Notes: generated by a model from the letters alone, not told the origin. A stretch of 64,000 nt of DNA from an uncultured Planctomycetota bacterium (GCA_964409935.1 CAYPFP010000010.1:376-64375); one strand, 5' to 3'; shown: positions 1-64,000, counted from the stretch's first letter. Numbers and translations: made by a program.

Positions 1-462
1 TAGGTCGCCAAGCGCCACCCCCGACTCGTTCCCCCTGTTAAGGATGTGGCCAACTTCAACTGGAAGTAAGTGGCGAGCGTGGTAGGAGACGACCGGGAGC
101 TTTCGCACCGCTGTCGTAAATGAGAACGACGTAGCCGTGTGCTCGAAGGTTCCGAGCATGCGCACCTTGTACGTGTAGCTAAACATTTTCTGCTTGTCGC
201 GGTCGGAGATCTCGCGCTCGGCGATTCGCGCATAGTGGACAGCGACGAGAGTCTTGTCTTGCGATCGGAAGAGGGGATCCTCGTCATAGACCTCGGCCTC
301 GACGCGCGCAAGGTACTTGGTTCCTCCTTCACTTTTCGGCGTGAGGACGATGAAGTCCCCCAGCTTGGGGGACGCCTTTGCGTCCTCGTACGAAGAATAG
401 ATCAGGAGCGCATCCTCCGTGGTCTTCTGGCCGTAAAGGACGCCAAAATCTTTTCGCTCCAC
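1..462 (-). CDS. herA: HerA-like ATPase, N-terminal HAS-barrel part only; the gene continues past the left window edge
   Basis: My own minus-strand translation from GTG at 462 stays open to position 1: VERKDFGVLYGQKTTEDALLIYSS..KLGDFIVLTP..KYLARVEAEVYDE..GVALGDL. The G-x-V-x-GQ-x-TT-x-EAL-I opening followed by a GDFIVL strand matches the N-terminal barrel of HerA-type ATPases. AGGGAG lies directly after the nurA stop, with about 7 nt between it and the GTG. The Walker motifs would lie outside the window. The ORF is absent from the track because it has no stop inside the window. Confidence 0.6.
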   Translation of the reverse strand, partial: MERKDFGVLYGQKTTEDALLIYSSYEDAKASPKLGDFIVLTPKSEGGTKYLARVEAEVYDEDPLFRSQDKTLVAVHYARIAEREISDRDKQKMFSYTYKVRMLGTFEHTATSFSFTTAVRKLPVVSYHARHLLPVEVGHILNRGNESGVALGDL

Positions 463-475
463 GTTGGGTCTCCCT

Positions 476-1717
476 TCAGAAGCGCGAGTGCAGGTCTATG
501 AAAAGATTCTCGATGTCTGTGTGATCCATCTGCTGCGATGCATAGAGAGCATTCTTTACGCGAGCTATGACTTCCTTCTTGAAGTCCCCGGTCAAGGACA
601 CTAGGTTGTGGGCTTCGACCAGCGGATATGGGTAACCTAAGATGTAGTGTTCCTGCGTAGTTGCCGTGAGTGCATACATGATCTCGGAAACCAACTTTGT
701 GTCCCGTGTGAGGTCCTTGTTTGCGATTCCGGGGATGCAGTCATAGATGTTAAGGTCGCATATAAGCCAATCGTAGTTCTGAAGCTTCTCAACGTAGTCC
801 AAGCGCGCCGAAAAGAATAGACCGAACCCGCGGCCCCCAATAATGTCCTTCTTGGCGAACATATTGTTGCCACCACCCGAATAGGCAGCTTCCAGTACGT
901 CATCGCGCACCTCGAAGTAACAGCAAAGCTTCTGGCGTTTCGGGTCTGCCGCCTTGAACGGATAGCTCGGCTTTAGTTTCGACTGAAGGTAGTTATCAAT
1001 CTTGGAATAGGTATAAGCAAGTTCGGTCTTAACGGGGTTCTGCTTAGTAACGCCAACCACACGCACCCCCTTCGTGTGGAACAGATGGCCAAGCTTGACA
1101 AGGTACCCCTGCTTGATATTCAAGCTGCGAAGGGCGCCATCGCGAAGGATGAAATCACCAGCGTCCACGGAACCGTTCATGATGATGTCGCAAAGCGAGG
1201 CCCATTCGAGGACCTCCTGGCAGAAGCCGAGCAGCGTCGAACTGTTGTCAATGATTACGTCCTTTCCGTATGGAAAGACCTCCTCCGGTTTGTCACCGAA
1301 AAAGCTGATCAGCGACGCCACGACCGGCAGCGCTAGAAACTCGTCATAGATGCGGGCCAAATCATGCTCGCTGAGCACGAGCATCCTGGTGGCGTGGAAA
1401 AGCTTCCCCAACACCACCGGATCGGCACTGGTGTTCAGTCTTACTTGCTGGCCATTGCGGAAGCATACGTACCCAGCCTGGTAGAAGCACAGCGAAACTC
1501 CATTGTAAAACGTATGGCTGTTGCGGCTACCATCAATAGCGTAGAAGCGTACCTCCGGGGCGTCGATCTGGTCGAAGGGCATGATCTCGAAGATCTGTGG
1601 CGTTTCCAGGTTTTCCGGTACTCCGACGACAGGGATTTTGTAGTCCTTGTTGGTTTTCGAGTGGATCTCGGCCGCCACACCGTTGATCACATCGTCCGGG
1701 ATGCTGAATGTCTGCAT
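476..1717 (-). CDS. nurA: NurA-domain nuclease
   Basis: Track ORF 476..1747. I prefer ATG at 1717 (AAGGGA 8 nt upstream); 1747 is a TTG. The motifs FYAIDGSRN and FILRDGALRS are the two characteristic DG(S/A) motifs of NurA-family nucleases. G+C is clearly lower than in the neighbours. herA follows 13 nt downstream. Confidence 0.7.
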   Translation of the reverse strand: MQTFSIPDDVINGVAAEIHSKTNKDYKIPVVGVPENLETPQIFEIMPFDQIDAPEVRFYAIDGSRNSHTFYNGVSLCFYQAGYVCFRNGQQVRLNTSADPVVLGKLFHATRMLVLSEHDLARIYDEFLALPVVASLISFFGDKPEEVFPYGKDVIIDNSSTLLGFCQEVLEWASLCDIIMNGSVDAGDFILRDGALRSLNIKQGYLVKLGHLFHTKGVRVVGVTKQNPVKTELAYTYSKIDNYLQSKLKPSYPFKAADPKRQKLCCYFEVRDDVLEAAYSGGGNNMFAKKDIIGGRGFGLFFSARLDYVEKLQNYDWLICDLNIYDCIPGIANKDLTRDTKLVSEIMYALTATTQEHYILGYPYPLVEAHNLVSLTGDFKKEVIARVKNALYASQQMDHTDIENLFIDLHSRF

Positions 1718-2012
1718 GTCAACGTCCCTTGTTCTGCGCTGGTTCAACGTGAACTGGACAGTCGCCTCTCACCAAGAGCAATCACGAGGTGCTGGGGCTC
1801 CGCCCCAGACCCCGGAGTTTTCTGAGGCATAGGGGGACTCTGAGCATCCGCTGAGGGCGCACAGGGAGTGGGGGAGTCGGTGGGCTCCCCCGTGACGAAT
1901 GCTCGTCGTCCCGGTCGGTTATCCCTGGCGGGGCGCTCTCCAGCGCAGCCCGCTTCCGCTTCGCCAACCGATGATAGTTTGGCCTGTTCCCTTCGTTCGG
2001 TCAAGTATTTTT

Positions 2013-2049
2013 CTACGGGCCGGCGGCAACGACGGCTCGGCCCGCCCGT
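2013..2049 (-). terminator. Candidate terminator hairpin after the lyase-like gene
   Basis: On the minus strand, directly after the TGA: ACGGGCGGGCC..GCCGCCGGCCCGT, an imperfect GC stem followed by AGAAAAATA. Confidence 0.3.
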
Positions 2050-3278
2050 CACAGGCCGCGCACCATGTACGCCTGCAAGAGGCCCGATTCGTCGGAATTG
2101 AAGAAGCCCGTCGTCCCGTCGGGCGAGAGGAAGGGGTGGATGTGGGTATCCTTCCGGCAGGTCGAGCGCGGGGTGAGGAGGTAGCGCCAGTTCTCCAGCG
2201 CCGCCTCGCCGCCGCGGCCGAACTCCGCCGCGTAAATCCTGCCGCCCCGGTCAAAGGGCTTTGAGTCGGTGATGAGGCGCTTCCCGGCGATGTCGGTGGC
2301 GAAGTGGTGGAATTGCGGACTCCTGAACCCCGCCGACAAATCTACGCGCCGGCCGCCGGGGGAGCGCAGGCCGACGTGCCCCGCATGCGGGACGCCGCGC
2401 CCCTGGATGAGCTGCGCCTCAGCCGGTTTCCGCGTGCTGGTGCTCGTGATCGCGCAGGCGCTGCGCCCGCGCCAGCATTGATGCCCCTGGCAGAACTCGT
2501 TCCCGTCGCGGCCCCACGGCAGGTTGCGGAAATCCGACCCGTCGTCGCGGACGAGGTGGATGTCCGCCCCGTCGCCGCCCACGAGCCGCGTGATGGTTCC
2601 CTGCGCGTCGGCGACGTTGTCGTGATTCTCCTGCACCATGATGTCGCGAGCTTCCGCCGCGTCGCAGGAGCGGCAGTACTGCGGGTGGATGTTGCACCAC
2701 GTCTGGCCGTGCAGCGCCAGGTTCACAGCCGCCTTCTCCAGGTTGAACACCATCAGCCCCCACGGCGCGTCCTCCGTCGTGCCATCGCCCAGAAAGGCCG
2801 CGACCGCCAGCCGCTTGCCGTCGGACGAAATCGTCGAGAGCGGATAAATCCGGCTGCACCGGAACTTGACGCCCGGCAGCGGCGTGTCCAGCGCCAGGAT
2901 CGTCCGCCGGTCGGCGCCGTCGAGGTTGACGCGCTTGAGGAGCAGGCGTCCTCCGCCAGGGACGGTTTCGTCCACGAAGTAGTAAAGGCCCTTGTCGTCG
3001 GGCGAGACCGCAGGCGCGGTGACGCCGGCCTCATGCGTCAGCGGATGCAGCGTGCCGTTGTCGGCCAGGTCGCACAGCAGGTACTGGTGGCGCGTGTCGC
3101 CCTGGATGCCGCAGTGCGCCGTCGCCGCGCGGTGAAGCACGAACCGCCGCGAGTCCGATGTGAAGATTTGCGCTTCCATATATATATGCGAACCGGGGAC
3201 GTCCGTCTCCGTGGTGAGTTGAAACACCTCGATGCCCTTGGGCGAATCGGCGTCCAGCAGGTCGGGGCGAAGTTTCAA
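2049..3278 (-). CDS. Oligogalacturonate-lyase-like beta-propeller protein (TolB-like C-terminus)
   Basis: This is the C-terminal 409 codons of track ORF 2049..3719. I set the start at TTG 3278, which is preceded by AGGAGGAGAG at 8-nt spacing. The upstream 147 codons are R/S/C-rich and overlap the divergent gene. The sequence shows the pattern FQLTTETDV..HIYMEAQIFTSDSRRFVL ... HIHPFLSPDGTTGFFNSDESG.LQAY, which is typical of this family. Confidence 0.65.
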   Translation of the reverse strand: MKLRPDLLDADSPKGIEVFQLTTETDVPGSHIYMEAQIFTSDSRRFVLHRAATAHCGIQGDTRHQYLLCDLADNGTLHPLTHEAGVTAPAVSPDDKGLYYFVDETVPGGGRLLLKRVNLDGADRRTILALDTPLPGVKFRCSRIYPLSTISSDGKRLAVAAFLGDGTTEDAPWGLMVFNLEKAAVNLALHGQTWCNIHPQYCRSCDAAEARDIMVQENHDNVADAQGTITRLVGGDGADIHLVRDDGSDFRNLPWGRDGNEFCQGHQCWRGRSACAITSTSTRKPAEAQLIQGRGVPHAGHVGLRSPGGRRVDLSAGFRSPQFHHFATDIAGKRLITDSKPFDRGGRIYAAEFGRGGEAALENWRYLLTPRSTCRKDTHIHPFLSPDGTTGFFNSDESGLLQAYMVRGL

Positions 3279-3399
3279 GCGTCTCTCCTCCTGTCGGCGG
3301 ACGGCGCGCGCCGTGCCCTTGCGGCGGTCCTGTTTGATCCCTACAATACTATGCGGGAAGGACGGGGCGTTGTCCATTGCTATTCTTCCGGAGCGCGGC

Positions 3400-4863
3400 A
3401 TGGACCCAAGACCGACGTGGCCCTCGCTGGAGAAAGTCCAGGCGCGCCTGGAGGACTGGCAGCGCCGGTTCCGGCGATGGGCCGAGCTGGGCGTCGCCGG
3501 CAGGAGCGTGCAGGGGCGGCCCGTGTATGTCGTCCGTCTGACCGACCCCGCTGCCCCCGACGAGCACAAGGAACACGCCCTTCTCACCGCGCAGCACTCC
3601 GGCCTGGAACGCTCCGGCGCCACAGGCCTCTTGTACCTGATGGAGTGGTTGCTCTCGGAAGACCCTCTCGCGCGCGACATCCTGCGCAGGCAGGTCGTCG
3701 TCTGCATGCCCGTGGTCAACCCCGACGCTTACGTCTCCGGCAGCCACTTCAACGTCAACAAGCTCGACCCCTACACCGCCTGGACCCTCGACGGTCCGAA
3801 GGACCCCGACAAACAGCCCGAAGCCGTTGCCGTGCAGAAGGTGATGGACGAGTACCAGGCCGAGACGCACGCCGATTTCCACGGCAACGACATGAGCTTC
3901 GACGGCTACGTCCACGTCGAGAATTCCGGCGCCTCGTACTCCAACCTCGCGCTGCGTCCGTACCACCGCGAGATCTGCCGCCGCATGGACGAAGCGGCCC
4001 TGGCCGAGGGTTTCCCCTCCGACATGGGCGACGACGACGCCGAGCAGGTTTACTGGGGCCCCGACCTGGAGCCGATGCGCGAGAAGACCTGGCTCGGCCG
4101 TCCCCGCGTTTACGCCGCCATCTACGGCTACCATTGTTACCACACCCTGCCCCTGGCCAGCGAGGTCGCCTGGGAGCGCAGCGGTTTTCTGCGCCACCGC
4201 GAACTCCTGAAGATCGGGAACGAGACCTGGCCCGGCGAGTATTACGCCGGCTACCCCGTGCGCGTCGTGATGAGAAACACCTTCCACATGCTGACCCCCT
4301 ACGGCCGGACGGCGGCGGCGCGCCGCCGCAGCCGCGTCGAACTGTGGCAAAAGCAGCGCCAGTTCGCGCACGGCGTCATCAATCCCCACGTCGAGGGCAT
4401 GACGCTGTATGTGTGCGCCACAAGGGCCGGTGCAGCGCGCACATGCCTGGCGGAGAACGACATCCGGAAGGTGCTCGCCCGACTCGGCGAACGCGCCGAC
4501 ATGAATCTCCAGCCGGTCCGCGAGGCTTTGGCCCGGCAGCCCGCGGGGGCCGGCCAGTGGGGCGCAAGCGTCAACCTCTGGCTGGAAAGCGGCGCCGGAA
4601 AACCCGAGGGCGACGCGCCCGTCGAGAACGGCCTGGCGCTGCGGCTGCGCATCCCCTACCCCAAGGCGCGCATCAAGTCCCTGCACATGAACGGCCATCC
4701 GGTCGCGCCTTCCGAGACCGACGGCTCTTTGACGTGGGTGGCGCGGGGGTTCACCTACGTTCAGGTCAACGTGCCGCCTGAGCGTTCAAGGACGAACGAC
4801 CTTTTCGTCGTCAGTTGCACGTACGACCCCGGCGAAAAGCGCACGCAAGGCGCGGGTTGGTGA
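3400..4863 (+). CDS. M14 (carboxypeptidase)-like metallopeptidase-fold protein, atypical first zinc motif
   Basis: ATG at 3400 inside track ORF 3232..4863, with GGAG 8 nt upstream. VYVVRLT..EHALLTAQHSGLERSG..LYLMEWLL and THADFHGN resemble the M14 zinc-ligand regions, but the first motif reads H-x-x-x-E instead of H-x-x-E. Confidence 0.55.
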   Translation: MDPRPTWPSLEKVQARLEDWQRRFRRWAELGVAGRSVQGRPVYVVRLTDPAAPDEHKEHALLTAQHSGLERSGATGLLYLMEWLLSEDPLARDILRRQVVVCMPVVNPDAYVSGSHFNVNKLDPYTAWTLDGPKDPDKQPEAVAVQKVMDEYQAETHADFHGNDMSFDGYVHVENSGASYSNLALRPYHREICRRMDEAALAEGFPSDMGDDDAEQVYWGPDLEPMREKTWLGRPRVYAAIYGYHCYHTLPLASEVAWERSGFLRHRELLKIGNETWPGEYYAGYPVRVVMRNTFHMLTPYGRTAAARRRSRVELWQKQRQFAHGVINPHVEGMTLYVCATRAGAARTCLAENDIRKVLARLGERADMNLQPVREALARQPAGAGQWGASVNLWLESGAGKPEGDAPVENGLALRLRIPYPKARIKSLHMNGHPVAPSETDGSLTWVARGFTYVQVNVPPERSRTNDLFVVSCTYDPGEKRTQGAGW

Positions 4864-4884
4864 CGCCGGAGAAAGGGAGACGTC

Positions 4885-7044
4885 ATGGTACGGAGTCGCG
4901 TGTTGCGCCTGGCCGCCGTTGCGGCCCTGGCCGTCCACCTGACAGCGACGAGCGCCGCCGCGCAACGCCTGGCGCCGACGGCGGAGAATTTTGAATGGCT
5001 CGGCAACCGCCTGGGCATCAGCCGCGAGGTCCCCAAACCGTGGACGCCCGTCGTCCTGAACGGGAGCGACGTCAGCGTCTGGGGCCGAACCATCCGCTTC
5101 GAGGGCAACCTGCTGCCCGCCCAGATCGTCAACCAGGGCGTCGAGATGTTCGCAAGCCCCTTGGCGGCGGCCGTGACGGTCGGCCACAGCCCCGTGGTTT
5201 TCGACAAGGCCGACCTGCGCGTCGAGTCAAAGCGCGACGACCAGGTGGTCTTGAAGACGACCGCGCGGCGAGACCGTCTGGAACTCGCCGCCGTCACGAC
5301 GATCGAATTCGACGGCATGATCCGCATCAAACTGACGCTGACGCCGTCCAGACCGACACCCATCGCCGCCTACCGCGTCATCCTGTCGCTGAAGAAGGAC
5401 GTCGCGAAGGTCTATGGCCGCCACCTCGAATACGACATGAAGGCCATGCGCACCGACAAGATGTCGCTGGCCGCCTGCATGCAGTACATCGCCGACAAGC
5501 CCATTCACACCGCCTTCAACCCCGAAATCTGGCTCGGCAACCGCCAGGTCGGCATTGCCTTCGCCGCCGAGACCAACGTCCAGTGGGACGTGGCCGACGA
5601 ACAGCAGGCCCTCTCGGTCATCCCCGGCGATAAGACCGTGGAACTGATCGCCGCCATCGTTGACCACCCCATAACGCTCGACGCGCCCAAGACCATTGAG
5701 TTCGCCCTGTTCCCCAACCCCCTCAAACCGACCGACACCCGCCTGCGCCGCATCCGCCTGGCGGCCGGCGGACGTATCTACCGCGCGTTCGCCGCCGGCG
5801 TGGACCGGAATCTGTACGACTATTACTCCATATCGGGCATTACCGGCGAGAGCAGCCCGATCTACGTCTCGCTGCCCTGGTCGCGCCACGACGGGGGTTA
5901 TCGGGCGTACCGCGACAAAATGAAACAGAACAACGTCAAGTACATCCCTTACGGCGCGCTGATGTACGCCAACGCCTTCCATCCGGCCGCCCGATCCTTC
6001 TACGAGAAGTGGTACGTCGAGCCTGCCGGCCAGCGGGCGCTCGGCAACTGGCTGAAATACGATGCCGGCGAATCCGAAGACCTCGGCGTCAAGGCCGGCG
6101 GCCACTGGGACGGCTACCGCGTCTGCGCGGCCGACCCGAGCTACGCCGACTTCTTCGTGTGGATGTACTGCGATGCCCTGGAGAAAGAGGACTTCGACGG
6201 CATCTACCTCGACCACGGGGAAGTCAGCCACTCGTGCCGAAACGTCAACCACCCCCACTACGAGGGCGCAACCGGCAAGGATCATAAGTTTTACTACGGC
6301 ATCTTCGCCGCGCGCGAACTGCTGAAACGCCTCTGGATCGCCGCCAAGCAGCGCAAGCCCGACCTCCTCATCATGCAGCACCAGTCGCATGCCATGAAAT
6401 GCATGGACTCCTTCATGGACGTGGTTATCACAGGCGAAGCCATGAACGTCATCTTCGCCAACAGCCCGAGCAGCGCCGCTGTCCTCAAGAACCCCGGAAC
6501 TTATGTGCCCGACTACGACAAGATTCCGACCGTCATGTTCGACTACGACTATCTCGAAAGCCTCGGCTTCCAGAACCGCATCCTGCCGCAGGTCAAATAC
6601 CTGATCGAGGATTACTGGAAACAACATCCCGTCGAGTACAAGTTTTACAGCGCCAAACTCTTTCGGTACACGCTGCTGCGGGGCATCGAGCAATGGGCCG
6701 GCGCCATGGATCAGGACGCCCTGACGGAAGCCTGGCTGGCCATGGACAAGATCGGCCGCCTCGATGCCGCCGTCGTCTTCCACCCCTACTGGGGGAATCA
6801 GGACACCGTATCGGCCAAACTGCCGACCACCCAAGTCAGCTACTATCAGCGCCCGGACAGAGTGCTCCTCCTGATCGGCAACACCGGCAAGAAAGACGTG
6901 CAGGAAACCATCACGCTAAAACTCGGCAGGAGGTTCGCGCGGGCCTCGGATGCCGTCACGGGACAGCCCGTCGAGATGAAGGGCAATGCCGTCAGCCTGA
7001 CCGTGCCCGCGGATTTGTACCGGGCCGTCCTGCTGTCACGATGA
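4885..7044 (+). CDS. Secreted glycoside-hydrolase-like protein (GH123/DUF4091-like, tentative)
   Basis: Signal peptide MVRSRVLRLAAVAALAVHLTATSAAAQ. GGAGAAAGGGAG lies upstream. Amino-acid composition is balanced (K, Y, F, N, I present), unlike the antisense ORF 5227..6834. The family call comes only from overall resemblance. Confidence 0.8.
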   Translation: MVRSRVLRLAAVAALAVHLTATSAAAQRLAPTAENFEWLGNRLGISREVPKPWTPVVLNGSDVSVWGRTIRFEGNLLPAQIVNQGVEMFASPLAAAVTVGHSPVVFDKADLRVESKRDDQVVLKTTARRDRLELAAVTTIEFDGMIRIKLTLTPSRPTPIAAYRVILSLKKDVAKVYGRHLEYDMKAMRTDKMSLAACMQYIADKPIHTAFNPEIWLGNRQVGIAFAAETNVQWDVADEQQALSVIPGDKTVELIAAIVDHPITLDAPKTIEFALFPNPLKPTDTRLRRIRLAAGGRIYRAFAAGVDRNLYDYYSISGITGESSPIYVSLPWSRHDGGYRAYRDKMKQNNVKYIPYGALMYANAFHPAARSFYEKWYVEPAGQRALGNWLKYDAGESEDLGVKAGGHWDGYRVCAADPSYADFFVWMYCDALEKEDFDGIYLDHGEVSHSCRNVNHPHYEGATGKDHKFYYGIFAARELLKRLWIAAKQRKPDLLIMQHQSHAMKCMDSFMDVVITGEAMNVIFANSPSSAAVLKNPGTYVPDYDKIPTVMFDYDYLESLGFQNRILPQVKYLIEDYWKQHPVEYKFYSAKLFRYTLLRGIEQWAGAMDQDALTEAWLAMDKIGRLDAAVVFHPYWGNQDTVSAKLPTTQVSYYQRPDRVLLLIGNTGKKDVQETITLKLGRRFARASDAVTGQPVEMKGNAVSLTVPADLYRAVLLSR

Positions 7045-7067
7045 GGGTTTGCGGTTCGGATATGACG

Positions 7068-7468
7068 TTGCCAAAGCGGACCGTAAGCCGAGTTCTGTTC
7101 CCGCGCCCGCTTGCGCGTGCGCGAGCGGCGGCCATCCATCTGGGCCGGACGTTGCCGCCCGGCTCCAACGGCCTACCCGGAAGTCATGCCCCGCTTTCGC
7201 GGGACGCGAGGCGGGCCGCCTCATCCTTCCCTATTTGGCCTTTCTCCCGGTGGGGTTTGCCGTGCCCTTTGTGTCGCCACAAAGGCGGTGAGCTCTTACC
7301 TCGCCATTTCACCATTGCCCTTCGCCGAAGCGAAGTCGGCTGTGTGTTTTCTGTGGCACTTTCCCTGGGATCGCTCCCGGTCGCCGTTAGCGACCACCGC
7401 GCCCTGCGGAGCTCGGACTTTCCTCCCCCGCCCGAAGGCGGGAGCGGTCGCCTCGTCCGCTTTGGCAA
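7068..7468 (-). ncRNA. rnpB: RNase P RNA, bacterial type A
   Basis: The minus strand reads ..GGGGGAGGAAAGTCCGAGCTCCGCAGGGC.. (P4 5' strand), GGTAAGAGCTCACC, GCAAACCCCACC, AAGGCCAAATAGGG and ACAGAACTCGGCTTA (P4 3' strand). The terminal P1 pairing is GCCAAAGCGGAC/GTCCGCTTTGGC. Ends are approximate to within a few nt. Confidence 0.93.
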
Positions 7469-7475
7469 CACTCTT

Positions 7476-7481
7476 ATTATA
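7476..7481 (-). promoter_or_regulatory. Candidate -10 box (TATAAT) for rnpB
   Basis: A perfect TATAAT on the minus strand lies 7 nt upstream of the predicted rnpB 5' end. No convincing -35 was seen. Confidence 0.3.
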
Positions 7482-7509
7482 CCCCAGAAGGGCGCCCCGC
7501 CGGCAGGCT

Positions 7510-7917
7510 TTATTTTTTTGGCCTGCGGATGAGAAGCACGGGGATGGTCGTGGCGTGGCGAACCGAGGTGGCGACGCTGCCGAGGAGAAAGTCCCTGAAC
7601 GGACCGTGCCCGTGCGTGGCCATCGCGATGAGGTCGCAGCCGAGCGCTTCGGCGTTTTGCAGGATGGCCGCAACGGGATCGCCTTTGGCCACCACCGTGG
7701 CGGATTTCACCGCAAGGGCGGCCAGCTTCTGCCGGGCCGATTCGAGATGTTCCTCGATCCTGGCCGCGCCGTCCTGACGAAGGGCGCCGGAGGTTTCGGC
7801 GACGGCGCGCAGGAGGATGACCTCGGACTGATGAATCCTGGCCAGTTGCGCGACATGTTCGAGCACCGCATCGTCAACGGGCGAGCAGTCCAGGGGCACA
7901 AGTATCTTCCTGTACAT
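7510..7917 (-). CDS. Universal stress protein (UspA family)
   Basis: MYRKILVPLDCS..., ..DLIAMATHGHGPFRDFLLGSVATSVRHATTIPVLLI is the classic USP ATP-binding G-x2-G-x9-G(S/T) region. GGAGAGG RBS. Confidence 0.9.
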   Translation of the reverse strand: MYRKILVPLDCSPVDDAVLEHVAQLARIHQSEVILLRAVAETSGALRQDGAARIEEHLESARQKLAALAVKSATVVAKGDPVAAILQNAEALGCDLIAMATHGHGPFRDFLLGSVATSVRHATTIPVLLIRRPKK

Positions 7918-8065
7918 GGGGAATGCCTCTCCGTTCCACGGTCCTGTATACCTTAATTCTCGCCCCTGAATCAGGAAAAGTCCAGCGGCTTGGAGAGGGA
8001 AAGGGGCCTGGCGGAAGGTCGGGGCGTACGGCGGGGCGGGCGCGAGCGGAAGCGGCGGGCGCGGC

Positions 8066-8842
8066 TTACGTCTTTTCCTCGGCCTCGGCCTGTTCGGGCA
8101 GGCCTTCCAGGTACAGCATGCGGCCGCAGCTCTTGCAGAAGGTCGGCTTGTCGCTGATCATGAGCGAGGCGATGGTCTGCATCGTGAGGCTCATGTAGCA
8201 GCCCTGGCAGATCCAGACCTCGGTCGCGTCGGAGGCGCGCGACTCCGGCACCCGCTTCAGGGCCATCGTCAGGGCCACGCCGTCGCGCCGGGTCAGAAGC
8301 CGTTCGTACGGCGCCAGCCACTCCGCCGGAACCTGCTGCTTGATGCGTTCGCGCTGCGCCCTCAGTTCGGCGATCTGCGCCTCGGCCGAGCGAAGCGCCT
8401 CTTCGGCCTGGCGCATGAACTCGTCGTGAGCCTTCTTGTCCTCATCAAAGCGTTGGGCCGCGGCCTGGAGTTGCCGCTTGGTGTCTTCGACTTGCGACAT
8501 GGCTTGCAGGATTTCGTCTTCCAGGCGGGACTTGTCGGCCTCTTCGGCGCCGCGTTGGGAAAGCAGCGCGCTGTACTCCTTGTTCGTCTTGACGGTGTTG
8601 AGCTGGCCCGTGATCTTCTCGATCTTGCCTTCGATCTCTTTGAGGGTCAGGTCCTTGAAGTCCACAGCCTTCTGGAGGGTGATGACGGCTTTTTTTTGCT
8701 CCTCGAGGGCGTGTTGTTTGGCCTCCAGTTCGCGGCGCTCCTCGGCGATGCGTTGAGGGTGCTCGCTACGCCTCAGCTCCAGTTCGCGGCAGCGTTTATC
8801 ATAATCCTGAAGTTCTTTAAGCAGCTCCAGTTCTTGACGCAT
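8066..8842 (-). CDS. Coiled-coil / C4 zinc-ribbon protein (COG1579-like)
   Basis: A long E/K/Q/R-rich heptad-like N-terminus is followed by WICQGC...FCKSCGR, two CxxC pairs at the C-terminus. Confidence 0.85.
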   Translation of the reverse strand: MRQELELLKELQDYDKRCRELELRRSEHPQRIAEERRELEAKQHALEEQKKAVITLQKAVDFKDLTLKEIEGKIEKITGQLNTVKTNKEYSALLSQRGAEEADKSRLEDEILQAMSQVEDTKRQLQAAAQRFDEDKKAHDEFMRQAEEALRSAEAQIAELRAQRERIKQQVPAEWLAPYERLLTRRDGVALTMALKRVPESRASDATEVWICQGCYMSLTMQTIASLMISDKPTFCKSCGRMLYLEGLPEQAEAEEKT

Positions 8843-8969
8843 GGATCAACCTCGCACTAAAAGAGCATCCGCACCGTGGTGCGGGCGCGCGCGGCGCGCA
8901 CAAGCCCTCTAATATAAGTTCTGGGCGCATGGAAGTCAAGGGAAATGGCGCGCAGGCGCGCCGAAGCCC

Positions 8970-8997
8970 TTGAGCTTTTGCCGGTTCCGGCTATAAT
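8970..8997 (+). promoter_or_regulatory. Candidate sigma70-type promoter for the BASS transporter gene
   Basis: TTGAGC - 16 nt - TATAAT, ending 27 nt upstream of the ATG at 9025. Confidence 0.4.
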
Positions 8998-9024
8998 GGT
9001 CGGACGCCCGCAAGAGGAGAGACC

Positions 9025-10029
9025 ATGTTCGGCAGACTGTGCGACGGCGTCACCAGGCTCCTGATTCTCTGGGTGCTCCTGGCCGCGGTGGGGGGATACA
9101 TCTTCCCCGCTTATCTAACGCTGCTGAAGCCCCACATGGAGTGGCTTTTCGCGCTCACGATGCTCGGAATCGGCCTGGTGCTCAGGCCGTCCGACTTCGC
9201 GCCGATCTTCACCAGGCCGCACCTGGTCCTGCTCGGCACGCTGGCGCAGTTCGCAATCATGCCGGCGCTGGGGTTCCTGGTGGCCAAGCTGTTGCGGCTG
9301 GAACCCAACCTGGCGCTCGGCGTGATCCTGTGCGGCGCGGCGCCCGCGGCCATGGCGAGCACGGTCATGTCCTACCTGGCCAAGGCCGACGTGGCCTACT
9401 CGGCCGCCCTGACCTGCGCGACGACGTTTCTGGCGCCCCTGCTCACGCCCGGGCTGACCTACCTCTTCGCGCACGCTATCGTCAAGATCGAGTTCTGGCC
9501 GATGTTTTTCAGCATCGTCAAGATGGTGATCCTGCCGCTGCTGGCGGGGCTGGGGATCAAACGGGTCCTGGGCGAACGCATTGACGGCGTCATCAAGATA
9601 TTCCCCGCCTTGTCCGCGTTATTCATCGCGCTCATCTGCGGTCTGGTGGTCGCCCTGAACAGGCAGAATCTTGCGCTGGTGAGTTTGATCGTGTTCGCGG
9701 CGGTGGCCCTCCACAGCGGGCTTGGGCTGTTCCTGGGGTACTGGGCAGGGGTCCTCTACCGCTTCGACCGCAAACGCCGGCGCACGCTGGCCTTCGAGGT
9801 GGGCATGCAGAACGCGGGGCTGGGCGCCGTGCTGGCCGTCAAGCATTTCTCGCCGGAAGCCGCCCTCCCCAACGCCGTTTTCGCCATCTGGTGCCTGCTC
9901 GTCACGTCGGTCCTGGCGGAGTTCTGGTCCAGGCGGCCGGTCGCCGATGTCCCCCCGCCGAACGCCGGCGAGAACCTTGCCTCGTCTTCCGCCGTCGCCG
10001 CGCGGGCGCATGATCCGGATCCGCGATGA
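9025..10029 (+). CDS. Bile acid:sodium symporter (BASS) family transporter
   Basis: Polytopic hydrophobic protein with the family signature region EVGMQNAGLGAVLA. AGAGGAGAG RBS. Confidence 0.88.
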   Translation: MFGRLCDGVTRLLILWVLLAAVGGYIFPAYLTLLKPHMEWLFALTMLGIGLVLRPSDFAPIFTRPHLVLLGTLAQFAIMPALGFLVAKLLRLEPNLALGVILCGAAPAAMASTVMSYLAKADVAYSAALTCATTFLAPLLTPGLTYLFAHAIVKIEFWPMFFSIVKMVILPLLAGLGIKRVLGERIDGVIKIFPALSALFIALICGLVVALNRQNLALVSLIVFAAVALHSGLGLFLGYWAGVLYRFDRKRRRTLAFEVGMQNAGLGAVLAVKHFSPEAALPNAVFAIWCLLVTSVLAEFWSRRPVADVPPPNAGENLASSSAVAARAHDPDPR

Positions 10030-10073
10030 CGGGCCGTCGCCCATTGCCGTGCGCCGCATAGGAGGGTCTCAAC

Positions 10074-13000
10074 ATGGTCGCAGGGCGCGAGCTTCCAGGC
10101 GCAAAGACGCTCCTTCTCCTGCTGGCGACGGCCTTTGCGCCCGCGCTGGGCGCCGCCGAACTGCCGGGCATCATGTTCCACGCCGAGCGCTTTTCCAGCA
10201 ACGCGCCGGTCGTTCAGGATGAAACGGCCTACGGCGGCAAGGCCGTTCGCGGGACGCGCTGGTACTTTTTCTGCCGCGACGTGCCGTTCCCCCAGGGCGA
10301 CGGCGAGTACCACGTCTACGTCCGCGCCAAGAGCGAGGGCGCGGACAATCCCATTCACCTGGGAACCTTCCAGCAGGAGAAGCTGAAGATCGTGGCGGCG
10401 CTCCCGCCTCCGCCGCCCGGCAAGTGGACCTGGGTGAGATTTGCGCCCCTCAGCGCCGGGGCGGTGGGTTCGCGGTTCGCCATGCACGGCGGCGGGCAGA
10501 ATCATTCTCAATGGACCATGCTGGACGGCATCGTGATTGCGCGAAGCCCGTCGCTCTCTCCGGAGACGCTCGACCAGGCCATGCGCGCGACACCCGAACC
10601 CGCAGGCATCCTGGCCGCCCCGCGCCTGGCCGCCCCGCCCGTCATTGACGGCCTCCTGGACGATGCCTGCTACGCTCAGGCCCCCGAAGCATTTCCGTTC
10701 GCGCGCCTCGGACAGCCGCGCTTTGCGGCGGCGCAGACGCGCGTCTCGGCCCTGTGGGACGACACAAACCTGTACATCGCCGCGCAACTGCACGACCCCG
10801 TCCTCGACCCCGCCGGCAATCGCCTGGGCGACTTCCGCAAGACCGTCGCCCAGCACGACGGGCCGGTGTGGAACGACGACTGCATCGAGGTCTTCATTGA
10901 TCCGACCTGCGAGGGGCGGGACTACTATCAGTTCGTGGTGAACGCCCTGGGCACGATCTACGACGCGCGCGGACAGGACGCGCGGTTCGAGAGCGGCGCC
11001 GTCGCCGCGGCGCGCGTGGGCGAAGGCCGCTGGACGATGGAGCTTGCCGTTCCCCTTAAGTCCCTGGGCATCCGCGCGCCGTCGAAAGGCGTCGTCCTGG
11101 GCGTCAACTTCGCGCGGGAACGGTACGGCGAAAAGGAACTCTCCTCCTGGTCGCCCTTGACGCGCTTCGCGGAGCCGGAGGGCTTTGGCCGCGTGGTCCT
11201 TGTCGAGGCCGCGCCGGCCGCCGGTCTTCGCGTGGACAAGTGCGACCTGTTCCGTTTCGGTGAAAACGTCGTCTCTTTCACGGCAGGGGCAAAGGCCGCG
11301 ATCACGGCCTTTGCGGAGGCGCGCATCGAGCGCCAGAAGCCCGTTCGTTCTTTCGCTTCGGGACCGTCGCCCTTGGAACTGAAATATACGCTCGCGGAGT
11401 CCGGTCGCGCGGTCTCGCAGTTTCTTGTGATGGACAACGCGGGCGGGATGCCGCTCTACCGCTCGCCGCAGTACGCCGGCGAGGTCGCGGGCACGTCGGC
11501 GCAGATCGCGTTGAAGAGCGACGGCGGCATCGAGGTGTTCTGCAACGGCGAAGCCGTGTCGGCGCCCTCAGACAGAGAGGCGCGGGCCGGCGTGCCGCTG
11601 GTGGATGGATTGAACGCCCTGGCCGTAAGGTGTTCCGGGGCGACGCTCGCGGGGGTGGTTCGAGCGGGCGCGTTTGAGTATCCGGTGGACGCAACCTGGC
11701 GCTGGACGGCCGAGGCCTCAGCCGTCTCAAAGGACCTCGATCTTGACACGCTCCAAAAGGTCGCCGTCGAAGGAGACGGGATCCGCGCTCCCGCGTCCGG
11801 CGGGGTCTTCCGGAAGTCCCTCGCCATGAACGTCACCCGCGCGTGGCCGAACTACGGCGAAGCGATGTATCTGGCCCAGGGCGCGGCCCAGTGGTTTCAC
11901 CTGCGGCTCAAGGGAATACGCGGCCTGCCGGCGGCCCGGAAGCCCGTCATCGTCGTGGACGTCCCCGAGGGTATCGAACTGGTTGACGGCGCGGGGTTCT
12001 ACGGCAAGAAGCGCAAAGAACAACCGAGATTCACGCGCGAGCCGCGCGGGCGGGCGACCGTCGGTAACGAGACGTTCGAGCGGACCGCTTTCCGTTCGGA
12101 CCTCCCGATGCGGACGACCGAGCGCGTCGGCGTGCTGAATCTTTTCAGCGTCGTCGTCCGCGTGCGCGAAGACGGGCCGTTGAAGCCCGGCGGCGAGGCG
12201 CGCCTCTTCTACCATCTGGAGGACTGCGACGGGGCCGTCGTCGAGCCTCCGCGCGCGCTGGCCGTCCGGATCGCCGAACCCTTGCGGGGCGTTCAGCCGA
12301 AACACGTCACGTTGCAGTGCTGGCCGGGCTGGCTGTCCACTTACGACGGCGACGCCGGAATGGACGCCCTGCTTCAGACCATTGCGCGGGCGGGTTTCAA
12401 CGACGTGACGCTGGGCGCCGACGCCGCGGCCGCTCACCGCCATCGCCTGCGCACGACCGCGCTTATCGGCTTCGAGTCGTGGATACTCGACCTTGCTCCC
12501 TACGTCAAGGAGCATCCCGGCGAGGCGCTGCTGGACGCCAACGGAAAGCCCGCCGCCCGGTTCGTCTGCACGACGCGGCTTCTCGGCCCGGCGTGGGACG
12601 GCTTTGTGGACTCGGCGATCGCCGCCTGGCTGGACCGCGTCGCGCCGGACCACGTGAACTGGGATTACGAGTCCTCCGCCTTCACGGGGTACCTGGTGTG
12701 TTACGACGAGCGGTGTCTCGAAGCGTTCCGGAAGTTCGCGAAGCTTCCCGACAACGCGCCGTTGACGCCCGACGTCGTCAGGAAGGAGCACAAGGAGACC
12801 TGGCTGGACTTCATGGCCGGCCGTTCGAGCGAGGTCGCGCGCCGGTTCGCCGAATCCATCCGGAAACATCGGCCGGCCGCGATCTTCTCCATGTACAGCG
12901 GCTACCAGTCCTCGGAGACGAAGGAGATATACAACGTGGACTGGCGCCTGTGCGCGCCCCACCTCGACCTCGTGATGTGCGGTTACGGACGGCGCGAGGA

Positions 13001-13526
13001 CGAGGTCGCCGCCACGCGCAAGGCCGCCGGCAGCACGCCGTGCGTCTTCGGCTCTATCACGCACCCCTATGAATTTGACGACGACAGCGCGACCAGCGTC
13101 ATCACGGCGGCCGAAGTCCTGCGGCGGCTGTGCGACGCCGTCGCTTCGCCCGTTGCGCCAGGCTCGCGCAGGGCGATGCCCGGCGGGGTCTTGTTCTACT
13201 GCCTGTCCAACGCGGACGCCAGGACGCTTCTGTCCTTCGCCAAGGCGAGCCGCGTGGCGGCCGAGTGCGAGGAATTTTTTGTTCGCGGGGCCGCGGACCG
13301 GTCCGGATTCAGGATTATCAGCGGAAAGGACAGCGACGCGTACGTCTTCTCGCTGGGCGCGCGCAAGCTCCTGTGTCTGCTCAACGAGACCGGCAAACCG
13401 GCGCGTTTCGAGGTCGAATGCCCCGCCGCTGCGAAAGATTTCTTCTCGAAGGCGCCGGTTCAAGACCCGCGTCTTTGCGCGGACATCCCCGGCGGGGACA
13501 TCATGGTCTACCTGTTCGGCGACTGA
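10074..13526 (+). CDS. Very large secreted protein with a CBM9/DOMON-like carbohydrate-binding module
   Basis: Signal peptide ..LLLLATAFAPALGAAE. PPVIDGLLDDACYAQAPE..ALWDDTNLYIAAQLHDP..NDDCIEVFIDP..DYYQFVVNALGTIYD matches the family-9 CBM-like pattern. The remaining roughly 800 aa are unassigned. Confidence 0.8.
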   Translation: MVAGRELPGAKTLLLLLATAFAPALGAAELPGIMFHAERFSSNAPVVQDETAYGGKAVRGTRWYFFCRDVPFPQGDGEYHVYVRAKSEGADNPIHLGTFQQEKLKIVAALPPPPPGKWTWVRFAPLSAGAVGSRFAMHGGGQNHSQWTMLDGIVIARSPSLSPETLDQAMRATPEPAGILAAPRLAAPPVIDGLLDDACYAQAPEAFPFARLGQPRFAAAQTRVSALWDDTNLYIAAQLHDPVLDPAGNRLGDFRKTVAQHDGPVWNDDCIEVFIDPTCEGRDYYQFVVNALGTIYDARGQDARFESGAVAAARVGEGRWTMELAVPLKSLGIRAPSKGVVLGVNFARERYGEKELSSWSPLTRFAEPEGFGRVVLVEAAPAAGLRVDKCDLFRFGENVVSFTAGAKAAITAFAEARIERQKPVRSFASGPSPLELKYTLAESGRAVSQFLVMDNAGGMPLYRSPQYAGEVAGTSAQIALKSDGGIEVFCNGEAVSAPSDREARAGVPLVDGLNALAVRCSGATLAGVVRAGAFEYPVDATWRWTAEASAVSKDLDLDTLQKVAVEGDGIRAPASGGVFRKSLAMNVTRAWPNYGEAMYLAQGAAQWFHLRLKGIRGLPAARKPVIVVDVPEGIELVDGAGFYGKKRKEQPRFTREPRGRATVGNETFERTAFRSDLPMRTTERVGVLNLFSVVVRVREDGPLKPGGEARLFYHLEDCDGAVVEPPRALAVRIAEPLRGVQPKHVTLQCWPGWLSTYDGDAGMDALLQTIARAGFNDVTLGADAAAAHRHRLRTTALIGFESWILDLAPYVKEHPGEALLDANGKPAARFVCTTRLLGPAWDGFVDSAIAAWLDRVAPDHVNWDYESSAFTGYLVCYDERCLEAFRKFAKLPDNAPLTPDVVRKEHKETWLDFMAGRSSEVARRFAESIRKHRPAAIFSMYSGYQSSETKEIYNVDWRLCAPHLDLVMCGYGRREDEVAATRKAAGSTPCVFGSITHPYEFDDDSATSVITAAEVLRRLCDAVASPVAPGSRRAMPGGVLFYCLSNADARTLLSFAKASRVAAECEEFFVRGAADRSGFRIISGKDSDAYVFSLGARKLLCLLNETGKPARFEVECPAAAKDFFSKAPVQDPRLCADIPGGDIMVYLFGD

Positions 13527-13561
13527 GGCGGCGCCCGAAGTCCGGCAGGCCTGCCCGCGCT

Positions 13562-15055
13562 TCAGCGACGGAAGGCGAAAGAGTAAAGGCGGGCGCCTCT
13601 GAGCGTGAAGCGCAGGGCTATGGCGGCGTTGGCGTGGCCGGCCAGGTCCACCGGACTCTCCCACTGAACCTCATGGCGCAACTCGTCTCCCGCAAACGGC
13701 CTGGACCTCGCGACGGGCCGGCCTTCGGCGTTCAGAATCTCGACGCCGAGGAACCCGTCGGCCCTTGTGGCGGCGTTGACCTCGAGGCGGCCGCCCGCGA
13801 AGGCGAGCGGAACGGTGGTCAGAACGCCGTCGGGCGGCTGCGCGCCCGACGCCCCGCCCCAGCCGCCGTCGGCCGACACGAAGCGGTCGAGCTTCCAGGA
13901 GGCCAGGCCGATGCTGGCGGTGTAGCGCGTGAGGCGGCCCTCCTCCAGCTTCTGACAGGGATTGCCGTGGCCGAAGTTGGCGGCGGCGTAGTAGAGCCAT
14001 ATCTCGTCCCCGACGCGCACGGCCTCGTTCGAGGTCCAGAAAAAGCCGCCGTCCCATTCGTCCGGCTTGCCGCGCGGGATGACGGGCCGGCGGAACGGGC
14101 GCTCCCATTTCTCAAGGTCGCGCGAGACGGCGAGCTGCACCTCTGCGGGACCCTCGTGCGTGCCGATGCTGCTGGTGGCGTTGATGCTCAACATCCAGGG
14201 AAACGCGATGACGCAGCTCTCGTGCGGATAGACGCCGACGCCGTAGAATTCGGTGCGCATGAGCTTCGCGTTGTCGGGGGCGGCCAGAATCGGGCGCGCC
14301 TCCTCGATGCGGGCGAGGGTGCCGGCGTCGTCGAGTTCGTCGGGAACGAACGCCGGCTTGGGGTCGGACCACTCGACGAAGTCCTTGCTGACGATGGTGT
14401 AGAAGCATCGCCGGTTGAAGCCGCGCACCTGCGTCATGATCTTGGGAAATGCGACGTAGAGTTTTCGGCGGCGGTCATAGTAGCCGGTGATGACGTCGCC
14501 GTTGGTGCAGATGGTTTTCTGCGTGCTGAAAAGGGCGATCTGCCTTCCGTCGGGCGAGACGCTGGTGTTGTAGCCCGATCGCACGGTCGGCGGGTAGCCG
14601 GGGGTGTTGACGCCCGGGGCGTTGGGGCACCAGGCGATGATCTTGTAACGCCGCGCCGGGTCGGGATCCGCCTCGTCCTTGATCACGCTGACGAACATGT
14701 ATCCCCGCCAGAACGTTTCGGGGTCCTTGCGCCACTGCAGGCCGTCCTTGCTCTCGGCGTACAGGGTGCCGTTGCCGCCGAGGTACCACATCTTGAAGAG
14801 CTTTTCCCGCTCGTCATACATCACCGAACCGCACAGGGCAAGGCGCCAGCCGTCGAGTTTGCGATCCGCTTTCACGAGGGGGTTCTGCGGGTGCTTTCGG
14901 GCGGGGTGGAGCGTGAAGGAGACGTTCTCGGCGGACCGCACCACGGCGCGGTCTACAAAGAGTTGCGCTCGACTGCCCACATCGAAGACATCCGCCGCCT
15001 GGGCGAAGATTGAGGTGAGCATCATGATGGCCGGGGCACTCCAAAAAACACGCAT
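13562..15055 (-). CDS. Secreted five-bladed beta-propeller glycosidase-like protein (GH32/43/130-type fold, tentative)
   Basis: I set the start at ATG 15055 (GAGGGAA 7 nt upstream); the track start 15070 is a GTG. Signal peptide MRVFWSAPAIMMLTSIFAQAADV. Propeller-type strands recur: LFKMWYLG, KLYVAFP, EIWLYYAAA. Confidence 0.8.
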   Translation of the reverse strand: MRVFWSAPAIMMLTSIFAQAADVFDVGSRAQLFVDRAVVRSAENVSFTLHPARKHPQNPLVKADRKLDGWRLALCGSVMYDEREKLFKMWYLGGNGTLYAESKDGLQWRKDPETFWRGYMFVSVIKDEADPDPARRYKIIAWCPNAPGVNTPGYPPTVRSGYNTSVSPDGRQIALFSTQKTICTNGDVITGYYDRRRKLYVAFPKIMTQVRGFNRRCFYTIVSKDFVEWSDPKPAFVPDELDDAGTLARIEEARPILAAPDNAKLMRTEFYGVGVYPHESCVIAFPWMLSINATSSIGTHEGPAEVQLAVSRDLEKWERPFRRPVIPRGKPDEWDGGFFWTSNEAVRVGDEIWLYYAAANFGHGNPCQKLEEGRLTRYTASIGLASWKLDRFVSADGGWGGASGAQPPDGVLTTVPLAFAGGRLEVNAATRADGFLGVEILNAEGRPVARSRPFAGDELRHEVQWESPVDLAGHANAAIALRFTLRGARLYSFAFRR

Positions 15056-15066
15056 GACCTGTTCCC

Positions 15067-15155
15067 TCACTTGGGTGCTTCCACATTGTACTCCAGGATG
15101 ACGCCGACGGCCTCGGCAAGCCGGTCGTGGAGGAGCCTGAAGGCTTCGGGGGCCG
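15067..15155 (-). pseudogene. Orphan 3'-end fragment of the Zn-dehydrogenase gene at 16016..16999
   Basis: It encodes ..APEAFRLLHDRLAEAVGVILEYNVEAPK*. The intact gene ends ..APEAFRLLHDRLAEAVGVILEYEATS*. No dehydrogenase body lies upstream of this fragment. Confidence 0.8.
15092..15155. repeat. Left copy of a perfect 64-bp direct repeat
   Basis: tccaggatgacgccgacggcctcggcaagccggtcgtggaggagcctgaaggcttcgggggccg is identical to 16035..16098. Weaker homology continues about 20 bp to the left, with a 6-bp indel. Confidence 0.95.
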
Positions 15156-15166
15156 GAGGACAGGGG

Positions 15167-15200
15167 GAGATGGCGGGGAAACGCAAACCCATGCCATCTC
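15167..15200. repeat. Inverted repeat at the cassette end
   Basis: gagatggc - 18 nt - gccatctc lies between the small-ORF stop and the left direct repeat. It could be a terminator or a recombination site. Confidence 0.4.
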
Positions 15201-15211
15201 GTCTGAAACCA

Positions 15212-15388
15212 TCATGAGACAGGTTTGCTGCTGCGGCAGACCAAGTCTTCTTTCCGAACAAGTCGTCCGCGATGCGCGCGCTCCTTTCGCTGCAGGCGTT
15301 TCACGATCTTGCGAATATCATATGAACACTCTTTTGCGATCTGCCGGCGGATCGCATGAATTTCCTCAACGATCGGATCTTTCCACAT
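15212..15388 (-). CDS. Small basic protein (58 aa), putative partner of the PIN toxin
   Basis: My own translation: MWKDPIVEEIHAIRRQIAKECSYDIRKIVKRLQRKERAHRGRLVRKEDLVCRSSKPVS*. AAGGAG lies 6 nt upstream of the ATG and overlaps the PIN stop codon. The ORF is too short to appear in the track. Confidence 0.6.
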   Translation of the reverse strand: MWKDPIVEEIHAIRRQIAKECSYDIRKIVKRLQRKERAHRGRLVRKEDLVCRSSKPVS

Positions 15389-15398
15389 AATCGGCTCC

Positions 15399-15881
15399 TT
15401 ACGGGACGTCCAGGAGTTCCTCCGGGGTCACGATAATCGGCGTCCACCGCCCTATTTCCTGATTCAGGGTCTGCAACCGGCGAATCACGACTCCATTCGC
15501 CAGATGGGCGCAGTTCCATGTCAGGAGATAGTCCATCTCGTAGACTGCCGCGCAGGCCAGATGAATCGTGTCTAGTCTGGCCTTCTCGGGCAAGCCCAAC
15601 CCGTGGGCATAGCGCTCCGCCAACAGGGCGACTTCCTCCGTGATGGCCAGAAGCGGGATGCCCTCGACGAACGGCATCCGCCTGGCGGCGCCCGCGCGAT
15701 CGCCGGCGCTGATCTCCTCGATCACGGCTTCGGAAATATAAAGCGCAAAACCAGGCCGCACGTCCCGCCACCAGACATGCGTGACCTGTTGATGGGCCGC
15801 GACGATCAGGTCTCGACTGGGATTGGCCGCAAGGTAACTTGGGATCGTTGACTCAAGATATAGACGGAATTTGGCTGGCAT
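15399..15881 (-). CDS. PIN-domain (VapC-like) putative toxin
   Basis: This is the last 160 codons of track ORF 15399..17090, starting at ATG 15881: MPAKFRLYLESTIPSYL.., ..ISEAVIEEI.., ..RLDTIHLACAAVYEMDYLLTWNCAHLAN.. The spacing of acidic residues and the W-N-x-x-H-(I/L)-x-N motif match a PIN subfamily. Confidence 0.7.
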   Translation of the reverse strand: MPAKFRLYLESTIPSYLAANPSRDLIVAAHQQVTHVWWRDVRPGFALYISEAVIEEISAGDRAGAARRMPFVEGIPLLAITEEVALLAERYAHGLGLPEKARLDTIHLACAAVYEMDYLLTWNCAHLANGVVIRRLQTLNQEIGRWTPIIVTPEELLDVP

Positions 15882-15937
15882 TGCCGGGTCCGCCCACAAA
15901 CTCGCGCAGATTATCGTGAAGCCCTGCCTAACTGCGG

Positions 15938-15967
15938 ATGATATCAAACCGGGGAGCCACACGTCAA
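15938..15967 (-). promoter_or_regulatory. Candidate promoter internal to the cassette
   Basis: Minus strand: TTGACG - 18 nt - TATCAT, about 57 nt upstream of the PIN ATG. Confidence 0.4.
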
Positions 15968-16015
15968 CGAGCATGTTTTTCTGAACAGGGGCCGCCTTGA
16001 ATCGAGAGCCCGGCG

Positions 16016-16999
16016 CTACGAGGTTGCTTCGTATTCCAGGATGACGCCGACGGCCTCGGCAAGCCGGTCGTGGAGGAGCCTGAAGGCTTCGGGGGCCGCG
16101 CATAGCGGGAAGCGGTGCGTGATCATCTCGGCGACGCGCACGCGCCCGTCGAGCATCATGGCCACGGCGGCCTGCAGAAGCTCGGCGCGTCTCTCGGGGC
16201 AGCGGATGCCGCCGACGATGAGCTTGCCCTGCGACTTCGAGGCGTCGAGGGGCAGCGGCGATTCCTGGTACAGGCCGACGACCTGGATGACGCCTTTGGC
16301 CTTGACCATGTCCTGCGCCTGCGCGAAGGATTTCACGCCGGCGGGGCCGCCCACGCAGTCCATGACGACGTCGGCGCCCTTGCCGCCGGTGGAGGCCTTG
16401 ACCGCCTTGACGGGTTCTTCCCCGGAGACGTTCACAACAAGGTCGGCGCCGAGCCGCTGCGCGAGGGCGCACCGCATGTCCAGAGCATCCACGGCGATGA
16501 CCTTTCCCGGCTTCATCTCGCGCACGGTCTGGAGGCACAGGAGTCCCACGAGTCCCTGGCCGAGGACGACGACGGTATCGCCGGGCTGTATCTGGGCGCT
16601 GCGTGCCCAGCCGACGGCGCTGGTGGCCAGGGGGATGAAGACGGCGTGGTCGTCGCTGACGGCGTCGGGCAGCTTGGCGTACGCGGCGCCGTCGAGCCAG
16701 TCCCTCTTGCCCACGCCGTACTCGGCATGGGGGGCGACGACCATGGCGCGGTCGCCCACGGCAATGTTGGGGACGTCCTTGCCAGCGGCTTCGACGACGC
16801 CGGCGGCGGAGTACCCCATGATGGAGGGGTCCACGGCGGTTGTCTTGCGGTATCGGCCGCCGATCTCCGAGCCGCGGCTGATGAGCGAGCGGCGGATGCG
16901 CACGAGGATCTCGCGATCGGTGATCTGCGGGATATCGGCCTCCTCGACGACGACGTTGCCGAAGCCTTCGCGTTTGGCCACACGCTTCATTTTTTGCAT
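16016..16999 (-). CDS. Medium-chain Zn-dependent alcohol/polyol dehydrogenase (MDR family)
   Basis: This is the last 327 codons of track ORF 16016..18892, from ATG 16999: MQKMKRVAK..ILVRIRRSLISRGSE.., Rossmann motif VVVLGQGLVGL. Confidence 0.88.
   Translation of the reverse strand: MQKMKRVAKREGFGNVVVEEADIPQITDREILVRIRRSLISRGSEIGGRYRKTTAVDPSIMGYSAAGVVEAAGKDVPNIAVGDRAMVVAPHAEYGVGKRDWLDGAAYAKLPDAVSDDHAVFIPLATSAVGWARSAQIQPGDTVVVLGQGLVGLLCLQTVREMKPGKVIAVDALDMRCALAQRLGADLVVNVSGEEPVKAVKASTGGKGADVVMDCVGGPAGVKSFAQAQDMVKAKGVIQVVGLYQESPLPLDASKSQGKLIVGGIRCPERRAELLQAAVAMMLDGRVRVAEMITHRFPLCAAPEAFRLLHDRLAEAVGVILEYEATS
16035..16098. repeat. Right copy of the perfect 64-bp direct repeat (inside the dehydrogenase 3' end)
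   Basis: Identical to 15092..15155. Confidence 0.95.
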
Positions 17000-17089
17000 G
17001 GGCAACTCCAGGTTGTTTTTGGGATGCCGTGAGTATACCATAAATAAGGATCGTCGCGTTGAGGCATTCGACGGGTGCGGGAACGAACA

Positions 17090-18784
17090 ATGAAGCGCGT
17101 CGGGGTTCTGATGTGTTTGTGGCTGGCGGCGGTAGCCGCGCCGGCGGCCGAGAAAGACCGGGGGGCGGCGCTCATCAAGAACCGGCAGTGGAAGGAGGCG
17201 GAGGCGCACTACGCGGCAAGGCTGGTGGAGTTTGCCGAGGCCAAAGGGCCTAAGACCGAGGCGCAGTTGACCAACCTGGTCTTCGCCTACGACGTGGCGC
17301 GGTACTTCGGGCAGATGTCGCCGGACGATGTGGCGAGTCTGGGGGACTGGCTGCTGTCGAAGCGGGACTTCACGGCGAAGCTCCTGCAGGCCTTCAAGCC
17401 GGAGGACTCGCCGGCGCGGGCCGCCCGCGTGCTGTGGCAGCTCCGCAGGAGAGTCGGAGAGGACGACGTTTTGCGCTATGAGGGCTTGGCGATCGCGCAT
17501 GCGGTGGTTTGGGACGCCGAGAAGGGACCGTCGCACCGCTTTGAGGCCGCCGACAGCTTCGAGTATTACATCAAGAACGGGGGACGAATGGTCTTCGACG
17601 TGGCGCAGCTTCCGTGCCAGGCGGCGATCTTTTTGGCGTGCGCCGAGGCCACGCCGGCGGAACGGGTCTGGGCGCTGGGCAAGTGCATGGAGCCGCAGCA
17701 GTTGTCCCAGATCTACCATTCGCTCGAATACGACTGGGGGTACGTGGCGGGCGCCCCGAAGAAAATATCCCGGTTCGATTACACGCTGCCCAACCTGCGC
17801 AAGATCGGCGGGGTGTGCGTGGAGCGGGCCTACTACGCCGCCAACGTGGCGCGCGCGGCGGGGATTCCGGCGGTGACGGTGTACGGTCGCGGCCTCAGCG
17901 GCGTCGGGCACGTATGGACGGGTTACATTCAATCCCTGGACGCGAACCAGTATGTCTGGAATCTGGGCTGCGGGCGCTACGACGCGGAGCGCTATTACAT
18001 GGGCTCCACCCGCGACCCCCAGACGGGCAAGGGCATCTTCGATTATCAGGCGGCGATGAGAACGCGCGAGTGCCGCCTGCCGGTCGAGAAGCTCAAGGCG
18101 TCGGGCGCCTGGCTGTGTCTGGCCGAAGTCCTGGAGAAGGCCGGCAAGCCCGACCTGATGAAGGGGGCGCTGGCGCAGGCGCTCAAGAGCAATCGTTTCA
18201 ATCTGGCGGCGTGGGGACACCTGACCCGCCTGTGCCGCGCGGGCGCCCTGGGGACGGAGTACGCCGACGAGATCATCGCGGAGGCGATCAAGACGTTCCC
18301 CGACGAGGCGGAGTTCTGCTTCGGGGTGTACGCCGCGCTGCTGGAGGCGGTGCCGAAGGAGGCGTTCGCGCAGCGCTCCCGCCTCTACCGGCAGGGCGTG
18401 ACCTTCTTCAAGTTCCGGCCCGACCTGACGGTGGCCATGGCGCGCGCGTATGGGGACTACCTGCTGGAAGCCGACAAGAGGGATGAGGCGTACAAGGTGT
18501 ATCATGAGACGATCAGGACGTACATGGACGATCCCCGGCTCGTGGTGGACCTGGCCATCAAGGTCACGGACAAGCAGACCGAGAGCGACGACCTCGACAA
18601 GTCCGTGAAGCTGTTGAAGACCCTGATCGGGCGGAGCCGGAAGCCGGCGTACAGCGACCCGCTGGCCAACCATTCGGCCTGGCGCCGGCTGCAAAAATGC
18701 CTGCGAGGCGTCTTCGAGAAGGCGGGGGACACGGAAGGGGCGCAGCAAATCGAGGCGGAGTTCGCGAAGTTCAAACGCAAGTGA
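17090..18784 (+). CDS. Secreted transglutaminase-like cysteine-protease-fold protein with helical-repeat C-terminus (paralogue 1)
   Basis: I prefer ATG 17090; the track start 17075 is a GTG. Signal peptide MKRVGVLMCLWLAAVAAPAAE. Putative Cys-His-Asp core: GGVCVERAYYAANVARAAGIPA..GHVWTGY..STRDPQTG. Confidence 0.85.
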   Translation: MKRVGVLMCLWLAAVAAPAAEKDRGAALIKNRQWKEAEAHYAARLVEFAEAKGPKTEAQLTNLVFAYDVARYFGQMSPDDVASLGDWLLSKRDFTAKLLQAFKPEDSPARAARVLWQLRRRVGEDDVLRYEGLAIAHAVVWDAEKGPSHRFEAADSFEYYIKNGGRMVFDVAQLPCQAAIFLACAEATPAERVWALGKCMEPQQLSQIYHSLEYDWGYVAGAPKKISRFDYTLPNLRKIGGVCVERAYYAANVARAAGIPAVTVYGRGLSGVGHVWTGYIQSLDANQYVWNLGCGRYDAERYYMGSTRDPQTGKGIFDYQAAMRTRECRLPVEKLKASGAWLCLAEVLEKAGKPDLMKGALAQALKSNRFNLAAWGHLTRLCRAGALGTEYADEIIAEAIKTFPDEAEFCFGVYAALLEAVPKEAFAQRSRLYRQGVTFFKFRPDLTVAMARAYGDYLLEADKRDEAYKVYHETIRTYMDDPRLVVDLAIKVTDKQTESDDLDKSVKLLKTLIGRSRKPAYSDPLANHSAWRRLQKCLRGVFEKAGDTEGAQQIEAEFAKFKRK

Positions 18785-18798
18785 ACCGGAGCGGAATT

Positions 18799-19074
18799 GT
18801 GAATCGGGCAAGATGGTGGGTTTGCGCGGCGTTTGTCCTGGGGTCCGGCCTGGCTGAGGCGGCCGACGTTGACCTGCCGTTGGACGGCGCATGGCGGCCG
18901 TGGGTCGAGGCGGCGGCGAAGGAGAAGGCGGAGAAATTTGAGGGCGTTTTCAGCGCAGAAGGCGCGGACCTGCGTGCGGCGGGCAGGGGGCGGGCGATGG
19001 ATGTCATCTCCATCACGATAGGGCCGCGCGATATCGGCGTCGTCTCCCGGCTGGAGGCGGCGCAAGGCAGGTGA
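18799..19074 (+). CDS. Possible small secreted protein (91 aa)
   Basis: GTG at 18799 with GGAG 7 nt upstream: VNRARWWVCAAFVLGSGLAEAADVDLPLDGAW.. The N-terminus looks like a signal peptide and third-position G+C is high. The stop overlaps the next gene's start region. No family was recognised. Confidence 0.4.
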   Translation: MNRARWWVCAAFVLGSGLAEAADVDLPLDGAWRPWVEAAAKEKAEKFEGVFSAEGADLRAAGRGRAMDVISITIGPRDIGVVSRLEAAQGR

Positions 19075-19079
19075 GTCAT

Positions 19080-20777
19080 ATGGTCAAGGCGATCCGTGCG
19101 GCGGCGTGCGCATGGCTGCTTTCGGGCGCAACGGCGCTCGCGGCGGGCGGCGCGGCGGACGAGCCGCTTGTCAAAGAGCGGCGCTGGAAAGAGGCGCAGG
19201 ACGCCTACGCCCTGAAGCTCCTGGACTTCGCCGAGGCCAAAGGCCCGAAGGCGGACAAGGAGCTTGCACGGCTGGCCCTGGTCTACAACCTGGGCAGGTT
19301 CTTCGGGCAGATGGACGGCGAGGACGCCACGGCCCTCACCGAATGGCTCCTGGGCGAGACGAAGTTCACGGCGGCGCTGCTGGACGCCTTCGCGCCGGAG
19401 GACTCGCCGGTGCGGGCGTTTCGTGTGTTGGGGCAGCTCCGGAAGCGATTCGGCGAACGAAAACTCCTGAACTGCGCGGGCCTGGCCATCGCCTTCGCCG
19501 TGGTGTGGGACGGTGAGGAGCCGGTCTCGAAGAAGTTCGACGCCTGCGACAGCTTCGCCTATTACGTCTCGCCCGGCTCGCCGATGGCGTTCGACGTGCA
19601 GAACCTGCCCTACGAGCCGGCGCTCTTTCTGGCGTGCGCCGAGGCGGCCCCCGAAGAGCGCGCGTGGGCGTCGCAGAAGTACAAGCGCCCCAGGACCATG
19701 AGCGCGGTCTATCATGGTCCGCCCTACGACATGGAGTTCCTCTTCGGCAAACCCAAGAAGATTGACCGGCAGGAGTATACGCTGGAGAATCTCCTCAAGT
19801 ACGGCGGCGTCTGCGGCGACCGGGCCTACTTCTGCGCGAATGTCGCGCGTTCGTGGGGCATCCCGGCGGCCCGCATCTCGGGCGTGGGGGAGCGCGGCGG
19901 ACACGCCTGGACGGGCTACATCAGGCCCGGTACGCAAGGGCGTTACGTTTGGGAACTGGGCTGCGGCCGCTACGAATACGACCGCTACTACACGGGGTCC
20001 ACGCGGGACCCCCAGACCCGCAAGCGCATCAACGACTACGAGTTGAGCATGCGCACACTGGGCTGCAGCCTGAGCGAGGACAAGGTCAGAATCGCCGGCG
20101 GCTACGAGCTTCTGGCCGGCCTCCTGGAGCAGCGCAAACAGTTCCCGCTGGTCAGATGGGCCGTCGAACAGGCGCTCAGGAACAACCGCTTCAACCTCTC
20201 GGCGTGGGAGCGGGCTACCCGCTTGTGCAAAGAGGGGGTCTTCGACGCCGCCTACGCCGACCGCCTCATGGACCTGGCGCTCGAAAAGTTCCCCGACGAA
20301 CTGGACTTCTGCTACGGCGTCTTCACGGCCATGATGGCCACGGTGCCCAAGGAGCAGGCCCAACGGCAGAAGCGCCTTTTCCTTCAGGCCCGGAATTTCT
20401 TCAAGGCGCGGCCGGACCTTACCTCTTCCATCGGAGCGGCGTACGGCGACTATCTGCTGGAGACCGGCAAGAAGCGCGAGGCGTACGACGTCTACCATGA
20501 CACGATCCGCGCGCACATGAGCGATCCGCGGCTCGTGACCGACATCGCGATCAAGGTCTCGCAGAAGCGCCTCGAAGGCGACGAGCCGAAAAAGGCCGTC
20601 ACGCTCCTCGCCGCGCTCCTGCGCTATGCCGTCAAGCCCCCCTACGGCGACGCCTTTGCCAAGCACTCCGCCTGGTACCGGCTTCAGACGTGCCTCAAGG
20701 GCGTCTACGAGGAGACCGGCGACAGCAAGGCCGCCGCAACCATCGAGGCCGAACTGGCGAAATACAAGCGCAGATGA
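19080..20777 (+). CDS. Secreted transglutaminase-like protein (paralogue 2)
   Basis: Same architecture as 17090..18784 and alignable end to end (more than half the residues identical by eye). Core: GGVCGDRAYFCANVARSWGIPA..GHAWTGY..STRDPQT. Signal peptide MVKAIRAAACAWLLSGATALAAG. Confidence 0.85.
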   Translation: MVKAIRAAACAWLLSGATALAAGGAADEPLVKERRWKEAQDAYALKLLDFAEAKGPKADKELARLALVYNLGRFFGQMDGEDATALTEWLLGETKFTAALLDAFAPEDSPVRAFRVLGQLRKRFGERKLLNCAGLAIAFAVVWDGEEPVSKKFDACDSFAYYVSPGSPMAFDVQNLPYEPALFLACAEAAPEERAWASQKYKRPRTMSAVYHGPPYDMEFLFGKPKKIDRQEYTLENLLKYGGVCGDRAYFCANVARSWGIPAARISGVGERGGHAWTGYIRPGTQGRYVWELGCGRYEYDRYYTGSTRDPQTRKRINDYELSMRTLGCSLSEDKVRIAGGYELLAGLLEQRKQFPLVRWAVEQALRNNRFNLSAWERATRLCKEGVFDAAYADRLMDLALEKFPDELDFCYGVFTAMMATVPKEQAQRQKRLFLQARNFFKARPDLTSSIGAAYGDYLLETGKKREAYDVYHDTIRAHMSDPRLVTDIAIKVSQKRLEGDEPKKAVTLLAALLRYAVKPPYGDAFAKHSAWYRLQTCLKGVYEETGDSKAAATIEAELAKYKRR

Positions 20778-20791
20778 GAGAAAGGACCCCC

Positions 20792-22060
20792 ATGACCTCA
20801 AACCTGTTGGCCGGAGGACTCGTTGTCTGGCTTCTTGCGATGGCGGCCCTGTACGGCGCCGCGCCGGCTCGCGCCGACGAGCCGCCGATCCTGCGCTACA
20901 CAAGCTACGTGATCCTCGAAACGGCCGGCAAACCGGCGAGAGTCGAGTTCGAGTCGCGCCCCTACGGCGCGGCCCACGCGGACTACACGTACAAGGACCA
21001 GCCCTCTTTCGCCGTGATCGGCGCGGACGGCCAGACCTACGACGATGTGTGCGCAAGCCTGGGCGCCCGACTCGCCGTGAACGTGCCGGCGGCGGTCGGC
21101 CCCTTCGCGCTCATCGAGGCCAGGCCGGGGAACAACTACTGCCTGGCCCGGCCCGACGGCCCGTACGGGTTCGTGGCCACGGAAGCCGCCCCCCTGAACG
21201 TCGTGAACGGTTTTGAGCGGCTCTACTTCTACGTGCCCAGGGGCGCGGACGGCGGCACCTTCTTCTTTCACGCCTTCTCGGTCGGCGAAGCGGCGCGAGT
21301 CCTCATCCACGACCCCGACGGCAGGCTCGTCTATGAGAACGAGGACGACTTCAACACCCCCGGCGCCGTGTCTTTCCAGGTCCGCGAAGGGCAGGACGGC
21401 AAGGTCTGGTCGCTCTCGCTGGCGGCCCCGAAGAATCCCGCCTGGAAGCTGGATGACTGCAAGCTGTGGATGGGCGGGACTCTGCCGGGGGTTCTGTCGC
21501 CGAGGCCGGACTGGGCCGAGCGGCTGAGCCGCCCCTTCGCGGCGGAGTGGCGGCGGGTGTGGGACTTCGAGTCCGAAACCCCCGTCGCGACGACGCAATG
21601 GGATCAGGCCGGCGAAAAGGAGGCCGCGGCGCCGGCGTTCAAGCTCTCGCTGTCGGCCGAGCAGGCCCGCTCCGGAAAGCAGTCCTTGCGCATCGAGATG
21701 AAGCTTCCCGAAAAGGACGCCGGCAGGAACCAACTCAAGATCTTCTTGAAGGAGATTCCGGCCTCAGGCCTCGATCGCGTGAAGTTCTGGCTGTATGGCG
21801 ACGGGTCGGGGCGAAAGCTCGTCGTGCGCGCGCGGGATCAGGGCAACGAGCATCACTACTGCAACGTCGGCGAAGTCCTGTGGAAGGGCTGGGGCGAGGT
21901 CGTCGCCGATTTCAAGCACGGCGATGTCGTGGCGCGCGGCGGAGACGGGAACATGAAGATTGACGGGCCAAAGATCAGCCTTGTCCTCCAGATCGGCCAC
22001 GAGCCGGGGCAGCCGGCGGAGGCGGTGTACTACGTGGACGACGTGGCGGTCTCGCCGTAG
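20792..22060 (+). CDS. Secreted hypothetical protein with a C-terminal beta-sandwich (CBM-like) region
   Basis: ATG 20792 with GAGAGAAAGGA upstream. Signal peptide MTSNLLAGGLVVWLLAMAALYGAAPARA. C-terminus ..KFWLYGDGSGRKLVVRARD..AVYYVDDVAVSP. Confidence 0.8.
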   Translation: MTSNLLAGGLVVWLLAMAALYGAAPARADEPPILRYTSYVILETAGKPARVEFESRPYGAAHADYTYKDQPSFAVIGADGQTYDDVCASLGARLAVNVPAAVGPFALIEARPGNNYCLARPDGPYGFVATEAAPLNVVNGFERLYFYVPRGADGGTFFFHAFSVGEAARVLIHDPDGRLVYENEDDFNTPGAVSFQVREGQDGKVWSLSLAAPKNPAWKLDDCKLWMGGTLPGVLSPRPDWAERLSRPFAAEWRRVWDFESETPVATTQWDQAGEKEAAAPAFKLSLSAEQARSGKQSLRIEMKLPEKDAGRNQLKIFLKEIPASGLDRVKFWLYGDGSGRKLVVRARDQGNEHHYCNVGEVLWKGWGEVVADFKHGDVVARGGDGNMKIDGPKISLVLQIGHEPGQPAEAVYYVDDVAVSP

Positions 22061-22111
22061 CTGAACCGGCCTTCATCGGCGGTCGAGCCGCCGACAACCT
22101 GGAGCAAAGCC

Positions 22112-23533
22112 ATGTACGCGCTGATCTACTTCGACACCGAGGATTTCATCTCGCCGCCGGAGGCGCCGAGCCATACGCTTCCGGCGCAGCTCGCCGACGT
22201 GATGCGGCGGCACGGGTTGCAGGGCAGCTTCCACATCCACGGCGAACGCGCCCGATTCTGGGAACGCCATCGGATGCGCGACGTGATCGAGGCCATCCGG
22301 CAGCACGACGTCAGTCTGCACTACGACCGGGGGTCGGTCCATCCGACGACGGCCGAGGAGGTCTCGGAGCTGGATTGGTTCCAGGGCGTGGAGCGGACGC
22401 TCTTCCGCGAGCAGCCCGGTTTCCAGGCCCTCGAGCGCATTTTCGGCCAGTGCAGCGGTCTCACCCAGCACGGCGGCACGTTCGCCGCGCAGATCGTTTA
22501 CGCCGCCGGCAGGCTCGGCAAGCCCTTCTTCTACTCCCCCTTCCGCCTGCCGGGCCGCAACGTGGTGTGGTACTGCAACAACCTCCTCATCGGCGGCTAC
22601 CAGGCCGACTTCTACTTCGACCAATTCTATCGCGATACGCCCAAGTTCGAGGCGAACCTGGCGAAAGTGAATCCGTACCTGGACGAACGCGCCAAATCGT
22701 ACGACTTCACCGCCATGTTCGGATGCCATCCGGTGATCACGATCATGGAAAAGTTCGGCGACGCGATCAACTTCAAGAACGGCGCGACGCCCGCCCCGAA
22801 GGACTGGATCGCCCCGACGCTGGTGAAGGGCGTCTCCATCCCGCTCATCCTGAGGAACTTCGAGCGGTTGATCGAAACGCTCGCGAGACACCCCAAAGTG
22901 GAGTGGACGACGGTCGCCGGCATTGACAGGCTTTACGGGCAACGGCCCGTGAGGGTGACCGACGCCGACGTGCTGGCGGGCGCCGAAAAGGCGGCCAGAA
23001 ACGGCGGGCCGACACACACGCCGCTTCTGAGCGCGGCGGAACTGCTTTATCTCCTGGCGCGCCGCGCGTCGGCGCCGGCGCAGAGCTACGAAGTCCCCCA
23101 GGTGATGGGACCTGTTGAGGAGTCCCCGGGGAGCAACTCGCTCCCCGATTCGCCCGACATTCAGGCCATCGCGAACGAGATCGTCGGCGCGGCGCTGGCA
23201 TCGGGGTATCTGCCCTCCCGCCTGAGCGCTGCCGGCGGCGTTTCGCTTGAACTGGCGCTGTTGTTGCTGGCCTGTCATGCGCTGGGCAGGACACTGCCGC
23301 CCCCCGATGCCCGGCGACTCGACATCGAGGCCGTTCCGGGGGTCGCCGAGGCGGTCCGTAACGTGAAGCGCTACAAGGACTGGTCCATCCACGGCCCGCG
23401 CTATCACGCCGACCAGATCGTGAAGCATTTCCGCCTGCAGTGCTGGACGCTGAAACCGGCGTTTGCGGAGAAGGACTACGACCGCCGGGCGGCGTTGGGG
23501 CGCTATCACAACCCCATGTTCGAGAGGAAATGA
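22112..23533 (+). CDS. Hypothetical protein, possibly glycoside-hydrolase/deacetylase beta/alpha-barrel fold
   Basis: MYALIYFDTEDFISP.. opening and balanced composition. The antisense alternative 22073..25345 is R/G/A-rich. The function call is weak. Confidence 0.75.
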   Translation: MYALIYFDTEDFISPPEAPSHTLPAQLADVMRRHGLQGSFHIHGERARFWERHRMRDVIEAIRQHDVSLHYDRGSVHPTTAEEVSELDWFQGVERTLFREQPGFQALERIFGQCSGLTQHGGTFAAQIVYAAGRLGKPFFYSPFRLPGRNVVWYCNNLLIGGYQADFYFDQFYRDTPKFEANLAKVNPYLDERAKSYDFTAMFGCHPVITIMEKFGDAINFKNGATPAPKDWIAPTLVKGVSIPLILRNFERLIETLARHPKVEWTTVAGIDRLYGQRPVRVTDADVLAGAEKAARNGGPTHTPLLSAAELLYLLARRASAPAQSYEVPQVMGPVEESPGSNSLPDSPDIQAIANEIVGAALASGYLPSRLSAAGGVSLELALLLLACHALGRTLPPPDARRLDIEAVPGVAEAVRNVKRYKDWSIHGPRYHADQIVKHFRLQCWTLKPAFAEKDYDRRAALGRYHNPMFERK

Positions 23534-23536
23534 AAG

Positions 23537-25570
23537 ATGCGCCCGACCAATCGCCTGATCGCCGCCTTGCTGATGGTCCTCGTCTTTTCCGGAGGCCCGG
23601 TTTTCGCCACGCGCGAGCCGACCGTTCCGCCGGTCTACTACCTGATTGACTATGGGCGGAACCACCTGGACAACGCCGAGTACGTCGAATGGGTCCGGCA
23701 ACTGCCGCCCGAGCTTCTGCACTTCGGGAAGGATGTGCCGATGACGCACGTCTTCGGGCCGATTGCGGCGGTGGGCGGCGAGAACCAGGCGCACGGCAGA
23801 AACCGCGCCGACATCCGGCGACTTTCGCCCGCTGAGGTGCGCGAGCGCATCGCGAAATTGCAGAAAATGAATGCCGCTCTGCACGGCGCGGGCGCCGGGA
23901 TGGTGATGCCGTATATCTCCGCCATCACCTACGCGGGCGACCCGAAGACGCGCGAAGGGTTCTTTGCCTTCTACGACCATTGGGACGAGTACGCCGAGTT
24001 CGGCATCGGGCCGAAGCCCAAGAGCGATCCGGTCGAGTGGGCCGCCCTGAAGGCCGACGGTTCCTTTCAGACGTTCGGCAACGAACTGGCCCCGTCCTAC
24101 TACGCGGGCATGAACCGCTACGTGGCCTGCATCGAGCACCCCGACTGGCGGCGTTGGCTGGAGGAGGTGACGCGGCTGGTGGCCGTCGCCGGTTACGACG
24201 GGGCCTTCCCCGACAACTCCAGCCCCGTGCGTTGCTACGCCCCCCATTGCCAGGCGGCCTTCTCGAAGTATCTCGCCGGGAAGTTTGCCCCGGAGCGGCT
24301 CCAGGAGCTTTTCGGCGCGCGCGACGCGGCCGTGATCGCGCTGCCCAACGACAGGAATACCCTCCTGTGGGTGGAGGCGAATCGCTTCTGGCAGACAAGC
24401 CTCGCGCGGCACCTCGACGCCATGCGCGCCGGAGGGCGGCGGGCCAACCCGCGCTTTCTGTTCTTCCCCAACCTCGGCACGCCGATCCACTCGGCGGAGT
24501 ACCTGGCCGGGCACGCCGACTACATCATGTTCGAGGGGAGCGGGCAAGGTCCGGAGGGCGCCGGCTGCGTGCAGACGCCCATCATCGGCCGCGTCATGCG
24601 CCGGCAGGTCATTGACAACATCCTGGAGTACCGCTACTGCGCCGATGTGCCCGGCGATATCCGCCCGATGATCCTGGCCATCGGCAGAACCCCCGCCTCG
24701 CGCAAGCTCTGCCTGGCCGAGGCCGCCGCCTTCGGCAGCGGCGCCTACAACGGCGTTCGCCCGAACACGCGCGACGTGCAGCGGCCCTACATCGAATTCT
24801 TCCTCAAACACAAGGGCCTGTACGAGGGCAAGGTCTCGGCGTCGCGAATCGCGATGCTTTTCTTCCCGATGCTGGACCACTACCCCGGCTCGCGCCACCG
24901 CGGGGCCGCCGTCGTCATGAAGGACCGCCTCGGCGCGATGCAGGCGCCTTTCGACTGCTTTTCCGAAAACGGGCTGGAGATGTCGAAGCTCCGAACGTAT
25001 GCCCTGTGCGTCGCGCCGGAGACGAAGTACCTGTCCGAGGAGAATCTGCGCCTCCTGGGCGATTACGCAAACGCCGGCGGCAGGTTGCTTGTGGTCGGAG
25101 AGTTCGCGACGCATGACGAACTGTGCCGCCCGAGAGCGGCGCCTGCCTGGCTGCCGCAGGACAACGGTGAAAGCCGCGTCGGTAAGGGACTCGTCATCCG
25201 ATATCCGACCGCGCCGCCGCCGAGCGAGCTGCGCGACCTGCTCTCGAACGCCGGCCCGACGCGCCTGGTTGTCGAGGAGGGGAAGCGCGCGCGGCCCATG
25301 CTGCGTGTCATGATGTACGAGGGGCGCGACGAGCGGATCGTGCACCTGCTCAATTACGGCTGTCCGGTCGAGGGGACCGCCGACGTCCTGCCGGAGAAGG
25401 ACGTGCGCGTGCGGGTGCCGCTGCCGGAGGGCAGGTTCGCGGCGTCGGTCGCCGCCCTCAGCCCCGAAGGCGCGGAGTCCGCCCTGGACTTTGAGGCGCG
25501 CGAAGGAGCGTGCTGGTTTACGGTCCCCGAAGTGGCCGTTTACGTGGTGTGTCGGGTCAGCCTGCGTTGA
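23537..25570 (+). CDS. Secreted hypothetical protein (TIM-barrel glycosidase-like, tentative)
   Basis: Signal peptide MRPTNRLIAALLMVLVFSGGPVFA. The start lies 3 nt after the previous stop, with GAGAGGAAA RBS. Confidence 0.75.
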   Translation: MRPTNRLIAALLMVLVFSGGPVFATREPTVPPVYYLIDYGRNHLDNAEYVEWVRQLPPELLHFGKDVPMTHVFGPIAAVGGENQAHGRNRADIRRLSPAEVRERIAKLQKMNAALHGAGAGMVMPYISAITYAGDPKTREGFFAFYDHWDEYAEFGIGPKPKSDPVEWAALKADGSFQTFGNELAPSYYAGMNRYVACIEHPDWRRWLEEVTRLVAVAGYDGAFPDNSSPVRCYAPHCQAAFSKYLAGKFAPERLQELFGARDAAVIALPNDRNTLLWVEANRFWQTSLARHLDAMRAGGRRANPRFLFFPNLGTPIHSAEYLAGHADYIMFEGSGQGPEGAGCVQTPIIGRVMRRQVIDNILEYRYCADVPGDIRPMILAIGRTPASRKLCLAEAAAFGSGAYNGVRPNTRDVQRPYIEFFLKHKGLYEGKVSASRIAMLFFPMLDHYPGSRHRGAAVVMKDRLGAMQAPFDCFSENGLEMSKLRTYALCVAPETKYLSEENLRLLGDYANAGGRLLVVGEFATHDELCRPRAAPAWLPQDNGESRVGKGLVIRYPTAPPPSELRDLLSNAGPTRLVVEEGKRARPMLRVMMYEGRDERIVHLLNYGCPVEGTADVLPEKDVRVRVPLPEGRFAASVAALSPEGAESALDFEAREGACWFTVPEVAVYVVCRVSLR

Positions 25571-27017
25571 GGGGCGCGGTCGCTATCCAGGAGCGGAGGT
25601 CGCTTTGCAGCAGGGCGTCGGCCTCGGCGGGTCCCCAGCTTCCCGGCGCGTAGTTTGGGAATGCGGCGGCGGCCTCGCCGGAAGGTCCCGCAAGCAGCGG
25701 CGTCACGGCCTTCCACGCGGCCTCGACACAGTCGTCCCTCCAGAACAGCGTGGGGATGCCGCGCATGCAGTCCAGGAGTATCTGCTCGTAGGCATCCGGC
25801 AGCGCCACCCCGAAATCCGAGTAGCGGAAGGCCAGCCGGGCCTGGGCGATGTTGAACTCCCTCCCCGGCGTCTTCGCCGTGAACTCAAGCGCGATCCCCT
25901 CGTCGGGCTGAATCCGGATCGCGAGGATGTTGGGCCGAATCTGCCGGCACGCCTCCTCGTACGGCAGGACGCACAAGGGCGCCTGGCTGAACTGGATCAC
26001 CACCTCCGTGAGCTTCTTCGCCATGCTCTTGCCGGCGCGCACGTAGAAGGGCACCCCGCGCCAACGCCAGTTGTTCAGGAAAAGACGCAGCGCCACGTAG
26101 GTGGGCGTCGCGGAGCCGGCGTCCACGTTGGGTTCGCGGCGGTATCCTTCGTACTGTCCGAACACGAAGTCCTCCGGCAGGATGGGCGCGATGGACTTGA
26201 AGACCTCCAGCTTCTTGTTGTGCATCGAGGCCGCGTCGCCGGCCACCGGCGGCTCCATCGCGATCAGCGACAGAACCTGCAGGACGTGGTTCTGGACCAT
26301 GTCGCGCACCACGCCGGAACCCTCGTAGTAGCCGCCGCGCCCCTCCACGCCGATCGCCTCCGCCGCCGTGATCTGCACCTGGTCAATATACTTGTAATTC
26401 CATATAGGCTCGAAGATGGCGTTGGCAAACCGGAAGACCGACAGGTTCTGGATCGTGTCCTTGGCCACGTAGTGGTCCACGCGGTAGACCTGGGACTCGC
26501 CGAACAGCTCGCCCAGCAGCCGGTTCACGCGCTGCGCGCTCTGCACGTCCACCCCGAAAGGCTTCTCCATCATGATGCGCGCCCCGCCGCCGGCAGCGAC
26601 GAGGCCGGAGGCCTTCATCGAGTGCAGCACGGTTTCGGCCGCGCCGGGCGGGAGGGCCAGGTAGTGCAGGTGCTCCGCGCAGGACGCGCCGGAACCGACC
26701 TCGGCCACGCGCGACTTGAGTCGGCCGAAGGCCTCCGCATCGTCGTAGCGCCCGGCTACGTAATGCAGGCGCGAGAGGAAACGCCGCCGTGTCTCGCCCG
26801 CCACGTTCTTGCGCCGGGAAAACCGCTGGATGGCCTCGTCCACCTCGCGCTGGAACTGCGCGTCGTCTTTGGCGCTGCGGGCAAAACCCACGACGGCGAA
26901 CTTCTCGGCGAGCAGGCCGTCGCACTCAAGGTTGTACAGCGACGGTATCAGCTTTCTTACCGTGAGGTCCCCCGATGCGCCGAAGATGATCATCGTGCAC
27001 GGCGACGCCGTGGACAT
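25557..27017 (-). CDS. zwf: Glucose-6-phosphate 1-dehydrogenase
   Basis: IIFGASGDLTVRKLIPSLYNL (NADP site) and RVDHYVAKDTIQNL (the RIDHYLGKE-type active-site motif). AGGAGGG RBS. Confidence 0.93.
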   Translation of the reverse strand: MSTASPCTMIIFGASGDLTVRKLIPSLYNLECDGLLAEKFAVVGFARSAKDDAQFQREVDEAIQRFSRRKNVAGETRRRFLSRLHYVAGRYDDAEAFGRLKSRVAEVGSGASCAEHLHYLALPPGAAETVLHSMKASGLVAAGGGARIMMEKPFGVDVQSAQRVNRLLGELFGESQVYRVDHYVAKDTIQNLSVFRFANAIFEPIWNYKYIDQVQITAAEAIGVEGRGGYYEGSGVVRDMVQNHVLQVLSLIAMEPPVAGDAASMHNKKLEVFKSIAPILPEDFVFGQYEGYRREPNVDAGSATPTYVALRLFLNNWRWRGVPFYVRAGKSMAKKLTEVVIQFSQAPLCVLPYEEACRQIRPNILAIRIQPDEGIALEFTAKTPGREFNIAQARLAFRYSDFGVALPDAYEQILLDCMRGIPTLFWRDDCVEAAWKAVTPLLAGPSGEAAAAFPNYAPGSWGPAEADALLQSDLRSWIATAPLNAG

Positions 27018-27020
27018 GGT

Positions 27021-28073
27021 CTATCCCTCCTGCGGCAGAAGTATCACCCCGATGCTCCTGTCGGGCCGGGCAATCAGTTCTTCGCACGCCTCCGCAGCGC
27101 GCGACAAAGGGAAGCGGTGCGTGATGAGCGACTTGACGTTCAGGCGGCCCCCGGCGATGAGGTCGAGACAAAGCTGGACGTTCCGCCGTGTGTTCCAGCG
27201 GACGAAGACGGGCGCATAGTCCTTGCCGTGCTCCCAGTCGGGGTCCAGGAAGCCGGGACCGGTGCGGGCCGCGCTGCGCAAATCAATGTTGCCCGCCGCG
27301 GCGGCGTACGACGCCTTGATCTCGCACCCGCCCACCACCACAACGCGCCCCATCTGGTGCGTGTCGGGCGACTTCATCATCATCTTCAGGACCATCTGAA
27401 ACGCAGCGGACCCGTCCCCTCCGAACGCCATGATCGCGGCGTCCAGACCGTTGCCTTGCGTGAAGTCGCGCACGGTCTGGACCGGGTCGCCCGCATCGGG
27501 GTTCACCACGAGGTCCGCGCCGTTCTTCTTCGCGATGTCCAGGCGCAGGGGAAGCTTGTCTATCCCGATGACGCGGCAGCCGCTGAGCGTCGCCAGTTGC
27601 GCCGCAATCTGGCCCACCACGCCCAGCCCCACCACCGCCGCGTATTCGCCGATCTGCAGCTCCGCGCGGCGCACGGCATGCAGCGAGGTCGCGGCGAGAT
27701 GGTTGAATGCCGCCTCCTCGAAGCTCATGGCGTCGGGGATCGGGAAACAAAGATTCTTCGGCGTCCACCCGTGCGTGCCGTGCGGGGCCGCGCCCTTGAT
27801 GCCCATGCACGCCACGCGCTGGCCGACCCGCAGGTTGTCGCATCCCGGGCCAAGCTCGATGACGACGCCCGCGTTCTGGTAGCCGAACTCGCTGACCGGC
27901 GCCGCCGGATTCGGCCTGAGCCGCCGGTTCTTCACCCCCCCCATCTCCGTCCCGGAACTGATGAGCGAGGCGCGAACCTCGACAAGCGCCTCGTTCGCGC
28001 CCGGCGGCCTCACGTCGCCTTCATGAACCGCAATGGCGCCGTCGCCCTTGATGACGGCGAATCTGCGTTTCAT
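27021..28073 (-). CDS. Medium-chain Zn-dependent dehydrogenase (MDR family)
   Basis: ..EALVEVRASLISSGTE.., Rossmann motif AAVVGLGVVGQ. The stop is 3 nt from the zwf start, so the two look like an operon. Confidence 0.88.
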   Translation of the reverse strand: MKRRFAVIKGDGAIAVHEGDVRPPGANEALVEVRASLISSGTEMGGVKNRRLRPNPAAPVSEFGYQNAGVVIELGPGCDNLRVGQRVACMGIKGAAPHGTHGWTPKNLCFPIPDAMSFEEAAFNHLAATSLHAVRRAELQIGEYAAVVGLGVVGQIAAQLATLSGCRVIGIDKLPLRLDIAKKNGADLVVNPDAGDPVQTVRDFTQGNGLDAAIMAFGGDGSAAFQMVLKMMMKSPDTHQMGRVVVVGGCEIKASYAAAAGNIDLRSAARTGPGFLDPDWEHGKDYAPVFVRWNTRRNVQLCLDLIAGGRLNVKSLITHRFPLSRAAEACEELIARPDRSIGVILLPQEG

Positions 28074-28183
28074 TGGTTTCTCCTGCGTGGACCGTCATCG
28101 TCCCGCCATCATGCTTGTGATCGGCCGTTGCCGTTTCGTTGCAGAATTCAGGGTTCAAGGTTCAGAAACCGGCAACAGCGGCC

Positions 28184-28987
28184 TCACGCCCAGCCTCCTA
28201 TCGAGCACCGGTTCTTGAAACGACACCAAGAACACCGCCAGCTCGGCGAAGGCTCAAAGCGCCCCGCCATGATTCCTCTATAGGCGCGGGCATATCGCCC
28301 GAGCAGGGCGGCCACGTCCCTGGGGCCTCGGTGCGTATGAAAGACCTGGTGCACCGGAACTTTCCGGCGGACCAGGTTGATGATCCGCACGTCTCTGGGA
28401 TATTGCCCCATCAACGCCTTGTGCCCAAGGCTGTAGATGGTCAGTTGACCGCTCTCGTCCACCTCGCGCTGCGACATGAGCCGCGAAGAGGTCTTGATGT
28501 CAATGATCGAGTCCCCTTCATTAATATCAATGACGCCGCCCACGTCAAAGGGATAGTCGTCAAGGACCGCCTTCCATTCGATCTCCACGCCCACCCCGCG
28601 CCGCGACCGCGTAGGCTCAATCGAGGGGGCAAACTCCCTGTGAAACAAGAGCGAAAGGCCCACCACGCTTTCCTCGACGTGAGCCACCGCCCGCTTCTTA
28701 CTGGGAAACGCCTCGCGCTCCCTCGCCGACAGAGAAAGCCCCTCCTTCTCATGGTAGCGGCACACCTTCTCAGCGCAAACCTTGCGTATGGCCTCCTCCG
28801 TCATCAGGACGTCGTGCGCAATCTTGTGCTTCAACTGCGCCTCGATGACCGCATGCGTATTGCTCCCCACCGACAGCGCAATACTCGGCGGCGCCGGCGC
28901 CGCCTCCTCAACGTAAGCCCACCAATATTGCTCCGGGCAGGATTCCCACGCGCTTACTTCCGACCAATACAGAATCTTCTTGGCCAC
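28184..28987 (-). CDS. PD-(D/E)XK nuclease, Cas4/RecB-like, with four-Cys (Fe-S type) signature
   Basis: I set the start at GTG 28987 (GGGAGG upstream). WESCPEQYWW (first Cys), GVIDINEGDSIIDIKTS (D..D/E-x-K), QLTIYSL (QxxxY), WRCSWCRFKNRC (C-terminal CX2CX5C). Confidence 0.75.
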   Translation of the reverse strand: MAKKILYWSEVSAWESCPEQYWWAYVEEAAPAPPSIALSVGSNTHAVIEAQLKHKIAHDVLMTEEAIRKVCAEKVCRYHEKEGLSLSAREREAFPSKKRAVAHVEESVVGLSLLFHREFAPSIEPTRSRRGVGVEIEWKAVLDDYPFDVGGVIDINEGDSIIDIKTSSRLMSQREVDESGQLTIYSLGHKALMGQYPRDVRIINLVRRKVPVHQVFHTHRGPRDVAALLGRYARAYRGIMAGRFEPSPSWRCSWCRFKNRCSIGGWA

Positions 28988-28990
28988 GCG

Positions 28991-29022
28991 CCCTCCCTTC
29001 TCCCTTGGTGCCAGGCACCAGG
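28991..29022. repeat. REP-like element, single arm
   Basis: ccctcccttctcccttggtgccaggcaccagg sits in the 46-bp gap between the RayT stop and the nuclease start. Confidence 0.7.
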
Positions 29023-29033
29023 AACTCCAGGAA

Positions 29034-29738
29034 CTACCGCCTCCCCCCACGCACGTGGCCCACACACATGATCCCCTCGTCCAGTTCTGTGTAGCGGACG
29101 GCCTTGCCTGCGCCCAAGCCGAACCTCTTCATCATCTGCCTGACAAAACGGGCTGTGCCTATGAAATACTCGTTCGCCAGCGAAACCGCCGGACGTGCGA
29201 CGTCTTCCCGCAGCAGGCGCGCATATTGCTCATAGCGCGAGGCCGGTTCGCTTCCCAAGCTCAGGTATGACGGATGGAAGTCCAATTCCGTCTGGTCTTC
29301 CGCGCGCAAGGCTCGGTGTCCGCACCACTTGTGGTCCAGTGGGGAAGACACCATCCCAGCGCGAACTGGGTTGAGATCAAGATAGGTCATGCACCTCAGA
29401 AAGTAGGTCTCTTCTTCGATGATGGTGCTTTGGAAGCGATTTTCCCACAGATGCCCATGCCGCCCCGAAAGCCTGTTGAACCTACGGCTGAAGGTGTGCG
29501 CAATCCAGTGCATGGCTCTTGACAGAGTATCTTCTTGCGGCACCGCAAACAGCAGGTGAACATGATTGGTCATCAAGCAGTAGTTGTACAGCGAAATCTT
29601 AAACCTTGGCCTAGCCTCTTGAAGGATGGTGCCGAACAACTGGAACGGAACGTCGCTGAAAAGGAACTCTCGATTGTTGCAACGCAATGTGGCATGGTGG
29701 ATTGCCCCCGCATACGAGAATCTCGGTAGTCTTGGCAT
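29034..29738 (-). CDS. REP-associated tyrosine transposase (RayT, IS200/IS605 Y1 HUH family)
   Basis: YCLMTNHVHLLF (HUH motif) and MTYLDLNPVRAGMV (catalytic Tyr helix). GGGAGG RBS. Confidence 0.88.
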   Translation of the reverse strand: MPRLPRFSYAGAIHHATLRCNNREFLFSDVPFQLFGTILQEARPRFKISLYNYCLMTNHVHLLFAVPQEDTLSRAMHWIAHTFSRRFNRLSGRHGHLWENRFQSTIIEEETYFLRCMTYLDLNPVRAGMVSSPLDHKWCGHRALRAEDQTELDFHPSYLSLGSEPASRYEQYARLLREDVARPAVSLANEYFIGTARFVRQMMKRFGLGAGKAVRYTELDEGIMCVGHVRGGRR

Positions 29739-29811
29739 AGCCCGCCTCCCGGTCAGCTTCTCAGGGCGCGAAACATCTTGACCGGACGCCCATTAGAATG
29801 TCAAGCCCTTT

Positions 29812-29869
29812 CCCCCTCCTTCTTTCTTGGTGCCAGGCACCACTGGTGCCTGGCACCAAGGGGGGAGGC
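29812..29869. repeat. REP-like perfect 17-bp inverted repeat (1-nt spacer) with extended GC-rich arms
   Basis: ccccctcc ttctttc CTTGGTGCCAGGCACCA c TGGTGCCTGGCACCAAG gggggagg. Confidence 0.85.
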
Positions 29870-29902
29870 AAGGGCAAGAAAGCCGGGAGGTCTAGTAGGG
29901 CC

Positions 29903-31120
29903 TCACCCCAGCGCTGCGCGCGCCACGCGTAAAACGTTCCCGCCGAGGATCTTCCGGATGTCCTCGTCGGAATAGCCGCGCTGCACCAGCCCGACGGTAA
30001 ACAGGGGCCAGTTGGTCCACGCCATGCTGTCGCGCTGCTGGGGCTGTTGCCATTTCTTGTCCCACATGGCGTCGTCGGCCGGCCAGAAGTTGTTCCAGCG
30101 CTTGCGCGAGGGGCCGCGCTTGGGAATCTTCGCCCACTCCGCCTTCTCGTTCCGGGAAACATACGCTACGTCGGTGCCGATGGCGACGTGATCCACGCCG
30201 AACTTCCTCGCGACGTAATCAATGTGATCGAGCATGGAGACGATGTCGCCGCTGCGTCCCAGAAAGGCGGGGATGCAGCAGATGCCGATGAAGCCGCCGG
30301 TGTCCGCGATGGCGCGGATGACCTCGTCGGGTTTGCAGCGGATGTGGACGTTCAGGGCGCAGCAGCCCGAATGGCTGGCAACCATGGGCTTGCCGGAGGC
30401 TTTGGCGGCCTCCAGGCTCGTCTGCCAGCCCGAATGCGCGACGTCCACGATGACGCCGACGCGGTTCATCTCGGCGATGACGGCGCGTCCGAAGTCGCTG
30501 AGGCCGGCGTTGGCGGGTTCGGCGCAGCCGTCGCCGATCATGTTGCGGCGGTTGTAGGTCATGTGCATCATGCGCACGCCGAGCTGGAAGAAGATCTTTA
30601 CGTACCGCAGTTCGTCCTCGATGCAGACCCAATGCTCCGTAAGGGGGACGCCGTTGGTGAGCATGCACAGGCAGTGACGGCCCTGTTTCTTCGCGGCCAG
30701 GACGTCGTCGGGCGCGGCGGCCTTCGAGACGAAATCGCGCATCATGTCGGTGACGTAGGTGAATCGCGCCAGACGCTTGATGATGCGCGACATGGACTGG
30801 CCTTCCTCGCCGGCGTTCTGGAAGATGCACGTGACGCCGGCGGCTTCCCAGGCCTCCATGTACTCCTCGCGCTCGCGGGCGTTGGAGACGTGGCGCGTCA
30901 TGTGCATGTCCTCCGTGAGGTCTTGCAGTTCCAGCTCCGAGGCGCCGGCCTCGACGGCGGCCTTCATGACGTCGCCGTCCAGGGCGGCGTTGGGCGAGAA
31001 GCCGTACGCCTCGCAGACGACGGAGTTCTTGTGCAGTTCGAGGCCGTGCTCCAGGTCCTTGGGGCTGGGCTTCAGGATGCTCAGCCCCGTGTCGCGTGCT
31101 TGCTGAATCTTCTCGTTCAT
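29903..31120 (-). CDS. Membrane-dipeptidase (M19) family protein
   Basis: IVDVAHSGWQTS and PMVASHSGCCAL match the M19 His-ligand regions. The N-terminal motif reads LHKN rather than H-x-D. Confidence 0.75.
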   Translation of the reverse strand: MNEKIQQARDTGLSILKPSPKDLEHGLELHKNSVVCEAYGFSPNAALDGDVMKAAVEAGASELELQDLTEDMHMTRHVSNAREREEYMEAWEAAGVTCIFQNAGEEGQSMSRIIKRLARFTYVTDMMRDFVSKAAAPDDVLAAKKQGRHCLCMLTNGVPLTEHWVCIEDELRYVKIFFQLGVRMMHMTYNRRNMIGDGCAEPANAGLSDFGRAVIAEMNRVGVIVDVAHSGWQTSLEAAKASGKPMVASHSGCCALNVHIRCKPDEVIRAIADTGGFIGICCIPAFLGRSGDIVSMLDHIDYVARKFGVDHVAIGTDVAYVSRNEKAEWAKIPKRGPSRKRWNNFWPADDAMWDKKWQQPQQRDSMAWTNWPLFTVGLVQRGYSDEDIRKILGGNVLRVARAALG

Positions 31121-31251
31121 GGTGCTCTCTCCGCGGTACTGTGCTGGGATTTGTCCGTAGCGCCGCCGCTCGGCGCGAGCGCCGAATCCACACGCCTGGA
31201 CATGCTATCACGCTCGTCTCATGTGCGCAACAGGAAGCGAACCCTGAAACC

Positions 31252-32697
31252 TTACGTCTCGATGATCATCGGTCCGAACGGCGCGGCGCGAAGGCCGGGG
31301 TAGTGGGAGTTGAGGAGTTTGTGGTCTTTGGTGTCGCGCAGGATCGTCCATATCCTGGCCATCATGTCGCGGACTTTGCCCTGGTGCGCGGGGTCGGAGG
31401 CGAGGTTGCGCATCTCGAAGGGATCGGCGTCGAGGTTGTAGAGTTCGTCGTAGTCGAATCCGTTGAGGACGAACTTCCAGGGGCCGTCCCAGAGGATGCG
31501 CTGGGTGAGGTTGTAGCGGCCGCCGTTGTATTCGGCAAAGCCGGTCTGAAAATGGCGGTCTTGTTCGCGGGGATTGCTCAGCACGGGCGCAAAGGACCGC
31601 GAATCGGGCACGGCGAAGGCGGGCAGGCCGGCAAGCTCCAGGATCGTCTGGCACAGGTCGTGAAGGCCGACGCGCGCCTCGCTTGCGGCCCCGCGCGCGA
31701 TGCCGGGCCCTCTCATGACGAGCGGGACGTTGTACACCTCTTCGAAGGCCGAGTAGTTCTTGCAGTACAGGCCGTGCGCGCCCAGCAGGTCGCCGTGGTC
31801 GGCGGTGAGGATGACTACGGTGTTCTCCAGTTGTCCGAGCCTTTCCAGCAGGTCGAGGATGCGCCCGAACTGGGCGTCTATCTCGGTGATGCAGGCGTAG
31901 TAACAGGCGGCGGCCTCGCGTTTTTGGCGGTCGGTCATGTCGGACCAGGTGACGCCGATCTTGCGGTACACGGCGGGGCGGCCTGCCAGGTTGTCGTGCA
32001 CGTTGGGCGGAAGCTTGATCGCGTCCACGTCGTATTGGGCGAAGGCGTCTTGCCCGGCGATGTAGGGGTCGTGCGGTTCGTTGACGCTGGCGAAGCAGCA
32101 CCAGGGCTGCGAACCCCGCGCGGCGGTGTCAAGAAACTCCAGGGCGAGTCCGGTCGTGAGGCCCATGCCCCGCGTCTCGGGTGTCTGGTCGGTGACGCCG
32201 TAGAACACGCTGTTTCTGTACCCGGGCGGGCGCTCCACGGTCTTGGACAGCGAGTAGCGGTGCGATGTCTTCGCGCCGCTCGCCGTCTTGGCGCGATGTT
32301 CTCTCCAGAGCGGGCCTGCGGAGCCGCCGTCGGTCTGCCACCCGAAGGACCGAAGGTTTTCCGTGCGTTCGACGTGCCACTTGCCGAAGTAGCCGGTGCG
32401 GTAACCGGCCTCGGCAAGTTTCTGCGCCCAATGGGGAAACTGCGTGCGCAGGCAGCACTGGTCGTCGTCCACGCAGTGGGTGACCTCCAGCACGCCGTGG
32501 TTGTGGGGCAGAAGGCCGGTCATGAGGCTGGCGCGCGCCGGCGAGCAGATGGCGTTTGGGGTGTATGCGCGTCGGAAGCGCAGGCCGGTCGCCGCGAGTC
32601 GGTCGAAATTCGGCGTGCGGCACGGATGGTCCGCCTCCAGCACGCGGGCCTGCATCTGGTCGGTCATCAGGAAGAGTATGTTGGGTTGTCTGGCCAT
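31252..32697 (-). CDS. Cys-type sulfatase
   Basis: PNILFLMTDQ and the CSPARASLMTG signature (C-x-P-x-R). I prefer ATG 32697 (GGGAGAAAG upstream). ATG 32739 and the track start 32964 have no RBS. Confidence 0.9.
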   Translation of the reverse strand: MARQPNILFLMTDQMQARVLEADHPCRTPNFDRLAATGLRFRRAYTPNAICSPARASLMTGLLPHNHGVLEVTHCVDDDQCCLRTQFPHWAQKLAEAGYRTGYFGKWHVERTENLRSFGWQTDGGSAGPLWREHRAKTASGAKTSHRYSLSKTVERPPGYRNSVFYGVTDQTPETRGMGLTTGLALEFLDTAARGSQPWCCFASVNEPHDPYIAGQDAFAQYDVDAIKLPPNVHDNLAGRPAVYRKIGVTWSDMTDRQKREAAACYYACITEIDAQFGRILDLLERLGQLENTVVILTADHGDLLGAHGLYCKNYSAFEEVYNVPLVMRGPGIARGAASEARVGLHDLCQTILELAGLPAFAVPDSRSFAPVLSNPREQDRHFQTGFAEYNGGRYNLTQRILWDGPWKFVLNGFDYDELYNLDADPFEMRNLASDPAHQGKVRDMMARIWTILRDTKDHKLLNSHYPGLRAAPFGPMIIET

Positions 32698-32796
32698 CGG
32701 GGGCGCTTTCTCCCGGAAAGCAGAAATCTTCTCCTTCATAACTTGACAGCAGCCGTTGATCTTATAACAAATTTCCGGCCCGCGCCCGACAAGTTT

Positions 32797-32825
32797 TTGA
32801 CAAGACCGGCGGTGGCGAGTACAAT
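32797..32825 (+). promoter_or_regulatory. Candidate sigma70-type promoter for dnaE
   Basis: TTGACA - 17 nt - TACAAT, about 130 nt upstream of the dnaE ATG. The palindrome gccccgtc-t-gacggggc (32838..32854) follows. Confidence 0.45.
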
Positions 32826-32953
32826 GCCCAACCACAAGCCCCGTCTGACGGGGCAAGCGGTTGTTGTTGGTACCTCTCTGTGGCACGTCATCCGGTGCGA
32901 GAGACATTCTTTCCGCAAGGGCTGTTCGCCGCGGAGGTAGCAAGGGGACAGGC

Positions 32954-35900
32954 ATGCACAACAAGGCGAAATTTATTCACTTGCACGTCCATAGCCACTA
33001 CAGCCTGCTCGACGGCGCGTGCAAAATCCCGGATCTGCTGGCCGCGGCCAAGAAGCACGGCATGGGCGCGCTGGCCCTGACCGACCACGGCAATCTCTTC
33101 GGCGCGATTGAGTTCTACCGGAGCGCCCTGGCGGACGGCGTGAAGCCCGTCATCGGCTACGAGGCTTATGTGGCCCCCGGCAGCCGCCTCGAGAAGGATA
33201 GCAAGGGCATCAAGGAGGCGGCCTACCACCTGACCCTGCTGGCCCGCAACGAACAGGGATACAGGAATCTGATCCGCCTCGCCACGACCGCCTACCTCGA
33301 CGGCTTCTACTATAGGCCGCGCATTGACAAGAAGGTGCTGGCCGAAAACGCGGGGGACCTGGTGGCGCTGAGCGGCTGCCTGAAGTCCGAGATCAGTTGT
33401 CTGCTGGGCCGCGAGGCCTACGACGAGGCCAAGGCCGTGGCCGCCGCCTACAGCGACATGTTCGGCAAGGGTCGCTTCTACCTCGAACTCCAGGACAACA
33501 AGATCCCTGAGCAGAAGCCGGTGCTTGAAGGTACGGTAAGGCTCAGCAAGGAATTGGGCATCCCGATGGTGGCCACGAACGATATCCACTACCTGGGTCC
33601 CGACGACGCCGATGCCCACGAGGTCCTGCTGTGCATCAACACCGGCAAGACCCTCGGCGACTCGAAGCGTCTGCAGTTCGGGTCGCGCGAGTTCTATTTC
33701 AAGTCGCCGGAGGAGATGGCCGTCGTCTTCCGCGACCATCCCGACGCCCTCGCCAACAGCCTGAAGATCGCCGAGATGTGCAACCTGGAAATGTCTTTCA
33801 AGGACAGGCATTTCCCGAAGTTCACGCCGCCCAAAGGGGTGACGCCCGAACAGCTTCTGCGCAAGCTCTGCGACGAGGGCGTTCGCCGCGCCTATCCCAA
33901 GGTCCCCAGGGAGGTCCGCGAGCGTCTGGACACCGAGCTGAAGATCATCCACGAGATGGGTTACACCAGTTACTTCCTCATCGTGTGGGACTTCGTGAAA
34001 TTCGCCCATGACAACCACATTCCCTCGTGGCTTCGCGGTTCGGGCGCGAGCAGTCTGGCGGCCTTTGCGCTGCAGCTTACCGACGTTGACCCGATGAAGC
34101 ACGACCTGCTCTTCAGGCGCTTCCTGGACCCCGAGCGCCGCGAGCCTCCCGACATTGACATTGACCTGTGCGAACTCGGCCGCGAGCGCGTCATCAACTA
34201 CGTCAAGGACAAGTACGGCCACGACAGCACGGCGCAGATCATCACGTTCGGCACCATGGCCGCCCGCGCCGTTGTGCGCGACGTCGGGCGCGTGCTGGGC
34301 ATGCCCCTTCCCGACGTGGACGCCATCGCCAAGAAGATCCCCGGCGTTCCCGGCACGACGCTCAAAGAGGCGCTCGAGACCGAACCCGAACTCCGGCAGC
34401 AGTACGAGCAGAACCCCCAAATCCGGCAACTCTTCGACATATCGAGGAAGCTCGAAGGTCTGGCGCGCCACGCCTCCACCCACGCCGCCGGCATGGTCAT
34501 CGCCGACCGCCCGCTCACCGATTACCTGCCGCTGTACAAGGCCAGCGAAAGCCCCATCGTCATGACGCAGTTCGCCATGGAAGACCTGGAGGCCATCGGG
34601 ATGTTGAAGATGGACTTCCTGGGCGTGCGCACCCTCACGGCGGTGGACCTGGCCTGCAAGCTCATCGAGCAGCGCACGGGCAAGCGGCCCGATTTCGCCC
34701 AAATCGGCACGGACGACAAGGCGACCTACGATCTCATGGGCCGCGGCGAGACCAAGGGCGTCTTCCAGCTCGGCTCGTCGGGCATCCGCGAACTCCTGGC
34801 GCGTCTCAAGCCGGGAAACATCGAAGACGTGATCGCCGTCGTGGCTCTCTACCGTCCCGGCCCTCTGCAGTCGGGTCTGGTCGAGAGCTTCGTCGAGCGC
34901 AAGCACGGCCGTTCGAAGGCACAGTACCCGAACTCCAAAATGGAGCCTATCCTGTCGCCGACCTACGGCGTGATCGTCTACCAGGAACAGATCATGCGCA
35001 TCCTCAACGAGATGGGCAACCTCTCGATGGGCGACGCCTACAAACTCATCAAGGCGATCGGCAAGAAAAAGGCCGACGTCATCGCCGACAGGCGCCAGGC
35101 CTTCCTCGTCGGATGCAAGGCCAACGGCATATCCGAAGGCGTCGCCGAGGAGGTCTTCGGACAGATCGAATACTTCGGCGGCTACGGCTTCAACAAGTCC
35201 CACGCCACCGCCTACGCCTACGTCTCCTACCAGACCGCCTGGCTCAAGGCCCATTACCCCACCGAGTTCATGACGGCCCTCCTGACGGCCGAAATGGCTT
35301 ACTCCGACAAGGTCGTCGGCCACATCGAGGAATGCCGCAGGATGGGGGTCGAGATCGTCCCGCCCTCGATCAACGAGAGCCAGTCGGAATTCACGGTGGT
35401 CGCCGACAAAAAAATCCGGTTCGGCCTCGGCGCCATAAAGAATGTGGGCGACAAGGCCATCGAGAGCGTCCTGAGCGCCCGAGCCAAGGCCGGCGCCTTC
35501 GAGTCCATCTTCCACTTCTGCGAACACGTGGACCTGCGGGCCGTCAACCGCATCGCCGTCGAGGCCTTCATCAAGGCGGGGGCCATGGACGGCCTGAAGG
35601 CCAGGCGTTCGCAGATGATGGCCGTTCTGGACAAGGCCATGCAGGAGGGCGGCCAGGCCCAGTCGGACCGCAAGCGCGGCCAGAAGACCTTCTTCGACTT
35701 CTTCGAGGCCCAGCACGCCTTTCGCGAAGACGCCCACGCGCTGCCCGACATGGACGAATGGCCCGAGAACCAGCTCCTGGCCGGCGAGCGCGAGTCCCTC
35801 GGCTTCTACGTCAGCCGCCATCCGCTGGCGCGATACGTGGACGAAATTCGGCGCTTCTCCACTTGCGCGGTGGCCGGCCTCAAGGACCTGACCGGCGGGC

Positions 35901-36481
35901 AGGGCGTGACGCTGGGCGGCATGATCGTCAGCGTGAAGCCCGGCGTCACCAAGAACGGCGACCACATGGCCCGCTTCACCTTTGAGGACATGACGGGCAT
36001 GTGCCAGGCCGTCATCTTCCGCGAGTACGCCCAATACAAAGACCTCGTGCAGCAGGACCGCATCGTCTACCTGCTTGGCCGCGCCGACCTGCGCATGGAA
36101 GAGCCGTGCATCACCGTGGACGAGGTCATCCCCATCGAAGGAGCCAGTGAGAAATTGACCCAGAGCGTCACCATACGTCTCAGGTGTCCGGGCGTCGAGG
36201 AGAAGACGCTGGAGGACCTCAAGAACATCCTTCAGGCCCACCCCGGACCGTGCCCCGTCCTCATGCAGATCACGACGGCCAAGAACCAGGTCGTATTCCT
36301 GCGCGTCGGGCAGCGGCTGGGCGTCAAGCCCACGGCCAAGTTCGCGTCGGAGGTCGAAGCGCTGCTCGGCGAAGGACACATCACGTTCAAGGCCGGCAAC
36401 GGAAACGGCAACGGCGGCGGGCGCGAGAGGCATAACCGTTTTGCGAGGAGGAACCGCTTTGCCCCGCGCAATGGTGCTTGA
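32954..36481 (+). CDS. dnaE: DNA polymerase III alpha subunit
   Basis: PHP-domain opening FIHLHVHSHYSLLDGA and a length of 1175 aa. Diagnostic internal motifs include FNKSHATAYAYVSYQTAWLKAHYP. Confidence 0.95.
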   Translation: MHNKAKFIHLHVHSHYSLLDGACKIPDLLAAAKKHGMGALALTDHGNLFGAIEFYRSALADGVKPVIGYEAYVAPGSRLEKDSKGIKEAAYHLTLLARNEQGYRNLIRLATTAYLDGFYYRPRIDKKVLAENAGDLVALSGCLKSEISCLLGREAYDEAKAVAAAYSDMFGKGRFYLELQDNKIPEQKPVLEGTVRLSKELGIPMVATNDIHYLGPDDADAHEVLLCINTGKTLGDSKRLQFGSREFYFKSPEEMAVVFRDHPDALANSLKIAEMCNLEMSFKDRHFPKFTPPKGVTPEQLLRKLCDEGVRRAYPKVPREVRERLDTELKIIHEMGYTSYFLIVWDFVKFAHDNHIPSWLRGSGASSLAAFALQLTDVDPMKHDLLFRRFLDPERREPPDIDIDLCELGRERVINYVKDKYGHDSTAQIITFGTMAARAVVRDVGRVLGMPLPDVDAIAKKIPGVPGTTLKEALETEPELRQQYEQNPQIRQLFDISRKLEGLARHASTHAAGMVIADRPLTDYLPLYKASESPIVMTQFAMEDLEAIGMLKMDFLGVRTLTAVDLACKLIEQRTGKRPDFAQIGTDDKATYDLMGRGETKGVFQLGSSGIRELLARLKPGNIEDVIAVVALYRPGPLQSGLVESFVERKHGRSKAQYPNSKMEPILSPTYGVIVYQEQIMRILNEMGNLSMGDAYKLIKAIGKKKADVIADRRQAFLVGCKANGISEGVAEEVFGQIEYFGGYGFNKSHATAYAYVSYQTAWLKAHYPTEFMTALLTAEMAYSDKVVGHIEECRRMGVEIVPPSINESQSEFTVVADKKIRFGLGAIKNVGDKAIESVLSARAKAGAFESIFHFCEHVDLRAVNRIAVEAFIKAGAMDGLKARRSQMMAVLDKAMQEGGQAQSDRKRGQKTFFDFFEAQHAFREDAHALPDMDEWPENQLLAGERESLGFYVSRHPLARYVDEIRRFSTCAVAGLKDLTGGQGVTLGGMIVSVKPGVTKNGDHMARFTFEDMTGMCQAVIFREYAQYKDLVQQDRIVYLLGRADLRMEEPCITVDEVIPIEGASEKLTQSVTIRLRCPGVEEKTLEDLKNILQAHPGPCPVLMQITTAKNQVVFLRVGQRLGVKPTAKFASEVEALLGEGHITFKAGNGNGNGGGRERHNRFARRNRFAPRNGA

Positions 36482-37550
36482 GCAGTTCAATGCGCCCCTC
36501 GTCGAGCGCGAGTTCCCGACGCCGACACCCGCGCCGGGCGAGGCGCTTGTGAAAATCCTGGCCGCCGGCGTCTGCGGCTCGGACGTTCATATGTGGCAGG
36601 GGCAGGATCCCCGTACCCCGCGCCCCATCATCCTGGGGCACGAGGGTGTCGGCGAGGTCGTCGCCCTCGGCGGCGAACGGCAAAGCGTGGACGGCCGGCC
36701 CCTGTGCGTCGGCCGGAAGATCATCTGGAACCGCGGCGTCACCTGCGGGCGCTGCTACTTTTGCGTCGTCAAGGCCGTCCCGGAGTTGTGCCCCCGCCGT
36801 TGGGTCTACGGCATCCATCATCCGTGCGACAAACCGCCGCACCTCAACGGCTGTTACGCCGACCATATCCTCCTTGCCTCCGGCACCGACATCTTCCTTC
36901 TGCCCGAAGAACTGGCCGACCGCCCCGAGATCGCCGTCTCGGCCTCGTGTTCCGGGGCGACGGCGGCCCACGCCTTCGAGTTGGCGCCCGTCTCCCCCGG
37001 CGACAGCGTGCTCGTGCAAGGCCCCGGCCCGTTGGGTCTATATCTCGTCGCCTTTGCCGCGGCCGCCGGCGCCCGCCAGATCTTCGTGATCGGCGGAACC
37101 CCCGAACGCCTGGCGCTCTGCGGCAGATTCGGGGCAACGCATCTGCTCAACCGAAACGACGTCTCGCCTCAGCAGCGCAGGAATGCTATAATGGATGCGA
37201 CGTGCGGCAGAGGCGTGGACGTCGCCTTCGAAGCCGTCGGCACGGCCGATGCCGTCGCGGAGGGAATCGGCCTCATCCGCAACGGCGGCGCGTATGCCCT
37301 GACCGGCTTCGGACAGCCCGGCGGAAGTCTGAGCCTGGATCTCTATACGGACGTTGTCCGCAAGAACCTCCGGCTTCAGGGCGTGTGGGTGAGCAACGCG
37401 CGGCATACGCATGCCGCCCTGGCGCTGGCGGGCAGACTGCGGGAAAGATTCGCGGATCTCGTCACACACAAGTTCCCGCTCCGCGAGGCTTCCGCTGCCT
37501 TGGCGGCGGCCAGGAAGCGGGAAGGGATGAAGCTGGTTCTGACGCCTTGA
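36471..37550 (+). CDS. Medium-chain Zn-dependent alcohol dehydrogenase (MDR family)
   Basis: AAGVCGSDVHMWQG and GHEGVGEVV zinc-site motifs. The ATG at 36471 overlaps the dnaE end by 11 nt. Confidence 0.88.
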   Translation: MVLEQFNAPLVEREFPTPTPAPGEALVKILAAGVCGSDVHMWQGQDPRTPRPIILGHEGVGEVVALGGERQSVDGRPLCVGRKIIWNRGVTCGRCYFCVVKAVPELCPRRWVYGIHHPCDKPPHLNGCYADHILLASGTDIFLLPEELADRPEIAVSASCSGATAAHAFELAPVSPGDSVLVQGPGPLGLYLVAFAAAAGARQIFVIGGTPERLALCGRFGATHLLNRNDVSPQQRRNAIMDATCGRGVDVAFEAVGTADAVAEGIGLIRNGGAYALTGFGQPGGSLSLDLYTDVVRKNLRLQGVWVSNARHTHAALALAGRLRERFADLVTHKFPLREASAALAAARKREGMKLVLTP

Positions 37551-37605
37551 GGCCCGGAGCGCTCCTCAACGGCTGCAAGGCGGCGCTCAATTTTGAGGTA
37601 AGGAT

Positions 37606-38781
37606 ATGGCCGACGAACTTGCCTATGCGTTAATCACCCCCTACAGCCTTCTGAAGAGCCGCACTGGCGGCATCATCGGGCGGCTGCTCTCACTGGCCAA
37701 GCTTGATTTCATCGGGGCGCGCATGTACGCCCCCTCCAATAAGTTCGTGGACAAGTACCTGGCCACCATCGAGGGTCAGAAAGGCCCGCCGAAGATCAAG
37801 AAGGCCCTCATGGACTACGTGGACTCCTACTTCCGGCCCAAGAACCGGTTCAGCATCTCCAACCGCATGATGCTCCTGCTCTTCCGCGGCGAGGACGCTA
37901 TCCGTTCTCTGCGCGACGAGGTTATCGGCCCGATCTCGGAGCACATTCGCGGGGACACCGTGCGGGGGACCTACGGCGATTTCGTCACCCGCCCCGATGA
38001 GACGGTCGAATACTTCGAGCCGGCCGTCCTCACGGCGGTCAGTCCCGAATCCAACCGCGAACAGCTCCGCCTCTTCTCCGAACACGCCCGCACCGACGGC
38101 GGCATCGTGGACTACGCCGTCAAGGCGCCCCATCCGGCCAAGTTGGAGCGCACCCTGGTCATCCTCAAGCCCGATAACTTCAGGCGCCCCAGCAGCAGGC
38201 CCGGCAATATCATTGACCTGTTCTCGCGCGCCGGCCTCTTCATTGTGGGCGCCAAGGTGCTCCGCATGAGCTTCGCCCAGGCCGAGGAATTCTACGAACC
38301 CCTCCGCAAGGTCTTCATCGAAAAACTCCGCGAAAACGTCACGTCCATCCTCTACCGCTCCCTGGAGAAGTCTTTCGAGTTCAGAATCCCCTGGGATGCG
38401 TGCGAGCAGATGGGCGAGCAGGTCATTGCCATGTACGCCGAGTGCGAGTTCAACAAGATCGTCCGCTACATGTCCGGCGTCAGCGCGGGGGATGTCTCCC
38501 GGTTCCTGCTCATGCGCGACGTCCCCGGCCGCGAGAAGTGCCTTGCTCTGCTCTATTGCGGCGAGAACGCCGTCACCAAGATCCGCCAGCGCCTCGGCGG
38601 CACCGACCCCGAAAAGGCCGCCGACGGCACCGTGCGCAGCATCTACGGCTACGACCTCATGCGCAACGGCGCCCACGCCTCCGACTCCCCGGAAAACGCC
38701 AGGCGCGAGGGAAAGATCGTCAAGCTCTGGCGCGGGCACGACGACGCCGAGATCGTCCGGGAAATCCAGCCGTTCCTGTGA
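37606..38781 (+). CDS. Tandem nucleoside-diphosphate-kinase-like protein (degenerate N-terminal plus interrupted C-terminal NDK domain)
   Basis: The C-terminal half has ERTLVILKPDNF.., FIVGAKVL.. and RNGAHASDSPENA (the NDK N-x-x-H-x-SD active site). The N-terminal half is NDK-like (YALITPYS..GGIIGRLL..) but lacks the His motif. Confidence 0.75.
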   Translation: MADELAYALITPYSLLKSRTGGIIGRLLSLAKLDFIGARMYAPSNKFVDKYLATIEGQKGPPKIKKALMDYVDSYFRPKNRFSISNRMMLLLFRGEDAIRSLRDEVIGPISEHIRGDTVRGTYGDFVTRPDETVEYFEPAVLTAVSPESNREQLRLFSEHARTDGGIVDYAVKAPHPAKLERTLVILKPDNFRRPSSRPGNIIDLFSRAGLFIVGAKVLRMSFAQAEEFYEPLRKVFIEKLRENVTSILYRSLEKSFEFRIPWDACEQMGEQVIAMYAECEFNKIVRYMSGVSAGDVSRFLLMRDVPGREKCLALLYCGENAVTKIRQRLGGTDPEKAADGTVRSIYGYDLMRNGAHASDSPENARREGKIVKLWRGHDDAEIVREIQPFL

Positions 38782-38867
38782 GACCGGCCGAATGCCGGCG
38801 GACCTCTGCGGCTCTGCTTCGGCGAGTTCGTCGGCCATTCCTCCTTTTTTCAGCGCGAGACCAGGCG

Positions 38868-39509
38868 ATGGGCATCGAATTACTCGTTGTCGGCGACCTT
38901 CAGTCCAACTGCTATCTTGTCTCGGACGACGCTTCGCCCGACCTCATGATCATTGACCCCGGCGATGACGCCCATGACATCATCCGCACCATCGAGGCCG
39001 AGCGGCTCGTCCCCAGGCTTCTCGTCAACACCCACTGCCACATTGACCACATCGGGGGCAATCGCGAGTTGAAGGAGCGCTTTCCCGACCTCAAAATCGT
39101 CGCGCACTCGCAGGACGCCGCCGGCCTGGCCAAGCCGCTCAAGAACCTTTCGCTTCTTCAGGGCAGACTCTACAAGTCTCCGCCCGCCGACCTCGTCGTT
39201 GAGGAGGGGCAGGAGGTCTCCCTCGGCCGTCTCCGCTTTCGCGTGATTCACACCCCCGGCCACACCCCCGGCGGCATCTCGCTCTACTGCGCCGAGGGAC
39301 TCCCCGAAGCCCCCCTCGTCTTCACCGGCGACGCCCTCTTCGCCGGTGGCATCGGCCGGTCGGACTTCCCCGGCGGCGACGGCGATCTCCTGATCAAGAG
39401 CATTCGCGACAAGCTCCTCGTCCTCCCGCCCGGAACCCGCGTCTTCCCCGGCCACGGCCCCGATTCGACCATCGAGGACGAACAGAAGAGCAATCCGTTC
39501 CTGATATAG
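38868..39509 (+). CDS. MBL-fold metallo-hydrolase (glyoxalase II-like)
   Basis: NTHCHIDHIGG (HxHxDH), HTPGHTPG, TGDALF. The ATG at 38868 lies inside track ORF 38400..39509. Confidence 0.9.
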   Translation: MGIELLVVGDLQSNCYLVSDDASPDLMIIDPGDDAHDIIRTIEAERLVPRLLVNTHCHIDHIGGNRELKERFPDLKIVAHSQDAAGLAKPLKNLSLLQGRLYKSPPADLVVEEGQEVSLGRLRFRVIHTPGHTPGGISLYCAEGLPEAPLVFTGDALFAGGIGRSDFPGGDGDLLIKSIRDKLLVLPPGTRVFPGHGPDSTIEDEQKSNPFLI

Positions 39510-39574
39510 GCGACCCCTCTCTGTGTCTTGGGTGAGCGCATGATTGCGCGAATCTGTCTGCTTGCGTCCGTCGT

Positions 39575-39603
39575 TTGACTTTCTCCTGGGCTTGGCGTAT
39601 CAT
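39575..39603 (+). promoter_or_regulatory. Candidate promoter for the 1303-aa gene
   Basis: TTGACT - 17 nt - TATCAT, ending 66 nt upstream of the ATG at 39670. Confidence 0.4.
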
Positions 39604-39669
39604 CGGCCCCGATAGCATCTCCCACTTGGTACGCCGCCGGTCCGCGACCTCTTTGGAGGAAGAACCGAT

Positions 39670-42600
39670 ATGCCGCTTCGCTCTTCAGCGTTGGCCATGT
39701 TGTGCCTGATTGCGAGTCTCTTGCTTGGGGCGGTCCCCGGCCGCGCCGCCGAGGAGACCTTTTCCGCCGACCTCGTTCGGGAATTGGCCCTGCCCCCCGA
39801 CGCCAAACTCCAGCTCATTTCCGTCGCAACGAGCAAGGATGAAAAGTTCAGCGACGAGGCCGCCCGGAAAAACGCCCCGGACATCCTCGCCCTCGACGCC
39901 TGTCACGTCGGCGGACAGCGCTTTCTCCTGAAGGTTACGTTTGCCCGGCGTCCGGTCTTCACCAACGCCTCGTTCATCATCTATATTGACCTGGACGCCG
40001 ACAAGACCACCGGCCGACAGGATGCCCCTGAGCATCGCGGCGTGGACCTGATGCTATCCGCCAGGGATACCCTCCTGAGCACGGCTCTTCACAATCCCGC
40101 GTTTAATGACAAGGAAGTCTATACGGCGGGCGCGGCCCTGGACGGAAACGTCCTGTACGTTGCCCTGGATGCGCCCGTGCAGGGCAGGGACGGCAAGGTC
40201 CTGATGGGCTTGCACTTGCTTTCGCAGCGGAAGGACGGTCGAGGGGATTCGACGCCGCCCGCCGTCGTGCAACTGCCCTGGTTCCCTGAACGCCCGGCGC
40301 CGAAGACGGCGCGCAAGGGGGGTATTGACCTGCGCCCCCTCTCCGACTACCGCTATCACGACAACCTGGCGAAGTACGAGAAGCTCGAGGACAAAGGGCT
40401 GACCTTCGAGAAGGTCGCGCCCGCCGACCCCATCCAATTTGGCCGCCCTCGCCCGCGCGTGCCGTTCGCGGCCTCGCGCAAGCCGGGGCAGGCCGGGGCG
40501 GTCGCGCGCGAGCGCGTGCCGGTCCGGTTGCGGGAGGAGGCGGGTGTTGCGCGCGCGGCGGCGATCTCGTTCGGCTTTCCTTTCCCGCAAGGCGCTCTCT
40601 TCGACCTCCGCAACATCCGCGTGCTCTCGTCCGACGAAAAGGAGGTTCCCGCTCAGTTCACGGCCACGAGCTTCTGGCCCGACGACAGTCTGAAGTGGGT
40701 GCTGATTGACTTCACAGCGCCGCTCGCGGCGAAACAGGACGCCGATTACGCCGTCGAATTCGGGAATGATGTTCGGTCCTCCGCCGGGGATTCCTCGCGG
40801 AAAATCATCCTGGAGCCGGACCTGACCGCCGTCACCGGGCCGCTCAAGGTGGAGGGGGAGAGGATATGGTTCGACGCGGACAAGGACGGGCGGTTCGGTC
40901 CGGATGAATGCGTCGCGTCTTTGGTGGCCGGCGGCGTGCGGCTCGTGGACGAAAAGGGAAGGTCGTTCACGACGGCCGGAAGTCCAGGCGTCGTCGAGGA
41001 GAACGGTCCGCAGAAGGCGGTGCTTCGCGTCGAAGGCCCATACGCCAACGAGGGCGAGACCTACATGCGTCACGTGGCGCGCGCGATTTTCCGCGCCGGT
41101 TCGTCTCGCGTCACGGTCGTATACACTCACATCAACGATTACCTCAAGACGGAGTTCACGGACATCACGTCGCTCGTTGTGCCGATTGTCCCGGCGGCCG
41201 GCATCCGGAAAGCTTCCGTTTTTCTTCCCAGGGAGGACGGTTCGCTGGTCTCGCATGCGGGCCTTCCGCTCTCGCTTTTCCAGGCCGATGAACTGAGCGC
41301 CTCGCTTCGCGCCGGGGAGGCAGAGATCAAGGCCGGCCGCTCGCCCGGCCTCATCCGTTGCGAGACGCCGCGCGGTGTGGTTACGGCGGTTGTGCACGAG
41401 TTCTGGCAGCGATGGCCGAAGGCCCTTTCCGCCGACGCCGGCGAGCTGCGCATCGGGCTTCTGCCGAAACAGCCGGACGCGGAGTACGGCAAGGGCCTGC
41501 CGCATTACCTGCTCTATCCTTTTGTGAGCGGTTTCTACCGTTTCAAGTGGGGCATGTCTTTCACCACGCGCATGACGTTTGACTTCGACCCTGAGAGCCG
41601 CCCCGAGGAATTGCTGGCCGAGGCCGATTCGCCCGTCATCGCCGTCATTCCCCCGGACTGGTACGCGAAAACGAACGCCCTGGGTGCGATGGCCGCGCCG
41701 GTCGGGAAACAGTTCGCCGCCTGGGACGCTTTCGTCGCGAAATCTTACGACGCCTACCTCCGGAACAAGGAACGGCAGCGCGAGTTCGGCTTCTTCAACT
41801 ACGGCGACTGGTACGGCGAACGCGGGCGCAACTGGGGCAACAACGAGTACGATACCGCTCACGGTTTCTTCATGCAGTTTGCGCGCACGGGAGAGCGCGG
41901 CTATTTCCGTCTTGCCCTGGCCGCCGCCCGCCACCAGGCCGACGTGGATTGCGTCCATGCCTATCCGGACCCTCGTCTCGTCGGCGGCAACCATCCGCAC
42001 TCGATCGGTCACACCGGAATGTGGTCGGAGCGCCCCTCTCACGGCACGTGGTCTGCCAGGTACGACACCATGACCAGCGCCGCCAACGGCCATACCTGGG
42101 CCTGCGGCATGATAGACGCCTGGCACCTCGCCGGCGATCCGCGCATCATGGAGGCCGTGATCGGCCTGGGCGAACATATTGCGTGGGCGATGTCGCCCAA
42201 CTTCACCCAACTGGGCACGCACGAGCGTTCGGCCGGTTGGTCCTTGCAGGCCATCATGGCCATCTATCGCAGCACCTATGACCCCGTCTACCTCGACGCC
42301 GCCAAACGCATCGCGGCTGTCGCGCTCCGCGAGCAGAAATTCGACGAGGGCGGCGCCTGGCCTCATCTGTTGCCGCAGGATCATGCCGGCGGACACCCGG
42401 GCGCGCGCGGCAACAACCTCTTCCTCATCGGCATCCTGCTGGGTGGTCTGCAAGCGTACCACGAGCAGACGGCCGACCCCGCCGTGCAGAAGTCGCTCAT
42501 CGCCGGTGCGAACTGGGTCGTCAAATCCTGGAACGAAAACGCCGAGGGCTGGCCCTACTCCGCCTCGACGGCGGGCGAACCCTTCTACAAGCCCGGCACG

Positions 42601-43581
42601 GGCCTCAACCCGTTGATTATCCAGCCGATTGCCTACGTCGGCCACCTGACCGGAGACGAACGGTTCGTTACTATCGCCGAGACCGCCTTCGCCGCGGCGG
42701 TGCGGAGCGGCTACAGCGCCGACGGCAAGTCCGTGGCGCAGAAAATGCACTTCACCTCCGGCGCGATGGCCCTGCTGCAGAAATGGTACGAGACACGTCG
42801 TCCGGACAAGGGCGTGACCGTCCTCGACGGTAAGGGCGCAGGCATGGCGGAGTACCTCGCCAAGACCCCCGACGCGGAGGAGCATTCCGTGCGCGCGCCG
42901 GATGAAAAAGTCTTCTATGTCCGGCTGAACGGCCCGGTGGCCGTGCTTCAGGCGGACCGCCGTCCCCACGGCGCCATGACCAAACGCGCCGAGTCCGGCA
43001 CGGTGCGCGTGCTCGATGCCTCCGGCGCCGTCGTTCAGCAGGGCGCGTTCGACACGGACACTAAGCACAGATTCTCGTGTTCGCTCAAGGGCGCGGCGGG
43101 ATCGGTCTTCAAGGTCGTCATCCAGGACGACCAGCGCGGCGTGTGGAGCCTCGCCGGCGAAGGCCTCGGCATCGTGGCGCAGGCGCCCCCGGATTTCCGC
43201 ATCGGTGCGGTCGGCCGCGGACGATTCCACTTCTTTGTGCCGGCCGGCACGAAGGAGTTCCGTGTGAAGCTTCTGGGCGTGCACTCCGGTTTCTACGCGG
43301 GCGTGGTCCTCTCGCCCTCGAACAAGATCATGGGCTTCCATCAGGGCCTCAATGCGGGGCAGGCCCTCATTCCCGGCGCCCCGAAGGCGCAGACACCGCT
43401 GCCGCCCGACCACTCCGAGACGGGCAACATCATCGTCAAGCCTTCCGCCGAGGACACCGGCAAGATGTGGAGCCTCGTGCTCGCCGCCGCAGGCGATATC
43501 GGCTGCGACCTTACCGGCGTTCCGCCTTTCCTGTCCCTGAGCGCCGCCGCTTGGTTCGACCCCCGCGACAGCCGCCGCTGA
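39670..43581 (+). CDS. Very large secreted protein, polysaccharide lyase/hydrolase-like (alpha/alpha-toroid-like central region, tentative)
   Basis: Signal peptide MPLRSSALAMLCLIASLLLGAVPGRAAE and GGAGGA RBS. Composition is balanced compared with the antisense ORF 40054..43677. YGDWYGERGRNWGNNEYDTAHGFF resembles lyase-type toroid proteins. The function call has low confidence. Confidence 0.8.
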   Translation: MPLRSSALAMLCLIASLLLGAVPGRAAEETFSADLVRELALPPDAKLQLISVATSKDEKFSDEAARKNAPDILALDACHVGGQRFLLKVTFARRPVFTNASFIIYIDLDADKTTGRQDAPEHRGVDLMLSARDTLLSTALHNPAFNDKEVYTAGAALDGNVLYVALDAPVQGRDGKVLMGLHLLSQRKDGRGDSTPPAVVQLPWFPERPAPKTARKGGIDLRPLSDYRYHDNLAKYEKLEDKGLTFEKVAPADPIQFGRPRPRVPFAASRKPGQAGAVARERVPVRLREEAGVARAAAISFGFPFPQGALFDLRNIRVLSSDEKEVPAQFTATSFWPDDSLKWVLIDFTAPLAAKQDADYAVEFGNDVRSSAGDSSRKIILEPDLTAVTGPLKVEGERIWFDADKDGRFGPDECVASLVAGGVRLVDEKGRSFTTAGSPGVVEENGPQKAVLRVEGPYANEGETYMRHVARAIFRAGSSRVTVVYTHINDYLKTEFTDITSLVVPIVPAAGIRKASVFLPREDGSLVSHAGLPLSLFQADELSASLRAGEAEIKAGRSPGLIRCETPRGVVTAVVHEFWQRWPKALSADAGELRIGLLPKQPDAEYGKGLPHYLLYPFVSGFYRFKWGMSFTTRMTFDFDPESRPEELLAEADSPVIAVIPPDWYAKTNALGAMAAPVGKQFAAWDAFVAKSYDAYLRNKERQREFGFFNYGDWYGERGRNWGNNEYDTAHGFFMQFARTGERGYFRLALAAARHQADVDCVHAYPDPRLVGGNHPHSIGHTGMWSERPSHGTWSARYDTMTSAANGHTWACGMIDAWHLAGDPRIMEAVIGLGEHIAWAMSPNFTQLGTHERSAGWSLQAIMAIYRSTYDPVYLDAAKRIAAVALREQKFDEGGAWPHLLPQDHAGGHPGARGNNLFLIGILLGGLQAYHEQTADPAVQKSLIAGANWVVKSWNENAEGWPYSASTAGEPFYKPGTGLNPLIIQPIAYVGHLTGDERFVTIAETAFAAAVRSGYSADGKSVAQKMHFTSGAMALLQKWYETRRPDKGVTVLDGKGAGMAEYLAKTPDAEEHSVRAPDEKVFYVRLNGPVAVLQADRRPHGAMTKRAESGTVRVLDASGAVVQQGAFDTDTKHRFSCSLKGAAGSVFKVVIQDDQRGVWSLAGEGLGIVAQAPPDFRIGAVGRGRFHFFVPAGTKEFRVKLLGVHSGFYAGVVLSPSNKIMGFHQGLNAGQALIPGAPKAQTPLPPDHSETGNIIVKPSAEDTGKMWSLVLAAAGDIGCDLTGVPPFLSLSAAAWFDPRDSRR

Positions 43582-43664
43582 AAGGACAGACACTGACGCC
43601 CCGCGAGCCTGGGCCTCTCCGCCGGGTGCGCTTCCGGCGGGAACACTGTCGCCGTCGCCTTCCT

Positions 43665-43750
43665 GCACATGTGACACATGCCCGTCATACCGTCAAAGAG
43701 CCTGTCAGGGGTGTCATGTTGCCGACATGTGTCATTATTTCGACATGTTC
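43665..43750. promoter_or_regulatory. Cluster of ACATGT / TGTCAT motifs (possible operator or iteron array)
   Basis: gCACATGTGACACATGc (43665-43681), gTGTCATGTtgccGACATGTGTCAT (43711-43735), cGACATGTtc (43741-43750). A further cCACATGTCACt lies at 44549-44560, directly after a -10 box. Confidence 0.3.
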
Positions 43751-43935
43751 TGGGCCGTCCGCTCGCCCACAGCCTGCCGCTATCCTCACACCAGCATAGC
43801 CGTAACAACCTACCGTAGCGCTAGTTATGACTAATTTCATGTCGGTCTGAACTACCGGCAGTTCTTGGCACGATTATTGCCGTTAATAAGGATAGTCAGG
43901 GAGACGGTCTGTATCCTTACTTGGAGGCGTTCGCT

Positions 43936-44424
43936 ATGATCCAACAGGCAAATCTCGGTTCGGCGCGGTCTTTGGAGGAGGTTTGGTCCGAGGCCGAGCG
44001 CATCCGCCGCGACCCCCAGGGGTGGTGGGCGCAGGAGTTCTCCCGCTTCGAGATGGTCTCCCATCATGTCCAGTTTACCCACAAGCCCATACCGGCCAAT
44101 AAGTGGTTTATTGACTGGGGTATGCCCAGACGAAGCTATGGCGGCTATTCCCTCGTTGACGATATGCGTTTCGGCAAGACTTCCCGCTCCAAGCTCTCCT
44201 CGGCGCTCTGTCCGAAGTGCAGGAACCCGATCTTCAGCGTCTTGATCAAAGGACGCAACGACGTCGGCTATCCGATGCACACCCGCCGCCAGTGCATCCT
44301 CTGCGGTTATTTTGAGGATGTGACGGTCCGTCGCGACGGCGAGTTGGAGGGGGCCATTTGCTTCAACGGGCGGCGTTACGAGCGTCGCTTCGGCATGAAG
44401 GAATGGCTGCCGAAAGAGGCGTGA
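43936..44424 (+). CDS. Hypothetical protein with CxxC...CxxC zinc-ribbon (orphan)
   Basis: ATG 43936 with TGGAGG 8 nt upstream; the track start 43921 is a TTG. Motifs CPKCRN and CILCGY. G+C is lower than in the flanks. No family was recognised. Confidence 0.6.
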   Translation: MIQQANLGSARSLEEVWSEAERIRRDPQGWWAQEFSRFEMVSHHVQFTHKPIPANKWFIDWGMPRRSYGGYSLVDDMRFGKTSRSKLSSALCPKCRNPIFSVLIKGRNDVGYPMHTRRQCILCGYFEDVTVRRDGELEGAICFNGRRYERRFGMKEWLPKEA

Positions 44425-44443
44425 GACCCCTTGGTATCCGTTT

Positions 44444-44481
44444 GCGCGGGGGCGGGTCGCAGGCCCGCCCCTGCGTCGTTT
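44444..44481 (+). terminator. Candidate intrinsic terminator
   Basis: GGGGCGGG-tcgcagg-CCCGCCCC stem-loop 25 nt after the stop, followed by a weak T tract (gtcgttt). Confidence 0.4.
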
Positions 44482-44519
44482 AAGGCCGTCGCGCCTCCAG
44501 ACGCCGCCCGCCTTTTCGC

Positions 44520-44548
44520 TTTACTCGCAGGAAACCCGCGACTATAAT
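44520..44548 (+). promoter_or_regulatory. Candidate sigma70-type promoter for the dehydrogenase/DUF4838 operon
   Basis: TTTACT - 17 nt - TATAAT, ending 42 nt upstream of the TTG start at 44591. Confidence 0.45.
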
Positions 44549-44590
44549 CCACATGTCACTCGGCAAAGATTCCCCCTTAAGGAGGCGCCG

Positions 44591-45634
44591 TTGAAAGCAG
44601 CGGTATTCCACCGGCCGGAACGGATGTTGTTGGAAGACGCGCCGGACCCGAAGCTTGAGCGCGACAACATGATCGCGCGCGTGGAGTGTTGCGCTATCTG
44701 CGGATCGGACGTCAAGATTTTCCACGCCGGCCACCAGCGCATCAAGCCCCCGCAGATCATCGGGCACGAGTTCGCGGCGACCGTGATCGAGGTCGGCCCG
44801 GAGGTGAAGGGCTTTTCGCCCGGCGACCGCATCACCATGGCCACGAGCATCTCGTGCATGGACTGCGAATGGTGCCGGAGCGGCGACACGAACCTGTGCG
44901 ACTGCCTTACGCCCATCAGCTCGGCCTACCCCGGCGCCTACGCCGAGAAGATGGCCATTCCCGGCAAGGGCATCAAGGGCGGCTTTACGTTCAAGATACC
45001 CGATAACGTTCCCGATGAAGCCGCCGCGCTGGCGGAGCCGTTGAGCTGCGTCCTCAACGCCCAGCTTGTCAGCGGCGTGCGTCTGGGGCATACCGTGGTC
45101 GTGGTCGGAGCGGGGCCGCTGGGATGCCTTAATGTCGAGGCCGCCCGCGCCCTGGGAGCGACGCGCGTCTTCGTCACCCAGCGCTCCAAGGCCCGGCAGA
45201 GCCTTGCCCGCCGCCTCAATGTGGACGCGGTGATTGACGCCTCCGCCAACAACGTGGCCGAGGAGGTGAAGCGCCTGACCAACGGCCGCATGGCCGACGT
45301 CGTCATGGTGGCCGCGCCCACCGCCCAGGCCCAGGAGGATGCGCTGTTGCTGGCGCGCAAGAACGGCGTCGTCAACCTCTTCGCGTCGCTGCCCAAGGAG
45401 TCGCCTTTCCTGCGCCTCAACAGCCGCATCATCCACTACAGCCAGGTCTCGGTGATGGGCGCGGCGGAGTCGGCGCCCAAGCATGTCGCATGGGCCTTGA
45501 GTCTTATCGCCGCCGGGCGCATCAACTACAAGGCCATTATCACCCACCGCTTCCCCTTGTCGCGCATCATGGACGGCTTCAAGGTGATGGAGGAGAGAAC
45601 GGGCCTCAAGGTGCTTATCGAACCGGGGAAATGA
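44591..45634 (+). CDS. Medium-chain Zn-dependent dehydrogenase (threonine/sorbitol dehydrogenase-like)
   Basis: TTG start with AAGGAGG 6 nt upstream. CAICGSDVKIFHAG, GHEFAATVIEVG, and the structural-zinc Cys cluster CMDCEWCRSGDTNLC. Confidence 0.88.
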   Translation: MKAAVFHRPERMLLEDAPDPKLERDNMIARVECCAICGSDVKIFHAGHQRIKPPQIIGHEFAATVIEVGPEVKGFSPGDRITMATSISCMDCEWCRSGDTNLCDCLTPISSAYPGAYAEKMAIPGKGIKGGFTFKIPDNVPDEAAALAEPLSCVLNAQLVSGVRLGHTVVVVGAGPLGCLNVEAARALGATRVFVTQRSKARQSLARRLNVDAVIDASANNVAEEVKRLTNGRMADVVMVAAPTAQAQEDALLLARKNGVVNLFASLPKESPFLRLNSRIIHYSQVSVMGAAESAPKHVAWALSLIAAGRINYKAIITHRFPLSRIMDGFKVMEERTGLKVLIEPGK

Positions 45635-48210
45635 AGAACATGAGACGCGGAATCCTGGCGTGGCTGGTCGTTCTTGCGTCGTCGGGCGCGGCCTTGGCGG
45701 CGGATGTTCAGATCGTCAGGGACGGCGCGGCGGCGGCCGTCGTGGTGGTGGCCGACGACCCCACGCCCGTGGCCAAGTATGCCGCGCAGGAGTTCGTCTA
45801 TCACGTTGAGAAGGCGACGGGCGCGCGGCTCGCCGTCGTCCTGGAAGGCGACGCCCCCGCGACTCCAAAGACCCGTATCTTCATCGGAAACACCAAAGCA
45901 ACCCGCGCCGCCGGCATTGACGCCGGCAGGCTCCCACCCGAAACGCTCAAACTGCGCTCCAGGGACCACGCCTTCTTCATCGCGGGCGGCGACGCCGATG
46001 GTTCGCCTCTTCATACGGACACGCCTGCCGGCACGTTGTTCGGCGTCTACGAGACGCTTGAGGAGGCCCTGGGGGTGCGCTGGCTGTGGCCGGGCGAACT
46101 CGGCGAGTTCGTGCCGAAGACCAAGGACGTCCTCCTGCGCGAGCAGGACCGCTCCGTCGCCCCCCGTTTCATCCAGCGCCATCTGCGCAGCGGCCTGGGC
46201 GCCAGGGGCGCGAAGGGCTTTTCCGACGAGGCGTTCCGCAAGGCCGTGCACGACCAGGCCGTCTGGCTCCGCCGCCACCGCATGGGCAGGTCCATGAAGC
46301 TCCGCTACGGCCACGCCTTCACCGACTGGGGCGTCCGCTACGGCCAGGAGCATCCGGAGTGGTTCAACCTGCTGGAGAACGGCAAGCGCGATTTCTCCTC
46401 GCACGGCCGCTTCTCCATGTGCGTGTCGAACGCCGGCTTTCACGAACAGATCGTCCGGCTCTGGAAGGAGCAGCGCGCCCAGAACCCCGGCGAGTTCATC
46501 AACATCAACTGCTGCGAGAACGACGTCAACGGCCTGTGCGTCTGCGAGAACTGCCGCGCCTGGGACGGCCCTGATCGCCCGGCCATCACGCCGCGCTACG
46601 CCATGCGCTGCGTCTCCGACCGTTACGCCCGTTTCTGGCTGGCGGTCCAGCAACTGGCCGCGCGGGAGGACCCTCAGGCGCTGGTGATGGCCTACGCCTA
46701 CGTCAACTACGCTCCTCCGCCCGCCACCGACATCCGCCTCAACCAGAACATCCTCGTCGGCGCCGTGCCCGACATCTTCTTTCCGCGTTCGCCCGAGGAG
46801 CGCCAGTGGGTCTTCGACCAGTGGGTTGGTTGGGCCAAGACCGGCTGCCGCCTCTTCCTGCGCCCGAACTACACGCTTCAGGGCTACTGCATGCCCCACC
46901 TTTTCATGCGCCAGTTCGCCGAGGAATTCCAGTTCGACGCCAAACACGCCATGGTCGCCACGGATTTCGATTCGCTCACGGCGATGTGGTCGGCGCAGGG
47001 GCCGAACCTCTATCTTCTCGGCCGCCTGCACGTGCGCCCGGAGGAGGACGTGGAGAAGCTGCTCGCCGAGTACTACTCCGGCTTCGGCCCGGCGGCGGCC
47101 TCGGTGAAGGCGTATTTCGATTACTGGGAGAAATACATGCTGGACAACCGCGTTCAGCATGAGGCGGTCGCCCAGAAACTCGGCGGACAGTGGTCCAACT
47201 ACGCCGTGATGGCCCACGAAATCTATCCCCCCGCGTCTTTCGAGCCGGCGTATGGATTCCTGGACGCCGCGGCGAAGGCGGCCGCGGACGATCCGGCCTG
47301 CGCGGGGCGGGTCGAGTTCCTGCGCAAGGGGCTGTTGCACGCCCAGTTGTGCGCGAAGGTGGCCGCCGTCGTCGCGGGCAGAGAACAAAGGCCCAGCCCT
47401 GCCGTATGCGGGCGCGCCGTGGCGGAGTTGCAGGCCTTCCGCAAGACCATCGAGATGGACAATGTCGCCAACCTGAACTTCTGCGCCTTCGTGGAGCAGC
47501 GCGGCTGGAGAATCCCCCAGGGGTACGGCGGCGAACCTCTCAAGGCCGTCGTCGCCGCCCCGGCGGAGTTGAAGGGAGCGCCCGTCATGCCGGTGCGCCA
47601 TCTCCACACCTTCGTCGCCCTGCTCGGCGAGGGGGAACGTTTCAGGGCCAACGTCGTCTGCCGCCAGATCGGAAAGTACACGACCGCCTGCGACTGGACC
47701 GTCTTCGGCCCTGACGATCAATCCCTGGCCCAGGGCGCCGTCGAGCCGGGTAAGGAAGCGTTGGTCGAGACCGGCCGGGGAAGGCCGGGCGTCTACTGCC
47801 TGGTGGTCAACGCCGGCGCCAACGTCGCGGCGGTCACGATGTTGAACCGCCATGCGGCGCTGACCGGGCACAACCTCCACCTCCTCGGCGAGTCCGCCCC
47901 GCTCTTCTTTCTCGTCCCTGACGGCGCGCAGAAGTTCTCGCTCTCGCTCCAGACCGACTCGCCGGGCGAGACGGCAAGCCTGAAAATCCTCGATCCCGAA
48001 GGCAGACAGGTTGCGGCCGCCGTGACGGGTACTCAGAAAAGCGTCGCCCTGGAAGCGGCCGTTGCTCCCGGTCTGGCCGGCAAGGCGTGGCGCGTCGTCA
48101 TCGAGCCGGGCGGAGGCGGCGTGCTGGAGGATGTCAGAATCGGCCTGGACCCCGCCCTGCCGCCCTATTGGGCGCACGCGGCCGACCGCCTGGTGGCGCC
48201 GGATCCATAA
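45631..48210 (+). CDS. Secreted DUF4838-like glycosidase-associated protein
   Basis: The ATG overlaps the previous stop (ATGA). Signal peptide MKNMRRGILAWLVVLASSGAALAADV. N-terminal pattern IVRDGAAAAVVVV..AAQEFVYHVEKATGARL..IFIGN..GTLFGVYETLE..GVRWLWPG. Confidence 0.8.
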   Translation: MKNMRRGILAWLVVLASSGAALAADVQIVRDGAAAAVVVVADDPTPVAKYAAQEFVYHVEKATGARLAVVLEGDAPATPKTRIFIGNTKATRAAGIDAGRLPPETLKLRSRDHAFFIAGGDADGSPLHTDTPAGTLFGVYETLEEALGVRWLWPGELGEFVPKTKDVLLREQDRSVAPRFIQRHLRSGLGARGAKGFSDEAFRKAVHDQAVWLRRHRMGRSMKLRYGHAFTDWGVRYGQEHPEWFNLLENGKRDFSSHGRFSMCVSNAGFHEQIVRLWKEQRAQNPGEFININCCENDVNGLCVCENCRAWDGPDRPAITPRYAMRCVSDRYARFWLAVQQLAAREDPQALVMAYAYVNYAPPPATDIRLNQNILVGAVPDIFFPRSPEERQWVFDQWVGWAKTGCRLFLRPNYTLQGYCMPHLFMRQFAEEFQFDAKHAMVATDFDSLTAMWSAQGPNLYLLGRLHVRPEEDVEKLLAEYYSGFGPAAASVKAYFDYWEKYMLDNRVQHEAVAQKLGGQWSNYAVMAHEIYPPASFEPAYGFLDAAAKAAADDPACAGRVEFLRKGLLHAQLCAKVAAVVAGREQRPSPAVCGRAVAELQAFRKTIEMDNVANLNFCAFVEQRGWRIPQGYGGEPLKAVVAAPAELKGAPVMPVRHLHTFVALLGEGERFRANVVCRQIGKYTTACDWTVFGPDDQSLAQGAVEPGKEALVETGRGRPGVYCLVVNAGANVAAVTMLNRHAALTGHNLHLLGESAPLFFLVPDGAQKFSLSLQTDSPGETASLKILDPEGRQVAAAVTGTQKSVALEAAVAPGLAGKAWRVVIEPGGGGVLEDVRIGLDPALPPYWAHAADRLVAPDP

Positions 48211-48225
48211 ACCTAAGGAGGCATC

Positions 48226-48435
48226 ATGGCCATTCCCGAACGCTGCAAGAACATGAAGGTGGCCAATTCGCCGCTTCTTTCCTGGTGGTGCAAAATAGCG
48301 TGCGGCGGTCTGACCCAGGGGCGCATGTGCCGTCCCTGGTGCAACGTGGCGCAGAAGTACGGCCTGTGGACGCTCGCCGTCACGCTGCCCGCGCCGCTGC
48401 TCGTTATCTATCTGGTCTACAAACTGTTAGTCTGA
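48226..48435 (+). CDS. Small Cys-rich protein with a C-terminal transmembrane helix (69 aa)
   Basis: AAGGAGG lies 5-6 nt upstream of the ATG. It sits 15 nt after the previous stop and 21 nt before the next start. It has five Cys in the first 40 residues (..CKIACGG..MCRPWCNV..), followed by LWTLAVTLPAPLLVIYLVYKLLV. Confidence 0.55.
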   Translation: MAIPERCKNMKVANSPLLSWWCKIACGGLTQGRMCRPWCNVAQKYGLWTLAVTLPAPLLVIYLVYKLLV

Positions 48436-48456
48436 TTTTCCGCGAGAGTTGACTTC

Positions 48457-50244
48457 ATGCAGGTTCGCTTCCGGCTCATTGTTCTGGCGGCGGTTCCGCT
48501 TCTGCCGCTCATGTGGTGCCTGTGGGTCTTGACGGGCTGTCTTCCCCGCCAGGCCCCCCCGCCCAGCGAGATTATCAACAAGAACGATCGCGCCCAGATG
48601 GCGCTCGTCCCCGCCGGCGAGTTCCGACGCGGCTCGGACACCGGCCCCGACCCTGAACGCCCCCAGCGCGCCATCGCCCTGCGCGCCTTCTACATTGACA
48701 AGTACGAGGTGACGAACGACCAGTACCGCAAGTTCGCCGCCGCCACCGGACGCCCCGAGCCGCAGGGCTTCGGGTTCGACGGCAACCGGCGCGTGACCGA
48801 TTTCAGGCCCTGGCGCGACAGCCGTTTCAACAAGCCCGATCAGCCTGTCGTGTGCGTGAGCTGGGAGGACGCCGCCGCCTATGCCGCTTGGGCCGGCAAG
48901 CGCCTCCCTACGGAGGCGGAGTGGGAGAAGGCGGCGCGCGGGCCGCTCGCGCTCGGCTTCCCCTGGGGCAACGACGGGCCTCTGCGCGGCGGCGCTTACC
49001 TCGCCAACTACGATCCTTCTTCCACCGTCGAGGGCGCGTCCGCCGACGCCGACGGCTACGAGCTCACGGCCCCCGTCGGGCGGTTCAGGGACGGCCGGAG
49101 TCCCTATGAGGCGTTCGACATGGCGGGCAACGTCGCCGAGTGGTGCGCCGACTGGTACGACCCTAACTTCTACTTCCGCAGCCCGCTCTCGGATCCGCAG
49201 GGGCCTGCCGAGGGGAAGTTCCGTGTCATCCGAGGCGGCTCCTGGGGCAGTGTCGAAGGCGACATTCGCTGCGCCGCCCGCAGCGGCGGCGCTCCGGACT
49301 TCCGCCACTGGTACATCGGTTTCCGCTGCGTCAAAGACGCCGAGCCGCCGCAACCCAGGTCGAGTGTCTGGAGGCGAGTGAGCGTTTCGCGGGCGCCGGA
49401 ACCCGCTCCCGAACCTCCCCCTGCCGAGAAAGCGCCCCCCGCCCCGGAGCCTCCGGCACGTCCGTTTTCCCTTCCCGCCGGCGGCGACCTGCCCATCGAG
49501 AAAGCCTCGCCCAGGGACGGCGCCACGCTCGTCCTCATCCCCGCCGGCGAGTTCCCGATGGGGCATGAGGAAGGCGACAACGACGAGAAGCCCGTGCGCC
49601 GGATATTCCTGCCGTCCTTCTACCTGGACAAGTATCCCGTCACCAACGCCCAGTACAGGAAGTTCGTCCAGGAGACAGGCAGGCCCGAGCCTGTGGGGTA
49701 CGGGTACAGGGACGGACACTTTGTCGAGGATTTCAGGCCGTGGCAGGATTCGCGCTTTGATCATCCGCGCATGCCGGTCGTCTGCGTAAGCTGGCAGGAC
49801 GCGATGGACTATGCGCTCTGGGCCGGACGCCGCCTCCCCACCGAGGCGGAATGGGAGAAGGCCGCCAAGGGTCTCTTCGCCTCGACGTATCCCTGGGGCA
49901 ACACCGCGCCTTCATCGGTCAAGGCGCGCTACGGTCTCGACCAGGAAACGGGCTTCCCGGCCATCGTGGGCGGACACCCCGCCGGGGCGTCCTCTTATGG
50001 CTGCATGGACATGGCGGGCAACGTCTGGGAGTGGTGTCTGGACTGGTACGCGGAGACCACGTACCAATACGGCCCCCTCATCTCTCCCCTTGGCCCCAGG
50101 GAGGGCGAGGCCAGGGCGCTGCGCGGCGGCTCCTGGGCCAACGGCCCCGCGCTGTTGCGCTGCTCGGCCCGCTTCTGCCAGCCGCCCCCCCGCAAGACCT
50201 TCTACATCGGTTTCCGCTGCGCCGCCGACGTAGGGGCGGAATAG
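48457..50244 (+). CDS. Lipoprotein with two tandem FGE-fold (SUMF1/EgtB/PvdO family) domains
   Basis: Lipobox LTGC. Each half has PAGEF..G.., YIDKYEVTN.QYRKF, VCVSWEDA..YA.WAGKRLPTEAEWEKAA, GNV.EWC.DWY, RGGSW and IGFRC. Confidence 0.88.
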   Translation: MQVRFRLIVLAAVPLLPLMWCLWVLTGCLPRQAPPPSEIINKNDRAQMALVPAGEFRRGSDTGPDPERPQRAIALRAFYIDKYEVTNDQYRKFAAATGRPEPQGFGFDGNRRVTDFRPWRDSRFNKPDQPVVCVSWEDAAAYAAWAGKRLPTEAEWEKAARGPLALGFPWGNDGPLRGGAYLANYDPSSTVEGASADADGYELTAPVGRFRDGRSPYEAFDMAGNVAEWCADWYDPNFYFRSPLSDPQGPAEGKFRVIRGGSWGSVEGDIRCAARSGGAPDFRHWYIGFRCVKDAEPPQPRSSVWRRVSVSRAPEPAPEPPPAEKAPPAPEPPARPFSLPAGGDLPIEKASPRDGATLVLIPAGEFPMGHEEGDNDEKPVRRIFLPSFYLDKYPVTNAQYRKFVQETGRPEPVGYGYRDGHFVEDFRPWQDSRFDHPRMPVVCVSWQDAMDYALWAGRRLPTEAEWEKAAKGLFASTYPWGNTAPSSVKARYGLDQETGFPAIVGGHPAGASSYGCMDMAGNVWEWCLDWYAETTYQYGPLISPLGPREGEARALRGGSWANGPALLRCSARFCQPPPRKTFYIGFRCAADVGAE

Positions 50245-50302
50245 CCGCAAACAGCCCCTGCCGTCGCATGCCCGCCGACCCCGCAGAAAGATTTCCCGCG
50301 GG

Positions 50303-52120
50303 TCACGCCTCCGGCCTGACCTTGATGACCATGACCGTCCGGTCGTCGAACTGGGGGACGGCCTCGCTGAATTCCTCGACCTCCAGGTGGAGGGTCTCGA
50401 CGACCTGCGCGGCGCCGTAGTCGCTCAGGCGGCGGACGATCTTGCGCAGGCGTTCTTCTCCGAAAATCTCGCCGGCCTTGTTGCGCGCTTCGGTTACGCC
50501 GTCGGTGTACAACAGGATCATGTCGCCGTCTTCCAGGCGGAAGCCGTCGTGCTCATATTGGGCGAGTTCGTGTACGCCGAGCACCATGCCTCCCTTTTCC
50601 AGCAGGCACATCTGGCCCTGCCGCAGCAGGATCGGGCTGTTGTGGCCCGCGTTGGTGTACGTGAAGGCGAGGCGCTTCGCGTCGAGCACGCCGAAAAAGA
50701 GCGTCACGAACTCGTTCGACCCCGTGTCGCGGCACATGGAGTGGTTCAGCCGCCGGACGAGCCGCTGCGTCTCCAGGCCGTGGCCGGACCCGGCGAACTC
50801 GCCGTTCTCGATGAGCGCGCGCAGGGCCGACCGGGCGGTGGCCATCAGGATCGCGCCGGGCACGCCCTTGCCCGACACGTCGGCGATGGCGATCGCCACT
50901 TGCGTGTCGTTCAGCGGAATGAAGTCGTAGAAATCCCCGCCCACGCGCTTGGACTGCACGCTGCGCGCGTCTATCTCGACGGTCTCTAGCCGGGGCGGCG
51001 CCGCCGGCAGCAGCCGGTTCTGGATGCTCGCGGCGATGGTCAGCTCGTTTTCGAGGTACTGCTTCTCGACGCTCTCCTGATGCAGCCGCGCGTTCTCGAT
51101 GGCGACGGCGGCCACGTCGGCCAGGGCGCGGAAAAGGGCCACCTCGTTCGCGTCGAAGTCGTGCGGTTCGGCCGTGTAGATGTGAAGGACGCCGATGGGC
51201 CGGTCCTTGTACCGCAGCGCCACGGCCATGCTGGAGCTCAGGCCCTCGCGTTCGCTCTCCTTCGGGTAGAGGATGCGCGGGTCCTGCCGCATGTCGCGCA
51301 CGAAGACGATCTCGCCCTGCAGCGCCTCGCGGTCTATCGCGCTGCGCTCCACGAGCACCGGTCCCTTGTTCACGTACTCCGCCGAAAGGTTGTGCCTGGC
51401 CGTGATGAGCAGCTCGGCCCCGGTGGCGTCGAGCAGCCGCAGCGAGCAGGCCTTGACGCTCAGGACCTCCGTGACCTTCCGCACGATCAGGTCCAACACC
51501 TCCTGCAAGTCCAGCGTCGAGGCCACCAGCAGGCGCGTCACGTCTTGGAGCAGCGTCATCTCGCGGACTCGCTCCCGCAGTTCGTAGCCCTGGTAACACA
51601 GGCTGACGACCATGTTGGCGAGGACGTGCAGGAACTTCACGTAGATGCCCATCTGCTCGTCCGACCAGGCCGGTATGCGCGCCGACGTCGTTCTGAGGCT
51701 TTCGGGCGCGACGCCGATCTGTCGGGCCAGTCGTTCCACCGACTCGGCGCTGAGCGCCCCCTGGGGCCGGTCCCCCAGCACGATGGAGCCGAGGTACTGG
51801 CCGTGAACCTCGATGGGAGCGGCGTACTGCAAGAGTCCCGCATGGCACGTGTACTTGACCGGCCCCTTGATCTCTTCGGCCTTTCGCACCGCTCGCACGT
51901 TGGACGTCTGGCAAAGCTCTCGTCCGACCGGCGTCGCCCGCACCACGGCGCAGAATTCGTTTGCGGCCGCCGGCCGGGTGACCAGTTTGCCTTCGTTGTC
52001 GCGGATGCTGGCCGACACGCCCGTCGTCAGGACGAACCAGTCCTGGATGTGCTGCAAAATCGAGACGTCCACCAGTTCCTGCAATCTGATCTTTTGCTTT
52101 CGCAGCGTGTCTTCATTCAT
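50303..52120 (-). CDS. PocR-GAF-PP2C (SpoIIE/RsbU-type) sensor phosphatase
   Basis: PocR-like N-terminus (..FCAVVRATPVGRELC..YTCHAGLLQYAAPI..), a GAF region, then PP2C motifs GGDFYDF, IADVSGKGVPGA, LLYTDGVTEA. ATG 52120 (AAGGA upstream) overlaps the upstream stop in ATGAATGA. Confidence 0.85.
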   Translation of the reverse strand: MNEDTLRKQKIRLQELVDVSILQHIQDWFVLTTGVSASIRDNEGKLVTRPAAANEFCAVVRATPVGRELCQTSNVRAVRKAEEIKGPVKYTCHAGLLQYAAPIEVHGQYLGSIVLGDRPQGALSAESVERLARQIGVAPESLRTTSARIPAWSDEQMGIYVKFLHVLANMVVSLCYQGYELRERVREMTLLQDVTRLLVASTLDLQEVLDLIVRKVTEVLSVKACSLRLLDATGAELLITARHNLSAEYVNKGPVLVERSAIDREALQGEIVFVRDMRQDPRILYPKESEREGLSSSMAVALRYKDRPIGVLHIYTAEPHDFDANEVALFRALADVAAVAIENARLHQESVEKQYLENELTIAASIQNRLLPAAPPRLETVEIDARSVQSKRVGGDFYDFIPLNDTQVAIAIADVSGKGVPGAILMATARSALRALIENGEFAGSGHGLETQRLVRRLNHSMCRDTGSNEFVTLFFGVLDAKRLAFTYTNAGHNSPILLRQGQMCLLEKGGMVLGVHELAQYEHDGFRLEDGDMILLYTDGVTEARNKAGEIFGEERLRKIVRRLSDYGAAQVVETLHLEVEEFSEAVPQFDDRTVMVIKVRPEA

Positions 52121-53336
52121 CGGGCGCATCCTTGGGGGCATGGGGGGACGCAGGGCCTTGTCGGGAAGGCGTAAGTCTGGCCCGCGTCTCCAGCCACCGG
52201 CCTATGACGGGATAGACCTCCCGCGCGGCGTGCACGCCGAGGATCAGGTCGTCGTGGCCGTAGTCCACCGCGTCCTTCCACGCCAGGCCGAACATGCGGA
52301 AGGTCTTGTCGCGGGAGGAGACGCGGTCGTACGCGTATCGCACCGACTCGGAGTCGGCGGCGGCGTCCACCTTCCCCGCGATGAAAAGCACGGGCAGTTG
52401 CAGGCGCGAGAGGTTGGCCGAATAGTCGAACTGGCCGTCGGCGGAGAGAAAATGTCCTGTCTGGGTCATCTTCAGGAACTGGTCCAGCACCGGCGCGGGC
52501 ACGTCCTCGGCCACGCGCAGATACAGAAGCGCCGTCGTCACGGCGTCGAGATTCGCCTTGTTGTAGAAGAAATCGTCCACGGGGGTGTTGAGCGCGCCCA
52601 GCGACAGCGTGCGGATCGTGGCGTACCAGCGGTTGTTTATCGCCAGGATGGCGAACTGGAAATCCTCGGCCTGTTTCTCGAACTGCGTGAGCGGGCGCGG
52701 CATGATCATGGGCGAGGCCACGGCCACGAAACAGCCCAACCGCGGTTCCTGCGCCCGTTCCAGGTGGGCCATGGCGATCATGCCCCCCATGCTGTGGCCG
52801 ATCCAGGCGGCCGCCGGCGCTCCGGTCTCCTTGCAAACAAAATCCACCGCCGTCGGCACGTCGTGCAGGATGTAGTCGTCCACCGTCCATCCGAATTTTG
52901 TTAAATCCACCTGGAGGTTCTTGACCAGGTCGAGGTCCAGGCCGCGGAAGAGGTACCAGATGGGCAGCGAGCTTGAACCGCCCCCCCGCAGGTCCAGTAC
53001 CCACGTGTCCCATCCGGCGTTCCTGAGGAACTCGGCGAAGTTGGTCTTCTTGTCCAGGTCCCAGAACCGCCCGTTGTAGCCGAGTCCGTGGCAGAGCACG
53101 ACGGGCATGCGCGTGGGGTCGAGCTTCTCCGGCGCGTAGCGGTGCAGCCCCAGCCGCCAGTGGTCGGCGGTCTCCGCGAGATAGGTCTTGACGTAGGCCG
53201 GCCGCGGCCCGATGAGGCGCGCCACGTCGTCGAGCGGGTTGCCCCCCTTCTTGCCCGGAAGGCAGCCCGGAACGACCGTCAGGAGGCTGAACAAGAGTAC
53301 GCCGCCCCGCCGTCTATATAGCCCTTTTCTATCCAT
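52113..53336 (-). CDS. Alpha/beta-hydrolase lipoprotein (lipase-like)
   Basis: Lipoprotein signal MDRKGLYRRRGGVLLFSLLTVVPGC. Nucleophile elbow GHSMGG. The start overlaps the upstream gene by 58 nt. Confidence 0.82.
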   Translation of the reverse strand: MDRKGLYRRRGGVLLFSLLTVVPGCLPGKKGGNPLDDVARLIGPRPAYVKTYLAETADHWRLGLHRYAPEKLDPTRMPVVLCHGLGYNGRFWDLDKKTNFAEFLRNAGWDTWVLDLRGGGSSSLPIWYLFRGLDLDLVKNLQVDLTKFGWTVDDYILHDVPTAVDFVCKETGAPAAAWIGHSMGGMIAMAHLERAQEPRLGCFVAVASPMIMPRPLTQFEKQAEDFQFAILAINNRWYATIRTLSLGALNTPVDDFFYNKANLDAVTTALLYLRVAEDVPAPVLDQFLKMTQTGHFLSADGQFDYSANLSRLQLPVLFIAGKVDAAADSESVRYAYDRVSSRDKTFRMFGLAWKDAVDYGHDDLILGVHAAREVYPVIGRWLETRARLTPSRQGPASPHAPKDAPDE

Positions 53337-54154
53337 TCCGCCAGCGTCGCGACAAGGAAAGCGATGTCTTTCTCAAACTCCAGCGTGTGCCCTGCGCCGG
53401 CAAACGCCCGCCCTTTCTTGACGGGCGCCCCGAACTTTGCGAACAACTCCCCCACCTCTCTATTATCAATGATCGGGTCGTTCTCTGCAAGCAGCAGGAG
53501 GGCCGGCGTCTGCACGCGGCGGGTGTGGCGGCGCAGAAAGCGGTCCATGCGCACGCTCTCCAGGAAGAATCGGGCCGTGCATTCGCGAAGGGTCAAGGGG
53601 TCCGTCCGGATGAACTCGATTCGTTCGGGGGTGTTCGTGAACATCTCGGGCCGGTCAATCGGGATGCGAAACCGCGCCCGCGGATTGAACAGGGCCGCCA
53701 GTCCGATGCGTACCAGCTCGCCGGGCCTGTGAACCACGCGCGGCACGAGTCCGGGCGCAATCAGCATCAGGCTGTCCACGCTGCTCGGCCTCAGGGCCGC
53801 GAAACACGCCGCCAGTTTCCCTCCCCAGGAGATGCCGACAAGGTGGCGGGGCAGGGCGTTGAGCGGTGTCGGCAGGACCGCCGCCCCGAAGAAGTCGGCT
53901 ATGTCGTTGATGAGCGTCGGCCAGCGGTCCACGTGGCCGCGTTCGCGCTCGTTCAGGCCCGAACCCCGGCGATCCAGGGAGAAGACGGCGTGGCCGCGTT
54001 CGGCCAGCGCGCCGGCCGAATCCGTAAACCATCCCAGATGGCTCTGGATGCCATGCAGGTACACGACCACCGACCGGGGCGAGGGCGGAACCCATCCGCG
54101 ATACCAGAGCCTGCTTCCGTCTCGTGCAGTGTATTGTTTCGGGGCGTCCGTCAT
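53279..54154 (-). CDS. Alpha/beta-hydrolase (lysophospholipase/monoacylglycerol-lipase-like)
   Basis: VVYLHGIQSH.., nucleophile elbow GISWGG, C-terminal ..AGHTLEFE. Confidence 0.85.
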   Translation of the reverse strand: MTDAPKQYTARDGSRLWYRGWVPPSPRSVVVYLHGIQSHLGWFTDSAGALAERGHAVFSLDRRGSGLNERERGHVDRWPTLINDIADFFGAAVLPTPLNALPRHLVGISWGGKLAACFAALRPSSVDSLMLIAPGLVPRVVHRPGELVRIGLAALFNPRARFRIPIDRPEMFTNTPERIEFIRTDPLTLRECTARFFLESVRMDRFLRRHTRRVQTPALLLLAENDPIIDNREVGELFAKFGAPVKKGRAFAGAGHTLEFEKDIAFLVATLAEWIEKGYIDGGAAYSCSAS

Positions 54155-54167
54155 GATGTCCGGTCCT

Positions 54168-55319
54168 TCAGGCCGTTATGAGTGTCTTGGACAGAGTCGT
54201 GCTGTTGAGGGCCGTCTCGCTGACGGCGATGCCCAGACCGGGACCGGACAAGGGCTTGGCCCGGCCGCCGTAGCCGAAACTCACGTCGCGCGCCGTCAGG
54301 TTATGGGCGAGCAGGAAACGGTCGTAGGAGCCTTCCAGATACCTGGCGTCGGGCAGCAACGCGGCAAGGTGCCGGCCGGCGGCGGACAGGATGCCCGTCT
54401 CTCCGACCTGGCAGCCGATCTGGAAACCGAGCTTCTTGTCCCGCGCTATACCGGCGATCTTCAGGCTTGGCGTCATGCCCCCGCACTTGGAGATGCGGAT
54501 GTTGAACAGGTCGCCCCAGCCTTCCTCGGCGGCCCGACGGGCGTCCTCCACCGTGCAGAGCGACTCGTCGAGCATCAACGGCGCCTTCACGCGGCTCCGC
54601 AGGGCGGGCATCTGCGCCGTCTCCCCCTTTGGCAGGGGCTGCTCGACGGCGCTGATGTTGAACTCTTCCAAGGCTCGGATGATCTCAGTCGCCTCTTCGG
54701 GCGCCCAGGCGCCGTTGGCGTCCAGGCGGAGGTCTTTGCGCGGCCCCAGCGCCAGCCGCAACCGCTGGACCATCGCCAGGTCCGCCTCCCAGCCGAAGCC
54801 CACCTTCGCTTTCACGTGGGGAAAGCCGAACAGGCGCATCTTCACCGCCGACCACGTCGCCGCGCCCACCGTTTCCGCCGAGATCACGCCGCTGTAGCGA
54901 GGCAGCGTCTCCGGCGGCGAGGCCAACCCGAGAAGTTCCGCAACGGACTTGCGGAAGTGCTTCCCGCCGGCGTCCAGCAGCGCCAGTTCGAGCGCGCAGC
55001 GCGCGGCGTTTCCGGCCACGCGAAGGCGCCCCTCCTCCGTCCCCTCCGGCGGCTGCAGATAGTCCATCAACGAGGCGGGCGAGATGAACGTGTGATGAAA
55101 GACCGAGGGCGCGCCCTGCTTGAGGGCGTCCATCGCCGACGCCAGCGTCTCGCCCGTTACGTAATCGCGCGGGACCGCCTCCCCGAACCCCCGCTCGCCG
55201 GAGATCAGGTCAACGGCCGCCACCACGTTCTCCGAATACGACCTCTCCGCCTTGGCATGACGGAAGGTCATCCGGAAGGGGATGCGCACATGATAAAGAT
55301 GAATGGCGCGGACTTTCAT
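54168..55319 (-). CDS. Enolase-superfamily enzyme (mandelate racemase/muconate-lactonizing/dipeptide-epimerase type)
   Basis: HVKAKVG, RLDANGAW, VEQPLP, LMLDES, NIRISKCGG are the canonical metal-ligand and acid/base positions. Confidence 0.88.
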   Translation of the reverse strand: MKVRAIHLYHVRIPFRMTFRHAKAERSYSENVVAAVDLISGERGFGEAVPRDYVTGETLASAMDALKQGAPSVFHHTFISPASLMDYLQPPEGTEEGRLRVAGNAARCALELALLDAGGKHFRKSVAELLGLASPPETLPRYSGVISAETVGAATWSAVKMRLFGFPHVKAKVGFGWEADLAMVQRLRLALGPRKDLRLDANGAWAPEEATEIIRALEEFNISAVEQPLPKGETAQMPALRSRVKAPLMLDESLCTVEDARRAAEEGWGDLFNIRISKCGGMTPSLKIAGIARDKKLGFQIGCQVGETGILSAAGRHLAALLPDARYLEGSYDRFLLAHNLTARDVSFGYGGRAKPLSGPGLGIAVSETALNSTTLSKTLITA

Positions 55320-55369
55320 CGGTCGGCGGACACATCCTCACTTTGGCCCGAGCCGCTCTGCCGCTGGAT

Positions 55370-56173
55370 TCACTTCCTCTTCTTCCCGTCGGTCGCCAGC
55401 AGCTTCCCAAGAAACAGAAGGCCCGGCCAACGGTAGTCTCGATTTTCGCGGTCGAAGTCGCTGTCGGCCAGGAGCGCGTTCAGCTTGACGTCGCTGTACG
55501 TGTAACTGGAGATCAGGTTGTCGTTCCAGTCGAAGCTCACGACCCGCACCGGCGCCATCAGCTCCTTGTCCACGTGGGTCCAGCACAGAAAAGCCGGGTA
55601 GGCCGCTTTCTGGGGCAGCACCCGGATCACCAGCCAGCACGGCCGGCCGTTGAACGACGTGCTCTCGATGCAGAACATCTGAAGGTCGCCGGCCGCCTTC
55701 GCCTTGACCGCCACGTCCACGAGCATCTTGGTGACGCTGCGAATCCCCGCCTGGGTCACCGGGTAAAGGTTCTCTTTCATCAGGTCGCCGGAGTTCAGTT
55801 CTTTCTTGATCTCCAGCGGAATGGGCGGCTGGTGGCCGATCACCAGGTTGTCGTACTTCCCCTCCGCGTAAATGACCTCCCGGTCCTTGTTCGGGTGCTT
55901 CGTCCATTTGAAGTAGAAGCTCAGCGGCGCGTACCGGCACTTCATGAACATCGTCTCCGGTTCGCGCAGATAGTTGTTGATGCGCTCGTGCTTGGTGAAG
56001 ACGGCCGTGAAGCCGCTCGTCTTTTCCTGCGCCGCCTGGCAGTCGCGCAGGAGCTGCAAAGGATCCTTCGCGTAGTCGTTTGGCGGCGGGGACTGCGCCC
56101 CGGCGTTCATGGCCCCGATCAATATCCCCGCGGCAACGCAGACCCACCTCCCTGCCGTAGGCCGAATCTTCAT
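55370..56173 (-). CDS. DUF1571 (LolA-like fold) secreted protein, paralogue A
   Basis: Signal peptide. ..DCQAAQEKTSGFTAVFTKHERI..MFMKCRYAPLSFYFKW..GRPCWLV.. Alignable throughout with 56231..57025. Confidence 0.82.
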   Translation of the reverse strand: MKIRPTAGRWVCVAAGILIGAMNAGAQSPPPNDYAKDPLQLLRDCQAAQEKTSGFTAVFTKHERINNYLREPETMFMKCRYAPLSFYFKWTKHPNKDREVIYAEGKYDNLVIGHQPPIPLEIKKELNSGDLMKENLYPVTQAGIRSVTKMLVDVAVKAKAAGDLQMFCIESTSFNGRPCWLVIRVLPQKAAYPAFLCWTHVDKELMAPVRVVSFDWNDNLISSYTYSDVKLNALLADSDFDRENRDYRWPGLLFLGKLLATDGKKRK

Positions 56174-56230
56174 CCTGTGGCTCCTGGTGGTTTATCCTGG
56201 AAGACGCTACTGTGCTCGGCGTTTGCGCGC

Positions 56231-57025
56231 CTATTTCTTCTTGCCGCCGAACAAGCCCTGGAAAATGTCCTTGGCAAACCCGTAGCTCGGATTGTTGATG
56301 TCGAAGTCGGCGTCCGTCAGCGGAGCATTCAGCTTCACGTCCGAAAAGGTGTAGCTGGAGACCAGGTCGTCGTCCCAGTTGAAGGTGGCGATGTGCACGG
56401 GCGCCATCGTCTCCTTGTCTATGTACGCGTAGAGAAGAAAAGAGGGGTAATTGGTCTTCTTGGGCAGCATACGCACCAGGCAGTACGCCGGTCGGCCGTT
56501 GTAGGTGTCTTCATTCACGTTGAGAAGTCTGACATCCCCCGCCTGCTTGGCTTGCTGCGTGACCTTCAGAATCGAGTCCACGGTGGTGCGGAACCCCGCC
56601 ATCGTGACCGGCCGCAGGCTCTCTTTCAGCGCATCCGCGCTGTCCGGCACCAGCTTGATATTCACCGGCAGCGGGAACTGATGCCCCACCAGCTTGTTTT
56701 CGTACTTGCCCTCGCTATAGATGACTTCCCGCCCCGACTTCGGCCCCTTTTGCCACTTGAAGTAGATGCTGAAAGGCGCATACCGGCACTTCATCAGCAT
56801 GATCTCCGCGTCGCGAAGGTCATCCTTGATCCGTTCGCGCTTCGTGAAGATGGCCGTGAACCCGGTCACCTTGTCCTGCGCGGCCTTGCAGTCGAGGATG
56901 AGCTGTATCGGGTCTTTCGTATAGTCCCGTCCTGCCGGCGCCTGTGCCCGCACGCCGCTCGCGCTCAGCAGCAGGCCGCCTGCGGCGGCCAGAATCCACA
57001 CCCGCCCGCTTGACCAACGCTTCAT
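56231..57025 (-). CDS. DUF1571 (LolA-like fold) secreted protein, paralogue B
   Basis: ATG 57025 (GGAAGGAGAA upstream) inside track ORF 56231..57142. ..DCKAAQDKVTGFTAIFTKRERI..MLMKCRYAPFSIYFKW..GRPAYCLV.. Confidence 0.82.
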   Translation of the reverse strand: MKRWSSGRVWILAAAGGLLLSASGVRAQAPAGRDYTKDPIQLILDCKAAQDKVTGFTAIFTKRERIKDDLRDAEIMLMKCRYAPFSIYFKWQKGPKSGREVIYSEGKYENKLVGHQFPLPVNIKLVPDSADALKESLRPVTMAGFRTTVDSILKVTQQAKQAGDVRLLNVNEDTYNGRPAYCLVRMLPKKTNYPSFLLYAYIDKETMAPVHIATFNWDDDLVSSYTFSDVKLNAPLTDADFDINNPSYGFAKDIFQGLFGGKKK

Positions 57026-57138
57026 GCCGATTCTCCTTCCACTGAATTCCCGCAAACCTGTCTCCCCGGTAACGCTCAAACCGCCGCCCATCCCGTCCCG
57101 CGCGTGTCTCCGCAACTTCGCCTTCCCTGCGCCGCCCG

Positions 57139-58296
57139 TCAACTGTCAATCAGCCGCCGCCAGAAGCGCACCGACCGCCTCACGCGCACCGCATTATGTT
57201 TACAAAATTCATGGCAGCAAAAGCAAGAAAAACACTTCGCCGTGTCAATCACCGGGTACGGATTCATGGCGATCGCCTCGACCGGACACTGCGTCGCGCA
57301 CAGGCCGCACCGCATGCAAATCTCGCGATCCACCTCCGGCCGCTTCACCATGATGTGCGCGAACAACCGCGCCAGCATCGTCGAGATCGCCCCCCGCATC
57401 GGCGCGAAGGGCAGCTTGAAATCCGGGATCGGCTCCAGCCTTCCGTCCGCCTCGATCTTTTCGGGGCGAATCTCCCCCAGCCCCCGTTCGGACGCGATCC
57501 TCAACGTCTCCACCGATTCCGGCGGCGTGCCCATCATCAGGGCCATCGCCGCATCCAGCGTCACGGCGTTGCGGCATGCCAGAATTTTTCCCACCTCGCG
57601 CAGCTCGTTCGACGACGGCCCCATGCCCTCCATGCCGGTCACCGCGTCCATGATCGCCAGGTCCGGCGGCCGCACCTCGAACACGTCCACCACGGCCTCG
57701 CAGAAATCCTTGTTCGTGCGGGCCAGCCGGTGCATCTCGGACTTCTGCCCGCCCACCAGAAGCCCGAAACTGTTCTTCACCGCCCCCGTCAGCGTCGTCA
57801 CCAGGTGCGTCTTGAATTTCGGGAGCGTGATGTAGAGGTCCGCCGCCAGCGCCGGCTTCGAGACCAGCAGCCGCCGCGTGAACCGCGACCGCGTCTCGAC
57901 GAACGTCGGCTCCTCGCTCAGGTTCACAAACTCGTCCGCGCACACGTCGTAGATGCCGCACCGCTTCGCCGACAGTATGTTCTGGCCGTAGCCGCGCATC
58001 CCGGGGTTGTCGCCCACCATCACGCGCGCGCCGCGCCGTTTGAGGTTCCCGACCACGGCCTTGACCACGGCCGGATGGGTCGTGATGGCCCGCTCCACCT
58101 CGAACGGCCCCAGGATGTTGGGCTTTACCAGCACTGTGCGGCCCTGCACGTCCAGGCCGCTGGCATCCAAGATGTCGCTCACCGCCCCGTCAAGGCGGCC
58201 CCCCTCGTACCCCGCGTCGCGAATCAGTACGCGGTTGTCCCGCGCCGGCGGGACGCCCGCCCCCGCCCCTTCTTTCGCGGATTCCGGTCCAGCCAT
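57139..58296 (-). CDS. DUF362 protein with C-terminal 4Fe-4S ferredoxin-type domain
   Basis: VLVKPN.., ..LPKFKTH.. (DUF362-like), then CMRCGLCATQCP plus a second Cys cluster CFSCFCCHEFC. Confidence 0.82.
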   Translation of the reverse strand: MAGPESAKEGAGAGVPPARDNRVLIRDAGYEGGRLDGAVSDILDASGLDVQGRTVLVKPNILGPFEVERAITTHPAVVKAVVGNLKRRGARVMVGDNPGMRGYGQNILSAKRCGIYDVCADEFVNLSEEPTFVETRSRFTRRLLVSKPALAADLYITLPKFKTHLVTTLTGAVKNSFGLLVGGQKSEMHRLARTNKDFCEAVVDVFEVRPPDLAIMDAVTGMEGMGPSSNELREVGKILACRNAVTLDAAMALMMGTPPESVETLRIASERGLGEIRPEKIEADGRLEPIPDFKLPFAPMRGAISTMLARLFAHIMVKRPEVDREICMRCGLCATQCPVEAIAMNPYPVIDTAKCFSCFCCHEFCKHNAVRVRRSVRFWRRLIDS

Positions 58297-58302
58297 GACA
58301 TC

Positions 58303-59340
58303 CTATCTGAGCAGAAAATATCCGTGCCCGACCAGGTCGAAGATGCGCCGGTCTACGACCTCGTACCCGGCCTGGCCGAACAGCTCCTCCAGTCCCGCCT
58401 GGCTCAGGATCACCTGGTGCGTGAGGTTGTGGAACAGATGGTGCTCCAGAAAGGCCGTGGGCCTTCGCCGCAGGCGTTCATGCGGCTGCTTGCAGAACTC
58501 CGCCACGATGAGGGCCTGGCCGGGAAAGTTCTTCTTCAGCGTCCCCAGCAGGGCCGCGATCCGCTCGTTGCCGCCGTACAGATATTCGTGAAAGACGTCC
58601 ACGGCCGTGAAGACCTCGGCCTTGGGCCACTCGTCGGGCTTGGCGGCCAGCTCGAACATGTCCCCCTGGTACACGGATATCCGGTCCTCCAGCCCCGCCT
58701 TGGCGATGTACTGCCGCGCGCACTCCACCGCTTCGGGCGACGAATCGAATCCCCAGCACTTGACATCGGGATCTTCGCACAGCACGCCCAGAAACTCGGC
58801 GTCGCCGCACCCGATGTCGAGCACCGTCTTGAAGCCGTGTTGCCGGATCATGTCCTGCATCACCGGAAAGGGCAGTTGCCGGCCCAGTTCCCCGCTGCCC
58901 AGGGCCACGGCCGCTCCCCGCCGGACCACGTCGCGCTGGTAGGCCTTGCGCCGGGCCAGCAGGTCTCCCAGGGCGTAGAAGACCGGCTCGTATCCGTAGA
59001 GCAGGTCAAAAAGGCCTCGCGGTTCCTCCAGGAATCGCTGCCCCTTGTCGTCCAGGCGGCAGATCTGCCCCTCCAGGCGCAGGAACCGCAGCCCGTCCAG
59101 GTATTCGCAGATGCTATGGAGGACGTGGGGATCGAGTCCTTTCTCAGCCGCGTACGCCTCCAGGTTGACGGCTTTCTTCTGGAGCAGTTCGTCTAAAAAC
59201 CCGACGTTGAGGAGGGTCCAGAAACACGGAGAGAACGCGTATCCTCTGATGAACGGAAGCGCCTCCGCATGACGGCTGTTCATCTTGAGGAGTTTGCGGA
59301 GTCCGAACAGCCGTATCAGGTCTATGATTTGTCCGATCAT
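58303..59340 (-). CDS. SAM-dependent O-methyltransferase (COMT-like, with N-terminal dimerisation/winged-helix region)
   Basis: VLDIGCGDAEFLG (SAM motif I) preceded by a roughly 150-aa helical domain. The stop is 6 nt from the next start. Confidence 0.85.
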   Translation of the reverse strand: MIGQIIDLIRLFGLRKLLKMNSRHAEALPFIRGYAFSPCFWTLLNVGFLDELLQKKAVNLEAYAAEKGLDPHVLHSICEYLDGLRFLRLEGQICRLDDKGQRFLEEPRGLFDLLYGYEPVFYALGDLLARRKAYQRDVVRRGAAVALGSGELGRQLPFPVMQDMIRQHGFKTVLDIGCGDAEFLGVLCEDPDVKCWGFDSSPEAVECARQYIAKAGLEDRISVYQGDMFELAAKPDEWPKAEVFTAVDVFHEYLYGGNERIAALLGTLKKNFPGQALIVAEFCKQPHERLRRRPTAFLEHHLFHNLTHQVILSQAGLEELFGQAGYEVVDRRIFDLVGHGYFLLR

Positions 59341-59453
59341 GTCATGTTGTCCTTAGTCAAAAGCTGAAGGATCAATGAGAATGGCGCGCCGGGCGAGGCC
59401 AAACGCAAGGGGGCGCCCTCACCTTGTCTCGCGCATCTGCGAGCGTCTTTCCT

Positions 59454-60305
59454 CTACGCCTTCTTGGCCACGAGGACGGTGTAGATGCCCATCGGCTCGG
59501 GCCTGGCGAACGTGTCACGGAATCCGGAGCGCTCCAAAATCTGCGTGACGTGTTCCGGTGTCCGGGTGTAAATGTGCCAGTTGAGCACCCGTTGCAGGAA
59601 CGGGCGCGTGTTGTAGACGTCTTCAATGCTGTGGGTGACGATGGCTCCGCCGGGGGCCATGGCTTCGTGCAGGATGCGGAACAGCTCCGCGACCTGATCG
59701 TCGTTCAGGTACTCCAGTATCCCGATCATCTTCACGATGTGGGGCGCGATGTTGGGGACGTGTTTGTGAATTTCTCGCGCGTCGCCCTGAATGAAGTGCA
59801 CGCTCTCCGAAAGTCCCCGCTGCTTGGCCGCCTCCCGGCCGTACTCGAAGGCCTCGCTGTCCATGTCAATCAGGTAGGCCGCGACCTTTTGCTTCTCCAC
59901 TCCCGACAGAAGGATGCCCTCCTGGGTGTTCGTGCCCGGCCCCGCCCCCACGCCGACGATCACCACGCAGCCCTGGCCGGCGTACTGCTTGACCAGGTCC
60001 GCGATGGTCTTCGTGACGAGCCGCTTGCGGTTCCGGATCGCGATCGGAAAGCACCCGTCCCGCACCGCCACGGCGTCCACGATGTTGATCGGCTTCGCGT
60101 TCTTGTAGATGATCTCCATGGCCTTCCACCCCCCCGGCCGGTGCAGCGACTCCAGCACGATCGGGCTTCCGCTCCAGACCATGATCTTACGCAGCAGGCC
60201 CGCCGGCATCAGCCAGTTCTTGAAGGGGTTCGTCACCGTGTGCCGAATCTTCTGCCGCAACGAGAACACCTCGAACTGGATGCCGTCCCTCTCCACCAGC
60301 TTCAT
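59454..60305 (-). CDS. Class I SAM-dependent methyltransferase
   Basis: VVIVGVGAGPG (motif I), AYLIDMD (acidic loop), APGGAIV (post-II). AGGAGG RBS. Confidence 0.82.
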   Translation of the reverse strand: MKLVERDGIQFEVFSLRQKIRHTVTNPFKNWLMPAGLLRKIMVWSGSPIVLESLHRPGGWKAMEIIYKNAKPINIVDAVAVRDGCFPIAIRNRKRLVTKTIADLVKQYAGQGCVVIVGVGAGPGTNTQEGILLSGVEKQKVAAYLIDMDSEAFEYGREAAKQRGLSESVHFIQGDAREIHKHVPNIAPHIVKMIGILEYLNDDQVAELFRILHEAMAPGGAIVTHSIEDVYNTRPFLQRVLNWHIYTRTPEHVTQILERSGFRDTFARPEPMGIYTVLVAKKA

Positions 60306-60394
60306 CCCGCACCTCCTGAGAGAATCCGTGTGCCCGGATACCCAACCTTGCGTCTAACTTGCCGACCATTCCCCCCCATCCGGGAACGGAACCT

Positions 60395-61396
60395 TCAGTT
60401 CAGATGTTTCCGGAAGAACTCGACCACCCGCCGCTCATACTCCGCTGCGGCCACGCGGGCGCCCTCGTTGTGCCGGGCCCCGGCGACGACCCAAAACTCT
60501 TTCGGGTCCTGCGCCTGTTCGAACAGCCGCCGTGCGTGCTCCACTGTTACGTAACTGTCCCGCCCCCCTTGGATCATCAGCAGCGGCGTCGGCGACAGTC
60601 GCCGCAGATGATCCTCCACGGCCACGAACCGGCACTTGAGCATACGCTCCGCCCGGCGCATCGAAATCCTCGACAGCCATCGGAAAAAAGGCTCCGGCAG
60701 CCACGGGTGGATGAACGGCAGCACGGCGTACACCGAAATCCACCGCTTGATGCCCTCGATCAGCAGCCCCGCCGTCGCGAAGGCGCCTTCGGCCACCACC
60801 GCCTTCACGTGGCTGCCGCCGCTGGCCGCGCAGATGCACGAACACGCCCCCCGCGACAGACCGAGCAGGCCGATCCTGCCCCCCTCCGCATCAGCCCGGC
60901 CCCGCACGTGCCGGATCGCCGCCTCCAGGTCCGCCACCTCGTACTGCGTCAGCCATTGCTTGGGCGAGTAGCCGTTCGCGTTCCCGCTCTGGCCGTGGCC
61001 ACGAAAGTCGAACGCGAATACGTTCAGGCCCGCCGGCCTCAGGAACCTCTCGTACGGGGCCACCGAGTTCATGTCCGAGCCGTACTCATGGCAGAAGATG
61101 ACGGTGCGCCCTTCGGCCCCCGTTCCCGGAAAAAAAACGCCCCGCAGCTTGACGCCGTCGTCCGTCTCCAGGTTCACCGGCTCCCCCGCGATCCGCACCT
61201 CCGGGTCCGGCGACCCCGGTATCTGCGACCGGTTCAGGAACAGATCCAGGATGATCTTCAGATATCCCCGAAGCAGGATCGCCAAGGCGGCCGCGACGGC
61301 GACCACGGAAAAAACGATCCCCGCGAACCCGGCGAGGATCACCTCGCCCCAGAAGCCTATCGCAGGCACAATGGCAAATGAGTGGAACGTCTCCAT
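60395..61396 (-). CDS. Membrane-anchored alpha/beta-hydrolase
   Basis: N-terminal TM segment(s) AIVPAIGFWGEVILAGFAGIVFSVVAVAAALAILL. FDFRGHGQS. Nucleophile elbow GLSRGA. Confidence 0.82.
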   Translation of the reverse strand: METFHSFAIVPAIGFWGEVILAGFAGIVFSVVAVAAALAILLRGYLKIILDLFLNRSQIPGSPDPEVRIAGEPVNLETDDGVKLRGVFFPGTGAEGRTVIFCHEYGSDMNSVAPYERFLRPAGLNVFAFDFRGHGQSGNANGYSPKQWLTQYEVADLEAAIRHVRGRADAEGGRIGLLGLSRGACSCICAASGGSHVKAVVAEGAFATAGLLIEGIKRWISVYAVLPFIHPWLPEPFFRWLSRISMRRAERMLKCRFVAVEDHLRRLSPTPLLMIQGGRDSYVTVEHARRLFEQAQDPKEFWVVAGARHNEGARVAAAEYERRVVEFFRKHLN

Positions 61397-61497
61397 GTCG
61401 GTCGTGTTATTTCTGCCGCTGCCCAGTCAGGGCGATAGATTTTCCCCATGAACCGCCGCCCCCTCGAATGCCCGGTTGCCGTTCCCCGCCGCCTCGG

Positions 61498-62781
61498 CTA
61501 TCCCGCATACTCGCGCGCCAGCAGGGCGACGTTCTGGCCGCCGAAGCCGAACGAATTCGAGAGAGCGACCTTGACCTCCATCTCGCGAGCCTCGTTCGGC
61601 ACGTAGTCCAGGTCGCAATCCGGGTCCGGCGTCGTGTAGTTGATGGTGGGCGGCACCACATTGTCGCGCATCGCCAGGGCGCACACCGCCAGCTCCACCG
61701 CGCCGGCCGCCGCGATCAGATGCCCCAGCATGGACTTGATGGAACTCACCGGGATCCGATACGCCCTGTCGCCGAAAACCTTCTTGATCGCCAGCGTCTC
61801 AATCTTGTCGTTGACCACCGTGGACGTCCCATGCGCGTTGATGTACTGCACCTCGTCGCACGCCACCCCCGCGTCCTTCAGCGCCAACCGCATCGCCTCG
61901 ATGGCGCCGCGGCCTTCCGGGTGGGTATCCGTGATCCGAAAGGCGTCGGCCGTGCTGCCGTAACCGATGACCTCGGCGTAGATGTGCGCGCCCCGCTTCC
62001 GGGCGTGCGCCAGTTCCTCCAGGATCAGCACCCCCGCCCCCTCGCCCAAGATGAAGCCGTCGCGCTTCAGGTCGAAGGGCCGGCTGGCCTTTTGCGGCTC
62101 TTCGTTCTGGGTGGACAGCGCCGTCAGCAGGTTGAAGCCCGCCAGGCCCAGGGCATGAATCATCGAATGCGCGCCCCCTGCGATCAAGAAGTCGGCGTGC
62201 CCGTTCTGGATCAGCTTGGTCGCCTCTCCGATGGCCTGCGAACTGGCCGCGCACGCGGTCAGACAGTTCGAGTTGTGTCCCTTGAGACCAAAAATATGGG
62301 CCAGATGCCCCGCCGGCATGTTCGGTTCCTGCTCAAGCTCTTTCAGGGGATGGAACGCGCAGACGCCCAGCTCCATGAACTTCCCCATGTTCGCCCGGTC
62401 GCCGGTCCACGAGTCGCAGATGACCTTCACCAGGTTGTCAAAATCCAGCGTCCCCTCCCCCGATCCCAGGTACACGCCGGCGCGGGCCGGGTCGAAGGCG
62501 CCCTGCTTCAGCCCCGCGTCGTCCCACGCCATCTGCGCCGCCGCGATGGCGAACTTCGCGTTGCGCCCCACGTGCGCATAGGGCGACACGTCCTTCACGA
62601 AATTCGCCAGGTCGAAGGACTTCACCTCGCCGGCGATCTTGGTGGGGAAGTTTGAGGCGTCGAACAGCCGGATGTAGTCCAGCCCCGACTTGCCCGCCAG
62701 CATCGCCCGCCAGTTCTCCTCCACGCCGGCCCCCAGCGGGGTCAGAATCCCCATGCCTGTGATCACTACTCGTCTTGCCAT
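61498..62781 (-). CDS. Beta-ketoacyl-ACP synthase II family (FabF-like), complete Cys-His-His triad
   Basis: RRVVITGMGILTPLG, LTACAASSQAIG (Cys), YINAHGTST (His), IKSMLGHLIAAAG (His), NSFGFGGQN. Confidence 0.92.
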   Translation of the reverse strand: MARRVVITGMGILTPLGAGVEENWRAMLAGKSGLDYIRLFDASNFPTKIAGEVKSFDLANFVKDVSPYAHVGRNAKFAIAAAQMAWDDAGLKQGAFDPARAGVYLGSGEGTLDFDNLVKVICDSWTGDRANMGKFMELGVCAFHPLKELEQEPNMPAGHLAHIFGLKGHNSNCLTACAASSQAIGEATKLIQNGHADFLIAGGAHSMIHALGLAGFNLLTALSTQNEEPQKASRPFDLKRDGFILGEGAGVLILEELAHARKRGAHIYAEVIGYGSTADAFRITDTHPEGRGAIEAMRLALKDAGVACDEVQYINAHGTSTVVNDKIETLAIKKVFGDRAYRIPVSSIKSMLGHLIAAAGAVELAVCALAMRDNVVPPTINYTTPDPDCDLDYVPNEAREMEVKVALSNSFGFGGQNVALLAREYAG

Positions 62782-62810
62782 AGTTAGGGCCGTTGTTCAG
62801 AAAACCAAAC

Positions 62811-64000
62811 TTACTCGAATTTCCTGATCACCAGGCTCGCGTTCTGCCCGGCGAAACTGGAGGCGTTGCACAGCACGTTCCGCAACGGCCGTCGCTGGGC
62901 CTCCCTCACGATCGGGAAGACGCACTCGGCGTTGGGATTGTCGCAGTTCAAGGTGGGCGGAACCGCGTCGTTCCTTACGGCCATCACGGCCCCCACCGCA
63001 TCCACCGCCCCCCCGCCCGCTCCGAGCTGGCCCATGAGCGACTTGAACGACGTGACGGCTGTCTTGGCGCAGGCCTCTCCGAAGGCGCGCTGTATGGCCG
63101 TGGCCTCCAGCCGGTCGTTGCCCGCCACCCCAATGGCATGGGCGCAGACGAAATCTATCTCCGCCGGGCCGACCTTGGCGTCGTCCATGGCCGTCTTCAT
63201 GGCGATGTCCCGCGCCGATTCGCTGGTCGGGGTCGCGCCCGCTGTCCTGGCGTCGCAGGTCGAGCCGAACCCCGCCAACTCGGCGTAAATCTTGGCTCCG
63301 CGCTTCTTGGCGTGTTCCAGCTCTTCCAAAATCACGATGCCGGCGCCCTCGCCCACCACCATGCCGTCGCAGTCCCGGTCGAAGGGGCGCGAGGCCTTCT
63401 CCGGCTCGTTGTTCCGCGCCGACAGGAGTTTCAAAAGGCTGTATCGCAGCATGCTCAGCGGGTTGATCTTGGCGTCGGAGCCGCCGCAGACCATCATGTC
63501 GGCGTCCCCCCGCCGGATCACCAGGAAGCCCTCGCCGATCGCCTGCGAACCCGCCGCGCACGCCGTCGTGATCGTGTTGTTCGGGCCTTGCAGGTCGTAC
63601 ATGATCGAGACGTGGCACGCCAGCATGTTCGGCAGGTACTTCAACAGCCACAGCGGGAACAGCCGTTCCAGCCCGTCCTTCCCGAACTTGCGAATGTCAA
63701 ACTGCTGCTGCCCGTCCTGACTGGCCACGATGGCCACGCCCAGTTCGTTGATGTCCGTCGGGATAAGCCCCGCGCCCAGACTGGTCCCGATGCGCGCGGG
63801 ATCAACCTTGCCCGGTTGCTCGATGCCCGCGTCCGCCATGGCCATCGTCGCGCAGGCGACGGCCAACTGAATGTCCCGCGCCATCACCTTGATGGACTTG
63901 CGCTGCTTGATGTGCGTCTTGGGGTCGTAGTTGTGCACCTCCGCCGCGATCCTGACGGGAAACGCCCCCGTCTCGAAAAACGTGATCGGCGCCACGCCCG
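62811..64000 (-). CDS. Ketosynthase-like protein, 5' end outside the window; second catalytic His replaced by Gln
   Basis: The reading frame is open to the window edge, and the track M at 63995 is an internal GTG. TTACAAGSQAIG (Cys retained), FVCAHAIGVAGND (first His retained, GTST lost), FKSLMGQLGAGGG (His to Gln), and SSFAGQN in place of SFGFGG. Confidence 0.85.
   Translation of the reverse strand, partial: GVAPITFFETGAFPVRIAAEVHNYDPKTHIKQRKSIKVMARDIQLAVACATMAMADAGIEQPGKVDPARIGTSLGAGLIPTDINELGVAIVASQDGQQQFDIRKFGKDGLERLFPLWLLKYLPNMLACHVSIMYDLQGPNNTITTACAAGSQAIGEGFLVIRRGDADMMVCGGSDAKINPLSMLRYSLLKLLSARNNEPEKASRPFDRDCDGMVVGEGAGIVILEELEHAKKRGAKIYAELAGFGSTCDARTAGATPTSESARDIAMKTAMDDAKVGPAEIDFVCAHAIGVAGNDRLEATAIQRAFGEACAKTAVTSFKSLMGQLGAGGGAVDAVGAVMAVRNDAVPPTLNCDNPNAECVFPIVREAQRRPLRNVLCNASSFAGQNASLVIRKFE

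Follow-up and report, generated by a model that had tools for sequence, protein, structure and literature searches.

Insertion of a putative toxin-antitoxin cassette flanked by two copies of a dehydrogenase gene 3′ end in an uncultured Planctomycetota bacterium

Introduction

Prophage e14 and phage 21 integrate into the 3′ end of the icd gene in E. coli; e14 is about 15 kb long and has its own integrase. Insertion-duplication of the Campbell type, known mainly from plasmids and engineered constructs, results from a single crossover of a circle with a homologous segment. The pdif modules of Acinetobacter plasmids are small units, often toxin-antitoxin, that are bounded by sites and moved by XerC/XerD encoded elsewhere.

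CIMEs are att-flanked elements without recombination genes (PMC5704250), and both CIMEs and their tandem accretion at the 3′ end of a target gene have been described (Pavlovic 2004; Bellanger 2011; reviewed in PMC5704250). Among integron cassettes, toxin-antitoxin pairs with their own promoter form a known class, found in sedentary chromosomal integrons (PMC13108822). The entry and movement of chromosomal toxin-antitoxin modules are nevertheless still described as unclear (PMC13617665, 2026).

The locus described here lies in a window of 64,000 nucleotides (64 kb) from an uncultured Planctomycetota bacterium. A two-gene cassette separates a dehydrogenase gene from the gene downstream, and the end of the dehydrogenase coding sequence is found again on the far side of the cassette. 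As with CIMEs, the insert is without integration or transfer genes, and additions at the same site appear as arrays parted by gene-end copies (locus L138 of the same cassette family; the window compared with locus L147). CIMEs, however, are decay products of ICEs or IMEs that need a known cognate integrase, whereas no integrase is known here; their repeats are usually tens of bp and fixed for each integrase, whereas those found here are 30-200 nt and come from unrelated target genes; and the unit here is cassette-sized, with almost no spacer. The likeness to e14 would consist in an alternative gene 3′ end that is carried in and restores the ORF, the displaced end remaining as a pseudogene fragment on the far side, but the window insert is 0.9 kb and holds a putative toxin-antitoxin pair only. 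With Campbell insertion the locus shares the order gene..X-insert-X, a length of X that suits RecA, and reversibility by recombination between the X copies. The integron cassettes are likewise compact two-gene units with their own promoter, and PIN-family members related to the one described here do lie in attC arrays elsewhere; the window copy differs in that it has no attC, array or integron integrase, and its repeats are coding sequence of the neighbouring gene with no hairpin potential. The pdif modules differ in having 28-bp Xer sites in alternating orientation, on plasmids, and not direct copies of a chromosomal gene 3′ end. The arrangement had been called unusual in an earlier note on this DNA, but CIMEs (PMC5704250) and self-promoted toxin-antitoxin integron cassettes (PMC13108822) were already known. 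The locus is best read as a variant of the att-flanked, recombinase-less mini-elements already described.

Results

The direct repeat and its two copies

All genes at the locus are on the minus strand (Table 1). Identical 64-mers are located at 15092-15155 and 16035-16098, and the ungapped match reaches 68 nt with a single mismatch, a synonymous GAG/GAA difference in a Glu codon. A 63-nt probe from the repeat, with up to 3 mismatches allowed, found only these two sites in the 64 kb, and none in 100 shuffles.

The right copy belongs to the 3′ end of an intact dehydrogenase gene. The gene call of the collection is 327 aa, Pfam matches are to ADH_zinc_N (2.5e-18), ADH_N and Glu_dehyd_C, and the C-terminus aligns with those of orthologues that are 69-83% identical; the nearest genome for the dehydrogenase locus is a Planctomycetota MAG. 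The left copy is an orphan that reads ..APEAFRLLHDRLAEAVGVILEYNVEAPK up to a stop codon at 15067-15069. An 11-nt gap with a Shine-Dalgarno-like stretch, GAGGGAA, separates the stop from the ATG of the downstream gene (15055), and this layout parallels the junction of the dehydrogenase stop and the next gene in L147. The earlier note had described the perfect 64-bp repeat, the true gene end and the orphan tail in these same terms and had proposed a search of the genome for other copies of the 64-mer; its description is confirmed, and there are no other copies in the 64-kb window. Its term “glycosidase-like” for the downstream gene stands in part: one relative is named arabinan endo-1,5-alpha-L-arabinosidase and a weak GH32 match is found in relatives, but the window protein itself has no Pfam match.

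Table 1. Features of the locus, in coordinates of the 64-kb window
Feature	Position	Strand	Remarks
Secreted glycosidase-like gene, 497 aa	13562..15055	-	Relatives 59-69% identical; now parted from dehydrogenase by the insert
Orphan tail and stop	15067..15087	-	AAT GTG GAA GCA CCC AAG TGA (NVEAPK, stop)
Left, orphan repeat copy	15088..15155	-	From repeat comparison and probe search
Insert between repeat copies, 875 nt	15156..16030	-	Promoter, toxin gene, partner gene and short spacers only
56-nt spacer, partner stop to left repeat	15156..15211	-	8-bp inverted repeat GAGATGGC..GCCATCTC
58-aa partner gene	15212..15388	-	MWKDPIVEEIHAIRRQIAKE..; conserved behind PIN gene
Predicted VapC-like PIN-fold toxin gene, 160 aa	15399..15881	-	From predicted structure and Foldseek
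Sigma-70-like promoter (candidate)	15938..15967	-	TTGACG-18-TATCAT, extended -10 TG
Present dehydrogenase tail and stop	16016..16030	-	GAA GCA ACC TCG TAG (EATS, stop); differs from orphan tail
Right, gene-attached repeat copy	16031..16098	-	Encodes AAPEAFRLLHDRLAEAVGVILEY
Zinc-dependent (MDR-type) dehydrogenase gene	16016..17032	-	ORF from ATG at 17032; ends ..GVILEYEATS, stop

The two copies show 0 differences in the 64 nt of the core, as against flanks that are unalignable or strongly diverged. Homology of the two tails beyond the core, which had been claimed earlier, is suggested by short shared motifs (GAAGCAxCC in both tails, RFP..C..APEAF at the protein level), but by shuffling the likeness outside the core is not significant (upstream p=0.49, tails p=0.17). 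What looks like a diverged incoming tail may be no more than unrelated sequence of the insert. The repeats do not resemble attC hairpins and have no attC-like structure (z about 0.4).

Content of the insert

The G+C content of the insert is 0.52-0.58, compared with 0.65-0.72 in the flanks. The promoter match is the only one in 1.4 kb, where 0.2 would be expected. It is followed, 51 nt upstream of the toxin ATG, by the heptamer GTTAGGC, which is the consensus R′ core sequence of integrons and may have arisen by chance, the probability of a GTTRRRY within 150 nt being about 1 in 7.

Searches of the 160-aa product against Pfam, NCBIfam and a PDB sequence profile gave no PIN assignment. The AlphaFold2 model of the protein (pLDDT 92.9, pTM 0.88) has VapC1, VapC4, VapC20 and Shigella VapC as best Foldseek matches in the PDB (E down to 1.6e-4, TM-score up to 0.71), and the product is predicted to have a PIN-domain fold of the VapC class. 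The PIN toxin of the earlier note is thus supported by modelled structure, not by sequence profiles. There are 1049 relatives, several of which are named VapC family toxin by their sources. Among 33 relatives the candidate active-site residues E10, D24 and D104 are invariant and E56 is near-invariant; at the position of the usual fourth acidic PIN residue these relatives have an invariant Asn, in TWNCxH.

In L001, L063, L091, L138 and L154 the PIN gene is followed by a gene for a partner of 58-59 aa whose N-terminus reads (M)WKDPIVEE.., and by TBLASTN the partner gene was found in most of 80 loci. No family match was obtained for it in Pfam, NCBIfam or PADLOC. The partner is presumed to be the antitoxin, and the two genes probably function as a toxin-antitoxin pair; the order is toxin first, unlike that of classical vapBC. 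No terminator was predicted on the minus strand of the 56-nt spacer. It should be noted that the lower G+C, the candidate promoter and the 58-aa ORF had all been pointed out earlier and hold up, and the ORF is conserved behind the PIN gene in relatives. A terminal inverted repeat, also reported, had to be discarded: its 15-nt arms (15428-15442 and 15905-15919) are not terminal, one of them is inside the PIN gene, and in 5 kb there are 24 pairs of this kind, this one included.

An empty site in a relative

In L147, a dehydrogenase gene 82.6% identical to that of the window is followed, after 43 nt, by an orthologue of the downstream gene (68% identical), without a cassette. Since the gene pair is uninterrupted there, the window cassette is an insertion that has split the dehydrogenase-glycosidase pair, as had been proposed, and L147 provides the empty site for which a comparison with relatives had been suggested. 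A second, orphan dehydrogenase 3′ end is present in L147 after the glycosidase-like gene (71 nt, 88.7% identity, with the central 38 nt identical), and the glycosidase-like gene is 43 and 80 nt from its flanking copies. The orphan carries alleles (..AFKLL..EY, stop) that differ from those of the resident gene (..AFRML..ECD, stop). Its inner boundary is within about 7 nt of that of the window repeat, with a different cargo and in a comparison of two cases only. Judged from these sequences, the dehydrogenase 3′ end seems to have served as a site more than once.

Logan contig L001 (972 bp), from a separate dataset, has 900 nt identical to the window (15165-16064) and confirms both inner junctions, dehydrogenase tail to cassette and cassette to left copy. 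Three differences are clustered at the inner edge of the left copy, versus none in the 900 nt, as is expected of a variable conversion or crossover edge. Its two ends are one and the same 30-mer, located within the repeat; a circular or tandem form could account for this, and so could a graph break at a repeat in the chromosome. L001 was the only same-lineage sequence, and no circular or empty form of the exact element was seen. The earlier interpretation as site-specific integration into a gene 3′ end divides into two parts: the insertion footprint is borne out by the empty site of L147, but a crossover at a fixed att core is not. The tract edge differs in L001, and target genes elsewhere are unrelated.

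Recurrence of the footprint in the cassette family

The cassette family is widespread, and by BLASTN it is found between direct repeats in 28 of 82 loci. Exact repeats of at least 23 nt bracket 19 of 83 loci and only 1 of 1074 random positions (a background of about 0.1%), an approximately 200-fold excess. About two thirds of the family loci, including two finished replicons, are without a flanking repeat.

The flanking repeats consist of the last 30-200 nt of the neighbouring gene in at least five other loci, which lie in other genomes, and the genes are unrelated. They are lepA in L091 (117 nt, 117/117 identical, with a 2-nt spacer between repeat and cassette and a sharp inner boundary), moaA in L111 (about 30 nt), a TPP enzyme gene in L086 (125 nt, 91%), a membrane-protein gene in L078 (197 nt, 85%), and a WD40 gene in L138, where the 3′ end is repeated at least four times between five toxin-antitoxin cassettes. 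The inter-cassette copies of L138 are closer to each other than to the resident gene end. The duplicated segment ends 0-3 nt past the stop codon in four of the five (L091, L111, L078 and L086), as expected if an incoming copy restores the ORF. Both in the window (64-68 nt) and in L111, L091, L086 and L078 (30-197 nt), the repeats consist of target sequence, and their length suffices for homologous recombination.

The cases at gene 3′ ends hold toxin-antitoxin genes only, with spacers of 2-120 nt, and thus a cassette-sized mobile unit is needed. Canonical attC sequences (GCCTAAC...GTTAGGC) are found behind family members in L099 (an array of five), L132, L133, L097, L098, L107 and L065, the last with a weak IntI-like match upstream. 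Across loci, GTTRRRY upstream shows no coding-strand excess (16 coding versus 13 antisense, of 78).

Searches for a recombinase

No tyrosine or serine recombinase was detected in the insert or the 64 kb, which agrees with the absence of an integrase stated earlier; probes of IntI1 and XerD gave no match at E<0.5 in the 64 kb. No attC was found in 15067-15211, in either repeat or in the 64 kb, nor any attC-like repeat families in the window, and no donor locus was identified. The window has a single transposase gene, IS200-like (Y1), at a distance of 13 kb and with REP-like palindromes of its own. A transposon or IS was rejected as the source of the insert: there are no terminal inverted repeats, and the duplicated stretch measures 64-68 nt in the window and 30-200 nt in other loci, the window repeat, as had been argued, far exceeding what a transposase leaves at its target. 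Nor were remnants of a larger ICE or IME found, the insert holding the promoter, the PIN gene and its partner with no other element genes.

Discussion

The arrangement is best explained, at about even odds (a probability of roughly 0.5), by a single crossover, within the 3′ end of the dehydrogenase gene, with DNA that came in with a second version of this gene end. A self-promoted two-gene VapC(PIN)-type toxin-antitoxin cassette of about 875 bp and foreign composition would have been added behind the dehydrogenase in Campbell topology, by one reciprocal crossover within the last 70-90 nt or so of the ORF, between the chromosome and an incoming, presumably circular, DNA with the cassette and its own dehydrogenase 3′ end. 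The dehydrogenase would keep a complete frame with the new tail ..EYEATS, and the copy ending ..EYNVEAPK would be orphaned before the glycosidase-like gene. The enzyme may have been an unlinked integrase that uses the dehydrogenase 3′ end as att site, the insert then being a CIME-like, trans-dependent mini-element capable of tandem accretion. Alternatively, host homologous recombination may have acted on a patch of at least 64 nt. With 30-200 nt, the repeats reach or exceed the minimal length for RecA-type recombination, and these lengths would fit homology-dependent recombination and a site-specific crossover equally well. Later gene conversion between the copies would leave the centre identical while the edges drift, and the toxin-antitoxin pair would make the insert hard to lose. 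Some observations speak against this reading: no recombinase or donor locus was found, to our knowledge no enzyme outside integrons moves a unit of cassette size, the repeats are unlike attC hairpins, and about two thirds of the family loci have no flanking repeat. Nor do we know of a natural source for cassette circles that would carry the final 30-200 nt of any given host ORF up to its stop codon.

The main competitor of the single crossover is a de novo long target duplication, in which a staggered double-strand break or template switching captured the cassette with no incoming copy. In the template-switch form, synthesis would leave the template just past the stop, copy the cassette and re-enter 30-200 nt upstream, with the resident 3′ end duplicated as a result. 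The identical copies and sharp inner boundary of L091 would suit such a process, and its 117/117 copies fit a fresh duplication of resident sequence just as well as they fit an incoming copy; the abrupt end of the likeness at the inner edge of the window core, the difference in repeat length from locus to locus (30-200 nt) and the absence of a recombinase point the same way. However, the divergence between copies is uneven and mosaic-like in the window, in L147 and in L138, a pattern that an incoming copy with conversion fits better. A target duplication does not predict these allelic or mosaic differences, nor an outer boundary 0-3 nt past the stop in four unrelated loci, nor the near-coincident inner boundaries of the window and L147, and it is considered rather unlikely.

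A broader reading, which is tentative and to be regarded as doubtful, is an integron-like addition of cassettes in which the last 30-200 nt of a resident ORF, up to the stop codon, take the place of the hairpin attC. Each cassette would travel with a copy of a gene end, insert behind the gene without disrupting it, and build arrays such as that of L138. The cargo would be mostly toxin-antitoxin pairs, but also the 1.5-kb glycosidase-like gene of L147, and movement would depend on a trans-acting recombinase or on homology-guided copying of the target end.

The footprint is concrete and repeatable, i.e., a cassette behind a resident gene whose terminal 30-200 nt up to the stop are repeated beyond it, with no recombinase near, and it bears on how cassettes move without a recombinase of their own. 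If an incoming gene end and one crossover are involved, addictive cassettes could settle harmlessly at the 3′ ends of housekeeping genes such as lepA and moaA and build arrays there. A new enzyme, or a homology-guided process, would make this a new class of cassette mobility parallel to integrons, and the integron-like reading, if true, would provide a general, recombinase-less route for the spread of chromosomal toxin-antitoxin pairs. For annotation, orphan 3′-end fragments beside toxin-antitoxin pairs may serve to mark a recent insertion and define its boundaries.

The insert could also be the remnant of an integrase-bearing island at the dehydrogenase 3′ end, from which deletion bias left only attL, the toxin-antitoxin genes and attR, and would then be a CIME strictly speaking. 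The literature describes CIMEs and tandem accretion at target gene ends (PMC5704250), and a recent model has islands erode to toxin-antitoxin-only islets (PMC13617665). Elements that restore an ORF typically have repeats ending with the stop codon, and the L138 array resembles accretion. Nevertheless there is no pseudogene debris, and the spacers between repeat and cassette are tiny (2 nt in L091; 56 nt and 134 nt in the window), as are those of the L147 glycosidase-like gene. Separate deletions would not trim so exactly every time, and the L091 repeats are still identical. Erosion of an island is thus judged improbable.

An integron integrase acting on a secondary, non-attC site could also have placed an integron cassette behind the dehydrogenase. 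This would agree with the canonical attC of the family in seven loci, where it is a bona fide integron cassette, with the GTTAGGC upstream of the window toxin, and with the self-promoted toxin-antitoxin cassettes typical of chromosomal integrons (PMC13108822). There is, however, no attC or attC remnant behind the window partner gene, no attC-like structure in the repeats and no integrase in the 64 kb, and the upstream GTTRRRY is no commoner on the coding than on the antisense strand. Moreover, insertion by an integron integrase does not duplicate the target. This origin is very unlikely. Equally unlikely is an old tandem duplication of the dehydrogenase 3′ end with the cassette landing between the copies later by chance. 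The orphan fragment of L147, which has no PIN cassette, might speak for it, but that orphan follows the glycosidase-like gene, and between the dehydrogenase and glycosidase-like genes of L147 there is no duplication; at least five other, unrelated loci also have a member of the family between ends of the neighbouring gene, and bracketing repeats are enriched about 200-fold.

Least probable of all is an assembly artefact, in which a free or tandem 943-bp circle was threaded into a chromosome that reads dehydrogenase, core, NVEAPK tail and glycosidase-like gene: the identical ends of L001, its passage from the shared segment to the EATS tail with no branch toward NVEAPK (by k=31 graph reasoning) and a 64-nt repeat longer than some assembler k values would allow it, but 64 nt is below ordinary read length and junction-spanning reads normally resolve such repeats, the architecture recurs in many independent assemblies, among them k=141 MEGAHIT contigs whose repeats are shorter than k (L063 and L147), and the end of L001 coincides with the point at which the two copies begin to differ, so that a dehydrogenase-side branch must exist in that sample too.

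The 64-nt direct repeat and its two copies

The pair of 64-mers described in the earlier note is indeed identical, and the copies lie 943 nt apart, start to start. A 63-nt repeat probe finds only these two sites in the 64 kb at up to 3 mismatches, and none in shuffled sequence. All local genes are on the minus strand. As had been proposed, the right copy is the 3′ end of a complete zinc-dependent dehydrogenase gene (Pfam ADH_zinc_N 2.5e-18, ADH_N, Glu_dehyd_C), whose C-terminus aligns with those of orthologues, and the left copy is an orphan gene end (..APEAFRLLHDRLAEAVGVILEYNVEAPK*) with its stop codon 11 nt ahead of the ATG of the 497-aa glycosidase-like gene. No third dehydrogenase-end fragment was found after the glycosidase-like gene of the window (p=0.26).

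The tails outside the core had been taken to be homologous but diverged. By shuffling, similarity beyond the 64-68-nt core is not significant (upstream p=0.49; tails p=0.17), and a GAAGCAxCC block that follows an offset of 6 nt, together with an RFP..C..APEAF pattern, is suggestive of homology there. If the tails are homologous, they differ at 5 of 15 nt and by an indel, compared with 0 of 64 in the core, and thus uniform drift is ruled out. The core is only 87% identical in an 82%-identical dehydrogenase orthologue. DNA folding gives z-scores of ~0 for the repeats of the window and of the cassette loci L091 and L138, i.e., no attC-like hairpin (attC being the integron cassette recombination site). 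There is no sign of a viral origin: neither the core nor the PIN family is found in IMG/VR.

Table. Coordinates and features of the window and of comparison loci
Locus	Position	Feature	Particulars
Window	15092-15155 / 16035-16098	Direct repeat, left / right copy	64 nt, identical
Window	15088-15155 / 16031-16098	Ungapped extent of repeat	68 nt, one mismatch
Window	15165-16064	Segment matched by contig L001	identical; crosses both inner junctions
Window	29034-29738, minus strand	IS200-like Y1 (HUH) transposase gene	Pfam Y1_Tnp 6.8e-14
Window	29005-29862	Lower-GC gap around transposase gene	REP-like palindromes TTGGTGCCAGGCACCA at 29005-29020, longer one at 29827-29862
Window	1-2048	Low-GC stretch	56% G+C
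Window	476-1747, minus strand	423-aa ORF	weak NurA-nuclease match (2e-05)
Window	17075-18784 / 19071-20777	Tandem paralogues	569 and 568 aa
Window	48457-50244	Internal direct repeats	~891-930 nt apart, GNV.EWC.DWY motif
L147	2331-2401	Orphan dehydrogenase 3′ fragment (..AFKLLHDRLSEAIGVILEY*)	71 nt, 88.7%; central 38 nt identical
L091		Neighbour lepA (LepA_C complete)	117 nt, both copies identical; cassette begins 2 nt past stop-proximal copy
L091	2162-2220 / 3135-3192	Partner-gene end / downstream host gene piece	83% identical, opposite strand
L111		Neighbour moaA (Mob_synth_C)	last ~30 nt, again after cassette
L086		Neighbour TPP-enzyme gene, convergent	125 nt, 91%
L078		Neighbour membrane-protein gene, convergent	197 nt, 85%
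L138		Neighbour WD40 gene	last ~105 nt, at least 4 copies, between five different toxin-antitoxin cassettes
L138	3765-7268	Run of cassettes	this PIN family, three other VapC pairs, one further small pair
L063	3726-6283	Three copies of 130-219-nt repeat	promoter-like GATTCCGCTTGAC motifs
L063	6316-6341 / 7637-7662	Inverted pair	larger pair, encloses 69-nt repeat around PIN cassette

The insert and its two genes

G+C is 52-58% in the 875 nt that separate the copies, as against 65-72% outside, which agrees with the lower G+C first noticed. The candidate promoter and 58-aa ORF proposed for the insert are both present; the promoter-like site (TTGACG-18-TATCAT with TG) is the only sigma-70-like match of the region, and the gene content is a 160-aa gene and the 58-aa gene. 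The terminal inverted repeats that had also been described are put down to chance. Nucleotide similarity to other loci ends at the ORFs and does not define the cassette edges.

Searches of Pfam, NCBIfam and PADLOC and a PDB sequence-profile search give no match to the 160-aa protein. Its relatives number more than 1000; NCBI calls several of them VapC family toxin, and precomputed PF01850 matches exist for a few. A structure model built from 33 relatives (pLDDT 92.9) has VapC toxins as its best PDB matches; the earlier PIN assignment is therefore right by predicted fold, not by sequence profiles. The 58-aa gene (MWKDPIVEE..) comes after the PIN gene in almost every relative examined, and the gene layout is unchanged in the closest PIN relative, P0122 (79% identical). 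Judged by gene order, the two form a conserved module with the putative toxin first, and we infer that the pair acts as a toxin-antitoxin system. There is no tRNA in the 64 kb, and no Rfam or PADLOC defence-system match was obtained.

The downstream gene and an empty site in a relative

The 497-aa protein itself has no Pfam match; its relatives share 59-69% identity with it, and one of them bears the name arabinan endo-arabinosidase. No same-species empty site was found, the exact dehydrogenase and glycosidase-like proteins being present solely on the 68-kb contig of the window. The nearest dehydrogenase relatives reach no more than 83% identity, and most relatives at greater distance are no longer syntenic: the downstream genes are others in L060, L061, L062 and L038, and the upstream genes in L144, L148 and L151. 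Two tandem paralogues in the window, divergent from the dehydrogenase, have an orthologue at the same position in L062.

Locus L147 (ENA ERZ27247683) has an 82.6%-identical dehydrogenase ending ..VILECD*, and 43 nt further on lies an orthologue of the downstream gene (68% identical). This is an empty-site arrangement, and it supports the earlier suggestion of a dehydrogenase-glycosidase pair split by the cassette. Beyond the glycosidase-like gene, L147 has a second dehydrogenase 3′ fragment, an orphan, so that dehydrogenase ends lie on both sides of this 1.5-kb gene. The orphan has its inner boundary within ~7 nt of the one in the window, and its allele states differ from those of the resident dehydrogenase gene.

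An independent contig of 972 bp, L001 (Logan, SRR11582140), shows three differences from the window, all grouped at the left copy's inner edge, with none across the other 900 nt. One and the same 30-mer from within the repeat forms both ends of the contig, whose path runs from the shared segment to the EATS tail (gene-attached copy) without a branch to the NVEAPK tail (orphan copy). These features are compatible with a circular or tandem cassette-plus-repeat, or with low coverage. The edge differences in L001 and the central identical block in L147 point to exchange between copies, by gene conversion or by crossovers at variable points, which would fit better than a static att core.

Integron members of the cassette family

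A metagenome scan with a PIN alignment yielded 80 loci. In 28/82 loci (17/47 with enough flank), direct repeats spaced 0.7-3.4 kb apart flank the cassette, and exact bracketing repeats of at least 23 nt occur at 19/83 loci, versus 1/1074 random positions in other genomic loci. Many of the repeat-bracketed PIN loci are true integron arrays. A canonical attC (GCCTAAC...GTTAGGC) follows the cassette in L099 (five sites), L132, L133, L097, L098, L107 and L065, the last with a weak integrase-like match upstream as well. Among the cassettes of chromosomal integrons, toxin-antitoxin pairs with their own promoter form an established class (PMC13108822). The frequency of GTTRRRY upstream of PIN genes does not differ from the antisense control.

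In L063, which has a 72%-identical PIN relative, long repeats sit among other toxin-antitoxin pairs (nucleotidyltransferase/HEPN-like, Xre-RES), and a separate 69-nt repeat, itself within a larger inverted pair, brackets the PIN cassette.

Gene 3′ ends duplicated behind unrelated genes

A second class of loci is non-integron and resembles the window: L091, L111, L086, L078 and L138. In each, the insert consists of toxin-antitoxin genes alone. In the first four, which are unrelated, the duplicated segment ends 0-3 nt past the stop codon of the neighbour gene. The L138 repeats are ~105-165-nt copies of the upstream gene's 3′ end, in subtypes with different 3′ continuations, and the inter-cassette copies are closer to each other than to the resident gene end. 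A 310-nt bracketing repeat in L154 (a long-read MAG) consists of an entire BrnT-partner gene in two copies (71% aa identity); this case is ambiguous and was left out of the count. In L091, a stretch of the partner-gene end resembles a downstream host gene piece.

Among the mechanisms considered, only an incoming copy selected to restore the open reading frame would precisely predict an outer boundary at the stop codon. That so precise a footprint recurs behind unrelated housekeeping genes was unexpected, and it makes the question of how chromosomal toxin-antitoxin cassettes are mobilised directly testable.

Possible mechanism

With X as the repeat, the topology is gene..X-cassette-X-downstream. 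It would arise if the chromosome and DNA bearing the cassette plus a copy of X underwent one reciprocal crossover inside X, and we give this reading a probability of about 0.5. It is favoured because the window, L147 and L138 all have mosaic or allelic copies, because the outer boundary is at the stop codon, as for an ORF-restoring copy, because the dehydrogenase end served on two occasions with almost coincident inner boundaries, and because X is long enough for homologous recombination. The crossover could be catalysed by an unlinked integrase, as for a trans-dependent mini-element similar to cis-mobilizable elements, CIMEs (PMC5704250), or equally by RecA. Of the att-type site-specific integration into a gene 3′ end first proposed, the insertion, the split gene pair and the lack of a recombinase stand, and site-specificity is a possibility. 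The known kin of the element are att-flanked recombinase-less elements and integron-type toxin-antitoxin cassettes, and the form in the window is a variant of both.

A long target duplication arising de novo, via a staggered break or template switching, would fit the perfect repeat of L091 but would leave the stop-codon rule and the allelic differences unaccounted for, and is unlikely. Somewhat less likely still is a larger island eroded to a toxin-antitoxin-only remnant (compare PMC13617665), given the tiny spacers and the complete lack of debris. Insertion by an integron integrase at a secondary site is very improbable; unlike integron cassettes, the window lacks an attC, and hairpin potential is absent from its repeats. 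An old duplication unrelated to the cassette is just as improbable, and an assembly artefact marginally more so.

Other mobility signs in the window

The absence of an integrase from the insert holds and extends to the 64 kb: integron integrase, XerD and resolvase probes give no match at E<0.5, a box-II motif search for a recombinase gives none, and Pfam assigns 27 further ORFs to ordinary metabolic genes, including the Planctomycete-typical DUF1571. A plasmid context was rejected, with two distant megaplasmid matches only, both without flanking repeats. The sole mobility gene is a transposase gene 13 kb off, in a unit unrelated in sequence to the cassette ends; with its palindromes it looks like a RAYT/REPIN-type unit.

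The low-GC stretch at the start of the window may be another foreign segment. Elsewhere, internal direct repeats with a shared motif suggest tandem formylglycine-generating-enzyme-like domains or genes.
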